DNA of 44,532 nucleotides from the sequence record OX457022. One strand, given 5' to 3'. Position 1 is the first letter of the stretch, and the number at the start of each line of letters is the position of its first letter. Below are positions 1 to 44,532 of the stretch, one piece after another. The notes below the pieces were generated by a model. That model worked only from the letters and a program-made list of their open reading frames with translations. It did not search any database and was not told the origin of the DNA. Source of the stretch: Escherichia phage vB_EcoP-CC1. The translations under genes and the position numbers were made by a program.

Positions 1-127
1 CATGTGCTGAAGGAGTGGCCTACATGCGACCAAACTTCGACTTCGGAGCTACAGTATCGGAAGACAATAATCTCATCCTGTGGCCGACTGAAGGTGAGAG
101 AATCGCTCTCATAGATGCTGACATGTT
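1..127. repeat. Window-end overlap: exact copy of 44406-44532 (circular-permutation or assembly overlap)
   Basis: Direct reading shows bases 1-127 (catgtgctgaaggagtggcc...gctgacatgtt) are identical to the last 127 bases. The overlap lies inside coding sequence. Confidence 0.95.
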
Positions 128-1052
128 ACCTTATATCGTAGGGTACACAATCAGTGACATGACTTATGTACGAGCCACAACTCGTGTTAAGTCAGGACAA
201 GTCCAATCAATCAAAGATACACCTGAGTGTAAGCAAGCATGTGACCGTGTGAACTCCTTGCTTAACTCTTGGGTGTATGCAGCAGAGTGTGATGCAGCTA
301 AGCTATTCATGACAAAATCAGAAGCTAACTTCCGTGTTCGCCTAGCATTCACCAAGCCTTATAAGGGTCAACGTAAGACCGAGAAGCCTCCATTCTTCTA
401 TGAATTACGAGAGCATCTCTTAGAGGTGCATGGTGCAATCTTGGCTGATGGTGAGGAAGCAGATGACCTAATGAGCATCGCACAATGGGACAGCCATCGC
501 CGCTTCCAGCAAGATACAGGTAACGAGTTCCCTATCGGTAGTCCAGAGCATAAAGCATTCTCTGATACTTGCATCGTTTCCTTAGATAAGGATTTGATGA
601 TTGTTCCCGGTTGGCATCTACTGCCGGGAGGTGAGAAGAAATGGGTAGAGCCTATGGGTTGGCTTGAGCTACGCCGCAAGGCTAATGGTCAAGTGAAAGA
701 CCTTAAAGGTGCTGGCCTCATGTTCCATTATGCACAGATGATTATCGGTGATGACATAGATAATTATGCTGGCATACCTGGGCGTGGAGCTAAATATGCC
801 TATGATCTTCTCAAAGATTGCAAGACAGAGAAAGAGTTGTACATGGCAGTGCTTGGTGCTTACAAGGCTAAGTTCGGACATGGACAAGTTAAGATTAAGA
901 ATTACCGAGGTGGTTATCGTATCGGCAAGGCTTTTGATCTCATGCTTGAATGTGGTCGCCTAGCTCACATGGCGAGATTCAAAGGTGATATCTGGAGGGC
1001 TGATAAGAATGAAATCTTATGGGGAGAAGGTGATGGATGGCTAGTAAACTAA
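24..1052 (+). CDS. 5'-3' exonuclease (T7 gp6-like, FEN family)
   Basis: AAGGAG at 10-15 sits 8 nt before the ATG at 24; the GTG at 15 overlaps the SD. Motifs IALIDADMLPY, SLDKDLMIVPGW and IGDDIDNYAGIPG parallel T7 gp6 (CDKDF..., IKGDITDGYSGIAG; recalled). Confidence 0.85.
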   Translation: MRPNFDFGATVSEDNNLILWPTEGERIALIDADMLPYIVGYTISDMTYVRATTRVKSGQVQSIKDTPECKQACDRVNSLLNSWVYAAECDAAKLFMTKSEANFRVRLAFTKPYKGQRKTEKPPFFYELREHLLEVHGAILADGEEADDLMSIAQWDSHRRFQQDTGNEFPIGSPEHKAFSDTCIVSLDKDLMIVPGWHLLPGGEKKWVEPMGWLELRRKANGQVKDLKGAGLMFHYAQMIIGDDIDNYAGIPGRGAKYAYDLLKDCKTEKELYMAVLGAYKAKFGHGQVKIKNYRGGYRIGKAFDLMLECGRLAHMARFKGDIWRADKNEILWGEGDGWLVN

Positions 1053-1447
1053 AATCTTCAGAGGTGGCAGCTTATAAGAAAGAGCTTATGGAGAAGCAAG
1101 GTTGGAAGTGTCCTCTGTGCGGAGGCAGCCTTAAGGCAGTAAGTCCTATCAACCGTGTACTTGACCATGATCATGAGACAGGTTTCTGTCGTGCTGTTGT
1201 GTGTCGTGGCTGCAACGGTGCAGAAGGAAAGATTAAGGGTGTTATATCTGGCTACGGAAAGGCAGGTAATAACCGCTACTTCCAACTACAATGGTTAGAA
1301 CGCCTGTATAACTACTGGAAGTTGCATAGTACACCTCAGACAGATAAGTTATATCATAATCATAAAACGGAGGCAGAGAAACGAGAGGCTAAAAATCGTA
1401 AGGCTCGCCTGGCTTATGCAAGAAAGAAGGAGGTTAAGAGTGGCTAA
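1037..1447 (+). CDS. Endonuclease VII-type Holliday junction resolvase
   Basis: CPLCGG...LDHDHETGFCRAVVCRGCNGAEG matches the Endonuclease_7 signature (CxxC...DHDH.tG..RG.LC..CN). It overlaps the exonuclease stop. Confidence 0.8.
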   Translation: MASKLKSSEVAAYKKELMEKQGWKCPLCGGSLKAVSPINRVLDHDHETGFCRAVVCRGCNGAEGKIKGVISGYGKAGNNRYFQLQWLERLYNYWKLHSTPQTDKLYHNHKTEAEKREAKNRKARLAYARKKEVKSG

Positions 1448-2447
1448 ACTTCGTAGCCTTTATAAAGACTCCGAGGTGCTTGATGCAATCGAGCAAGCTA
1501 CCGACGAGAAAGGTAATGTTAACTATAATGAGATGGCGAAGGTTCTATCTAGCCACCCTGTGGGTAAGAAGATCACCCGTCAACTTGCTCGCTACTGGCA
1601 TGGTCAATTCAAGAAGACCAAGAAGAATGGTGATTATTACCAGACTCTTCTGCAAGAGGATAAGCGTATCAAAGAAGAGCGTAAGCTCAGGACTCCTGAC
1701 CGCTACGAGGATTTGGCTATTGTACCATTGCCTGACTCGCCTCATCGAAGTGTACTGGTAATCCCTGATACTCATGCACCTTATGAGCACCCAGATACCT
1801 TAGAGTTCCTTGCAGCAGTGGCAGCACGTTATCGACCAGACACAGTGGTACATCTTGGAGATGAGGCAGATAAACATGCCCTGTCATTCCATGATTCGGA
1901 TCCAAATTTGGACAGTGCTGGCATGGAGTTAGAGAAGGCTCGTGTCTTCATGCACAAGTTGCACAAGATGTTCCCTGTGATGCGCCTGTGTCACTCTAAC
2001 CACGGATCTATGCATTTCCGTAAAGCGAGCGCCAAGGGTATTCCTGTGCAATACCTGCGTACCTATCGTGAAGTCTTCTTCCCGAATGGAGGTGGCGACC
2101 AGTGGGACTGGCAGCATACTCATGTGCTTGAGTTGCCGAATGGCGAACAGGTGGCATTCAAGCACCAACCTGCTGGTTCTGTCCTAGCAGATGCAGCGCA
2201 TGAGCGCATGAACCTAGTGTGTGGACATTTGCATGGTAAGATGTCGGTAGAGTATGCACGTAATACACATGAACAGTATTGGGCTGTGCAGGGTGGCTGT
2301 CTGATTGATGAGTCCTCTCGTGCATTTGCCTATGGTCGTGAGTCTAAATACAAGCCAGCATTAGGTTGTGTGGTTATTCTGGAAGGTGTGCCTCATATTG
2401 TCCCGATGCAGACCAATAGTGACAATCGCTGGATTGGTAAGATTTAG
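1440..2447 (+). CDS. Calcineurin-like metallophosphoesterase with an N-terminal extension of about 100 aa
   Basis: AAGGAGG at 1427-1433 precedes the GTG at 1440. Motifs VIPDTHAPYEHPD, HLGDEADK, SNHG and GHLHG are present. Confidence 0.7.
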   Translation: MAKLRSLYKDSEVLDAIEQATDEKGNVNYNEMAKVLSSHPVGKKITRQLARYWHGQFKKTKKNGDYYQTLLQEDKRIKEERKLRTPDRYEDLAIVPLPDSPHRSVLVIPDTHAPYEHPDTLEFLAAVAARYRPDTVVHLGDEADKHALSFHDSDPNLDSAGMELEKARVFMHKLHKMFPVMRLCHSNHGSMHFRKASAKGIPVQYLRTYREVFFPNGGGDQWDWQHTHVLELPNGEQVAFKHQPAGSVLADAAHERMNLVCGHLHGKMSVEYARNTHEQYWAVQGGCLIDESSRAFAYGRESKYKPALGCVVILEGVPHIVPMQTNSDNRWIGKI

Positions 2448-2464
2448 TTGACACTATAGAACAA
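2442..2464 (+). promoter_or_regulatory. Phage RNAP promoter, AGTTG variant (ATTTAGTTGACACTATAGAACAA)
   Basis: The SP6-like core GACACTATAG is present; the predicted +1 is G at 2459. Confidence 0.75.
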
Positions 2465-2499
2465 AGGGCAGGTAATGTCTTGCCCTTGATTGTATAGTG
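2465..2499 (+). promoter_or_regulatory. 5' leader hairpin (AGGGCA...TGCCCT) plus conserved TGATTGTATAGTG
   Basis: A stem-loop follows +1 immediately. The same layout occurs at 42513-42547, with a different stem sequence. Confidence 0.55.
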
Positions 2500-2515
2500 A
2501 ATGGAGGAATTAATT

Positions 2516-3001
2516 ATGTCAGAGACTGATATTAGAAAGATTGATATTGGAGAGTACGTCGTACGCCGTGCAGCTTACCGAGATGCCAACTGGAATAAAC
2601 TGTGTGAAAGACTAAACAAGAAACCAGATGAGGTATTCAAAGTATCCAGTGCAGAACCTAATTATAACTCTATCATGTTAGAAGGTGTTGAGAAGCGCGA
2701 ATGGTATGCGCCTTACTTCCATGTTGTTGACTCATTGCAAGGTGAAGAACCTAACACGTTGGACAACAATATGGTTACTAAGCCGAAGCACTATGAGTTC
2801 TTCGAAGGTGTAGAAGCGATTACTATCATTGCCCGCAGCATGACCGAGAAGCAATTCGCTGGCTATTGCATGGGTAATGCTTTGAAGTACCGCCTACGTG
2901 CAGGTAAGAAGTTCAACACTGAAGAAGACCTGAAGAAAGCAGACTACTATAAGGAGTTATTCCAGAAGCATCGTCACGAATGTATTGATGAGGATATTTG
3001 A
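2516..3001 (+). CDS. T7 gp1.7-like protein (DUF3310; nucleotide kinase family)
   Basis: GGAGG lies 8 nt before the ATG at 2516. KPKHYEFFEGVEAITIIARSMTEKQFAGYCMGNALKYRLRAGKK...ADYYKELFQKH parallels the T7 gp1.7 C-terminus (recalled). Confidence 0.7.
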   Translation: MSETDIRKIDIGEYVVRRAAYRDANWNKLCERLNKKPDEVFKVSSAEPNYNSIMLEGVEKREWYAPYFHVVDSLQGEEPNTLDNNMVTKPKHYEFFEGVEAITIIARSMTEKQFAGYCMGNALKYRLRAGKKFNTEEDLKKADYYKELFQKHRHECIDEDI

Positions 3002-3002
3002 T

Positions 3003-3950
3003 ATGAATATCTTTGAGTTCCTAGGTCTTCCAGAAGATCACCGCAACCACCCATTCATGTTGGTGAAACATCGTGGTGAAGTCCCTGAGAAGAAATTAAC
3101 CTTTCCATGTTATGCACAGGTGAAACGAGATGGAATATTCAGTGCTGTTGTGGTGCGTAATGATGGTGCTGTTGCCATCTTTGGTCGTACTGGTAAGAAG
3201 CTCGCAAATGTTGAAGCCTTGGAAAAGACATTTAGTGTATTTCCTGTCGGGTTGTATCTTGGTGAGTTGCAATCTATGGCTGTTGATGTTTATCTTGAAG
3301 CTCTATCAGGAGTGGTAAACCCTAATCGTACAGAGCCACTTGATTTCATAGGCCAGCAGATTAAAGACAACCTGTATATCGACTTCTTCGATATGTTAAC
3401 CATTAAGGCATTCCATGATGGATTCACTGATGTTTCTTATCTCAAACGTTACGATGCTTTACATCGTCGCATCGGCACTCATCTTAGCGGGTACAACGCT
3501 ATTCTTCCTATTACTCCTTGCCATAATGAGAGAGAGGTTGAAGCGTTTGCTCAAGAGCAAATAGATGCAGGCCGAGAGGGTGCTGTCTTTAAACTTGACT
3601 GTGATTATGAAGCAGGCCATAAAGGATATCGTCAGACTAAAGAAGTCCGTAAGGTAACTTATGACCTTACTTGTATTGGCTTTGAAGAAGGCAAAGGTAA
3701 GTACAAGGGTAAGGTAGCTAACCTCATTTTCAAATGGAAAGGAGGCAAGACAATCAAAGCTATGCTAGGTAAGGGGTGGACTCATGCAGATGCAGAACAG
3801 ATGTTCCATGATATTAAACATGGCGGACGATTGAATGTCATTGGTAAAATCTTTGAAGTCAAAGGTCTTCAGGATTCAAGCAAGGGCAACATTCGTCAGC
3901 CCAAAGCGGGAGAATTAAGACATGACAAAGATGAACCAGATTTCTTTTGA
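3003..3950 (+). CDS. ATP-dependent DNA ligase
   Basis: The adenylation motif VKRDGIF (KxDG) is present. GAGGA precedes the ATG at 3003. Size and position fit a T7-group ligase. Confidence 0.85.
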   Translation: MNIFEFLGLPEDHRNHPFMLVKHRGEVPEKKLTFPCYAQVKRDGIFSAVVVRNDGAVAIFGRTGKKLANVEALEKTFSVFPVGLYLGELQSMAVDVYLEALSGVVNPNRTEPLDFIGQQIKDNLYIDFFDMLTIKAFHDGFTDVSYLKRYDALHRRIGTHLSGYNAILPITPCHNEREVEAFAQEQIDAGREGAVFKLDCDYEAGHKGYRQTKEVRKVTYDLTCIGFEEGKGKYKGKVANLIFKWKGGKTIKAMLGKGWTHADAEQMFHDIKHGGRLNVIGKIFEVKGLQDSSKGNIRQPKAGELRHDKDEPDFF

Positions 3951-4137
3951 TAGTATGAAGGCGACTCGTGCTGTTGAGGTAGCAGAAGCTATCTTTGAAA
4001 CTTTATCTTGCGGCATGGAAGTGCCATATACTTTACTGGCTGATGCAGAAGAACTTGGTCTTTCTGTAGAAGCTATCCAAGAGAAAGTTGAGGAACTCTA
4101 TGGTACAGACGAAGAAGAAACCGACGATTTCATTTGA
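3922..4137 (+). CDS. Hypothetical acidic protein (C-terminus EEETDDFI)
   Basis: The ORF has GGGAGA 8 nt upstream and overlaps the ligase end. The start is uncertain; 3955 is an alternative. Confidence 0.4.
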   Translation: MTKMNQISFDSMKATRAVEVAEAIFETLSCGMEVPYTLLADAEELGLSVEAIQEKVEELYGTDEEETDDFI

Positions 4138-4141
4138 GGGG

Positions 4142-4270
4142 ATGGAGATGCTTGAGATGATTCTCAAGCCTTCTTCTCCGAAAGTAACTAAGACTCATGA
4201 AGAGTTAATCGTAGATGAAGTGAAGCGTTACATTATGGATTGTGTCAAGGCACAACTGGTAGTCCAATGA
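4142..4270 (+). CDS. Hypothetical 42-aa protein
   Basis: GAGGGG precedes the ATG at 4142. The stop overlaps the next start (ATGA at 4267-4270). Confidence 0.4.
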   Translation: MEMLEMILKPSSPKVTKTHEELIVDEVKRYIMDCVKAQLVVQ

Positions 4271-4728
4271 TACGTCAAGCATCTTTCTTAGATATACCTG
4301 AGATTATTAATCTAGGCGACAAGTATGTAGAAGAGGAAGTTAAGGTAGTAGCACACCACTCTCCTTCATGGAATGCAGAACAAAGCGCAGCAAACCTGTG
4401 TGCATCTCTTGTCCGAGATGATTTATTCTTATGGGTTGCTGTAGATGAGGGAATCATTGTAGGATTCCTATGGGCTGGGTATCATGACTTAGCACCTTGG
4501 ACACCAGTGCGTGTTGCATCTGATATTCTTTTCTACATCGTACCAGAGAAGCGTGGCACTCTCTTAGGAATGAGACTTATCAAAGCCTATAAGCAATGGG
4601 CTTTTGAGAAGGAATGTGCTGAAGTGAGACTGTCTATTGCCTCTGGTATCAATGAAGAGCGTGTTGGGCGTATGTATGAGCGGTTAGGCTTTGAGACGTT
4701 CGGCACTGTGTATAACCTGAAACTTTAA
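4267..4728 (+). CDS. GNAT-family N-acetyltransferase
   Basis: EKRGTLLGMRLI resembles the acetyl-CoA motif A (R/QxxGxG/A-like), and MYERLGFE is present at the C-terminus. The start is translationally coupled. Confidence 0.75.
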   Translation: MIRQASFLDIPEIINLGDKYVEEEVKVVAHHSPSWNAEQSAANLCASLVRDDLFLWVAVDEGIIVGFLWAGYHDLAPWTPVRVASDILFYIVPEKRGTLLGMRLIKAYKQWAFEKECAEVRLSIASGINEERVGRMYERLGFETFGTVYNLKL

Positions 4729-4737
4729 GGAGGCAAT

Positions 4738-4947
4738 ATGGGTGTCGTGAAGAAGGCATTTAAAGCAATTGGTCTTGCACCTGAGACGCCGAAAATTGAG
4801 GCGGCTAAGACTCCGGCACAACAGTTAGCGCGTGAACCGGAGACTACGGCAGAGGATATTACATTAGGCCAAGATGATAGCGCAACTGCTGCGGCACGTG
4901 GCAAGCGTGGCCTGATTCGTCCAGTGGCATCGAGCTTAGGGGTTTAA
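4738..4947 (+). CDS. Small protein upstream of portal, possibly T7 gp6.7-like
   Basis: It has a perfect SD (TAAGGAGG). GKRGLIRP near the C-terminus is reminiscent of T7 gp6.7 GRKGLKV (recalled, weak). Confidence 0.55.
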   Translation: MGVVKKAFKAIGLAPETPKIEAAKTPAQQLAREPETTAEDITLGQDDSATAAARGKRGLIRPVASSLGV

Positions 4948-4948
4948 T

Positions 4949-6499
4949 ATGATGCAAGACACCGACCTTGAGTATGGTGGAAAGCGGTCGAAGATACCTA
5001 AGTTGTGGGAGAAGCTATCTACTAAGCGCAGTCCTTTCATGGACAGGGCAAAGCACTATGCGAGGTTGACTTTGCCATACCTCATGAATGAGGAGGGAGA
5101 CAACAATACTTCTCAGAATGGGTGGCAAGGTGTAGGTGCACAGGCCACTAACCACTTAGCTAACAAGTTAGCACAAGTTCTCTTCCCTGCTCAACGCTCT
5201 TTCTTCCGAGTTGACTTGACAGCAAAAGGGGAGAAGATATTAAACAACAGAGGTCTTAAGAAGACCAAATTAGCTACGCTGTTTGCTCAAGTAGAGACTG
5301 CTGCTATGAAGCAACTAGAGCAGCGGCAGTTCCGCCCAGCGGTGGTAGAATGCTTCAAGCATTTGATTGTTGCAGGTAACTGTATGCTGTACAAGCCAAG
5401 CAAGGGTGCAATCAGTGCGATACCTATGCATCACTATGTAGTTAATCGAGATGCTAATGGGGAACTGCTGGATATTATCTTACTACAAGAGAAGGCGCTA
5501 AAGACATTCGACCCTGCAACTCGCATGGCTATTGAAGTAGGCATGAAAGGTAAGAAGTGCAAAGACAGTGATAATGTAAAACTCTACACACACGCCAAGT
5601 ATGAGGGTGAAGGTTTTTGGGAATTAAATCAATCAGCAGATGATATTCCTATTGGTAAATCTAGCAGAATCAAGGCTGATAAACTCCCATTCATCCCTCT
5701 TACTTGGAAGAGGTCTTATGGAGAAGATTGGGGTCGCCCTCTTGCAGAGGATTATTCTGGAGATTTATTCGTAATCCAATTCCTGTCTGAAGCGGTTGCG
5801 CGTGGCGCTGCTTTGATGGCCGACATTAAATACCTGATTCGTCCAGGTGCTCAGACAGATGTAGACCACTTTGTTAACTCAGGAACAGGCGAAGTAATCA
5901 CTGGTGTGGAAGAGGACATCCATATCGTACAACTAGGCAAGTATGCAGACCTAACACCAATAAGTGCTGTACTAGAGGTTTATACCAGACGCATCGGCGT
6001 AGTCTTTATGATGGAGACTATGACACGACGAGATGCAGAACGTGTAACTGCTGTAGAGATACAGCGAGATGCTCTTGAGATTGAGCAGAACATGGGTGGC
6101 GTATACTCACTCTTTGCTACGACTATGCAGACACCCGTGGCTATGTGGGGTTTGCTTGATGCCGGAGACTCTTTCACCAGTGACCTAGTAGATCCTGTTA
6201 TCATCACAGGTATTGAAGCATTAGGTCGCATGGCAGAGTTGGATAAGCTGGCTAACTTCGCTCAGTATATGGCATTACCTATGAGTTGGCCTGAGCCAGT
6301 ACAGGCAGCGGTGAACTGGCCTGATTATATGGATTGGGTTCGTGGTCAGATCTCCGCTGAACTTCCATTCCTAAAATCAGAAGAGCAGATGAAGAAAGAG
6401 CAAGCACAGATGGCACAAGCACAGCAAGAGCAGATGCTTAATGAAGGAGTAGCTAAAGCTGTACCTGGTGTCATTCAACAAGAACTTAAGGAGGCGTAA
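4949..6499 (+). CDS. Portal (head-tail connector) protein
   Basis: At 516 aa it sits immediately upstream of the scaffold and capsid genes, as in the T7/SP6 order. Confidence 0.85.
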   Translation: MMQDTDLEYGGKRSKIPKLWEKLSTKRSPFMDRAKHYARLTLPYLMNEEGDNNTSQNGWQGVGAQATNHLANKLAQVLFPAQRSFFRVDLTAKGEKILNNRGLKKTKLATLFAQVETAAMKQLEQRQFRPAVVECFKHLIVAGNCMLYKPSKGAISAIPMHHYVVNRDANGELLDIILLQEKALKTFDPATRMAIEVGMKGKKCKDSDNVKLYTHAKYEGEGFWELNQSADDIPIGKSSRIKADKLPFIPLTWKRSYGEDWGRPLAEDYSGDLFVIQFLSEAVARGAALMADIKYLIRPGAQTDVDHFVNSGTGEVITGVEEDIHIVQLGKYADLTPISAVLEVYTRRIGVVFMMETMTRRDAERVTAVEIQRDALEIEQNMGGVYSLFATTMQTPVAMWGLLDAGDSFTSDLVDPVIITGIEALGRMAELDKLANFAQYMALPMSWPEPVQAAVNWPDYMDWVRGQISAELPFLKSEEQMKKEQAQMAQAQQEQMLNEGVAKAVPGVIQQELKEA

Positions 6500-7407
6500 T
6501 GTCTTTTGAAATTATTAATGAACCTGTAAGTCAGTCTGACGTTACTGAACCTAAGGAGGTTGCTGATGTTACTACTACCGACACTGATTCTACTGTTGAT
6601 TCTTCTGGCAGCGATGTACAAGCTGACACAGGCAGTGCAGACGTACAAGACACCGGAGGAGCTGATATTGGAGGAGATGCAGGACAAGGAGAAGCATCTA
6701 GTGGATCGGATGATAAACCTGAGCCAGATGGTTCCTCGGACGAAGATGTACGATTCTTCTTTGGCGAACAAGAAGTAGAGATTGAAATCCCTGAAGATGT
6801 CTCCTCTGCCTTGAAAGAGAAAGGCATTGATGCAATGCAGGTAGCCAAGGAGCTTTACGGTGAAGGTGGCAAGTTTGAACTTACGGAAGAGACAAAGCAG
6901 AAGCTGTATGATGCATTTGGCAAGTTCGCAGTAGACGCTTATCTGAATGGACTGAAAGCATCTAACGAGGCATTCCTGATTAAATCTGAAGCTCAAGCTA
7001 AAGAAGCAGAAGCAGCAGATGCCCAACGCTTTACCGATATTGCATCGGAAGTTGGCGGAGAAGAAGGCTGGTCACGACTAGAAGAGTGGGCGCTAGAGAC
7101 GCTGTCTGATGAAGAATTAGCAGCCTTCAATGCAGTGATGGCCTCAGGTAATCAGTACCTGCAACAGTATGCTGTGCGTGAGCTGGAAGGTCGCCGTAAG
7201 CAAGCACAGGGCGATGACAAGCCATCATTGATTGAGCCGTCAGCACCTGCGAAGGCTAATGATGAGAACAGCCCACTTACGAGAGATCAGTATGTCCGAG
7301 CTATCGCAACTCTTAGCCAGAAATATGGTAATGACCGTAAAGCTATGGCGGAGGCTCAGGCGAAACTTGACGCTCGCCGTCGTGCTGGTATGGCTCGCGG
7401 ACTGTAA
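6499..7407 (+). CDS. Scaffolding protein
   Basis: This acidic, helix-rich 302-aa protein lies between portal and capsid. Its start overlaps the portal stop (TAATG). Confidence 0.8.
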   Translation: MSFEIINEPVSQSDVTEPKEVADVTTTDTDSTVDSSGSDVQADTGSADVQDTGGADIGGDAGQGEASSGSDDKPEPDGSSDEDVRFFFGEQEVEIEIPEDVSSALKEKGIDAMQVAKELYGEGGKFELTEETKQKLYDAFGKFAVDAYLNGLKASNEAFLIKSEAQAKEAEAADAQRFTDIASEVGGEEGWSRLEEWALETLSDEELAAFNAVMASGNQYLQQYAVRELEGRRKQAQGDDKPSLIEPSAPAKANDENSPLTRDQYVRAIATLSQKYGNDRKAMAEAQAKLDARRRAGMARGL

Positions 7408-7413
7408 TTCAGT

Positions 7414-7436
7414 ATTTACTGGACACTATAGAAGGG
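7414..7436 (+). promoter_or_regulatory. Phage RNAP promoter (ATTTACTGGACACTATAGAAGGG), capsid promoter
   Basis: It is a consensus match, with +1 G at 7431. Confidence 0.9.
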
Positions 7437-7485
7437 AGAAAACTCTCCCTAGTTATCAATTTGATTTATAAGGAGATTATAATAC

Positions 7486-8685
7486 ATGTCTACACCGAAC
7501 ACTCTGACTAACGTTGCTGTGTCCGCATCTGGTGAGGTTGACAGCCTTCTTATTGAGAAGTTTAATGGTAAGGTAAACGAGCAGTACCTGAAAGGTGAGA
7601 ACATTCTGTCCTACTTTGATGTACAGACGGTAACTGGTACTAACACGGTTAGCAATAAATATTTAGGTGAAACTGAGTTGCAGGTGTTAGCACCGGGTCA
7701 GTCACCTAATGCTACTCCAACTCAGGCCGATAAAAACCAGTTGGTAATTGATACCACTGTGATCGCCCGTAACACCGTGGCACACATCCACGACGTACAG
7801 GGTGACATCGACAGCCTTAAGCCTAAGTTGGCTATGAACCAAGCCAAGCAACTGAAGCGTCTGGAAGACCAGATGGCAATCCAGCAGATGCTGTTAGGTG
7901 GCATCGCTAACACCAAAGCAAAGCGTAACAAACCTCGTGTAAAAGGACACGGCTTCTCTATCAACGTTAACGTGACTGAAAGTGAAGCACTGGCTAACCC
8001 GCAGTATGTCATGGCTGCTGTAGAATATGCTCTGGAGCAGCAGCTTGAACAGGAAGTGGATATCTCTGATGTAGCGATCCTGATGCCGTGGAAATTCTTC
8101 AACTCGCTGCGTGACGCAGACCGCATTGTAGATAAGACTTACACTATTAGTCAGTCCGGTGCTACTATCAGTGGCTTTGTTCTGTCTTCCTACAACTGCC
8201 CTGTTATCCCGTCTAACCGATTCCCGACATTTGTACAGAGTGCTCCACATCACTTACTGTCTAACGAAGATAACGGTTATCGTTATGACCCTACCGCAGA
8301 GATGAACGGCGCTGTAGCTGTGCTGTTTACTGCTGATGCATTGCTGGTAGGTCGCACCATTGAAGTAACAGGTGACATCTTCTATGAGAAGAAAGAGAAG
8401 ACTTACTATATTGATACCTTCATGGCTGAAGGTGCAATCCCTGACCGCTGGGAGGCTGTGTCTGTAGTTACTACTAAACGTAATGCAGGTACTGGTGCGG
8501 CTGACGGTGCAGGCGACGATCACGCAACCGTACTGGCTCGTGCACAGCGTAAGGCTGTCTACGTCAAGACCGCAGGTGCTGCCGCATTATCCGCCGCTAG
8601 CCTGCAAGCAGAAGACTTAGTAGCCGCTGTACGTGCTGTAATGGCTAATGACGTCAAGCCGACTGCACTGAAACCTACTGAGTAA
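7486..8685 (+). CDS. Major capsid protein
   Basis: It has a strong SD, its own promoter and a downstream terminator, and occupies the gp10 position. Confidence 0.9.
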   Translation: MSTPNTLTNVAVSASGEVDSLLIEKFNGKVNEQYLKGENILSYFDVQTVTGTNTVSNKYLGETELQVLAPGQSPNATPTQADKNQLVIDTTVIARNTVAHIHDVQGDIDSLKPKLAMNQAKQLKRLEDQMAIQQMLLGGIANTKAKRNKPRVKGHGFSINVNVTESEALANPQYVMAAVEYALEQQLEQEVDISDVAILMPWKFFNSLRDADRIVDKTYTISQSGATISGFVLSSYNCPVIPSNRFPTFVQSAPHHLLSNEDNGYRYDPTAEMNGAVAVLFTADALLVGRTIEVTGDIFYEKKEKTYYIDTFMAEGAIPDRWEAVSVVTTKRNAGTGAADGAGDDHATVLARAQRKAVYVKTAGAAALSAASLQAEDLVAAVRAVMANDVKPTALKPTE

Positions 8686-8693
8686 TAACCTAT

Positions 8694-8730
8694 GCCCTAT
8701 CTACCTTGCGTAGGTAGGGTTCTTTTGTTT
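8694..8730 (+). terminator. Hairpin plus T-run after the capsid gene (T-phi analogue)
   Basis: CCCTA/TAGGG and CTAC/GTAG pair, followed by TTCTTTTGTTT. Confidence 0.65.
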
Positions 8731-8740
8731 AGGAGGGTTC

Positions 8741-9481
8741 ATGCCTTTAATTCAAAATACAAGTGATGTTGGACGTATCATGGCTGAGGCTTCCTTCAAT
8801 ATCATTGATAGCAAACTGGAAGCAGTTAACCTGTGTATGCGAGCTATCGGTCGTGAGGGTGTGGATTCCCTTGACTCTGGCGACTTAGATGCTGAAGATG
8901 CTAATAAGATTATTGATATTGTCTCACAACGTTTCCAGTACAATAAAGGTGGTGGTTGGTGGTTTAACAGGGAACCTAATTGGCTGCTTAAACCTGATAC
9001 CAACGGCGAAGTGAATATGCCAAACAATTGCCTTGCGGTACTCCAGTGTTACGCCCTAGGTGAACGTAAAGTACCTATGACTATACGAGCAGGCAAGTTG
9101 TATTCTGTTTGGAATCACACTTTCGACATGTCAAAGTATGTGAATCAGGATGGGCGTATTAGGTTGACTCTGGTAACATTACTACCTTTTGAGCATCTAC
9201 CTGCAAGTGTTATGCAAGCTATTGCCTATCAAGCTGCCGTAGAGTTTATTGTGTCTAAGGATGCTGATAAGACTAAGTTACAAGCACACCAGCAGATCGC
9301 AGCACAGCTTATGATTGATGTTCAGTCAGAGCAGTCTTCTCAGAAGAGACTCAATATGCTTGTACATAACCCTACTCAGCGCAACTTCGGAATCATGGCA
9401 GGTGGCTCACAGAATGTACCAGCATTCTCCTATTCCCCTTATGATACTTACCCTGTAAGGCCGTGGGAGGTTGATCGCTGA
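8741..9481 (+). CDS. Tail tubular protein A (gp11-like)
   Basis: Called from synteny after the capsid gene, the SD AGGAGGG and the size. Confidence 0.75.
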   Translation: MPLIQNTSDVGRIMAEASFNIIDSKLEAVNLCMRAIGREGVDSLDSGDLDAEDANKIIDIVSQRFQYNKGGGWWFNREPNWLLKPDTNGEVNMPNNCLAVLQCYALGERKVPMTIRAGKLYSVWNHTFDMSKYVNQDGRIRLTLVTLLPFEHLPASVMQAIAYQAAVEFIVSKDADKTKLQAHQQIAAQLMIDVQSEQSSQKRLNMLVHNPTQRNFGIMAGGSQNVPAFSYSPYDTYPVRPWEVDR

Positions 9482-11886
9482 TGGAAGTGCAAGGCTCATT
9501 AGGTCGTCAGATTCAAGGTATTAGCCAACAACCAGCAGCAGTGCGGTTAGATGGGCAATGTACCGATATGGTTAATATGGTTCCAGATGTAGTCAACGGT
9601 ACACAATCTCGCATGGGGAGTGTGCACATTGCAAAGCTACTGGACTCCGGCAGTGACAATATGGCAACACATCACTATCGAAGAGGCGATGGTGATGAGG
9701 AATACTTCTTTGTTTTAAAGAAAGGTAGTTTGCCGGAAATCTTTGACAAGCAAGGCCGTAGGTGTAATGTGACAACAAGGGATGCTCCTTTAGATTATCT
9801 AAAAGAAGTAGTAAATCCACGAGAAGATGTACAGTTTATGACTATTGCAGATGTCACATTTATGCTGAATAGGAGAAAGGTCGTAAAGACAAGGTCTGCA
9901 CGGTCGCCTAAGATCGGTAACACTGCCTTAGTTTTTAGTGCCTATGGTCAGTATGGGACTACATATCGTATAAAGATTAACAACGTTACAGCGGCAGAGT
10001 ACAGAACTGCAAATGGTGGAGAGGCTAGTGACATTAGTACAATCAGAACCGAAAGGATAGCAAGGGAGTTGTATGAGAAACTGCTCGCTTGGGAAGGTGC
10101 TGCCGATTATAAATTCAGTCGTGATGAGAATGTCATAACCATTAGTACTGTGGACGGTTCTACTGATTTTACTGTATCTACTAATGATGGTGCGAAAGGG
10201 CAAGACTTAGTTGCAATTAAATATAAGGTAACGTCTACTGACCTCCTACCTTCTAGAGCACCCGCTGGTTACAAAGTTCAAGTCTGGCCTACAGGAAGTA
10301 AACCAGAGTCCAGATATTGGCTAGAAGCAGAGAAGAAAGAAGGCAGCTTGGTTACTTGGAAAGAAACCATTGCAGCAGATGTCCTTCTAGGTTTTGATAA
10401 AGCCACAATGCCTTACCTTATAGAGCGCACAGATATTATAGATGGGATAGCGCAGTTCACTATAAGGCAGGGAGATTGGGAAGACCGCAAGGTTGGTGAT
10501 GACCTCACTAACCCCATGCCGTCCTTCATTGATAAAGAGAACCCACAAACTATAGGCGGCATGTTTATGGTACAGAATAGGCTCTGTGTAACAGCAGGAG
10601 AGGCTGTCATAGCTACTAGGACTTCTGCGTTCTTTGACTTCTTTCGCTACTCAGCAGTGGCTAGCGTTGCTACTGACCCGTTTGATGTGTTCTCAGATGC
10701 AAGTGAAGTCTATCAGCTAAAACATGCAGTTACTCTGGATGGTGCTACGGTCTTATTTGCTAACAGGTCGCAGTTTACAATCCCTGGAGATAAAGTACTG
10801 GAGAAGTCAAACATCGTATTACAACCAGCGACCACCTTCGAAGTTGACAACAGGGTTCCTCCTGTGGCAACGGGTGAGTCTGTGATGTTTGCTACTAGTG
10901 AGGGTGCTTACTCTGGTATCCGTGAGTTTTACACAGATTCATATAGCGATACGAAGAAGGCACAGGCTATTACTAGTCATGTGAATAAGTTGATACAAGG
11001 TAACATCACTCACATGGTTGCCAGTACCAATATTAACAGGCTACTCGTGATTACAGACAAAGACCCCAATATCGTCTATTGTTATGATTGGTTGTGGCAA
11101 GGGACAGACCGTGTACAATCCGCATGGCATAAGTGGGTGTGGCCTAAAAATACTCTGATACGATCTATGTTCTACTCTTCGGAGGCTTTGTATCTTCTAG
11201 TAGAAAGAGGCAATACGGGTGTCTACTTAGAGGTGATGGATATGGGGGATGCCCTCACATACGGATTGGTTGATAGGATAAGATTAGATAGGCAGGCAGA
11301 GCTTATCTTTACTTATGACTCTTACAACTCCCAGTGGGTATCAAATCCTTTACCTTGGATACCAACAGACACTACATTGCTAGATTGTGTACTGACCACA
11401 GGGTGGCCTGCTTATATTGGTGGGGCTTTTGGTTTCGAATATGATGCAGGTAGCAACACACTACGGACTACATTTGATTTAGCTGATGAGCAATCTAACG
11501 CTATCGTAGTGGTCGGACAGTTGTATCAACAGGAGTTTGAACCTACGCAAGTGGTTATCAGGGATAATCAAGATAGAGTCTCCTATATAGATGTACCTGT
11601 GGTTGGGTTAGTGCACCTTAATCTGGATAAATACCCTGACTTTGAAGTGCACATTAAGAATTTGAAAAGTGGAAAGGTGCGAAAAGCACTAGCCTCTAAT
11701 CGCAAAGGTGGTGCACTGAATAACATCGTGGGATATGTTAAACCTGAAGAGGGTTCTTTTAAGTTCCCCCTTAGGTCGCTAAGTACCGACACGGTTTATA
11801 GGATAGTTGTCAAATCACCTCACACTTTTCAACTAAGAGATATTGAGTGGGAGGGTTCGTATAACCCAACTAAGAGGAGGGTATAA
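9481..11886 (+). CDS. Tail tubular protein B (gp12-like)
   Basis: It is 801 aa, comparable to T7 gp12, and is coupled by a TGATG overlap. Confidence 0.8.
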   Translation: MEVQGSLGRQIQGISQQPAAVRLDGQCTDMVNMVPDVVNGTQSRMGSVHIAKLLDSGSDNMATHHYRRGDGDEEYFFVLKKGSLPEIFDKQGRRCNVTTRDAPLDYLKEVVNPREDVQFMTIADVTFMLNRRKVVKTRSARSPKIGNTALVFSAYGQYGTTYRIKINNVTAAEYRTANGGEASDISTIRTERIARELYEKLLAWEGAADYKFSRDENVITISTVDGSTDFTVSTNDGAKGQDLVAIKYKVTSTDLLPSRAPAGYKVQVWPTGSKPESRYWLEAEKKEGSLVTWKETIAADVLLGFDKATMPYLIERTDIIDGIAQFTIRQGDWEDRKVGDDLTNPMPSFIDKENPQTIGGMFMVQNRLCVTAGEAVIATRTSAFFDFFRYSAVASVATDPFDVFSDASEVYQLKHAVTLDGATVLFANRSQFTIPGDKVLEKSNIVLQPATTFEVDNRVPPVATGESVMFATSEGAYSGIREFYTDSYSDTKKAQAITSHVNKLIQGNITHMVASTNINRLLVITDKDPNIVYCYDWLWQGTDRVQSAWHKWVWPKNTLIRSMFYSSEALYLLVERGNTGVYLEVMDMGDALTYGLVDRIRLDRQAELIFTYDSYNSQWVSNPLPWIPTDTTLLDCVLTTGWPAYIGGAFGFEYDAGSNTLRTTFDLADEQSNAIVVVGQLYQQEFEPTQVVIRDNQDRVSYIDVPVVGLVHLNLDKYPDFEVHIKNLKSGKVRKALASNRKGGALNNIVGYVKPEEGSFKFPLRSLSTDTVYRIVVKSPHTFQLRDIEWEGSYNPTKRRV

Positions 11887-12611
11887 TGGCGATAATGGCG
11901 ACAGTAGGGTCAAGCCTAGCCAGCATGTTCTCCAGTAGTGCAGGTGCTGCGGCTGCTAGTAGTGCTGCTGGTAGTGCCGCCGCTGGAAGTGGTGGTGTAC
12001 TTGGCTCTATCGGAAGTTTCTTAGGTGGAAGCTCTGCTGGCTTTTCTAATGCAGGTTTGTTGTCTGCTGGACTACAAGGCTTAAACTTACTAGGCGGTCT
12101 ATTCGGTGGACGAGATACCGCTAAGGCTATGCAGAAAGCACAAGAAGAAGAATGGAGACAAAGGCTAGAAGCCACACGTGAAGCCTATTCTTCTGTGGCA
12201 GATGCAGAGCGGGCTGCTGCAAAGCAATATCATTCTGACTTCCTTAGTAATCAAATTTCACTGATGCAGCAACGAGCGCAAGTTGCAGTAATGGCAGGCG
12301 CTACTGGAACAGGTGGTAGCTCCATCACATCCATGCTCAATGATTTGACGGCAGAAGGCGGTCGCAATCAGTCAACCATTATAGATAATTATGAGAATCA
12401 GCAAATCAACTTTGCCAACCAGTTGAAGTCTATTCAACGCAGTGGACAGATGCAGATGCGAACGTTTGACAAACCTTCCGCTTTGGGTACTTTGGTGAAA
12501 GGAATACCAAGCATTGCATCTTCCTATGTCACCGGAAGTAAAGCAGGTATGGCACTTGGCAAGGCTATCACTGAGTCTCGTACTTATTCATCAGGAACTA
12601 GAGGAGTTTAA
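11886..12611 (+). CDS. Internal virion protein A (gp14-position)
   Basis: It has a Gly/Ala/Ser-rich hydrophobic N-terminus and sits in the gp14 position. Confidence 0.65.
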   Translation: MAIMATVGSSLASMFSSSAGAAAASSAAGSAAAGSGGVLGSIGSFLGGSSAGFSNAGLLSAGLQGLNLLGGLFGGRDTAKAMQKAQEEEWRQRLEATREAYSSVADAERAAAKQYHSDFLSNQISLMQQRAQVAVMAGATGTGGSSITSMLNDLTAEGGRNQSTIIDNYENQQINFANQLKSIQRSGQMQMRTFDKPSALGTLVKGIPSIASSYVTGSKAGMALGKAITESRTYSSGTRGV

Positions 12612-15554
12612 ATGGCAATTGAACGTCAAGCTGTACAAGGACTAGAAAGAGTACAGTCAAGGGGCGCGCCAACACCTATGTCTTTCACACCACGACAAGT
12701 GAGTATCTCAGGGGGCGCGGATGCCTCCGGTAGTAGATTTTTGGAAGACTTAGTAAACGCTGCAAGTAGTGTGGCTGATGTCACTACTGCTATCCTTAAT
12801 CAGCAAGTAGAAGACGATAAGGTTCGCCAGATGGATAGGGCTTTATCTGGCATGATGCCTTCTGAGGATGCTACGGTAGGTGGTGCTCGTGCGCATATGC
12901 TGGTTAGTTTACAAAATGATGTAATCGCACAGACAACTGCGCTACAAGTAGAAGCACAGCGATTTCAAGGTAGTGACGAGGATTGGGAAAACTATGTAGT
13001 TCAATCTCGTAATGAGGTACAAAATAGGTTATGGCAAAGTTATCCAGAGCTTCGTGGTGACAAAGATTCTATGAGACTTGTCACTAACGCGTTCATGGAG
13101 CAGCAACCTAGAATTACTGCAACTAGAGCAGAGGCTAAACTTCGTCAAGAAGAAGAAGCACGAATGCAATCTATGCAGTCTCGTATTATCATGGCTACAC
13201 GGGACGTAGCGCCAGATGCCACTGGTGCAGCACTCATCCAGTTACAAAAAGAAGCACTGGCGATGGGTCTTAGTAAACCTGAGTTTGATCAGATGGTTGC
13301 TAAGATTGCATCTGACAGAGCGGCAGTAGGAGATGATAGTCTTATTCAGGGAACCAAAGCACTGGTGGATGATAAGGGTGTCTCTTTGTATGACCGTGTT
13401 GGTGCTTTGCAAACTGGAGAGATTCAAGCTAACAGAGCTTGGGCTGCGCAGAATCAGGTTGCCCTCTTTGAGAAGAAGGATGCAGCTATAAAGGCATTCG
13501 ATGCAGGGCAACTTACTCGTGAAGAGTTACTTCAGGTGATGCAGAATCACAATGAATTGACTGGTGGTACTGCTTGGTCTGATAGCGAGATCAAGGCTAT
13601 CTTCGATAGGCAAGCTAAGGCTAATGCAGAGAAAGCAAAGCTCGAAGATCTTATTGCACGAGGTGAATCTGGGTCGCCTTTAGGTTTACAGGATATTAGT
13701 AAGGATGACAGAAAATCCTATGCTGAAGCCTTAGTTAGTACCTACACTAAGTTGGCAGAAGATGAAATTGCCCGTACTGGTGCAACGGGAGAACAGGCTG
13801 AAGCTATTCGCGGTAGGTATGAGCAGATGCGTTATCTTAAATTAGGGCAACAACTTATTGAAGACCCAATCATTAAGGAAAGATATTCGTCGCTTATGCA
13901 ATTATCCTCTGCCAACCTTAAAGATATGAATGTTGAGCCTGAAGCATTACAGACCATCATGCGAGCGCGGGACTCTATTCCAGAGGATGCACGTCGTGCT
14001 GTCATGGGAGACAAAGAGTATGCCTTTGTAGAGAACTACGACCTAGCAACTCGCATGGGGTATAACGCAGGTCAAGCTATTGAGTTTGCACAGAATGCCT
14101 CTCGTGGAGAGAAGCTACAAGGTTCTGTACTTAAAGAACTGAATGATGATGTAGATGGAGTTGTAAGTGATGTGGCAGGAGGTAGTTGGCTTACTCGTGG
14201 CGATAATATGAGTGAGATGGGTCGTGACATTATGATGGAGGAGGCAAGTACAATTGCGAGAGCAATGAAGGTTGCAGGTCATAATAATGACACGATTAAA
14301 CGTCATCTTAAATCCTATTTGACGAGCCAGTATACACAGTTATCAGAGGGCTTCTTCACCCAAGGTGTTCTGGTGAAAGGTGATGTACGAACATTAGGTG
14401 ACACTATAGGAGTAAACCAGAATGACCTTCCTATGGCGCTACGTCAATATATGGATAACAACAAGCAAGCACTTCTTGATGCATCAGGTGGCTTAGAAGA
14501 GGGTGATTTGTATTTTGATGTAGATGCGCAGCGGGGACTCTTTACCATACGTGCAGGGTCTGGTCGTGTACCTGTTACGCAGGCAATGCCTTTGTCTGAA
14601 ATCAAAGGGCAGTCCTTGCTTAAGCAAAGATATGATGCAGAGGTTAAAGCCCGTGATGAGGGGCGTAAGAATTTTGAAGCACAGCAAATGAGGATGTGGG
14701 GCGCAGGTGGCTACCAAGCACAACCACCTGCAAAGACTACAGCCAAAACTGTAGGCTCCCGTGGGATTGCTGACTTCTTAATGTCACCTGCCTTTGCATC
14801 AGGCGAGAATCTACCAGCAAACTTTGAGTTTGGATATAAGAGGAATAATATGGACTTCTACAATTATGTAGCCAAGATGGAGAATAATGCCAATGTGGGC
14901 TTTGACCGAGTAGCTGGTGTTTATACACCATACAAAGATGCACATGGTCAATCTGTCGGGTACGGTCACTTCCTTACTACTGAAGAGAAGAAGAACGGAT
15001 ACATTATGATTGGTACAGAGAAAGTGCCATTCACTCCGGGACAATCTCAATTAACACCAGAACGAGCCATGCGCCTTCTACAGCAAGACTTGAAGAGTCA
15101 TGTGCCAAACACTTCAGGGTGGGCTGTTCCATTCGAAGAGATGCACCCAGGTGTTCAGCGTGGCCTTATGGACTTGTCCTATAATTTAGGCAAAGGAGGT
15201 ATCCAGAATGCACCTAAAGCCTATGTTGCGTTTAAGGCTGGCAAGTTTACTGATGGATTTATTGAGATGTTATCTACTGCATCTACTGAAGGTAAGCGTA
15301 GTACTGGGTTGTTGGTTCGTAGAGCAGAAGCATACAACCTTGCACAGAGTGGAGGTGCTATTCCTAAGATTAGTGAAGTAGAGACACGAGCCGATGGGTC
15401 TATGTATGTTAAGTTTGCAGGACAGATGTCAGAGGCTTTCGTAAATAAATCAATCTACAATCAGATTGGTAAGGATGGATGGCTGCAAGTGTACCCTCCA
15501 AAACAAGGTGTACTTGCACCTAACACCAAGATTGGTAGAATCAAACTAAGCTAG
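12612..15554 (+). CDS. Internal virion protein B with a C-terminal lysozyme-like (GH24-type) domain
   Basis: It occupies the gp15 position. The C-terminus carries MENNANVGFDRVAGVYTPYKDAHGQSVGYGHF, which fits the T4-lysozyme-like E...D...T/GYGH pattern. Confidence 0.75.
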   Translation: MAIERQAVQGLERVQSRGAPTPMSFTPRQVSISGGADASGSRFLEDLVNAASSVADVTTAILNQQVEDDKVRQMDRALSGMMPSEDATVGGARAHMLVSLQNDVIAQTTALQVEAQRFQGSDEDWENYVVQSRNEVQNRLWQSYPELRGDKDSMRLVTNAFMEQQPRITATRAEAKLRQEEEARMQSMQSRIIMATRDVAPDATGAALIQLQKEALAMGLSKPEFDQMVAKIASDRAAVGDDSLIQGTKALVDDKGVSLYDRVGALQTGEIQANRAWAAQNQVALFEKKDAAIKAFDAGQLTREELLQVMQNHNELTGGTAWSDSEIKAIFDRQAKANAEKAKLEDLIARGESGSPLGLQDISKDDRKSYAEALVSTYTKLAEDEIARTGATGEQAEAIRGRYEQMRYLKLGQQLIEDPIIKERYSSLMQLSSANLKDMNVEPEALQTIMRARDSIPEDARRAVMGDKEYAFVENYDLATRMGYNAGQAIEFAQNASRGEKLQGSVLKELNDDVDGVVSDVAGGSWLTRGDNMSEMGRDIMMEEASTIARAMKVAGHNNDTIKRHLKSYLTSQYTQLSEGFFTQGVLVKGDVRTLGDTIGVNQNDLPMALRQYMDNNKQALLDASGGLEEGDLYFDVDAQRGLFTIRAGSGRVPVTQAMPLSEIKGQSLLKQRYDAEVKARDEGRKNFEAQQMRMWGAGGYQAQPPAKTTAKTVGSRGIADFLMSPAFASGENLPANFEFGYKRNNMDFYNYVAKMENNANVGFDRVAGVYTPYKDAHGQSVGYGHFLTTEEKKNGYIMIGTEKVPFTPGQSQLTPERAMRLLQQDLKSHVPNTSGWAVPFEEMHPGVQRGLMDLSYNLGKGGIQNAPKAYVAFKAGKFTDGFIEMLSTASTEGKRSTGLLVRRAEAYNLAQSGGAIPKISEVETRADGSMYVKFAGQMSEAFVNKSIYNQIGKDGWLQVYPPKQGVLAPNTKIGRIKLS

Positions 15555-15557
15555 TGG

Positions 15558-15601
15558 TATACTCAAGGTTTGTCTCACATGTGAGACATGCCTTTATGAA
15601 T
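15558..15601 (+). promoter_or_regulatory. RNase III-like hairpin with a palindrome apex (TATACTCAAGGT-tTGTCTCACATGTGAGACAt-GCCTTTATGAAT)
   Basis: It is intergenic. The flanks are identical to those of the hairpin at 41961-41996 and resemble the T7 R0.3 segment CTCAAGGGT...GCCCTTTATGAT (recalled). Confidence 0.55.
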
Positions 15602-15621
15602 GACACTGACTAGGAGGTAAC

Positions 15622-18600
15622 ATGGTTGATAGTATTAACCAAAACTGGGTGGCGGTGACTCAACGCAAGTTACCGCCTACCTTCTCTCAAATTGCTGAAG
15701 CTGAGCGTAAGGCTGAAGCCCAGAGAGCTAATGATAAAGTGTTTCAAACAGCATTAGAAAGTGAGTGGGCTTTATATGGCGGACAACGTGCCTATGAACG
15801 CCACACTACAGAGTTTGCTGAACAAGAAGGCTATGAAGTGCCTGAGTCAACTAAGGATGAGTTATCCAAGTTGTATGGGTATGAAATAGCGCAAGACATA
15901 GTTAAGAATGTAAAGTCTCCAGAAGAGTTGCAATTCCGTATGTCTAATGCTGCTGCTGATAAAGACAGAGCAGACATCTTAGCACGTAATGGTTTCACGG
16001 GTTTCAGCGCGCAGATTGCTGCTGGCATCCTTGACCCTGTAGGTTGGGCTGCATCCTTAGTGGCTGCGCCTGTAGCGGGTGCTGTCAAAGTAGGTAGGCT
16101 AGGTAGGATTATCAAGACGGCTGCCTTATCAGGTGCTGAAAATGCTGCATTAGAAGCTATACTTGCACAAGGTGATTACCAGCGAGGGGTTGATGATGTA
16201 CTGGCTGCTGCCGGATTTGGTATGATTATGGGCGGCACTATTGGTGCTGCAACCAGAGAGCGCATAGCCAGTGCTGGTTCTCGTACAGCGGCAGAACGAG
16301 CAGATGCTGTAGTTGATGACTTGGACACTGTAGTAAAAGGTGCTGATGAATTTGACTCGTCTGCGGCTCGTGCTGTACGTGAAGCTATGGAATATGACGC
16401 GTATATGGCAGCGCGTAATTACGAACCACTTCGTGCAAGAGAGGTAGATGCAGACATGGCGATTCTGTCTCACACAGACAATTTGAAAGCCAATGCATCG
16501 GTAAGGATGAGTGCTAGTGAGAAGGGGCAACTGAAGAAGCAGATACGTCAGCTTGAAGCAGAAGCAGCAACACTTAAAGGGAAGAAGATAGACACTGTAG
16601 CGGAAGCTGCGGCTGCTAAGGGTGCACCTAAATCTGCTGCTGACAGATTAGATTTGGATGTTCAGAAGAAAGCATTAGCACGTAGATTTGATGAACCACT
16701 GGCAGACTTACAAGCGCGTCTTGATGAGTTGAATGCTAAATTGTCTCGTGTAAACAATGTAGGCAAAGCCAAGGAAGAGCTTAAGAGATTCTCATCGCTA
16801 TCTCGTGAAGAGCAAATAAAGGAGTTAGGTCTAGACGCACCAGTGCGCAAGGTAGAGATGACCCGTGCCGTGCGAGATGCAATTGACGCAATCCGTGCCG
16901 AGCGTAAGAAGACGCCTACCGAAATACATGCTGAACAAGTCGCAGAAGATGCAATTAAGCAAAGGGCAGACGACTCTGTTGGTGCTAAACGTGTTGAAGG
17001 TTCAGAGATTGCAGGTGAACAGTTTGACCTATCTAAAAACATGGAAGAACTTATGGATGACTTGGCACGAGAAGCATACCAGTCAGAGGTGCGGCCTATT
17101 AATCTTAAGGGTTTAGGTTCAGTGTCTTCTGTGATTCTTAACTCAGAGAATCCTGTGTTCCGAGGCCTAGGTCTTCGTCTGCTTGAAAATGCTCAAGGTG
17201 GTGCATATCAAGGTAAGACAGCTTCTATCTTATCAGATGTGTATGGCAACCTTATTCGTCATGCAGAACGTAACAGATACAATGATGGCTTCTCTCAGTT
17301 CATCAAAGATAATAACCTACGTGCGGTAGACTATCTTAACCCTGCAACGACAAGGGATTTCAATAATCAGATTTATACAGCAATTGTTCGTGGCATACCA
17401 GAAGATACACCTCGTGGTGTTAAACTGGCAGCCGAAGGTATTGCAGATAAGCTCAAGAAAGCACTGGAGATTCGTAAGCAAGCAGGTGAGCGAGGCTTCG
17501 AGGATGTGCAATCTGCTAAAGATTATATTCCCGTTATCTACGATGGTATCAAGATCACAGAGGCAGTTAACAAGTTAGGTAGTAGTGAAGCTGTCATTCA
17601 CTTGCTATCTAAAGGGTATCAGACAGGCAAGTACAAACTTGGCAAGAAAGCTGCTGATGCACTAGCCAAAGTTCAGTATATTCGCGCATCTGACTCCACC
17701 CTCTCTAGTCGTGTTGCATTCGATAGGGTGGTATCCCAGCAGCAGCAGGCTCAATTGATTGAGGATCTGAAGAAAGCAGGAGTACCAGACCATATCATTG
17801 ATAATTTCATTGAAGGTACGGAATTAGCAGAAATGGCTGAATCGGTATCCAATCGAGCTAAAGCTAGTATGGGTATTAATACGCAAGCCGAATATGGCGG
17901 TTTGAAGGTGCAGGATTTGCTTAATACAAACGTAGGCGAGCTAGCTGAGAACTACGGCAAAGAGGCAGCAGGCGGTGCTGCATTAGCTGCCATGGGTTTC
18001 CCCACTCGCCAGTCTGTGCTGAATGCGATAGATGCCGCAGAACGCGCAGGTCGTAATATGGCGGGGTCAAATGCTAAGGCAATCAAACAGCTTAGGGCTG
18101 AGGCAGAAATGCTCAGAGATGCCGTTAAGCTCATTTACGGCAACACTATTGACGCCGACCCTAACTCTGGAATTGTCAGGGGCACTCGACGTGTCCGTGA
18201 GATTACAGGCTTGTTACGATTGGGTCAAATGGGCTTCGCTCAGATACCAGAACTGGCACGTGCAATCTCTAAGATGGGATTAGGTACTGTGCTGAAGTCC
18301 ATACCTGCCACGAAGTTCTTACGTTCAAGGGCGGCTCGTAAGGGAGGAACAGCTCAAGGTGAATTACTTGAACCTGAACTGCGAGAAATGGAGGAACTCT
18401 TAGGCTATATCGGGGAAGATAACTGGCTTACAGGGTGGAACGTCCGTCATGATGAGTTCGGAGAAACTGCTGATAACCTAGGTAAGCTGTCTGCTATTAT
18501 TGATAACGGATTAGCTATGGGTAGTAGAATCAACACAATACTCTCTGGATTTAAAGCAGTACAAGGTGGTTCAGAGAAAATTGTAGCTCGCTCTATCAAT

Positions 18601-19425
18601 AAGAGATTAAAGCAGCACTTGATGGGTGAGAGACAATTACCTAAAGCAGACCTTGAAGAAGTAGGCCTAAGTGAAGATGTCATGAAAAGACTTAAGCGTC
18701 ACTTTGATGACAACCCTCTGTACGCTGAGTACAATGGAGAAAAAGTTCGTATGCTGAACTTTGATGCTATGGAGCCAGACCTGAGAGAGACAGTGGGTGT
18801 TGCTGTGCGAAGAATGTCAGGCCGTCTTATTCAACGTAACTTCATTGGCGATGAAGGTATCTGGATGAATAAATGGTGGGGTAAGGCATTAACGCAGTTT
18901 AAGTCATTCTCTATTGTCTCTATTGAGAAACAGCTAATCCATGATTTACGAGGTGATAAGATTCAGGCTGCACAGATACTTGCATGGTCTACTTTACTAG
19001 GTTATGCATCTTATGCACTACAGATGCAGATGCAAGCGATTGGTAGGGAGGATAGAGACAAGTTCTTGAGGGATAAGTTTGACACACAGAACATCGCTAT
19101 GGGTGTCTTTAATAAACTTCCACAAGTTGCAGGCTTTGGTTTAGCTGGTGATGCTTTGGCAACCTTTGGCCTAATGCCAGACTCCATGATGCAAGCACCG
19201 GGACGCATGGGTTTCCGTCAGCAAGGCTTTGGGGATTTGGTAGCAGGTGCTGGTGTAATAAGTGATACAGTTAATTTGTCACAAGCACTGGTTAAGTATG
19301 CCAGTGGAGACGATGATGTCTCTACGAGGCAGTTGGTAGACAAGGTTCGTCGCCTTGTTCCTTTGGCAAATACTATTGGTGTGGGTCAGATGACTAAAGC
19401 CAGTGTAGATTTATTGGAGGATTGA
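15622..19425 (+). CDS. Internal virion protein C (gp16-position, 1267 aa)
   Basis: Called from size, synteny and the SD TAGGAGG. Confidence 0.8.
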   Translation: MVDSINQNWVAVTQRKLPPTFSQIAEAERKAEAQRANDKVFQTALESEWALYGGQRAYERHTTEFAEQEGYEVPESTKDELSKLYGYEIAQDIVKNVKSPEELQFRMSNAAADKDRADILARNGFTGFSAQIAAGILDPVGWAASLVAAPVAGAVKVGRLGRIIKTAALSGAENAALEAILAQGDYQRGVDDVLAAAGFGMIMGGTIGAATRERIASAGSRTAAERADAVVDDLDTVVKGADEFDSSAARAVREAMEYDAYMAARNYEPLRAREVDADMAILSHTDNLKANASVRMSASEKGQLKKQIRQLEAEAATLKGKKIDTVAEAAAAKGAPKSAADRLDLDVQKKALARRFDEPLADLQARLDELNAKLSRVNNVGKAKEELKRFSSLSREEQIKELGLDAPVRKVEMTRAVRDAIDAIRAERKKTPTEIHAEQVAEDAIKQRADDSVGAKRVEGSEIAGEQFDLSKNMEELMDDLAREAYQSEVRPINLKGLGSVSSVILNSENPVFRGLGLRLLENAQGGAYQGKTASILSDVYGNLIRHAERNRYNDGFSQFIKDNNLRAVDYLNPATTRDFNNQIYTAIVRGIPEDTPRGVKLAAEGIADKLKKALEIRKQAGERGFEDVQSAKDYIPVIYDGIKITEAVNKLGSSEAVIHLLSKGYQTGKYKLGKKAADALAKVQYIRASDSTLSSRVAFDRVVSQQQQAQLIEDLKKAGVPDHIIDNFIEGTELAEMAESVSNRAKASMGINTQAEYGGLKVQDLLNTNVGELAENYGKEAAGGAALAAMGFPTRQSVLNAIDAAERAGRNMAGSNAKAIKQLRAEAEMLRDAVKLIYGNTIDADPNSGIVRGTRRVREITGLLRLGQMGFAQIPELARAISKMGLGTVLKSIPATKFLRSRAARKGGTAQGELLEPELREMEELLGYIGEDNWLTGWNVRHDEFGETADNLGKLSAIIDNGLAMGSRINTILSGFKAVQGGSEKIVARSINKRLKQHLMGERQLPKADLEEVGLSEDVMKRLKRHFDDNPLYAEYNGEKVRMLNFDAMEPDLRETVGVAVRRMSGRLIQRNFIGDEGIWMNKWWGKALTQFKSFSIVSIEKQLIHDLRGDKIQAAQILAWSTLLGYASYALQMQMQAIGREDRDKFLRDKFDTQNIAMGVFNKLPQVAGFGLAGDALATFGLMPDSMMQAPGRMGFRQQGFGDLVAGAGVISDTVNLSQALVKYASGDDDVSTRQLVDKVRRLVPLANTIGVGQMTKASVDLLED

Positions 19426-22400
19426 TGAGTTATACATATACAGACCATGTAGCTAATGGCTCACAGGTTACATTCCCTTTTCGTTTTGCAGGCAGAGATA
19501 AGGCATACATTAGTGCGACAGATGTCCAAGTGGGTTTTGTAGAAGCAGGCACTTGGCTGCCAGCAACAGGTTGGACGCTAAGTGGCACCAATCAGATCAC
19601 TTTCTTAACCCCACCGACAGAAGGTAAACAAATACGAATCAGACGTATTGTAGATAAAATAAACCCATATGCTTACTTCGAGCGGGGTAATGTTTTAGAT
19701 ATTAACTCTTTAAATAACTCATTCATTAAGAACCTGCAAGTCAGTCAAGAAATCCTTGATGGCTTCTTCCCAGAAGGTTTCTACTTCAAGACAGACTTAG
19801 ACATGGGTGGTCATAAGATCATAAACCTACATGAAGGTTCGGAGTCAGGTGATGCTGTAAATTATGATCAGTTTAAAGAGTTATCAGACCGCGTTAATGA
19901 GATTGAGTCAGATTTAACAGGTTTATCTCACAGAACAGTACCTATGTATTATATTGCAACTGGCGGAGAGTCACGTTGGGAGATCGGTCACTGGACTTTC
20001 GACGCTGCAATATTATTTATTAATGGTATATTCCAGAACCAAAACCTAGGAGCTTTTACCATCAGCAACAACGGTTTTAACTTTGCAGAACCATTGCAGA
20101 AGGGGGATGAAGTATATGCCCTTGTAGGAAGCCGCATTGCAGCACCCGATGAGTATGTAACAATCTCTGACTTGAAAGACCCAGATAAAGCATGGAGGCT
20201 AATTGGACGTAAGTACCCATTTGCGACAGATGGAACTTTTATGTCAAAAGTGGTACATGATGTAGACTACTCCAATATCTTCATTGGAGCATCAGGACTT
20301 AGTCAAGGCTTCTGTATTGTAGACACTCCGCAAGGTGCTCGCATGTTCTTCCATCAACCTATCCCAAGCACTAATAAGGTTCGTTTCGTTGAAACAACCT
20401 TTAACCCTGAAGGGGATAATGAAAATCCTTCTGTTATTTCATTCAGCCAGGAACTGGATGATATTGGACACCAGACTGTGTGTGGTGTATATGAGGCGGG
20501 GGGTGTGCGTTTGTACACCTTGAGTGCAGATGAAAAATCTTATTATATCATAGATTGGTTAGGTAATAATACGTCTAATGCACATATGCGTAAGGTGCAG
20601 ATCCCTACGGAGGGTATCTACTCTAAGGACTTATTTGTCTCAGTGGGCATGTCAGAAGATACTAAAACGCTGGTATTCCATGCAACCACCAATACTCAGG
20701 CTTTTGGTAACAAGGATGATGCGAGAGCTATTTACCTCTTCGATAGAAAAACATTGGATTCAACCTCAACTAGAGGTCTTAAGCGTAGATTCGAAGTAGG
20801 AGCACCTGCTGCACCAGATATGGTCTTCCAAGGGGTTGCTTGTGATGACCGCTTCTTGTATATATATCAGGGATATAATGGTGTCCTGCTGTCTCACAAG
20901 ATCTCCGTCTTCACCCTCTCAGGGGAGCATGTACGGGATATTCCCGTTGATAGTGTGCGTGTAAAATATGGAGAAAGGATGTATGGTGACGAAACTTTAG
21001 GGTATCCTGTATTGCAGGAACCGGAAGGTTTGGCAATGTATAAAGGCAAACTTTATATGTTGTGTATGGATTTCTGGTACAAGAATGCAAGTGTAGTTAC
21101 TTTCGCTGGCAGGACTTTTGCTACAAGGAAATCTTCAGCGTTTTCTGGGTACAGTCCATTACAAGCATCATATTGGACACCTACGAACCTAATACCACCT
21201 ACGGGTGCACCAGAGTATAACAAGACTGCTACTTATTCCTGCTCTAATGCTACTAAGCTCAGTAAAGCTATTGTTAGCTTAGAAATAGATGATGGCACAG
21301 GCTTCCCTGCAAGTGTTGGGTGTTCTTTGCCAGAGAGTAGCGCCAGTGTATACCTAAACAACCGAGCGATGAATATGGCTATTGGCCCGAATGAAAACTT
21401 CCAGTTTGGGGTATTTCACCAGAACCTACAGTCATACAAAAACCTGTTACAGCTCAATAGAGAGAACCCAAATACGGATGGATCAGCGGCTGTGTGGAGG
21501 TTGTTCGGAGGTGCGTTCACAGATGACATTCAGAATGAAAGATTTGTTCAGATTAAGCATAGACTTAATCCCACACAAGATGCCATGGAGCTTCGTGCGG
21601 ATGTTGACCTTACGAGCGGTGGTGGGATTAACTTGTATTCTATGAACGACTCTGCCTCTCCTGGTCGAGTAAGGCTATATTGTACTGACGGGTATTCTTA
21701 TTGGTCAGCTCTACTGAGTCCTGTATCCCCATCTTTTCACCCTGATCAAGATAAGACTCTAAACTTAGGTACAGCAAACAACCGTTGGAACCTAGTCCAT
21801 TGTCAAGGTATCCGTATCATCTCTAACGACGAGTTACAGAAGCAAGTCTTTCTTGAAACTACCCGTAAAAAAGGTGCACTACAGATCTCCACTTCCGGCA
21901 ATCTAGGGGTGTGGGATAGTAGCGCAGGTACTTATGTTGTGGCAACCAGACCTGATGGTACAGGCTTTTCACAGGTAGAGATGAGCTTCAAAGGTGATGT
22001 TTTTCCTGAAATAAATAATACTTACAATTTAGGTCGTGAGAATAAGGCATGGGCTAATGCCTACTTTCAAAACGCACCGACTGTTGTCTGTGATGCCAGA
22101 CTTAAAACAGATGCTAGGGAGTTAACAGACGCAGAGAAATCCGCATTCTTAGAGATCTCTAAACTTCCGGCAGTTTGGCAATGGCTTGCTAAACTGGAAG
22201 TAGAAGGAGAGGATGCCCGCTTACACTCTGGATGTACTGTCCAAGCTGCTATCTCGGTTATGGAGAAACATGGCCTAGATTGGACTAAGTATAGTGCTTT
22301 CTGTTATGACAAATGGGATGCCAAGGAGGCTGTCTATGATATAGTGGATGGTAAGGCTATCCTTGTTGAAGAGGCAGTTGAGGCTGGCGACCGTTATCGT

Positions 22401-22508
22401 CTTCGTAGAGAAGAGCTGATGTGGTGGTGCATGAAGGCACAGAATGCTTGGATTGAATCTATTGAGGGGAGGCTGGCGAAATTAGAAGATAAACTCAAGG
22501 AGGTGTAA
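19425..22508 (+). CDS. Tail fibre/tailspike 1: T7 gp17-like N-terminal anchor, unassigned central domain, C-terminal S74-type intramolecular chaperone
   Basis: The N-terminus MSYTYTDHVANGSQVTFPFRF...GHKIINL...GDAVNYDQF fits the T7 tail-fibre N-terminal pattern. The C-terminus NLGRENKAWANAYFQNAPTVVCDARLKTD fits the G....W...Y.......SD.RLK junction, but with Cys in place of Ser. Confidence 0.85.
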   Translation: MSYTYTDHVANGSQVTFPFRFAGRDKAYISATDVQVGFVEAGTWLPATGWTLSGTNQITFLTPPTEGKQIRIRRIVDKINPYAYFERGNVLDINSLNNSFIKNLQVSQEILDGFFPEGFYFKTDLDMGGHKIINLHEGSESGDAVNYDQFKELSDRVNEIESDLTGLSHRTVPMYYIATGGESRWEIGHWTFDAAILFINGIFQNQNLGAFTISNNGFNFAEPLQKGDEVYALVGSRIAAPDEYVTISDLKDPDKAWRLIGRKYPFATDGTFMSKVVHDVDYSNIFIGASGLSQGFCIVDTPQGARMFFHQPIPSTNKVRFVETTFNPEGDNENPSVISFSQELDDIGHQTVCGVYEAGGVRLYTLSADEKSYYIIDWLGNNTSNAHMRKVQIPTEGIYSKDLFVSVGMSEDTKTLVFHATTNTQAFGNKDDARAIYLFDRKTLDSTSTRGLKRRFEVGAPAAPDMVFQGVACDDRFLYIYQGYNGVLLSHKISVFTLSGEHVRDIPVDSVRVKYGERMYGDETLGYPVLQEPEGLAMYKGKLYMLCMDFWYKNASVVTFAGRTFATRKSSAFSGYSPLQASYWTPTNLIPPTGAPEYNKTATYSCSNATKLSKAIVSLEIDDGTGFPASVGCSLPESSASVYLNNRAMNMAIGPNENFQFGVFHQNLQSYKNLLQLNRENPNTDGSAAVWRLFGGAFTDDIQNERFVQIKHRLNPTQDAMELRADVDLTSGGGINLYSMNDSASPGRVRLYCTDGYSYWSALLSPVSPSFHPDQDKTLNLGTANNRWNLVHCQGIRIISNDELQKQVFLETTRKKGALQISTSGNLGVWDSSAGTYVVATRPDGTGFSQVEMSFKGDVFPEINNTYNLGRENKAWANAYFQNAPTVVCDARLKTDARELTDAEKSAFLEISKLPAVWQWLAKLEVEGEDARLHSGCTVQAAISVMEKHGLDWTKYSAFCYDKWDAKEAVYDIVDGKAILVEEAVEAGDRYRLRREELMWWCMKAQNAWIESIEGRLAKLEDKLKEV

Positions 22509-22702
22509 TGATAAACTCCGAACTGGTAGATAATGGTGTGAAGCTGGCGCCACCTGCATTAGTCTCAGGTGGGTACTTCCTCGGTATCAGTTGGGACAAT
22601 TTGGTACTGATAGCAACATTCATTTATACAGTGTTGCAGATTGGCGATTGGTTCTATACTAAATATACAATATGGAGGAATAAGCATGAGCGTGCACAAT
22701 AA
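22508..22702 (+). CDS. Holin (T7 gp17.5-like)
   Basis: It is 64 aa with a hydrophobic core and basic tail. YTVLQIGDW compares with T7 gp17.5 YTVVQIG (recalled). It lies between the fibre and terminase genes. Confidence 0.6.
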   Translation: MINSELVDNGVKLAPPALVSGGYFLGISWDNLVLIATFIYTVLQIGDWFYTKYTIWRNKHERAQ

Positions 22703-22985
22703 ACATGCAGCCACAGAGGATGAAGTAGGCATCCTTCATGGCGCTATTACGAAGATGTTTAATAAGAAAGCACAGGCTATACTGGACACTATAGAAGAAG
22801 ACCCTGATTCTGCTATGCACTTAGTGTCAGGTAAGGATATTGGAGCCATGTGTAAGTGGGTTTTAGATAATGGCATTACTGCAACCCCTGCTGCACAGCA
22901 GGAAGAATCTAAGTTGTCTAAGCGTCTCAAGGCTATCCGAGAGGCGTCCAGTGGTAAGATCATTCAGTTTACTAAGGAGGATTAA
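22686..22985 (+). CDS. Terminase small subunit (gp18-position)
   Basis: GGAGGA precedes the ATG at 22686, directly upstream of the large terminase. Confidence 0.55.
   Translation: MSVHNKHAATEDEVGILHGAITKMFNKKAQAILDTIEEDPDSAMHLVSGKDIGAMCKWVLDNGITATPAAQQEESKLSKRLKAIREASSGKIIQFTKED
22777..22799 (+). promoter_or_regulatory. Intragenic near-consensus phage promoter (CTATACTGGACACTATAGAAGAA)
   Basis: Positions -13 to +5 are identical to the consensus, and it lies upstream of the large terminase. Confidence 0.5.
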
Positions 22986-24880
22986 TGGCTAAGGCAAGAG
23001 AATCACAAGCGGAGGCTCTTGCCAGATGGGAGATGCTACACGAGTTACAGCAGACCTTCCCTTATACGGCAGAAGGTTTGCTTCTCTTTGCTGATACAGT
23101 TATTCATAATTTAATTGCAGGTAGTCCTCATCTGATTCGTATGCAGGCAGACATCTTGAAGTTCCTATTCTATGGGCACAAGTATCGCCTCATCGAAGCG
23201 CCCCGTGGTATCGCTAAAACTACGCTGGCAGCAATCTATACGGTGTTCCGTATCATTCATGAGCCTCATAAGCGTATCATGGTTGTATCCCAAAACGCCA
23301 AGCGAGCAGAGGAAATTGCAGGTTGGGTGGTCAAAATCTTCCGAGGATTGGACTTCCTTGAGTTTATGCTACCGGATATATATGCTGGCGACCGTGCATC
23401 CGTCAAGGCATTTGAGATTCACTACACGTTACGCGGCAGCGATAAGTCGCCTTCTGTATCCTGTTACTCTATCGAAGCAGGAATGCAGGGTGCTCGTGCT
23501 GACATCATTCTAGCAGATGACGTTGAATCTATGCAGAATGCGCGTACAGCAGCAGGTCGTGCATTACTTGAGGAACTGACAAAGGAGTTTGAATCTATCA
23601 ACCAGTTTGGTGATATCATCTACCTTGGTACACCTCAGAACGTCAACTCAATCTATAATAACCTTCCGGCTCGTGGTTATTCCGTGCGCATCTGGACTGC
23701 TCGCTATCCTTCGGTAGAACAGGAGCAATGCTATGGTGATTTCCTTGCACCTATGATTGTGCAAGATATGAAGGATAACCCAGCATTGCGAACAGGCTAT
23801 GGTCTGGATGGCAACAGCGGCGCTCCTTGTGCGCCTGAAATGTACGATGATGATGTCCTGATTGAGAAGGAAATCTCACAGGGTGCTGCTAAATTCCAGC
23901 TTCAGTTCATGCTTAACACTCGCATGATGGATGCTGACAGATACCCATTGCGCCTAAACAATCTAATCTTCACCTCATTTGGTACAGAGGAAGTCCCTGT
24001 GATGCCTACGTGGAGTAATGATTCCATTAACATCATTGGGGATGCACCTAAGTATGGCAACAAGCCTACAGATTTCATGTATCGACCTGTGGCACGTCCA
24101 TACGAATGGGGTGCTGTTACACGCAAGATTATGTATATTGACCCCGCTGGTGGCGGTAAGAACGGAGATGAGACTGGTGTAGCCATCGTATTCCTGCACG
24201 GCACATTCATTTATGTGTATCAGTGCTTTGGTGTACCGGGCGGATACCGAGAATCTTCCCTGAATCGCATTGTGCAGGCCGCAAAGCAGGCAGGGGTTAA
24301 AGAGGTATTCATAGAGAAAAACTTTGGTCATGGCGCGTTTGAGGCGGTAATTAAGCCATACTTTGAACGAGAGTGGCCTGTGACACTTGAAGAGGATTAC
24401 GCAACTGGTCAGAAAGAACTCCGCATCATTGAGACGCTAGAGCCATTGATGACCGCGCATAGGCTCATCTTCAATGCGGAAATGGTTAAGTCAGATTTCG
24501 CTTCAGTACAGAACTACCCGCTTGAACTGCGGATGTCTTATAGTCTGTTCCATCAAATGTCGAACATCACTATTGAGAAGAACAGCCTTAGGCATGATGA
24601 CCGCTTAGACGCTCTGTATGGCGCTGTGCGTCAATTAACTTCCCAGATAGACTATGACGAGGTTACTCGAATTAATCGCCTCAGAGCGCAGGAGATGCGC
24701 GATTATATACAGGCGATGAATACACCTAAACTTCGTCGGGCTATGCTGTACGGCGATTATGGTGATGAGCGAAGAACAACCAACACCTCCTTAGCGATGC
24801 AGCAGCGGGTTTACGGTCAGAATTGGAGGAGCCGCTCTGGGTCTAGAAATACACTTTCCTCAAGGATTTCAAGGATTTAG
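22985..24880 (+). CDS. Terminase large subunit (gp19-like)
   Basis: It is 631 aa with a Walker A-like EAPRGIAKTT and ILADDVE, plus a strong SD. Confidence 0.9.
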   Translation: MAKARESQAEALARWEMLHELQQTFPYTAEGLLLFADTVIHNLIAGSPHLIRMQADILKFLFYGHKYRLIEAPRGIAKTTLAAIYTVFRIIHEPHKRIMVVSQNAKRAEEIAGWVVKIFRGLDFLEFMLPDIYAGDRASVKAFEIHYTLRGSDKSPSVSCYSIEAGMQGARADIILADDVESMQNARTAAGRALLEELTKEFESINQFGDIIYLGTPQNVNSIYNNLPARGYSVRIWTARYPSVEQEQCYGDFLAPMIVQDMKDNPALRTGYGLDGNSGAPCAPEMYDDDVLIEKEISQGAAKFQLQFMLNTRMMDADRYPLRLNNLIFTSFGTEEVPVMPTWSNDSINIIGDAPKYGNKPTDFMYRPVARPYEWGAVTRKIMYIDPAGGGKNGDETGVAIVFLHGTFIYVYQCFGVPGGYRESSLNRIVQAAKQAGVKEVFIEKNFGHGAFEAVIKPYFEREWPVTLEEDYATGQKELRIIETLEPLMTAHRLIFNAEMVKSDFASVQNYPLELRMSYSLFHQMSNITIEKNSLRHDDRLDALYGAVRQLTSQIDYDEVTRINRLRAQEMRDYIQAMNTPKLRRAMLYGDYGDERRTTNTSLAMQQRVYGQNWRSRSGSRNTLSSRISRI

Positions 24881-24881
24881 T

Positions 24882-24904
24882 ATTTACTGGACACTATAGG
24901 AGGA
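24882..24904 (+). promoter_or_regulatory. Phage RNAP promoter (ATTTACTGGACACTATAGGAGGA)
   Basis: It is a consensus match that begins 2 nt after the terminase stop. Confidence 0.85.
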
Positions 24905-25037
24905 AGACCAAGAGAGTAAAAGGAATATTATAGGATAATATAGGATTACCTAGGTTATATAGGTGTACCTTAGTATGGGTGTACTCCTGTACACCTATTC
25001 TTACTTGCTATTTACTTATACGTATAAGGAGTATTAG

Positions 25038-25319
25038 ATGGCTAATGATTATAGTAATCAGCCCTTAACTGGTCGCTATGACCGTAAACAGATTACACCA
25101 ACTAGTGAAGCATTAATGCTCCCTGTTGTTACAGAGGAGTCTATTAAGAAGAAAGCCAATGTTATCAATGATGCAACCAAATCTGGTAAACAGAAAGCAG
25201 CAATGGTGTGTCGTCCTGTAGGTGGCACTCTTGAGATTGCCATTGCTACTGGTAGCAAAGAGGATGCAGATTGGTTGTCTGTTAAAATGGATGGCGTTGG
25301 TTTTATTACACCGGCTTAA
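25038..25319 (+). CDS. SGKQ-module protein A (93 aa), unknown function
   Basis: It has a strong SD and is paralogous to the next two ORFs (see findings). Confidence 0.7.
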   Translation: MANDYSNQPLTGRYDRKQITPTSEALMLPVVTEESIKKKANVINDATKSGKQKAAMVCRPVGGTLEIAIATGSKEDADWLSVKMDGVGFITPA

Positions 25320-25336
25320 TAAAAGGAGAAGATAAT

Positions 25337-25624
25337 ATGTCTAAGTATGGCGATGCAGGTACGACTACTGGTCAGGCTTTTCGTGTAAAAGCAGTACAAA
25401 CTATTGCAACTGCAATCCCTATGCCTATCGTGGCAGAAGCTGACCTTAAAAAGAAAGATCATCCAATTAATATTGAACACCTATCTGGTAAGCAGAAAGG
25501 TGCTATGGTGGTTGTAGATAAAGGAGATAATAGCCTTTATATTGCTATTGCACGTGGTTCTGCACCAACTGACCAGTGGGATGTAACTACTATGGAAGCT
25601 GTACCTGTAACACCAGGAGCTTAA
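25337..25624 (+). CDS. SGKQ-module protein B (95 aa), unknown function
   Basis: It has a strong SD and is paralogous to proteins A and C. Confidence 0.7.
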   Translation: MSKYGDAGTTTGQAFRVKAVQTIATAIPMPIVAEADLKKKDHPINIEHLSGKQKGAMVVVDKGDNSLYIAIARGSAPTDQWDVTTMEAVPVTPGA

Positions 25625-25625
25625 T

Positions 25626-26315
25626 ATGCTGGGAGTAACAGGACAACGCAATAAGAATGTAGCCACCAAAGTAGTGGCTGATTTAGCTACTGCTGCTACT
25701 GTCGAGGAATTACGAGACACACATAACTCTATTAACCGTGCTGACCTTTCTGGTAAACAAGAAGGTTCTGTTGTTCTTGTTAAGAAAGAGGATGGCAACT
25801 ATTCTATCTTTGTAGCAACAGGTAGCAAGCCTACTGATGTTTGGAAAGAGTTGTCTCCAACAATACCAGAGCAAGAGATGCCTGCTGAATATATTGATAT
25901 GGTTGATATTCAAATTCATCAAGACTCTGCAAGTAACTTACGTATGGATTCTTCTCGCACGAGCTTAATACAAACACCAATGTGGGATACTGAAGGTGAA
26001 TTGCTATTCCGTAATACCCTGAGCGCAACATGTTCTTGTACCATTCTTGCTGACGGTGCATCTGGTGTTCGTCAGGATTTTAATTTTAAGATTAATGGAA
26101 TCTTAGAGCAAGAAGAGCAGTATTATGACATTGACACTCTTATGTGCTCTATTCATTCTGCAACAACAACTAATGGTCTTACACTGTGTATGCCAGATGT
26201 TAAGAGCGCAAAGACCAATAAGATGGTAGTAAAGGTCGACACTATGCAGTCATTAACAATGAGTTTTGATCTTAACTTCCTTGTTGAATGGACGTCACCT
26301 ACGAGGTTACTATAA
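25626..26315 (+). CDS. SGKQ-module protein C (229 aa: module plus a C-terminal domain of about 140 aa), unknown function
   Basis: The SD is AGGAG. The N-terminal 75 aa are paralogous to proteins A and B. Confidence 0.7.
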   Translation: MLGVTGQRNKNVATKVVADLATAATVEELRDTHNSINRADLSGKQEGSVVLVKKEDGNYSIFVATGSKPTDVWKELSPTIPEQEMPAEYIDMVDIQIHQDSASNLRMDSSRTSLIQTPMWDTEGELLFRNTLSATCSCTILADGASGVRQDFNFKINGILEQEEQYYDIDTLMCSIHSATTTNGLTLCMPDVKSAKTNKMVVKVDTMQSLTMSFDLNFLVEWTSPTRLL

Positions 26316-26659
26316 TGCTAAACGAATACTTCAAGCGTAAAGAATTTGCTTGCCGTTGTGGGTGCGGTACATCCACTGTTGATGCTGAGTTACTACAGGT
26401 AGTAACAGATGTGCGTGAGCACTTTGGTGCTCCTGTGGTTATTACTTCTGGTCATCGTTGCGCCAAGCACAATGCTAATGTAGGTAGAGCTAAGAACTCC
26501 ATGCATCTTACTGGTAAGGCTGCTGACATTAAGGTCACTGGTGTTAGCCCAATGGAGGTACGTGCGTACCTATGCAATAAGTACACTGATAAGTATGGCA
26601 TTGGTGCTTATCCTACTTTTACACATATCGACGTTAGAGGTAACAAAGCACGATGGTAG
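26315..26659 (+). CDS. Endolysin, zinc peptidase M15 family
   Basis: The start is a TAATG overlap. FACRCGCG...SGHRCAKHN...MHLTGKAADI...FTHIDV gives the H/D/H zinc ligand pattern of Peptidase_M15. Confidence 0.85.
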   Translation: MLNEYFKRKEFACRCGCGTSTVDAELLQVVTDVREHFGAPVVITSGHRCAKHNANVGRAKNSMHLTGKAADIKVTGVSPMEVRAYLCNKYTDKYGIGAYPTFTHIDVRGNKARW

Positions 26660-26767
26660 GTTGTGTTGCATGGTGTGAACGCATGGTTGCTAAGGCTTCA
26701 GAGGAAGGCAACTATGCAGATTGGCAGAACTATTCGACTTTATTAGCTCAATGGAAAGGGAGGTGCA

Positions 26768-26917
26768 ATGAAAAAGCTGTTTAAGTCTAAGAAGGTTGTA
26801 GGTGCACTAGTTGCACTAGCAATTGCCCTTGTTTCTGTAGGACTTGGTGTAGACCTTGGTTCTGGCACTGAGGGGTCTGTGACAGATGTAGTTTGCCAAG
26901 TAATTACTTGTGAATAA
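26768..26917 (+). CDS. 49-aa single-pass membrane protein (holin/antiholin-like or lysis accessory)
   Basis: GGGAGG precedes the ATG. The sequence is MKKLFKSKKVVGALVALAIALVSVGLGV.... It is not in the ORF track because it is under 60 aa. Confidence 0.5.
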   Translation: MKKLFKSKKVVGALVALAIALVSVGLGVDLGSGTEGSVTDVVCQVITCE

Positions 26918-27131
26918 ATTTCTTGAAGCACTTGCAGGTCTTATTGGCCTGCTTGTTGCAGCTAAGAAGAAACAGGAAGAGAAGGAGGCACAAAGTGAAG
27001 CGAATCATGTTGGTGATGACCCTGCTGATTGGTTCGCTAATCACTTCCGGGTGTCAGCAGGCGTTACCAGAGAAGAAGGGTGTGAAGCCGCTGAAGCCGA
27101 CGCTGACGGCAGTTTACGAAGTGGACGATAA
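26910..27131 (+). CDS. Putative i-spanin (Rz-like)
   Basis: It starts at a GTG. An N-terminal TM segment (FLEALAGLIGLLVAA) is followed by a charged region, and it overlaps the lipoprotein ORF. Confidence 0.45.
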   Translation: MNKFLEALAGLIGLLVAAKKKQEEKEAQSEANHVGDDPADWFANHFRVSAGVTREEGCEAAEADADGSLRSGR

Positions 27132-27204
27132 GGTCTGCTTCAGTAAGACTGACGCTACACAATTAGGTTTGTATATTCTTTCGCTAGAACGCGGGTATAA
27201 TTAA
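26995..27204 (+). CDS. Putative o-spanin (Rz1-like lipoprotein), overlapped architecture
   Basis: GAAGGAGG precedes the GTG at 26995 (ATG alternative at 27007). The signal peptide plus lipobox is MLVMTLLIGSLITSGC, and the mature part is proline-rich. Confidence 0.6.
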   Translation: MKRIMLVMTLLIGSLITSGCQQALPEKKGVKPLKPTLTAVYEVDDKVCFSKTDATQLGLYILSLERGYN

Positions 27205-27233
27205 TACATATCTTTATGTATCAATGTCCTACG

Positions 27234-27256
27234 ATTTACTGGACACTATAGAAGGA
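27234..27256 (+). promoter_or_regulatory. Phage RNAP promoter (ATTTACTGGACACTATAGAAGGA)
   Basis: It is a consensus match upstream of the second fibre gene. Confidence 0.85.
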
Positions 27257-27333
27257 GAGATAGTGCCGTTCATTTGAGCGGCCTATTACTAGCCAATCTT
27301 CATGGTGAGGGTTGGGAAGTAATAGGAGATAAC

Positions 27334-28857
27334 ATGGCTAAACTAACGAGAGTCACTGACTGGCTTGTTAAGGTAAAGTCCAGACTCACTGGTGCAGTAG
27401 AGCGACTGCTTGAAGATAAGTTAAATGACACGGTTAGTGTTAAGGACTTCGGTGCTAAGGGTGACGGTGTGACAGACGACACACAAGCATTTGCTGCCGC
27501 CTCAGCCGCATCGCCTCAAGGTGTTTATGTGCCTGACGGAACATATTTATTACCAGAAGATATTAATGGCAGGTTCTATGGTTCTGGTAAACGCATCAAG
27601 GCTGTAGGTGATGGTGGTATTCCTTTTACCAATGTAGCTCAGTCACATAGTAACCTAATATTAGGATATGATGCTGCAAAGGATTACACGGACGAAGGGA
27701 AAGGCAACCAATTAGTATTACTTGGCCCAAGCTCCGGTCGTAACCTTACCACTGGTACTAACTCCATTGTGGTAGGTGTTGGTGGCCTATCGGGTGATAC
27801 ATTAGAAGATGCACTAACAGATAAATCACCTTTCACTGGTACAGAGATTATTAGCATTGGTATCAATGCTCTTAAGAAAACTACCACTGGTAACAACATG
27901 ATTGGTATTGGTCGTGATGCCCTGAACGAGTGTAAGGATGGAAGATTCAACGTAGCTATAGGTATGTCTGCTTTGCAGCAGCTACACTCTGGTGAGGCTA
28001 ACGTAGCAATAGGGCGTTCAGCCGGTATGCGTACTGGCATCTTCACTAACGAAGATGGTGTACGATTAGGCTATACAAAATGTAGCGGTAATACCTTAAT
28101 AGGTAACGCGGCTGGTCGTGAATTGAAGTCAGGTAATCATAACACCGCCGTAGGCAATGGTGCTATGCGAGGTGTCAGTTCTGATATTAATCCATATACT
28201 GGCACTCTAGAGGGTAATTTTAATACAGCTATTGGTGTTGATACCTTAAACTCCTTAGCATCTGGTGAGTTGAACACCATGATTGGCGCAAGGGCTGGGC
28301 GTAAATTACCTAGTGGCTCTGGTAACATCTTCATCGGTGCGGATGCAGGTGCAGGTATTAACATTGAAAAGTCTAACACTCTCATTATTAACAACCACAC
28401 TGGCTTACCTTTCGTAGAAGGTATTATGGATGGTGCTCAGAGTGAGAATAACTACTTACGTGTTGATGGAAGTGTAGCACCTCAGATTGATAACACAAGA
28501 ACTTGTGGTCAGTCTAGCCGTAGATGGCAGACTGTCTTTTCTACCAATGGTGTTATCCAGACATCGGATGGACGATGCAAGGATGTCTACGATATTGCCA
28601 AGACGGAGTACATGGCTGGTCTAGAGTTATCTTCTAGTATGATTAAGTTCAAATGGACAGATACTAAAGAAGATAAGTATCACTTCGGTTGTCTGGCACA
28701 AGAGGTCATGCTGATTATGGAGAAACATGGGTTAAACCCTCTGGATTATTCCCTCGTTACCTATGATGCTGAAGCAGATATGTATGGTGTTAACTATGCA
28801 GAATTGTCTTGCTTCTGTATCGCAGCAATGTCCAATCATGTACTAGGCAGTGCGTAA
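27334..28857 (+). CDS. Tail fibre/tailspike 2 with a C-terminal S74-type chaperone
   Basis: AGGAG precedes the ATG at 27334. VKDFGAKGDGVTDDT is a pectate-lyase-3-type motif. About 9 repeats fit the N.(A/I/V)IG..A(L/G) pattern. The C-terminus reads RRWQTVFSTNGVIQTSDGRCKDV...YHFGCLAQEV. Confidence 0.8.
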   Translation: MAKLTRVTDWLVKVKSRLTGAVERLLEDKLNDTVSVKDFGAKGDGVTDDTQAFAAASAASPQGVYVPDGTYLLPEDINGRFYGSGKRIKAVGDGGIPFTNVAQSHSNLILGYDAAKDYTDEGKGNQLVLLGPSSGRNLTTGTNSIVVGVGGLSGDTLEDALTDKSPFTGTEIISIGINALKKTTTGNNMIGIGRDALNECKDGRFNVAIGMSALQQLHSGEANVAIGRSAGMRTGIFTNEDGVRLGYTKCSGNTLIGNAAGRELKSGNHNTAVGNGAMRGVSSDINPYTGTLEGNFNTAIGVDTLNSLASGELNTMIGARAGRKLPSGSGNIFIGADAGAGINIEKSNTLIINNHTGLPFVEGIMDGAQSENNYLRVDGSVAPQIDNTRTCGQSSRRWQTVFSTNGVIQTSDGRCKDVYDIAKTEYMAGLELSSSMIKFKWTDTKEDKYHFGCLAQEVMLIMEKHGLNPLDYSLVTYDAEADMYGVNYAELSCFCIAAMSNHVLGSA

Positions 28858-28870
28858 GCACTGCTTTTCT
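28846..28870 (+). terminator. Rho-independent-type terminator overlapping the fibre 2 stop
   Basis: GCAGTGC-GTAA-GCACTGC is followed by TTTTCT. Confidence 0.7.
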
Positions 28871-28937
28871 CGCAACTTCCCTTGAAGCAATCTAGCGATA
28901 CCTTCAAGGGAATAGCTCAAGAAAGCAAGGAGGTTTG

Positions 28938-29087
28938 ATGCCGTTGATCAAATCAGTTAAGCAAAGTGCTGTACACCAGAACACAGAAGAACTTATTCAA
29001 TCAGGACGTGACCCTAAGCAGGCCTATGCCATTGCCAAGGATGTACAGCGTCGTGCCATGAAGAAACCTTCTGCATCTTCTGCGTAA
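28938..29087 (+). CDS. Hypothetical 49-aa basic protein
   Basis: AAGGAGG precedes the ATG. The sequence is MPLIKSVKQSAVHQNTEELIQSGRDPKQAYAIAKDVQRRAMKKPSASSA. Confidence 0.5.
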   Translation: MPLIKSVKQSAVHQNTEELIQSGRDPKQAYAIAKDVQRRAMKKPSASSA

Positions 29088-29221
29088 TCAGGTTAATATC
29101 TTAGTGTACACAAGGGCAAACCTATGATAGCTCACAGCACACCTCTGAGTGCCGCTCTGGATTCTATGAATTGTTCCCTGACTATCTAGGTTTGCTCTTA
29201 GTATATTACAAAGGAGGTCAC

Positions 29222-29377
29222 ATGATTTGGATCCACACGTATGGTGTAGGGTCATTCAAGAAGAATGTACTCAGGAAGATCCATGAGTCCGAGGAATCAG
29301 CCTTAGCCAGCCAGAAGGTACTTGGTGGTACTATCCAGTGCTACATGAAGAAGCCACAAGGTTTTGACTTAGTGTAA
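29222..29377 (+). CDS. Hypothetical 51-aa protein (last gene before the genome end)
   Basis: AAAGGAGG precedes the ATG at 29222. The longer track ORF beginning at 29171 lacks an SD. Confidence 0.45.
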   Translation: MIWIHTYGVGSFKKNVLRKIHESEESALASQKVLGGTIQCYMKKPQGFDLV

Positions 29378-29435
29378 CCAAAGGTGGTCACAAAGTAACC
29401 AAAGTCAAAATTTTGATGTAGGCGTGTGTCAGCCC

Positions 29436-29724
29436 TCTCGCCCTCGCCCTCGCCGGGTTGTCCCCATAGGGTGGCCTGAGGGAATCCGTCTTCGACGGGC
29501 AGGGCTGATGTACTCCTTGTACTAGCTTAGTAGTACACAAGGGCTGGCCTTTTGTTTTGCCATGTACTAGCAAGGTGGAACGCTGGAGAGCGCCTAGGAC
29601 GGCCTAGGGATGGGCTTAGTGGTGGACAAGGTGATTGCCTTAGTGAAGCCTCTTAGTGCATTCCTGAGGCCATTCAGGGCGTTTATGAGATATTGACAGG
29701 GTGTGCGTGGGTGGGCTATCTGTT
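29436..29724 (+). other. Presumptive terminal-repeat / concatemer-junction region
   Basis: TCTCGCCCTCGCCCTCGCC begins at 29436, CCCCATAGGG lies at 29462-29471 and CTATCTGTT ends at 29724. These parallel T7 left-end features (TCTC..., CCCCCATAGGGGG, CCCTATCTGTT; recalled). The boundaries are not determinable from a collapsed assembly. Confidence 0.45.
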
Positions 29725-29794
29725 CGTTTCGTTCACTCCGCTTGCGCTACGTTCACTCGCTCACGTGTACCTTAGGTTGTTCCTTGATGGATAG

Positions 29795-29897
29795 CTTAGG
29801 TTAGCCTTAGTGGACTACCTTAGTTATAACCTTAGTGCTTATCTTAGTAATAGCTTAGTAATGTACCTTAGTAAGTCTTAGTGTCTTCTCTTAGTGA
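29795..29897 (+). repeat. Dense array of 9 CTTAG(T/G) short repeats spaced 10-13 bp
   Basis: Read directly. About 10 more copies are scattered across 29526-30216 and one lies at 30835. It is analogous to the T7 SRL/SRR arrays next to the terminal repeat. Confidence 0.8.
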
Positions 29898-30042
29898 TTG
29901 CACATGCAAGCATGTAAGATGCCATTAGGTCGCGGTCGGTAGACCGCTAAAGAAAGAGAATAGTAATAAGATGCAGTAGGAGGAACACCAGAAACCTAGC
30001 CAACCTAACCTATCCTAGCTCTGTATCTATTGCTTTTCCTTA

Positions 30043-30058
30043 GTCTAACATGTGAGAC
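30043..30058. repeat. Palindrome family copy, 1 mismatch (GTCTAACATGTGAGAC)
   Basis: Read directly. It is intergenic, 35 bp upstream of the -35 element of the first early promoter. Confidence 0.7.
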
Positions 30059-30092
30059 AACCTAGATTTATCTTAGTGATGATAGCTTAGTG

Positions 30093-30121
30093 TTGACAAG
30101 GCCATCTCAATGTAATACTAT
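30093..30121 (+). promoter_or_regulatory. Host sigma70 early promoter (TTGACA-17 bp-TACTAT)
   Basis: It has a consensus -35 element, 17-bp spacing and a good -10 element, upstream of the first early ORFs. Confidence 0.65.
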
Positions 30122-30192
30122 TCATCACGTAGGCAGCACTGAGGTGCTTAGTAGCCAGCTAGTAAGGCATACGAAGAGACTAGTGCCTGCAT

Positions 30193-30209
30193 TGCTCTTT
30201 AACAATTTG
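30193..30209 (+). promoter_or_regulatory. rrn-type boxA (TGCTCTTTAACAATTTG)
   Basis: It matches the E. coli rrn leader boxA TGCTCTTTAACAA. A hairpin at 30132-30190 precedes it. Confidence 0.65.
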
Positions 30210-30263
30210 CTTAGTGTAACCTATGTATGCCGTGGTTAATTACTTATTGAATGAGGGTTAACT

Positions 30264-30359
30264 ATGAATTACGAAGAAATGTATGAAGACTACTTCAATT
30301 CACTTGATGAAGGAGAAGAAGCATTGTCCTTTGCTGAGTTTATGGAGGCTTTATCATGA
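30264..30359 (+). CDS. Early 31-aa highly acidic peptide
   Basis: GAGGG precedes the ATG. The sequence is MNYEEMYEDYFNSLDEGEEALSFAEFMEALS. It is coupled to the next ORF by an ATGA overlap. Confidence 0.45.
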   Translation: MNYEEMYEDYFNSLDEGEEALSFAEFMEALS

Positions 30360-30532
30360 TTCTGAATAACCGTGAACTATCCATTCTCTTCACCTTGTTG
30401 TGCTATATGATTCGTAACAACGAATTACTTACAGACGATGAACTGGCACTATATCACCGTTTCCTTAACGAAGGTTGGGTCGATACAGTTAACCAGAAAC
30501 GTGACTTGATGAAGGAGTTAAGCAATGTTTAA
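30356..30532 (+). CDS. Early 58-aa hypothetical protein
   Basis: GGAGG precedes the ATG, and the ORF overlaps both of its neighbours. Confidence 0.5.
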   Translation: MILNNRELSILFTLLCYMIRNNELLTDDELALYHRFLNEGWVDTVNQKRDLMKELSNV

Positions 30533-30734
30533 ACATGAGATTTACACTGATTGCAGTAAATCGGCTAAAGCTATCTGCGATTTGTACAAGGCAGAATGCC
30601 AGACGTACAACCTCAACGATGGTACTGAGATGTTTTATCTTCAGTTTGAAAGCAAGTTATCTCACAAACGAGTGATTAACAGCCTGAATCAACACTCCTT
30701 GGAGTGGGAAGAAGTAAATAGCAATAAAGTTTAA
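30525..30734 (+). CDS. Early 69-aa hypothetical protein
   Basis: AAGGAG precedes the ATG, and the ORF is listed in the track. Confidence 0.55.
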   Translation: MFKHEIYTDCSKSAKAICDLYKAECQTYNLNDGTEMFYLQFESKLSHKRVINSLNQHSLEWEEVNSNKV

Positions 30735-30742
30735 ATTAACTA

Positions 30743-30771
30743 TTGACAGCCACGGCATACAAGGTTACATT
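30743..30771 (+). promoter_or_regulatory. Host sigma70 early promoter (TTGACA-17 bp-TACATT)
   Basis: It has a consensus -35 element and 17-bp spacing, upstream of ocr. Confidence 0.65.
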
Positions 30772-30803
30772 AAGCATCAAGACGGCGACGTCTTTAAACA
30801 TCC

Positions 30804-30820
30804 CGCTCTTTAACAATTTG
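30804..30820 (+). promoter_or_regulatory. boxA (CGCTCTTTAACAATTTG)
   Basis: It has the same 16-nt core as 30194-30209. T7 carries CGCTCTTTAACAATCTGG ahead of gene 0.3 (recalled). A GACG-GCGA-CGTC hairpin precedes it at 30781-30792. Confidence 0.65.
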
Positions 30821-30913
30821 GATGGTAGCTTCTTAGTCTGGATAGGTTAAACCTAGGGGATTCTCTTGAGTCTCCTATAATGTAACCTAACTAACTAAAT
30901 GAGGATTAATAAC

Positions 30914-31273
30914 ATGACTATGTCTAATATGACTTACTCTCAGGTTTACAACACCGCTCATGCTGCATTAGTTGAACGTATCTGGAATGATGCTATTGAT
31001 TGTATCGATAACGCACATGATGCAATCCATGAGGTAGCGGACAGTGCTGTACCAATCTATTATGCTGACATCTTCTCAGTGATGGCGAGTGAAGGTATTG
31101 ATCACTTCTTCGAAGACTCCGGCCTGATGCCAGATACTAAGGATGTAACGGTCGTACTACAAGCCCGTATTTATGAACAACTCACCATTGATTTATGGGA
31201 ACGTGTTCAAGATATGATTGTTGCGTACACCAATTACGCTGAGGATTCAGAAGAAGAAGAAGAGGAAGAATAA
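30914..31273 (+). CDS. ocr: Ocr (T7 gp0.3) homologue: DNA mimic, type I R-M/BREX inhibitor
   Basis: MTMSNMTY...[61 protein letters not shown] is near-identical to recalled T7 Ocr, and it has an acidic tail. Confidence 0.9.
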
Positions 31274-31275
31274 GG

Positions 31276-31389
31276 ATGGAAAAGCAATATAACTTTATCT
31301 TTTCAGACGGTGTGACCCTGAAGTGTTCCCTGCGTTTCGCACAGATTCGCGAGGAAGTGCTAGGAACTACATACAAACTATTTAGCTGA
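31276..31389 (+). CDS. Early 37-aa hypothetical protein
   Basis: The ORF starts 2 nt after the ocr stop. The sequence is MEKQYNFIFSDGVTLKCSLRFAQIREEVLGTTYKLFS. Confidence 0.4.
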   Translation: MEKQYNFIFSDGVTLKCSLRFAQIREEVLGTTYKLFS

Positions 31390-31402
31390 CACTATAAGAG
31401 AG
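31380..31402 (+). promoter_or_regulatory. Phage RNAP promoter variant (ATTTAGCTGACACTATAAGAGAG)
   Basis: It has the SP6-like TGACACTATA core, but A rather than G at the predicted +1 (31397). Confidence 0.55.
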
Positions 31403-31462
31403 GGTTTAACAGGGCGCTCTTGCGAGAGTGCCCGATTAAATCAACTTAACGAGATATTAAAT

Positions 31463-31639
31463 ATGAAATACATACTGATTGCTATGTTTTCTGGCTTCAT
31501 TGGCTATGCTGGTGCTTCTTATGACAACTACAGAAGTAAGCAATTGGCTGCTGAAAAGTGGGATAAAACCTATTTTGCTTGTATGAAACAAGGTAATTTG
31601 ATGCAAGATTGCATACTTAAAGCGCACAGCGAAGAGTGA
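31463..31639 (+). CDS. 58-aa protein with an N-terminal hydrophobic segment
   Basis: The ORF is under 60 aa and has a weak SD. The sequence begins MKYILIAMFSGFIGYAGA.... Confidence 0.35.
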   Translation: MKYILIAMFSGFIGYAGASYDNYRSKQLAAEKWDKTYFACMKQGNLMQDCILKAHSEE

Positions 31640-31703
31640 TGAGCCTATAGCCTACTTAAGTGGGCTATGTGAACACCATTCATTAACTCAAAAGGTGACT
31701 ATT

Positions 31704-32627
31704 ATGACTACTGAAAACACCCTCCTGTCTGTTCGTGAAGCTGCAACCGCTGAGATCAAGCAACACTTAGACAATATCGGCACTTCTTACATCAAAGTTG
31801 GCGCTTGTCTTAATGAGTTACGCGGTGACTTTGAAGGTCAAAAAGACTTTTTGGCTTATGTAGAATCAGAATTTGGAATCAAGAAAGCACAATGTTACAA
31901 GCTGATGAGTGTAGCCCGTGTCTTTGAAGGCGATGATCGCTTTAAAGGCGTGGCGATGCGTGTAATGCTGGCACTTGTTCCTTTCGCTGATGAAAATATC
32001 ATCATGGAGAAAGCCGCAGAACTTGCCGCAGCGGGCAAGCTGGACACTAATGCCGTAAATGCCCTGATTGATCCTAAGAAAGAGACAAAGGCCGAGACGG
32101 TACAATCTAAGGCTGAGGCGGTAAAACCGCAGGAGAATGCGACTGAGGCCGCAGAAACTATGCAAGGACATGCGACCTTTGAGGATTTCATCTTAGAGAA
32201 GGCGAAAGAGGAATTACAAAGTGTGCCGCCAGTAAGTGAGTCGGGTAACGACGAATCCGCACCGTGGGAAGATGAAAGCAAGCCGGAAGCGCCAAAGGCC
32301 GCGCCACTGGATAACACGGCTAACACGGAGAACGCCGCTATGTCTGGCCTACTGGCACAAATTAAGGCACTGACTGAGCAATTACAGGCAGCTAACGACC
32401 GCATCGCCGCCCTAACCAGTGCACGGGAAGGTAAGAAAGCGGCTGCGCCTATGCTTCCGCAGTTTAAATCCTCTTGCTTCTACGCTCGCTTAGGCTTGAG
32501 CGCCGAGGAAGCAACGAAGAAAACAGCAGTGAATAAGGCACGCCGTGAACTGGTTAAACTAGGGTATGGTGAAGGTCATGAGGCATGGCCTTTGATCTCT
32601 GAGGCAGTAGAAGAATTAACTAAGTAA
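31704..32627 (+). CDS. Early protein with a DUF3102-like N-terminal domain
   Basis: AAGGTG precedes the ATG at 31704. IKQHLDNIGTSYIKVGACLNELRGDFEGQKDFLAYVESEFGIKKAQCYKLMSVARVF fits the remembered DUF3102 pattern. The middle is acidic and Ala-rich, and a coiled coil follows. Confidence 0.6.
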   Translation: MTTENTLLSVREAATAEIKQHLDNIGTSYIKVGACLNELRGDFEGQKDFLAYVESEFGIKKAQCYKLMSVARVFEGDDRFKGVAMRVMLALVPFADENIIMEKAAELAAAGKLDTNAVNALIDPKKETKAETVQSKAEAVKPQENATEAAETMQGHATFEDFILEKAKEELQSVPPVSESGNDESAPWEDESKPEAPKAAPLDNTANTENAAMSGLLAQIKALTEQLQAANDRIAALTSAREGKKAAAPMLPQFKSSCFYARLGLSAEEATKKTAVNKARRELVKLGYGEGHEAWPLISEAVEELTK

Positions 32628-32690
32628 CCTTATCGGTGGCATCTTCTTAGGTGTCACCTATTAAGGTTTCTTTCACTAGGAGTAAACAAG

Positions 32691-35318
32691 ATGCAAGATC
32701 TACACGCTATTCAGCTTCAGCTTGAGGAAGAAATGTTTAACGGCGGTATTCGTCGCTTTGAAGCAGACCAACAACGCCAGATTGCATCAGGTAATGAATC
32801 CGATACGGCATGGAATCGTCGCCTGTTGTCGGAGCTTATCGCACCTATGGCGGAAGGTATTCAGGCTTATAAGGAAGCCTACGAAGGAAAGAAAGGACGC
32901 GCACCGCGTGCACTGGCCTTCATTAACTGCGTAGAGAACGAAGTGGCAGCATATATCACGATGAAGATCGTAATGGATATGCTTAACACAGATGTAACCT
33001 TGCAAGCCATAGCAATGAATGTAGCTGATCGCATCGAAGATCAAGTACGCTTCAGCAAGCTGGAAGGCCACGCCGCCAAATACTTTGAAAAAGTTAAGAA
33101 GTCACTCAAGGCAAGTAAGACTAAATCATATCGCCATGCGCACAACGTAGCGGTAGTGGCTGAGAAGTCAGTAGCTGACCGTGACACTGATTTCTCCCGC
33201 TGGGAGGCGTGGCCTAAAGATACCTTACTGCAAATCGGTATGACCTTGCTAGAAATACTGGAGAATAGCGTATTCTTCAATGGTCAACCTGTCTTCCTCC
33301 GCACCTTGCGCACTAATGGTGGCAAGCATGGTGTTTACTACTTACAGACCAGTGAGCACGTAGGGGAGTGGGTTACAGCATTTAAAGAACATGTAGCGCA
33401 ACTTAGTCCGGCCTATGCACCTTGCGTCATTCCTCCGCGCCCTTGGGTGTCCCCTTTTAATGGTGGGTTTCATACTGAGAAGGTGGCAAGTCGCATCCGT
33501 TTGGTAAAAGGCAACCGTGAGCACGTCCGTAAGCTGACCAAAAAGCAAATGCCAGCAGTTTATAAGGCTGTTAATGCTTTACAGGCCACTAAGTGGCAAG
33601 TTAACAAAGAAGTTTTGCAGGTAGTAGAAGACGTTATCCGTCTCGACCTTGGTTATGGTGTACCTTCCTTTAAACCACTCATCGACCGCGAGAACAAGCC
33701 GGCTAACCCAGTGCCGTTAGAATTTCAACACTTGCGAGGCCGCGAACTGAAGGAAATGTTAACGCCGGAACAATGGCAAGCCTTCATCAACTGGAAAGGT
33801 GAATGCACCAAGCTGTATACCGCTGAGACTAAGCGCGGAAGTAAGTCGGCGGCAACCGTTCGCATGGTAGGACAAGCGCGCAAATACAGCCAGTTTGATG
33901 CGATTTATTTCGTGTATGCACTGGATAGCCGCTCACGCGTTTATGCGCAATCTAGCACACTCTCACCGCAATCAAACGACCTAGGCAAGGCGTTACTGCG
34001 TTTTACCGAAGGGCAGCCGCTAAATAGCTCTGAGGCGCTTAAATGGTTTTTGGTGAACGGGGCGAATAACTGGGGTTGGGATAAGAAGACTTTCGACGTG
34101 CGCACCGCTAACGTACTGGACGGCGAGTTTCAAGATATGTGCCGCGACATTGCAGCGGATCCTCTGACCTTTACTCAATGGGTAAATGCCGATTCACCTT
34201 ATGGATTCCTTGCATGGTGCTTTGAGTATGCTCGTTATTTGGATGCACTGGATGAAGGAACACAAGATCAGTTTGTGACGCATTTACCTGTTCATCAAGA
34301 TGGTAGCTGTTCTGGCATCCAGCACTACAGTGCTATGCTACGCGACGAAGTGGGTGCGAAGGCGGTAAACCTTAAACCATCCGACTCGCCTCAAGATATT
34401 TATGGAGCGGTTGCGCAGGTTGTTATCCAGAAGAACTACGCCTACATGAATGCAGATGATACAGAAACTTTCACATCTGGAAGCGTAACACTTACAGGTG
34501 CAGAACTGCGCAGCATGGCTAACGCGTGGGATATGATTGGGATCACTCGCGGCTTAACCAAAAAGCCAGTAATGACCTTGCCATACGGCTCCACCCGCTT
34601 AACCTGCCGTGAATCGGTGATTGATTATATCGTTGATTTGGAAGAAAAAGAGGCGCAGAGAGCTGTTGCCGAAGGGCGGACGGCTAATCCTGTGCACCCT
34701 TTTGATAATGACCGTAAAGACTATCTGACACCTGGTGCAGCTTACAACTATATGACCGCTTTAATTTGGCCTTCTATCTCTGAGGTTGTTAAAGCGCCTA
34801 TAGTGGCGATGAAAATGATTCGCCAGCTTGCACGATTCGCAGCTAAAAGAAACGAAGGGTTAGAGTACACCTTACCCACTGGTTTCATCTTGCAGCAAAA
34901 GATAATGGCTACCGACATGCTACGCGTATCCACTTGCTTGATGGGTGAAATCAAGATGAGTCTACAGATTGAGACTGATGTAGTGGATGAAACGGCAATG
35001 ATGGGCGCTGCCGCTCCTAACTTTGTTCACGGTCATGATGCGAGTCACCTTATTCTGACTGTATGTGACCTAGTTGACAAAGGTATTACATCAATTGCAG
35101 TTATTCATGACTCTTTCGGAACTCATGCAGGCCGTACATCAGATCTTCGTGATAGCTTAAGGGCAGAAATGGTTAAGATGTATCAAGGGCGTAACGCCTT
35201 GCAGCAATTGCTGGATGAGCATGAAGAACGTTGGTTGGTGGACACTGGCATTCAAGTGCCGGAACAAGGGGAGTTTAACCTTGAAGAGATATTAGTTTCT
35301 GACTATTGTTTTGCATAA
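32691..35318 (+). CDS. Single-subunit DNA-directed RNA polymerase (SP6-type)
   Basis: [32 protein letters not shown]... and most of the length closely follow the recalled SP6 RNAP. The C-terminus ends ...YCFA. Confidence 0.98.
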
Positions 35319-35325
35319 TATTGAT

Positions 35326-35357
35326 AGGCCATTCCTTAGGGAGTGGCCTTTTCTTTT
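35326..35357 (+). terminator. Terminator after the RNAP gene (early terminator analogue)
   Basis: The AGGCCA...TGGCCT hairpin is followed by TTTTCTTTT. Confidence 0.6.
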
Positions 35358-35392
35358 ACCTATTACCTGTAACATTTAATTAACATAACCGT

Positions 35393-35408
35393 GTCTCACG
35401 CGTGAGAC
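35393..35408. repeat. Palindrome family copy (GTCTCACGCGTGAGAC)
   Basis: It is a perfect dyad located 2 bp upstream of the promoter at 35411. Confidence 0.9.
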
Positions 35409-35410
35409 TT

Positions 35411-35433
35411 ATTTACCGGACACTATAGGATAA
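35411..35433 (+). promoter_or_regulatory. Phage RNAP promoter, ACCGG class (ATTTACCGGACACTATAGGATAA)
   Basis: It matches the core consensus and is the first of a tandem pair after the RNAP gene. Confidence 0.8.
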
Positions 35434-35573
35434 CCGTCGGAGACGGAAAGAGAAGGGAAGATAAGGATATAAAGGAAGTAATAGGTATTAAAGGTTGTAT
35501 AGGTTTACCTAGGAATACTTATTACCTTCTTCCTTCCTCTTCTTACTACCTAGAGGAAGGGCAGACCTAGGTT

Positions 35574-35589
35574 GTCTCACATGTGAGAC
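35574..35589. repeat. Palindrome family copy (GTCTCACATGTGAGAC)
   Basis: It is a perfect dyad located 4 bp upstream of the promoter at 35594. Confidence 0.9.
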
Positions 35590-35593
35590 TTCG

Positions 35594-35616
35594 TATTTAC
35601 CGGACAGTATAGATAA
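35594..35616 (+). promoter_or_regulatory. Phage RNAP promoter variant (ATTTACCGGACAGTATAGATAAG)
   Basis: It matches the consensus except for a C-to-G change at -5. It is the second of the tandem pair. Confidence 0.6.
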
Positions 35617-35642
35617 GACTAACTTACTTTGGAGATTTAACC

Positions 35643-35771
35643 ATGCGTAACTTTGAGAAGATGACCCGTAAAGCTAACCGTTTTGACATGGAAGAAGGGC
35701 AGACGAGAGGCAAGAAGCTGAATAAACCTGTCCGTGACCGTGCATCTAAACGAGCAGCGTGGGAGTCCTAA
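35643..35771 (+). CDS. T7 gp1.1-like 42-aa basic protein
   Basis: GGAG precedes the ATG. MRNFEKMTRKANRF...GKKLNKPVRDRASKRAAWES compares with recalled T7 gp1.1 MRNFEKMTKRSNRN...GRKLNKTKRDRSHKRSWEGQ. It is not in the track because it is under 60 aa. Confidence 0.6.
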   Translation: MRNFEKMTRKANRFDMEEGQTRGKKLNKPVRDRASKRAAWES

Positions 35772-35774
35772 GTT

Positions 35775-37763
35775 ATGGCTATTATTCAGAACGTACCGTG
35801 CCCTGCCTGCCAAAAGAATGGACACGATAAATCCGGCAACCATCTTATGATATTTGAGGATGGCGCTGGTTACTGTAACCGTGGTCATTTCCATGATAAT
35901 GGCAAACCTTATTACCATAAGCCAGAGGGCGGCATCGAGATAACCGAATTGCCCATTACTGGCAATATCAAATACACACCTTCTCAATTCAAAGAAATGG
36001 AGAAGGAAGGGAAGATAAGCGACCCTAAGCTACGCGCCATCGCACTTGGTGGTATGCGTATGAAAGACCGTTGGGAGGTCATGAATGAGCAAGAAAGGGC
36101 AGACCAAGAAGCAGAGTGGAAACTTGATGTTGAATGGTTCCTCACGCTTAAGCGTAAGAACCTTGTTTCCCGACACATTCGCGGCGACATTTGCGCATTG
36201 TATGATGTACGTGTCGGACACGATGAAGAGGGTAGAGTCTCGCGGCATTACTATCCACGCTTCGAGAAAGGTGAGCTAGTAGGAGCTAAGTGTCGCACAT
36301 TACCTAAAGACTTTAAGTTTGGTCATTTAGGTAAACTCTTTGGTATGCAAGATCTTTTCGGGATGAATACTTTGTCTCACGTGTTAGACAAGGGAAGACG
36401 AAAGGATTGCTTGCTTATTGTTGGTGGGGAACTGGATGCGCTAGCAGCGCAGCAGATGCTCCTTGATTCTGCCAAGGGTACTAAGTGGGAAGGTCAACCT
36501 TACCATGTATGGTCTGTTAACAAAGGGGAGTCTTGCCTTGAAGAGATTGTGCAGAACCGTGAACACATCGCCCAATTCAAGAAGATTATTTGGGGCTTCG
36601 ATGGGGATGAGGTAGGGCAGAAGCAGAACCAGCAAGCGGCTCGCCTGTTCCCTGGCAAATCTTATATCCTTGAATACCCCTCTGGTTGCAAAGATGCCAA
36701 CAAGGCATTGATGGCTGGTAAAGCCAAAGAATTTGTGGATGCTTGGTTTAATGCAAAGTCATCTGATGAAGTCTTTGGTAGCCAGATTAAATCTATCGCA
36801 TCTCAAAGGGATAAGCTCAAGGCTGCACGTCCAGAACAAGGGCTGTCATGGCCTTGGCCTAAGCTAAACAAGGTAACACTGGGTATCCGTAAGAACCAGC
36901 TTATCATTATAGGTGCAGGCTCTGGTGTTGGTAAGACAGAGTTCCTCCGTGAAGTGGTAAAGCATCTCATCGAAGAACACGGTGAATCTGTAGGTATCAT
37001 TTCTACAGAAGACCCGATGGTCAAAGTGTCCCGTGCTTTTATCGGTAAGTGGATTGATAAGCGTATTGAACTACCGCCAACCAATGACCCGAAAGAAGAT
37101 GGCTACCGTGAGGTGTTCGACTATACAGAGGAAGAGGCTAATGCTGCCATTGATTATGTAGCTGATACAGGGAAGCTGTTTGTAGCTGACCTAGAGGGTG
37201 ACTATTCGATGGAGAAGGTAGAGCAAACTTGCCTAGAGTTTGAGGCTATGGGTATTTCTAATATCATCATTGATAACTTAACGGGGATTAAATTAGATGA
37301 GCGTGCTTTTGGTGGGAAGGTTGGTGCACTTGATGAATGCGTCAAACGAATTGGTACTATCAAAGACCGACATGCGGTTACGATTTTCCTTGTCTCTCAC
37401 CTTACACGCCCTCCGGCAAACCGTACCCAACACGAAGAAGGTGGCGAAGTTATCCTTTCTGACTTCCGAGGCTCAGGCGCTATCGGATTCTGGGCATCTT
37501 ACGCCTTGGGGATTGAGCGTAATACAAGAGCTGAAACGCTTGATGAACGGACTACCACGTACATCTCATGTGTCAAAGACCGCGACCAAGGTATCTACAC
37601 TGGAACCAAGGTCATGCTTAAGGGTGACATTCAAACCGGACGTTTAATGGAACCACAAGCCCGTACTAAGTCATTTGATACAGGTGAAGCAAGGCAACAA
37701 GAAGTACCTGATTTACCGGACACTATAGAAGAGACAACCTTTGACGATGAACAGGAGTTTTGA
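35775..37763 (+). CDS. Primase-helicase (T7 gp4-like)
   Basis: A zinc ribbon (CPACQKNGH...CNRGH) and a TOPRIM region are present. The Walker A motif is GAGSGVGKT and the acidic C-terminus reads ...FDDEQEF. Confidence 0.92.
   Translation: MAIIQNVPCPACQKNGHDKSGNHLMIFEDGAGYCNRGHFHDNGKPYYHKPEGGIEITELPITGNIKYTPSQFKEMEKEGKISDPKLRAIALGGMRMKDRWEVMNEQERADQEAEWKLDVEWFLTLKRKNLVSRHIRGDICALYDVRVGHDEEGRVSRHYYPRFEKGELVGAKCRTLPKDFKFGHLGKLFGMQDLFGMNTLSHVLDKGRRKDCLLIVGGELDALAAQQMLLDSAKGTKWEGQPYHVWSVNKGESCLEEIVQNREHIAQFKKIIWGFDGDEVGQKQNQQAARLFPGKSYILEYPSGCKDANKALMAGKAKEFVDAWFNAKSSDEVFGSQIKSIASQRDKLKAARPEQGLSWPWPKLNKVTLGIRKNQLIIIGAGSGVGKTEFLREVVKHLIEEHGESVGIISTEDPMVKVSRAFIGKWIDKRIELPPTNDPKEDGYREVFDYTEEEANAAIDYVADTGKLFVADLEGDYSMEKVEQTCLEFEAMGISNIIIDNLTGIKLDERAFGGKVGALDECVKRIGTIKDRHAVTIFLVSHLTRPPANRTQHEEGGEVILSDFRGSGAIGFWASYALGIERNTRAETLDERTTTYISCVKDRDQGIYTGTKVMLKGDIQTGRLMEPQARTKSFDTGEARQQEVPDLPDTIEETTFDDEQEF
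36374..36389. repeat. Palindrome family copy, 1 mismatch, intragenic (GTCTCACGTGTTAGAC)
   Basis: Read directly inside the primase-helicase CDS, where it codes LSHVLD. Confidence 0.6.
37711..37733 (+). promoter_or_regulatory. Phage RNAP promoter, ACCGG class, inside the 3' end of primase-helicase (ATTTACCGGACACTATAGAAGAG)
   Basis: It is a full consensus match. Confidence 0.75.
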
Positions 37764-37924
37764 TGGAAATTATTAAACCATTATTAAATATCGGCGTTGA
37801 CATCCTATTCATGCTTATGCTAGCAAACTATGCTGCACGATATGGATTCAAGCCAGCTGTGAAACTTATCGTTGCATCTGGTTTTCTTATGTCAATGTTC
37901 TTTATTGTAACACACCTTATCTAG
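37763..37924 (+). CDS. 53-aa two-TM membrane protein
   Basis: It is coupled by a TGATG overlap, with AGGAG upstream. The sequence is MEIIKPLLNIGVDILFMLMLANYAARYGFKPAVKLIVASGFLMSMFFIVTHLI. Confidence 0.5.
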   Translation: MEIIKPLLNIGVDILFMLMLANYAARYGFKPAVKLIVASGFLMSMFFIVTHLI

Positions 37925-37935
37925 TGTATTTATCA

Positions 37936-37963
37936 GGGCTTGTCTCACATGTGAGACAGGCTC
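37936..37963 (+). promoter_or_regulatory. Extended hairpin with a palindrome apex (GGGCTT-GTCTCACATGTGAGAC-AGGCTC)
   Basis: The core is at 37942-37957. The flanks pair with two G-U wobbles on the + strand RNA only. Confidence 0.6.
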
Positions 37964-37996
37964 TTATTAAGTACATTAAATAACTGGAGATTGATT

Positions 37997-38719
37997 ATGT
38001 ATAAATTAGTATTGAATGCAGGTGATTATGTTCGTAACATCAATGAAGCCTCACGTCGTTATCGTTGCCGTGGTGTGGTTAGCTATGTAAGTGAGAACAT
38101 GTACCATGTGGAGTACAGCAACGGCATTAAACAATCTTATCATAAGAAGTTAGCACATAACTACCTTGAGAAGATTGGCGAGACAAGCAATCAATGCAAG
38201 TGTGTACATGATGAGGTTTGCGATAAGTGCAAACGTCAGGCAATTAAAGCCTTTACCTTTGCGCAACGTTATGGTTCTATGTATGGTGCTGGTCACAAGA
38301 CCGTTGCAGAAGCAGCTTGGAAGACATTACAGTTTGAGCATTCAAATGGACGACGCACCACAATTAAGAAAGAGCGCCGCAATGTCATCACTGGTAAGAC
38401 TCAAAGTGAGATGATTAAGCAATGTGGCACTGCATTAGGTGTTACACAGTTCAATACACGTGCTCTAGGTAAATCTACAGGACAAGCTATGTTTAAGATT
38501 GGTGAAGCCATGATGCACCCAAATGTACCTGTGCGAATCATGGATGTTGACCATGCAATCACAGAACATGGTACAACACGGCGTGTAGTTAATAATCATT
38601 TTGCCGACACTATAGAAGATATTATCCGTAAGCAAGGATTGAAAGGTCTTCACATCTTAAATGGTGAAGAGTTGCTGTACCTTCCTATTGTTACCGAAGA
38701 AACCTACGTGAATATCTAA
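37997..38719 (+). CDS. Hypothetical 240-aa protein with a Cys cluster (CKCVHDEVCDKCKRQ)
   Basis: GGAG precedes the ATG at 37997. I do not recognise any family. Confidence 0.65.
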   Translation: MYKLVLNAGDYVRNINEASRRYRCRGVVSYVSENMYHVEYSNGIKQSYHKKLAHNYLEKIGETSNQCKCVHDEVCDKCKRQAIKAFTFAQRYGSMYGAGHKTVAEAAWKTLQFEHSNGRRTTIKKERRNVITGKTQSEMIKQCGTALGVTQFNTRALGKSTGQAMFKIGEAMMHPNVPVRIMDVDHAITEHGTTRRVVNNHFADTIEDIIRKQGLKGLHILNGEELLYLPIVTEETYVNI

Positions 38720-38729
38720 GGAGTTAATC

Positions 38730-38918
38730 ATGACTAAAGTATTGATTTATATGAGAGGTGCTAATAAATGCTATGCAGTTGTAGCACCTGATGGGGTCAA
38801 GCCTTACGGTACTTCAAAAGGATTAGCATTAATAGGTGCTAGTCGCAGTGCAAGTTTCCAAATGGAACTTTTTGGTCATTGGACTGAAAAAAAGAATTCC
38901 GTGAAGAGTTTAATGTAA
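38730..38918 (+). CDS. Hypothetical 62-aa protein
   Basis: AAGGAG precedes the ATG. Confidence 0.5.
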   Translation: MTKVLIYMRGANKCYAVVAPDGVKPYGTSKGLALIGASRSASFQMELFGHWTEKKNSVKSLM

Positions 38919-38939
38919 TTGGCAGCTTTATGGTGAAAC

Positions 38940-39137
38940 ATGCAAAATAAACATAGCCTTAAGATGTTTGATGGTCACGAAGACCTGCAAGCACAAATTA
39001 CCAACCAAGCCTTCCTGTTTGCACAGTTAACTATGGCTGAAGCAAAGAAGAACAGCCTTACTCGTGAGCAGATTATCAAGGAAGGTAGCCGTGGTGCTAC
39101 TCGTCGTACCAAGAACCACAGAAGTGGTGCTCGCTAG
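38940..39137 (+). CDS. Hypothetical 65-aa protein with a basic C-terminus
   Basis: It is a track ORF with a weak SD. Confidence 0.4.
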   Translation: MQNKHSLKMFDGHEDLQAQITNQAFLFAQLTMAEAKKNSLTREQIIKEGSRGATRRTKNHRSGAR

Positions 39138-39147
39138 TCGATAAGTC

Positions 39148-39177
39148 AAGGGTTGTCTCACGTGTGAGACAGCCTTT
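39148..39177 (+). promoter_or_regulatory. Extended hairpin with a palindrome apex (AAGGGTT-GTCTCACGTGTGAGAC-AGCCTTT)
   Basis: The core is at 39155-39170. The flanks pair with two G-U wobbles and are followed by CATCAT. Confidence 0.6.
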
Positions 39178-39201
39178 CATCATATTGATTGGAGGTGCAT
39201 T

Positions 39202-39309
39202 ATGCCACGTGATTATGATTCTGATTGGGACTACTATGACTCAATGAATCCAAAACCCGAACGTTCAGATGATTACTACGAAACAGAGGCAATGTATGAA
39301 AACTATTGA
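39202..39309 (+). CDS. 35-aa Asp/Tyr-rich peptide overlapping the DNA polymerase start
   Basis: GGAGGTG precedes the ATG. The sequence is MPRDYDSDWDYYDSMNPKPERSDDYYETEAMYENY. Confidence 0.35.
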   Translation: MPRDYDSDWDYYDSMNPKPERSDDYYETEAMYENY

Positions 39310-41842
39310 TTGGAAGAAGGAAGCAGAAGGCCGCATCCTCGTCATGGACGCAGAAGCTAAAGGTCTGCTTGATGCTATCCGCTACGGTCATCGTGAAGAT
39401 GTACACATCATTTGCTGCATGGACTTGCTCACCACTGAGGAGTTCCTCTTCTTCGACCCATATGAGATGCGTGACCCTGAAGCAAGAGAACGCCTGAAGG
39501 AGTGGGAAGGCCATCAAGATGGTGACTTGGTTGACGGTGTTAACTTCCTGAAACACTGTGAAGCTATCGTGTCACAGAACTTCCTAGGGTATGACGGCCT
39601 CCTTTTTGAGAAAGCCTTCCCTGATATCTGGAAAGGTTTTAACTATACCGAAAGGCGCGGCAAGGGCAGACTCCGTGCCGACCTGTGTCCTGTGCGAGTC
39701 ATGGACACGCTGGTGATGAGCCGCCTGTTAAACCCCGATAGACGCCTTCCTCCGCAAGCATATGCCAAAGGTATGGGTAACGTCGCCCCTCATTCAATTG
39801 AGGCGCACGGCATCCGTATAGGACGCTATAAGCCGGAGAATGAGGACTGGTCTAAACTAACTGACCACATGGTTCACCGTGTCCGCGAGGACGTGGCAAT
39901 CGGTCGTGACCTTTTCCTGTGGCTGTACAATGGAGAGTGGACGGAGCATAAACGCCGTGGCGTGAATAAACGCACTGGCCTAGGCATTGAGACAGCCTTC
40001 CACATGGAGTCTATTGTGGCGCTGGAGATGAGCCGTCAGGCAGAGCGTGGATTCCGTCTGGATATTGACAAAGCACTAGCGCGATGCGAAGAACTGGACG
40101 CTAAGATTGATGAGACAGTCGCAGCGTTCCGCCCTCACATGCCTATGCGTATCAAGTCTAAACCTTTTAAACCGGAAGAAAAGAATGAAGTATGCCAACG
40201 CGCAAATGAGTATGGAGCTAGCAACAATATACCTACTGTCCTTGACCCCTCACACTTTCTTCATGCCGAGAGACGAGGAGATCGCAAGACAGTATGGAGT
40301 GTCACTACTAAGTCTGGTGATTGGTCGGCTAGCGTCAAGAAAGACTTTCCTCACCTTAGAGGAAACCGTAATGACACGCCAAGCATCAAGTGGATTGGCG
40401 CTTACTCGCCTGTTACTTTCGAAGAGATTCCCTTGGGTAACAGGGATACAGTTAAGCAAGTGCTCTATGATTATGGATGGAAAGGTGTTGAATTTAACGA
40501 TACCGAGCAAGCGCATCTCGATGAGCATGGCGTATTACCCAAACCTTGGAGTGGAAAGATAAATGAGAAATCCCTTACTTTATGGCAAGAAAGAGCCGCA
40601 CGTGAAGGTAAAACAGTACCAGATTGGTGCTTGGGTATCGCTGCATGGTACATACTCGTATCCCGTCGTGGTCAGATCCTCAACCGTGGTGACGTTGAAG
40701 CCTTCGATCAGAAGGGGGCGTGGCCTTCGCAAGCTGGTGTACGAAAGTGTCGCGGCCTTATACCTGTAGCCTTTAACAAGGAATTAGGAATCAATGCGCA
40801 ACAATACTACGAGAGGTATGGGTATTGGCCTACGTCTGACAAGGATGACGGAGAGTGGCGTGTGCCAGCTATTGCTATTAGTATTGGCACTTCTACGTTC
40901 CGTATGCGTCATCGCAATGTGGTTAATATTCCTGCCCGTGGCTTGTATCCTTTACGTGATTTATTCATAGCAGGTAAAGGTAAGCTAATCCTTGGTTGTG
41001 ATGGTGCAGGTCTTGAACTACGTGTACTTTCTCACTTCATGAATGACCCTGAGTACCAAGATATTGTACTGCATGGCGATATACATACTCATAACCAGAT
41101 GAAGGCGGGTCTTCCTAAGCGTGATATGGCGAAGACATTTATATATGCCTTCCTTTACGGCTCTGGTATAGCTAACCTTGCAGCAGTGTGCGGTGTTACT
41201 GAGGAAGAAATGAAGGAAGTTGTGGCAAGATTCGAGATTGAATTACCATCCCTTGCACGTCTTCGTGAGAATGTTATCGCACAAGGCAACAAGTTTGGAT
41301 ACTTACAAGCACCTGACGGGCATTGGGGTCGCATCCGTATGTCTGGTGGAGAACTTAAAGAGCACACTATGCTTAATGTATTACTCCAAATGACTGGCTC
41401 TTTGTGTATGAAATACGCATTGGTCAAAGCGTTTGCAGTGATGCGCAAGGAAGGTGTGGCCTTAGATAGTATGGGACACCCTTGTGGTGTAGCTAACGTG
41501 CACGATGAAATCCAGATGGAAGTACCTGAAGAAGAGGTATTGTATCTTAACTACGACCTACCTTTCACCTTAGAGGGGTTTGAAACAGAGAAGGCTGCTG
41601 TGAAAGCAGTATTCGATGCAGAGGAGAAACGTGTTCATGTGGATTCTGAAGGACGTATGTGGTCTGCTGCAAATCTCATTAGTGTTGATGCTGCTGCTGG
41701 TGTACTTCATTGCCAGCGTCGTTATCACCGCGCAGGGCATATCATTGCCGACGCCATGACTTGGGCTGGTCAGTATCTGAAGATGCGTTGCCCGATGGCA
41801 GGCGAGTATAAGATTGGCGCAAGCTGGAAGGAAACGCACTAG
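39296..41842 (+). CDS. DNA polymerase (family A, T7 gp5-like) with a 3'-5' exonuclease domain
   Basis: The start MKTIDWKK has GAGG upstream. The exonuclease motif is LVMDAEAKGL. Polymerase motifs are LGCDGAGLELRV, RDMAKTFIYAFLYGSG and NVHDEIQMEV. Confidence 0.95.
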   Translation: MKTIDWKKEAEGRILVMDAEAKGLLDAIRYGHREDVHIICCMDLLTTEEFLFFDPYEMRDPEARERLKEWEGHQDGDLVDGVNFLKHCEAIVSQNFLGYDGLLFEKAFPDIWKGFNYTERRGKGRLRADLCPVRVMDTLVMSRLLNPDRRLPPQAYAKGMGNVAPHSIEAHGIRIGRYKPENEDWSKLTDHMVHRVREDVAIGRDLFLWLYNGEWTEHKRRGVNKRTGLGIETAFHMESIVALEMSRQAERGFRLDIDKALARCEELDAKIDETVAAFRPHMPMRIKSKPFKPEEKNEVCQRANEYGASNNIPTVLDPSHFLHAERRGDRKTVWSVTTKSGDWSASVKKDFPHLRGNRNDTPSIKWIGAYSPVTFEEIPLGNRDTVKQVLYDYGWKGVEFNDTEQAHLDEHGVLPKPWSGKINEKSLTLWQERAAREGKTVPDWCLGIAAWYILVSRRGQILNRGDVEAFDQKGAWPSQAGVRKCRGLIPVAFNKELGINAQQYYERYGYWPTSDKDDGEWRVPAIAISIGTSTFRMRHRNVVNIPARGLYPLRDLFIAGKGKLILGCDGAGLELRVLSHFMNDPEYQDIVLHGDIHTHNQMKAGLPKRDMAKTFIYAFLYGSGIANLAAVCGVTEEEMKEVVARFEIELPSLARLRENVIAQGNKFGYLQAPDGHWGRIRMSGGELKEHTMLNVLLQMTGSLCMKYALVKAFAVMRKEGVALDSMGHPCGVANVHDEIQMEVPEEEVLYLNYDLPFTLEGFETEKAAVKAVFDAEEKRVHVDSEGRMWSAANLISVDAAAGVLHCQRRYHRAGHIIADAMTWAGQYLKMRCPMAGEYKIGASWKETH

Positions 41843-41960
41843 TGGATAGATTAGATATTGTTTGCTTGTTCTTTACCTTCTTTCTTGTCTTTCTTATGCT
41901 TGCTTGTTATGGAAGTATTCAGGTAAATATACCTGATGAAGAGGAAGGATACGACTGAGT

Positions 41961-41996
41961 TATACTCAAGGTCACTTACGAGTGGCCTTTATGAAT
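41961..41996 (+). promoter_or_regulatory. RNase III-like hairpin (TATACTCAAGGT-CACTTACGAGTG-GCCTTTATGAAT)
   Basis: The upper stem AAGGTCAC...GTGGCCTT resembles the recalled T7 R1.1/R0.3 stems. The flanks are identical to those at 15558-15601. Confidence 0.55.
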
Positions 41997-42026
41997 AACT
42001 TACTCCTACTTATTTTGTCTAACATG

Positions 42027-42049
42027 ATTTACTGGACACTATAGAAGGA
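42027..42049 (+). promoter_or_regulatory. Phage RNAP promoter (ATTTACTGGACACTATAGAAGGA)
   Basis: It is a consensus match, directly preceded by the half palindrome GTCTAACATG (42017-42026). Confidence 0.85.
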
Positions 42050-42113
42050 AAGCCTAGGTAATCTAGGTTTATAAGGTAGTATAGGTAATTAAGTAAATAT
42101 AGGAGATATAAAT

Positions 42114-42491
42114 ATGTCTATGGTAACTACTCTGGTATTCGTAGCTCAATACTTTCGTGGCCTGGCTAATAAGTTTAAACAGAAAGCAATCTTTGCAATT
42201 CAAGAACGTATTAATAAAATTGAAGAAGAACAAGTAGATGTAGAGGAACATCGTAGTTCTCAGATGATTGACCTGCATAATCGTCTGTACAAAGATCGTG
42301 ATGAGATGCGTCACCGTCATGCGAAGGAAGTTGAAGACATGCTTAACCGCCATGCGGAAGAACAAGCTAAGTTGGAAACCACTTTCCATGAGGATAAACG
42401 TAGCATCGCTCTAGCACATCAAGCTGCATCGGATAGCCTGAAGAAAGAGATTGTTATGCTGGAGATTGAGTTAGACAATCTTACCAAATAA
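42114..42491 (+). CDS. Hypothetical 125-aa coiled-coil protein
   Basis: TAGGAG precedes the ATG. A hydrophobic N-terminus is followed by charged heptad-like sequence. Confidence 0.6.
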   Translation: MSMVTTLVFVAQYFRGLANKFKQKAIFAIQERINKIEEEQVDVEEHRSSQMIDLHNRLYKDRDEMRHRHAKEVEDMLNRHAEEQAKLETTFHEDKRSIALAHQAASDSLKKEIVMLEIELDNLTK

Positions 42492-42512
42492 TTACTGGAC
42501 ACTATAGAACAA
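42490..42512 (+). promoter_or_regulatory. Phage RNAP promoter (AATTACTGGACACTATAGAACAA)
   Basis: It matches the core consensus and overlaps the stop of the preceding gene. Confidence 0.75.
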
Positions 42513-42547
42513 TAGGTCGGCTTAGTTCGGCCTATGATTGTAAAGTG
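42513..42547 (+). promoter_or_regulatory. 5' leader hairpin (TAGGTCGG...CGGCCTA) plus conserved TGATTGTAAAGTG
   Basis: It has the same layout as 2465-2499. Confidence 0.55.
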
Positions 42548-42557
42548 TTGAACCTTA

Positions 42558-42597
42558 TTGTGCATCTTGCACAACCCGATACCGTATCGGGCTTTCT
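42558..42597 (+). terminator. Two adjacent hairpins, the second terminator-like (TTGTGCA-TCT-TGCACAA; CCCGATAC-C-GTATCGGG then CTTTCT)
   Basis: Both stems are perfect on direct reading. They lie in the leader of the SSB-like gene. Confidence 0.45.
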
Positions 42598-42653
42598 AGT
42601 GAGTACATGCTTGTGCTCAGTACAAAGCTAACTGACAATAGGAGACTAAATAA

Positions 42654-43460
42654 ATGGCACGTGGTGATTTTGATTTTGGTGCTCAAGTTACTAAAGCTGA
42701 AGGTAAAGTATTTAAGAACCCAGAAGTAGGTGATCATGAAGCAGTTATCTCTGGCATCATTCATGTTGGTTCCTTCCAAGACATCTTTAAGAAAGGTAAT
42801 ACCACTGAAGTTAAGAAGCCAGCAAACTTTGTTCTGGTTAAGATTATCCTGATGGGTGACGATGACAAGAACGAAGATGATTCTCGCATGGAACAATGGA
42901 TGGCTGTGCCTCTGAAGTCTGGTGATAAGGCAACACTGACTAAGTTCCTGAATGCAGTTGACCCTAAAGAATTGCTTGGTGGCTTCGATGACTTCATTGG
43001 TGAATGCCTGACTGCAACCATGGTTGGCTCTGGTGATAAGAATGACGATGGCTCATTCAAGTATGTTAACTGGAAGGGCTTTGGTGGTATGCCGGAAAAG
43101 CTGAAGAAACTTGTAATTGCTCAGGTTGAAGAAGAAGGTCTGTCTATGACAGGTCACATTACCTTTGACAAGCTGACCAAAGAAATCCTTGATGATATTC
43201 CTGCTAACTTGGTACGCCAATACTTCCTGAATGAAACACCTCGTGGTAAGAACCTGTCTGTTGCTGGTTCTCACGTAGAAGAAATCATTAAAGCTGCTCG
43301 TGAAGAAGACCCAGAATGGAAGAAGGCTAAGAAGAAAGATGATGAGGATGCTACTCCAGCTAATCGTAAGTCTCTGGATACTGGCGAGTCTGTTCCGCAG
43401 GAAGTGCCTGAAGCAGAAGACGCACCTGCACCGGAAATGGATGAAGACGCGGAATACTAA
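42654..43460 (+). CDS. Putative ssDNA-binding protein (gp2.5-like architecture)
   Basis: The SD is strong. The 268-aa protein has a long acidic C-terminal tail ending ...EMDEDAEY. The call rests on architecture and position, not on sequence identity. Confidence 0.45.
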   Translation: MARGDFDFGAQVTKAEGKVFKNPEVGDHEAVISGIIHVGSFQDIFKKGNTTEVKKPANFVLVKIILMGDDDKNEDDSRMEQWMAVPLKSGDKATLTKFLNAVDPKELLGGFDDFIGECLTATMVGSGDKNDDGSFKYVNWKGFGGMPEKLKKLVIAQVEEEGLSMTGHITFDKLTKEILDDIPANLVRQYFLNETPRGKNLSVAGSHVEEIIKAAREEDPEWKKAKKKDDEDATPANRKSLDTGESVPQEVPEAEDAPAPEMDEDAEY

Positions 43461-43469
43461 GGAGGGATG

Positions 43470-43688
43470 ATGAAGGTACAAATCGTAACCCTGCACTGCA
43501 AGAAGGGCATTACAACCCTTGGCGGAAACACTTTTCACTCCTTCTCTGAAGGGGAGACATATTCTGACCTGCACTACATCTGGCGCGATGGGCAGCACGT
43601 GGTGAACTACAGCGACCCCGCTACAGGGAAACGCCACGGCGTATCTCTTCCGGCGCACGACATTGCTCAGGTGAACACAGTTTTATAA
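43470..43688 (+). CDS. Hypothetical 72-aa protein
   Basis: AAGGAGGG lies upstream. The ATG at 43467 or at 43470 could be the start. Confidence 0.5.
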   Translation: MKVQIVTLHCKKGITTLGGNTFHSFSEGETYSDLHYIWRDGQHVVNYSDPATGKRHGVSLPAHDIAQVNTVL

Positions 43689-43689
43689 A

Positions 43690-43705
43690 GTCTCACATGT
43701 GAGAC
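43690..43705. repeat. Palindrome family copy (GTCTCACATGTGAGAC)
   Basis: It is a perfect dyad located 2 nt after the stop codon and 15 bp upstream of the promoter at 43721. Confidence 0.9.
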
Positions 43706-43720
43706 AAATCGGTGTCCAGT

Positions 43721-43743
43721 ATTTACTGGACACTATAGAAGAG
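43721..43743 (+). promoter_or_regulatory. Phage RNAP promoter (ATTTACTGGACACTATAGAAGAG)
   Basis: It is a consensus match. Positions -14 to -5 are mirrored upstream (GTGTCCAGTA at 43712-43721). Confidence 0.85.
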
Positions 43744-43792
43744 AAGAATTTTAATCGGCGATAATGCCATAACTAACAAAGGAGAATTTAAT

Positions 43793-44161
43793 ATGTTCAA
43801 GATTGAAACTATCGTAAACCGTGTTGTTAAAGGTGCTGCTCTGGTGTCCGTTGAATCTTTCATTATCGTCGATGAAGCTGATCAACTGGTAGCTGGCACT
43901 AAGGCTTACGATACCCGTGAAGAAGCTCAGGCTAAGATTGACAGCATGGGTAACTTTGCTGCTGGTCTGGAGTTCGCTCGTGCTTGCTTCCCTGAGCAGG
44001 CTGACAAAGCACAGATTGGTAAGGCTAATATCGTAGCTGAATATCTGGATTGGGTTGCTGCTGGTAAACCAGTGAAAGAAGCTAAGGCTGAAGAAGCTGA
44101 AGCTCCTGCAGTAGAAGAAACCAAAGCAGAAGAAGCTCTGTCTGCTGAAGAAGAATTTTAA
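43793..44161 (+). CDS. Hypothetical 122-aa protein with an acidic Ala/Glu-rich tail ending EEEF
   Basis: It has a strong SD, a dedicated consensus promoter and a downstream terminator. Confidence 0.7.
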   Translation: MFKIETIVNRVVKGAALVSVESFIIVDEADQLVAGTKAYDTREEAQAKIDSMGNFAAGLEFARACFPEQADKAQIGKANIVAEYLDWVAAGKPVKEAKAEEAEAPAVEETKAEEALSAEEEF

Positions 44162-44166
44162 TTGAT

Positions 44167-44200
44167 GCCCTGTCTGCCTTAGTGTAGGCAGGGTCTTTTG
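44167..44200 (+). terminator. Hairpin plus T-run terminator
   Basis: CTGCCT-TAGTGT-AGGCAG, with CCCT/AGGG extension, is followed by TCTTTTGTG. Confidence 0.6.
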
Positions 44201-44225
44201 TGTAATAGTTATTGGAGAATGAATT

Positions 44226-44519
44226 ATGCCGACTATTGAAGAACGTTTCCTGATTCACGTAGACTTCTCACCCATACATCTTGGTTATCTTATCACTATT
44301 CTCTTAGGAGAGGAGGTTTATCTACATAATTACCTTATACCTGAATATGTATGTTTTAGGGATAAGATACACCCGCTTACTTGGGCACAAGAGTGGCTGC
44401 GTGAACATGTGCTGAAGGAGTGGCCTACATGCGACCAAACTTCGACTTCGGAGCTACAGTATCGGAAGACAATAATCTCATCCTGTGGCCGACTGAAGGT
44501 GAGAGAATCGCTCTCATAG
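44226..44519 (+). CDS. Hypothetical 97-aa protein overlapping the exonuclease start
   Basis: GGAG lies 8 nt upstream. The 3' 91 nt overlap the exonuclease CDS, whose start is at 44429 (equivalent to 24). Confidence 0.4.
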   Translation: MPTIEERFLIHVDFSPIHLGYLITILLGEEVYLHNYLIPEYVCFRDKIHPLTWAQEWLREHVLKEWPTCDQTSTSELQYRKTIISSCGRLKVRESLS

Positions 44520-44532
44520 ATGCTGACATGTT

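Follow-up and report, generated by a model that had tools for sequence, protein, structure and literature searches.

The 122-aa product of the open reading frame at 43793-44161 (+), here called gp18, is encoded by a real, conserved gene that occurs in every SP6-like phage examined, and the protein probably takes part in phage DNA replication, a role that has gone unrecognised. Its C-terminal region, judged from conservation across homologues, has the hallmarks of a short linear motif carried on a flexible tether, and by analogy with the tails of known replication proteins we infer that this region is a docking motif. In the reading that we favour, to which we assign a probability of about 0.4, gp18 would be a stoichiometric tail-bearing accessory or competitor at the site on a phage replication protein where gp16, the 268-aa protein encoded at 42654-43460 (+), and the helicase would also dock. 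The gene and the parts of its product were as follows.

43793-44161 (+), coding sequence of gp18, 122 aa; homologue of K1-5 gene 18, K1E gp29 and SP6_20; phrog_4429
43793-44077 (+), N-terminal folded domain, residues 1-95 (AlphaFold2, 24-sequence alignment, pLDDT about 90)
44078-44158 (+), disordered acidic C-terminal tail, residues 96-122 (AlphaFold2, pLDDT <50 for residues 101-121)
44138-44158 (+), conserved tail tip LSAEEEF-COOH, a putative docking motif with a hydrophobic residue at position -7, an acidic run and a terminal Phe

The window, that is, the whole stretch of 44,532 nucleotides that was analysed, belongs to the genus Vectrevirus (Autographiviridae, Molineuxvirinae) and to the K1E / K1-5 / SP6 group. 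It represents a whole genome in a rotated arrangement, with the break inside the exonuclease gene, and the same 127 bases stand at both of its ends, apparently as an overlap left by the assembly. The region from 43400 to 44532 showed 100% identity to Escherichia phage vB_EcoP-CC2 and 88-99% identity to many Vectrevirus genomes. An HMM comparison revealed that gp18 matched phrog_4429 over its full length (E = 6.6e-55, residues 1-122 aligned to profile positions 1-121 of 121), and its identity to the Vectrevirus and SP6 members of this family was 81-100%. The family carries no functional annotation, and the databases give its members only as 'hypothetical protein'. A full-text search of the searchable literature on gp18 and on the replication proteins of SP6-like phages found nothing on gp18, no paper on the SSB of these phages and none on their thioredoxin dependence. 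Among 50,697 phage records, gp18 was present in 212 and gp16 in 215 with the same distribution over genera; this co-occurrence is the pattern expected of any clade-specific core gene. The gene order DNA polymerase, gp16, gp18, exonuclease and endonuclease VII was constant in all genomes examined, with one or two small genes sometimes interposed. More distant gp18 relatives, with 33-50% identity, were found in phages of Vibrio, Pseudomonas, Aeromonas, Marinomonas and Ralstonia.

Translation of the open reading frame gave a gp18 C-terminus that reads ...KAEEALSAEEEF, and the last 26 residues (97-122) contained 10 acidic and 2 basic residues. The tails of the homologues ranged from 12 to 36 residues in length and contained 3-13 acidic and 0-5 basic residues (0-3 without P0144, an outlier that lacks the Phe). 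The linker that precedes the tip varied freely in both sequence and length, yet it stayed acidic with few or no basic residues. All 120 close homologues of gp18 ended in S[AE]EEEF, and across the wider family the tips varied among phages, as seen in EEEF, DETF, EEAF, EGSF and VKAF. The sequence-only reading had named conservation of the terminal aromatic residue among homologues as a check of its idea, and the residue was indeed conserved: within the family of 180 sequences, 168 ended in Phe and 5 in Tyr (173/180 aromatic), including the relatives with 33-50% identity. Two more sequences had Phe at position -2, followed by one Asp or Glu, and the other exceptions were P0135, P0138 and P0144, which have no such Phe, one probable fragment and one chimera. 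A phmmer search of 1.8 billion representative proteins with the gp18 domain alone recovered 24 representatives, down to 33% identity, all of which were the same small phage protein; because the tail was left out of the query, it was unable to bias the set of homologues.

The same type of tail was also found on the following proteins of the window.

35775-37763 (+), primase-helicase, with the tip FDDEQEF at 37740-37760
42654-43460 (+), gp16, 268 aa, with the tip MDEDAEY at 43437-43457; second-highest CAI in the window

The endings that had been quoted for these proteins in the sequence-only reading, FDDEQEF for the primase-helicase and EMDEDAEY for the 268-aa protein, were correct. An acidic tail with a terminal aromatic residue and no basic residues was found in 3 of the 49 open reading frames of the window, all of them in the replication module, which goes beyond chance, and the same criteria selected 2 of the 52 proteins of T7, namely gp2.5 and gp4. 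Since T7 has gp2.5 and gp4 only, the third tail bearer is peculiar to the SP6-like branch. The primase-helicase and gp16 ended with acidic residues and a Phe or Tyr in 19 phages or metagenomic contigs, which covered the Molineuxvirinae, the Colwellvirinae, Gajwadongvirus and unclassified relatives.

Upon comparison of the gp16 and gp18 tails within the same phage, we found that in Uliginvirus (Alpheus, BUCT553) gp16 ended in EEQEFGE and gp18 in EEESFEG or EEETFE, so that both proteins carried one or two residues beyond the Phe. In one Vectrevirus-like contig, both proteins ended in Tyr. The tails of gp16 and gp18 from the same phage were more alike than permuted pairs, with a p value of about 0.02 that is uncorrected for phylogeny. 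These patterns in the sequences hint that the two tails use a common docking site; the co-variation is thin and amounts essentially to one genus-level event and one Tyr/Tyr case. The gp18 tip of several lineages (EGAF, EGSF or VKAF) was far poorer in acidic residues than the corresponding gp16 tip (DEEF), and a distant phage had strongly unlike tips, with DDVPF in gp16 and GEEFE in gp18. When the two families were compared by hhalign, the last 7 residues alone could be aligned, so that the globular parts are unrelated. We therefore rejected paralogy of gp18 and gp16 as the cause of the likeness between their tails, which is thus a matter of convergence or mimicry and not of common descent.

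The signals that surround the gp18 gene were as follows.

43690-43705 (+), palindrome GTCTCACATGTGAGAC, directly 3' of the stop codon of the upstream 73-aa gene
43717-43743 (+), SP6-type phage RNA polymerase promoter cagtatttACTGGACACTATAGAAGag, with an exact 17-mer core and extended context
43780-43784 (+), Shine-Dalgarno sequence AGGAG, 8 nt upstream of the gp18 ATG
44167-44203 (+), intrinsic-type terminator GCCCTGTCTGCC..GGCAGGGT followed by CTTTTGTGT, which ends a single-gene transcription unit

A consensus promoter of its own, a strong Shine-Dalgarno sequence and a terminator had all been claimed for this gene, and each was confirmed in the sequence. The promoter core ACTGGACACTATAGAAG was matched exactly at 43725-43741, and it occurred at 10 sites in the window compared with 0.13 expected by chance. 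Its upstream extension, cagtattt, was the same as that at the capsid promoter at 7418, and transcription presumably starts near 43738, as judged from the known SP6 promoter. An inverted repeat at 43712-43733 overlapped the upstream half of the promoter. The palindrome at 43690-43705, of which a near-identical copy, GTCTCACGCGTGAGAC, was found upstream of the promoter at 35415, may act as an RNA hairpin or processing site where the upstream transcript ends. The terminator hairpin (44167-44194) was GC-rich, comprised 11 pairs with a computed dG of -17.8 and was followed by a run of T; it closely resembled the terminator 3' of the major capsid gene at 8694-8720. The nuclease genes that lie 3' of gp18 would presumably rely on read-through of this terminator. 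A search of the gp18 region for structured RNA revealed no Rfam match at E values up to 1.

The arrangement of these signals was also compared among 12 related phages from several subfamilies. The repeated promoter motif of the respective phage was found upstream of 11 of the 12 gp18 homologues, the one in which it was not detected being that of Marinomonas phage CPP1m, and in most of these phages the motif was also present upstream of the capsid gene. A strong hairpin with a run of T was located within 5-20 nt 3' of the gp18 homologue in 12/12 phages, and GGAG-type sites preceded the gp18 homologues in most of the other phages.

Codon usage was examined by CAI, which was computed with E. coli codon weights from the Sharp and Li table. 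The gp18 gene had the highest value among the 35 genes (0.670), followed by gp16 at rank 2 (0.533) and the capsid gene at rank 3 (0.493). In the T7 control, the same computation placed gp2.5 first and the capsid gene third. By the effective number of codons (Nc), a measure that is independent of the host, the gp18 gene came first or second in 12 of 14 phages. The earlier claim that gp18 is strongly expressed was borne out by the exact consensus promoter, the capsid-type terminator, the top CAI and the Nc ranks, and from these four independent features together gp18 would thus appear to be designed for production in very large amounts. As judged from these sequence features, gp18 is apparently made in capsid-like amounts, and among the non-structural products of the SP6-like branch it seems to be the one with the strongest expression.

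The AlphaFold2 model of the folded domain revealed a long β-hairpin (residues 3-26) followed by three helices (residues 42-51, 55-65 and 71-89). Conserved residues of the domain were K37, A45, G58, A64, K72, K77, A78, N79, A82, W87 and G91. The net charge of the domain was about -4 in gp18 and ranged from +1 to -5 across the family, and the domain therefore does not look like a nucleic-acid binder. Searches of Pfam, PHROGs and NCBIfam gave phrog_4429 as the sole match, a profile search of PDB sequences gave no match, and a fold search with the domain against PDB and BFVD revealed no significant relative. A further profile search recovered 302 homologues, which were without annotation except for one 'DUF1508' label; this label was attached by one database source to a close homologue of gp18 and would place it with the β-β-α proteins of the DUF1508 / YegP type (PF07411). 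We could not confirm this membership, as 0 of 20 diverse gp18 family members matched the Pfam HMM at E values up to 10. Foldseek gave weak matches between the gp18 hairpin plus one helix and DUF1508 phage proteins (probability 0.80-0.84) as well as the small bacterial proteins 2kvt and 3erm, all with scores at the level of noise. DUF1508 itself has no known function, and this lead to gp18 would be uninformative in any case.

The replisome of T7 is the textbook minimal replisome, in which two acidic, Phe-tipped tails, one on the SSB and one on the helicase, share docking sites on the polymerase. The helicase tail, that of gp4, docks on the polymerase-thioredoxin complex. We compared gp18 with these proteins and found that the tails were generally similar, although the proteins that carry them were different. 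The tails of T7 gp4 (...SNDTDF) and of the primase-helicase in the window are like that of gp18 in having a hydrophobic residue about seven positions back, an acidic stretch and a terminal Phe; whereas the gp4 tail sits on an enzyme of known function, the carrier domain of gp18 has no recognisable activity. T7 gp2.5 (PF21265, ...DEDGDF) shares with gp18 a disordered Asp/Glu tail of about 26 residues with almost no basic residues and a terminal Phe, and within the gp2.5 family D232 and F233 are invariant. Both proteins are also encoded by the most codon-adapted gene of their own genome and belong to the DNA-metabolism gene class. In contrast, the domain of gp18 is not an OB fold and lacks profile similarity to gp2.5 (hhalign probability of 0.2%), and at about 95 aa and with a mildly acidic character it is unlikely to bind DNA, whereas gp2.5 is a DNA-binding protein. 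T7 has no counterpart of gp18. The gp2.5 tail has contacts with both the polymerase and the helicase; it also lends stability to dimers and vies with DNA for the OB groove (PMC10359462). In bacteria, the DDDIPF motif of SSB-Ct is described as a hub that is read by many partner proteins (PMC5872125). The bacterial tail (...MDFDDDIPF) is similar to that of gp18 in its acidic stretch and C-terminal Phe on a flexible linker; unlike SSB-Ct, gp18 has no Ile-Pro, its tip is variable and sometimes has one or two residues after the Phe, and its domain is not an OB fold.

The 268-aa protein gp16 had been described as SSB-like in the sequence-only reading, but homology did not support this, whether by Pfam, by a search of PDB sequences or by profile-profile comparison. 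No Pfam or PDB match was found for gp16, even when it was used as a profile, and no relation to the T7 gp2.5 family was detectable. All 11 of the 11 gp16 orthologues matched NF046043 (the 'NGO0469 family') below its threshold, the best with E = 2.2e-13, and the 'replication initiation' label of that model rests on weak BLAST similarities. No other candidate for an SSB was recognisable within the window. The polymerase of the window (39269-41842) is a relative of T7 gp5. Its thumb contains a conserved Lys/Arg-rich insertion of about 110-130 aa in the place that the thioredoxin-binding domain occupies in T7, and the sequence of the insertion is unrelated to that domain; a role for thioredoxin therefore cannot be assumed.

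Our favoured reading can be put as follows. As a core middle protein of the SP6-like phages that would be made very abundantly, gp18 would present a flexible polyacidic linker with an aromatic carboxy-terminus, a short linear docking motif of the T7 gp2.5, gp4 and SSB kind. On a phage replication protein, the terminal Phe would enter a hydrophobic pocket that lies next to a basic surface, and this receiving site would be the same as the sites for the gp16 and primase-helicase tails or would belong to one family with them. We infer the identity of the receptor and the consequence of docking; the candidate receptors would be the DNA polymerase, through its thumb insertion, and the putative nucleic-acid-binding groove of gp16. 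Since production of gp18 apparently matches or exceeds that of gp16 and the gp18 domain is unlike a DNA binder, gp18 would act stoichiometrically. It might be an extra accessory whose tail brings the folded domain to the replisome, or it might be a mass-action competitor that tunes the engagement of gp16 and the helicase with their partner.

Explanations that place gp18 at a host target were weighed against this reading. A role in host takeover apart from the replisome, in which gp18 would stoichiometrically inhibit some abundant protein of the host, for instance a nucleoid protein or RNA polymerase, appears rather unlikely. Here the polyacidic tail would mimic nucleic acid, with the terminal Phe contributing to the contact. 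The position of gp18 between the polymerase and exonuclease genes is like that of T7 gp5.5 (H-NS), gp5.7 and gp5.9 (RecBCD), expression at the level of the capsid suits the titration of an abundant target, the whole gp18 protein is acidic, and the other non-structural protein of T7 with a high CAI besides gp2.5 is the DNA mimic Ocr. However, gp18 showed no sequence or fold relation to any known inhibitor, and no likeness to gp5.5 (DUF2675), gp5.9 or Ocr was found in Pfam, PHROGs, NCBIfam or the PDB/BFVD folds. The CAI of T7 gp5.5 is unremarkable (0.325), the window already contains a gene for an Ocr-like protein at 30899-31273, and such a role would leave unexplained both the likeness of the gp18 tip to the gp16 and helicase tips and the joint change in Uliginvirus. 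We also consider it unlikely that gp18 is a decoy of the host SSB tail, which would saturate the pockets for that tail on host proteins such as exonuclease I, RecQ, PriA and Pol III chi and would thereby shut down host replication restart or protect intermediates of phage DNA. A very high level of gp18 would suit competition with the thousands of SSB tails in the host, and a domain that does not look like a DNA binder is what would be expected of a pure tail presenter. The DDVPF ending of gp16 in the distant phage is almost the bacterial motif, which indicates that tails of this module can resemble those of the host. On the other hand, the gp18 tip is variable among phages and without Ile-Pro, whereas the tips of host SSB are nearly invariant in these bacteria. 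Moreover, in Uliginvirus and two other lineages the last residue of gp18 is not the Phe; pockets that recognise the terminal carboxylate should then be unable to bind the tail, and the same change in gp16 of Uliginvirus points to a co-evolving phage receptor. Takeover genes are usually variable, but gp18 is a syntenic core gene of the replication module in phages with hosts from Escherichia to Marinomonas and Ralstonia. In favour of a decoy, the gp18 tail is of the same type as bacterial SSB-Ct (PMC5872125).

Other explanations remain within the replication module. It is quite improbable that gp18 is a chaperone or second subunit of gp16 and forms one functional unit with it, in which two proteins would stand in for gp2.5 alone in T7. 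The groove of gp16 would then be filled in trans by the gp18 tail, much like the groove in the dimer of gp2.5, and excess gp16 would be kept soluble and off double-stranded DNA and RNA until it met single-stranded DNA. The two genes are adjacent, have the same distribution and the top two CAI values, and encode look-alike tails that co-vary in Uliginvirus; in addition, the T7 gp2.5 tail is a precedent, as it competes for the OB groove and stabilises dimers (PMC10359462). However, DNA binding by gp16 is putative only, and gp16 and gp18 lie in separate transcription units, with another gene between them in some phages. The evidence for this pairing is also the same as that for our favoured reading, and it does not separate the gp16 groove from the polymerase as the receptor. 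A very unlikely variant is that gp18 is a phage-encoded factor that sits on the polymerase thumb insertion, tethered by its Phe-tipped tail, as a viral replacement for the host processivity factor thioredoxin. In size gp18 comes close to thioredoxin, and it is acidic, apparently abundant, confined to its clade and missing from T7-like phages. In that case gp18 would confer processivity or organise the exchange of the helicase and SSB tails, and SP6-like phages may not borrow thioredoxin from the host.

The class of motif discussed here is well known; what is new is a conserved and apparently highly expressed carrier that is not an SSB, beside the SSB-like protein and the helicase. If the gp18 tail docks on the replisome, as our favoured reading proposes, gp18 would be a new component or regulator for a model system, and the motif could also be carried by a protein without DNA-binding activity of its own. 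If partners of host SSB were targeted instead, gp18 would represent a new type of host-takeover decoy. Many therapeutic K1, K5, Klebsiella, Salmonella, Vibrio and Erwinia phages belong to the SP6-like branch, and the present analysis would provide a first functional lead for a gene of more than 200 sequenced phages.

The sequence-only reading had also pointed to the end of the 71-aa open reading frame at 3922-4137. Its quoted ending, EEETDDFI, was correct, and the acidic character of this end was kept in the homologues, but the aromatic residue was not; we therefore rejected it as another Phe-tailed protein. A separate minor observation concerns the DNA ligase: in the SP6-like branch its sequence mostly stops shortly past motif VI with D-F or D-Y as the last two residues, an ending that the ligase of T7 lacks.

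Comparison of the protein ends in the window and in the related phages revealed that the DNA ligase also has a terminal aromatic residue. The ligase and three further proteins with notable ends are:

2985-3950, ATP-dependent DNA ligase, with the C-terminal end ...RHDKDEPDFF
3922-4137, 71-aa ORF (phrog_5860), overlapping the end of the ligase gene and followed by a hairpin at 4150-4169
30899-31273, Ocr-like anti-restriction protein (124 aa, phrog_2568), with a C-terminal run of seven Glu residues
L024:9177-9929, gp16-like protein of the distant relative L024 (a metagenomic 37-kb phage contig, Logan SRR22936148), with the end ...EEETFDPNDDVPF

Among the related phages (loci L007-L024), 14 of 16 ligase orthologues had a D-F or D-Y end shortly after motif VI. 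In contrast to this end, which was found in most SP6-like ligases, the T7 ligase ends in ...NPQEKM. The ligase may be a fourth Phe/Tyr-terminated protein of the module, or its end may simply belong to the OB domain. The 71-aa ORF had a codon adaptation index (CAI) of 0.457, ranking fourth, and its homologues retained an acidic end (EDEDSE, GDEDE and EEETDY); the terminal aromatic residue was not conserved among these homologues. In L024, the end of the gp16-like protein was almost the bacterial SSB tip DDDIPF, while the helicase ended in ...AFDEFT and the homologue of the 122-aa protein (gp18) in ...GEEFE.

We also examined the polymerase and the genes preceding that of the 122-aa protein:

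39269-41842, DNA polymerase, with an insertion at about residues 270-380
42114-42491, 125-aa gene upstream of gp16, with its own consensus promoter at 42031 and a high CAI of 0.440

The SP6-like polymerases share a conserved insertion, about 110-130 aa long and rich in Lys and Arg, whose conserved motifs resemble R.GdrkT.W..TtksGDyS and fPEmrGN.nDT. It is located where the thioredoxin-binding domain lies in the T7 enzyme, but shows no sequence similarity to that domain. All 11 gp16-like orthologues examined gave consistent sub-threshold matches to NCBIfam NF046043 (best E = 2.2e-13), titled 'phage replication initiation protein, NGO0469 family', a name that traces to weak BLAST matches from a survey of prophages published in 2007. 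The gp16-like protein of the window (42654-43460) showed no relation to T7 gp2.5. The 125-aa gene had homologues in the closest relatives only. PHROGs annotates the family as 'polysaccharide chain length determinant protein', an unexpected label for a gene in this location.

Several DNA elements were additionally identified:

8694-8720, terminator hairpin 3' of the capsid gene, GCCCTATCTACC...GGTAGGGT
44167-44194, terminator hairpin 3' of the 122-aa gene, GCCCTGTCTGCC...GGCAGGGT
43690-43705, palindrome GTCTCACATGTGAGAC
35393-35408, palindrome GTCTCACGCGTGAGAC
43712-43733, 10-bp inverted repeat at the promoter of the 122-aa gene, GTGTCCAGTA / TACTGGACAC
15-1052, exonuclease ORF, 345 aa as read in the window

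The two terminator hairpins, the strongest in the genome, were near-copies of each other. Each palindrome lay just upstream of a phage promoter: 6 nt separated the one at 35393-35408 from the core 17-mer at 35415, and 19 nt separated the one at 43690-43705 from the core 17-mer at 43725. Both may serve as RNA processing or 3'-end hairpins. In the inverted repeat, the upstream half of the promoter pairs with the immediately preceding sequence, an arrangement seen in none of the nine remaining promoter copies in the window. Finally, an identical stretch of 127 bases was present at both window ends (1-127 and 44406-44532), which looks like an overlap left by the assembly when the contig was circularised; without the repeat, the genome is 44405 nt long. 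The contig break falls within the exonuclease gene, and the true start of this ORF therefore lies at about 44420-44429.
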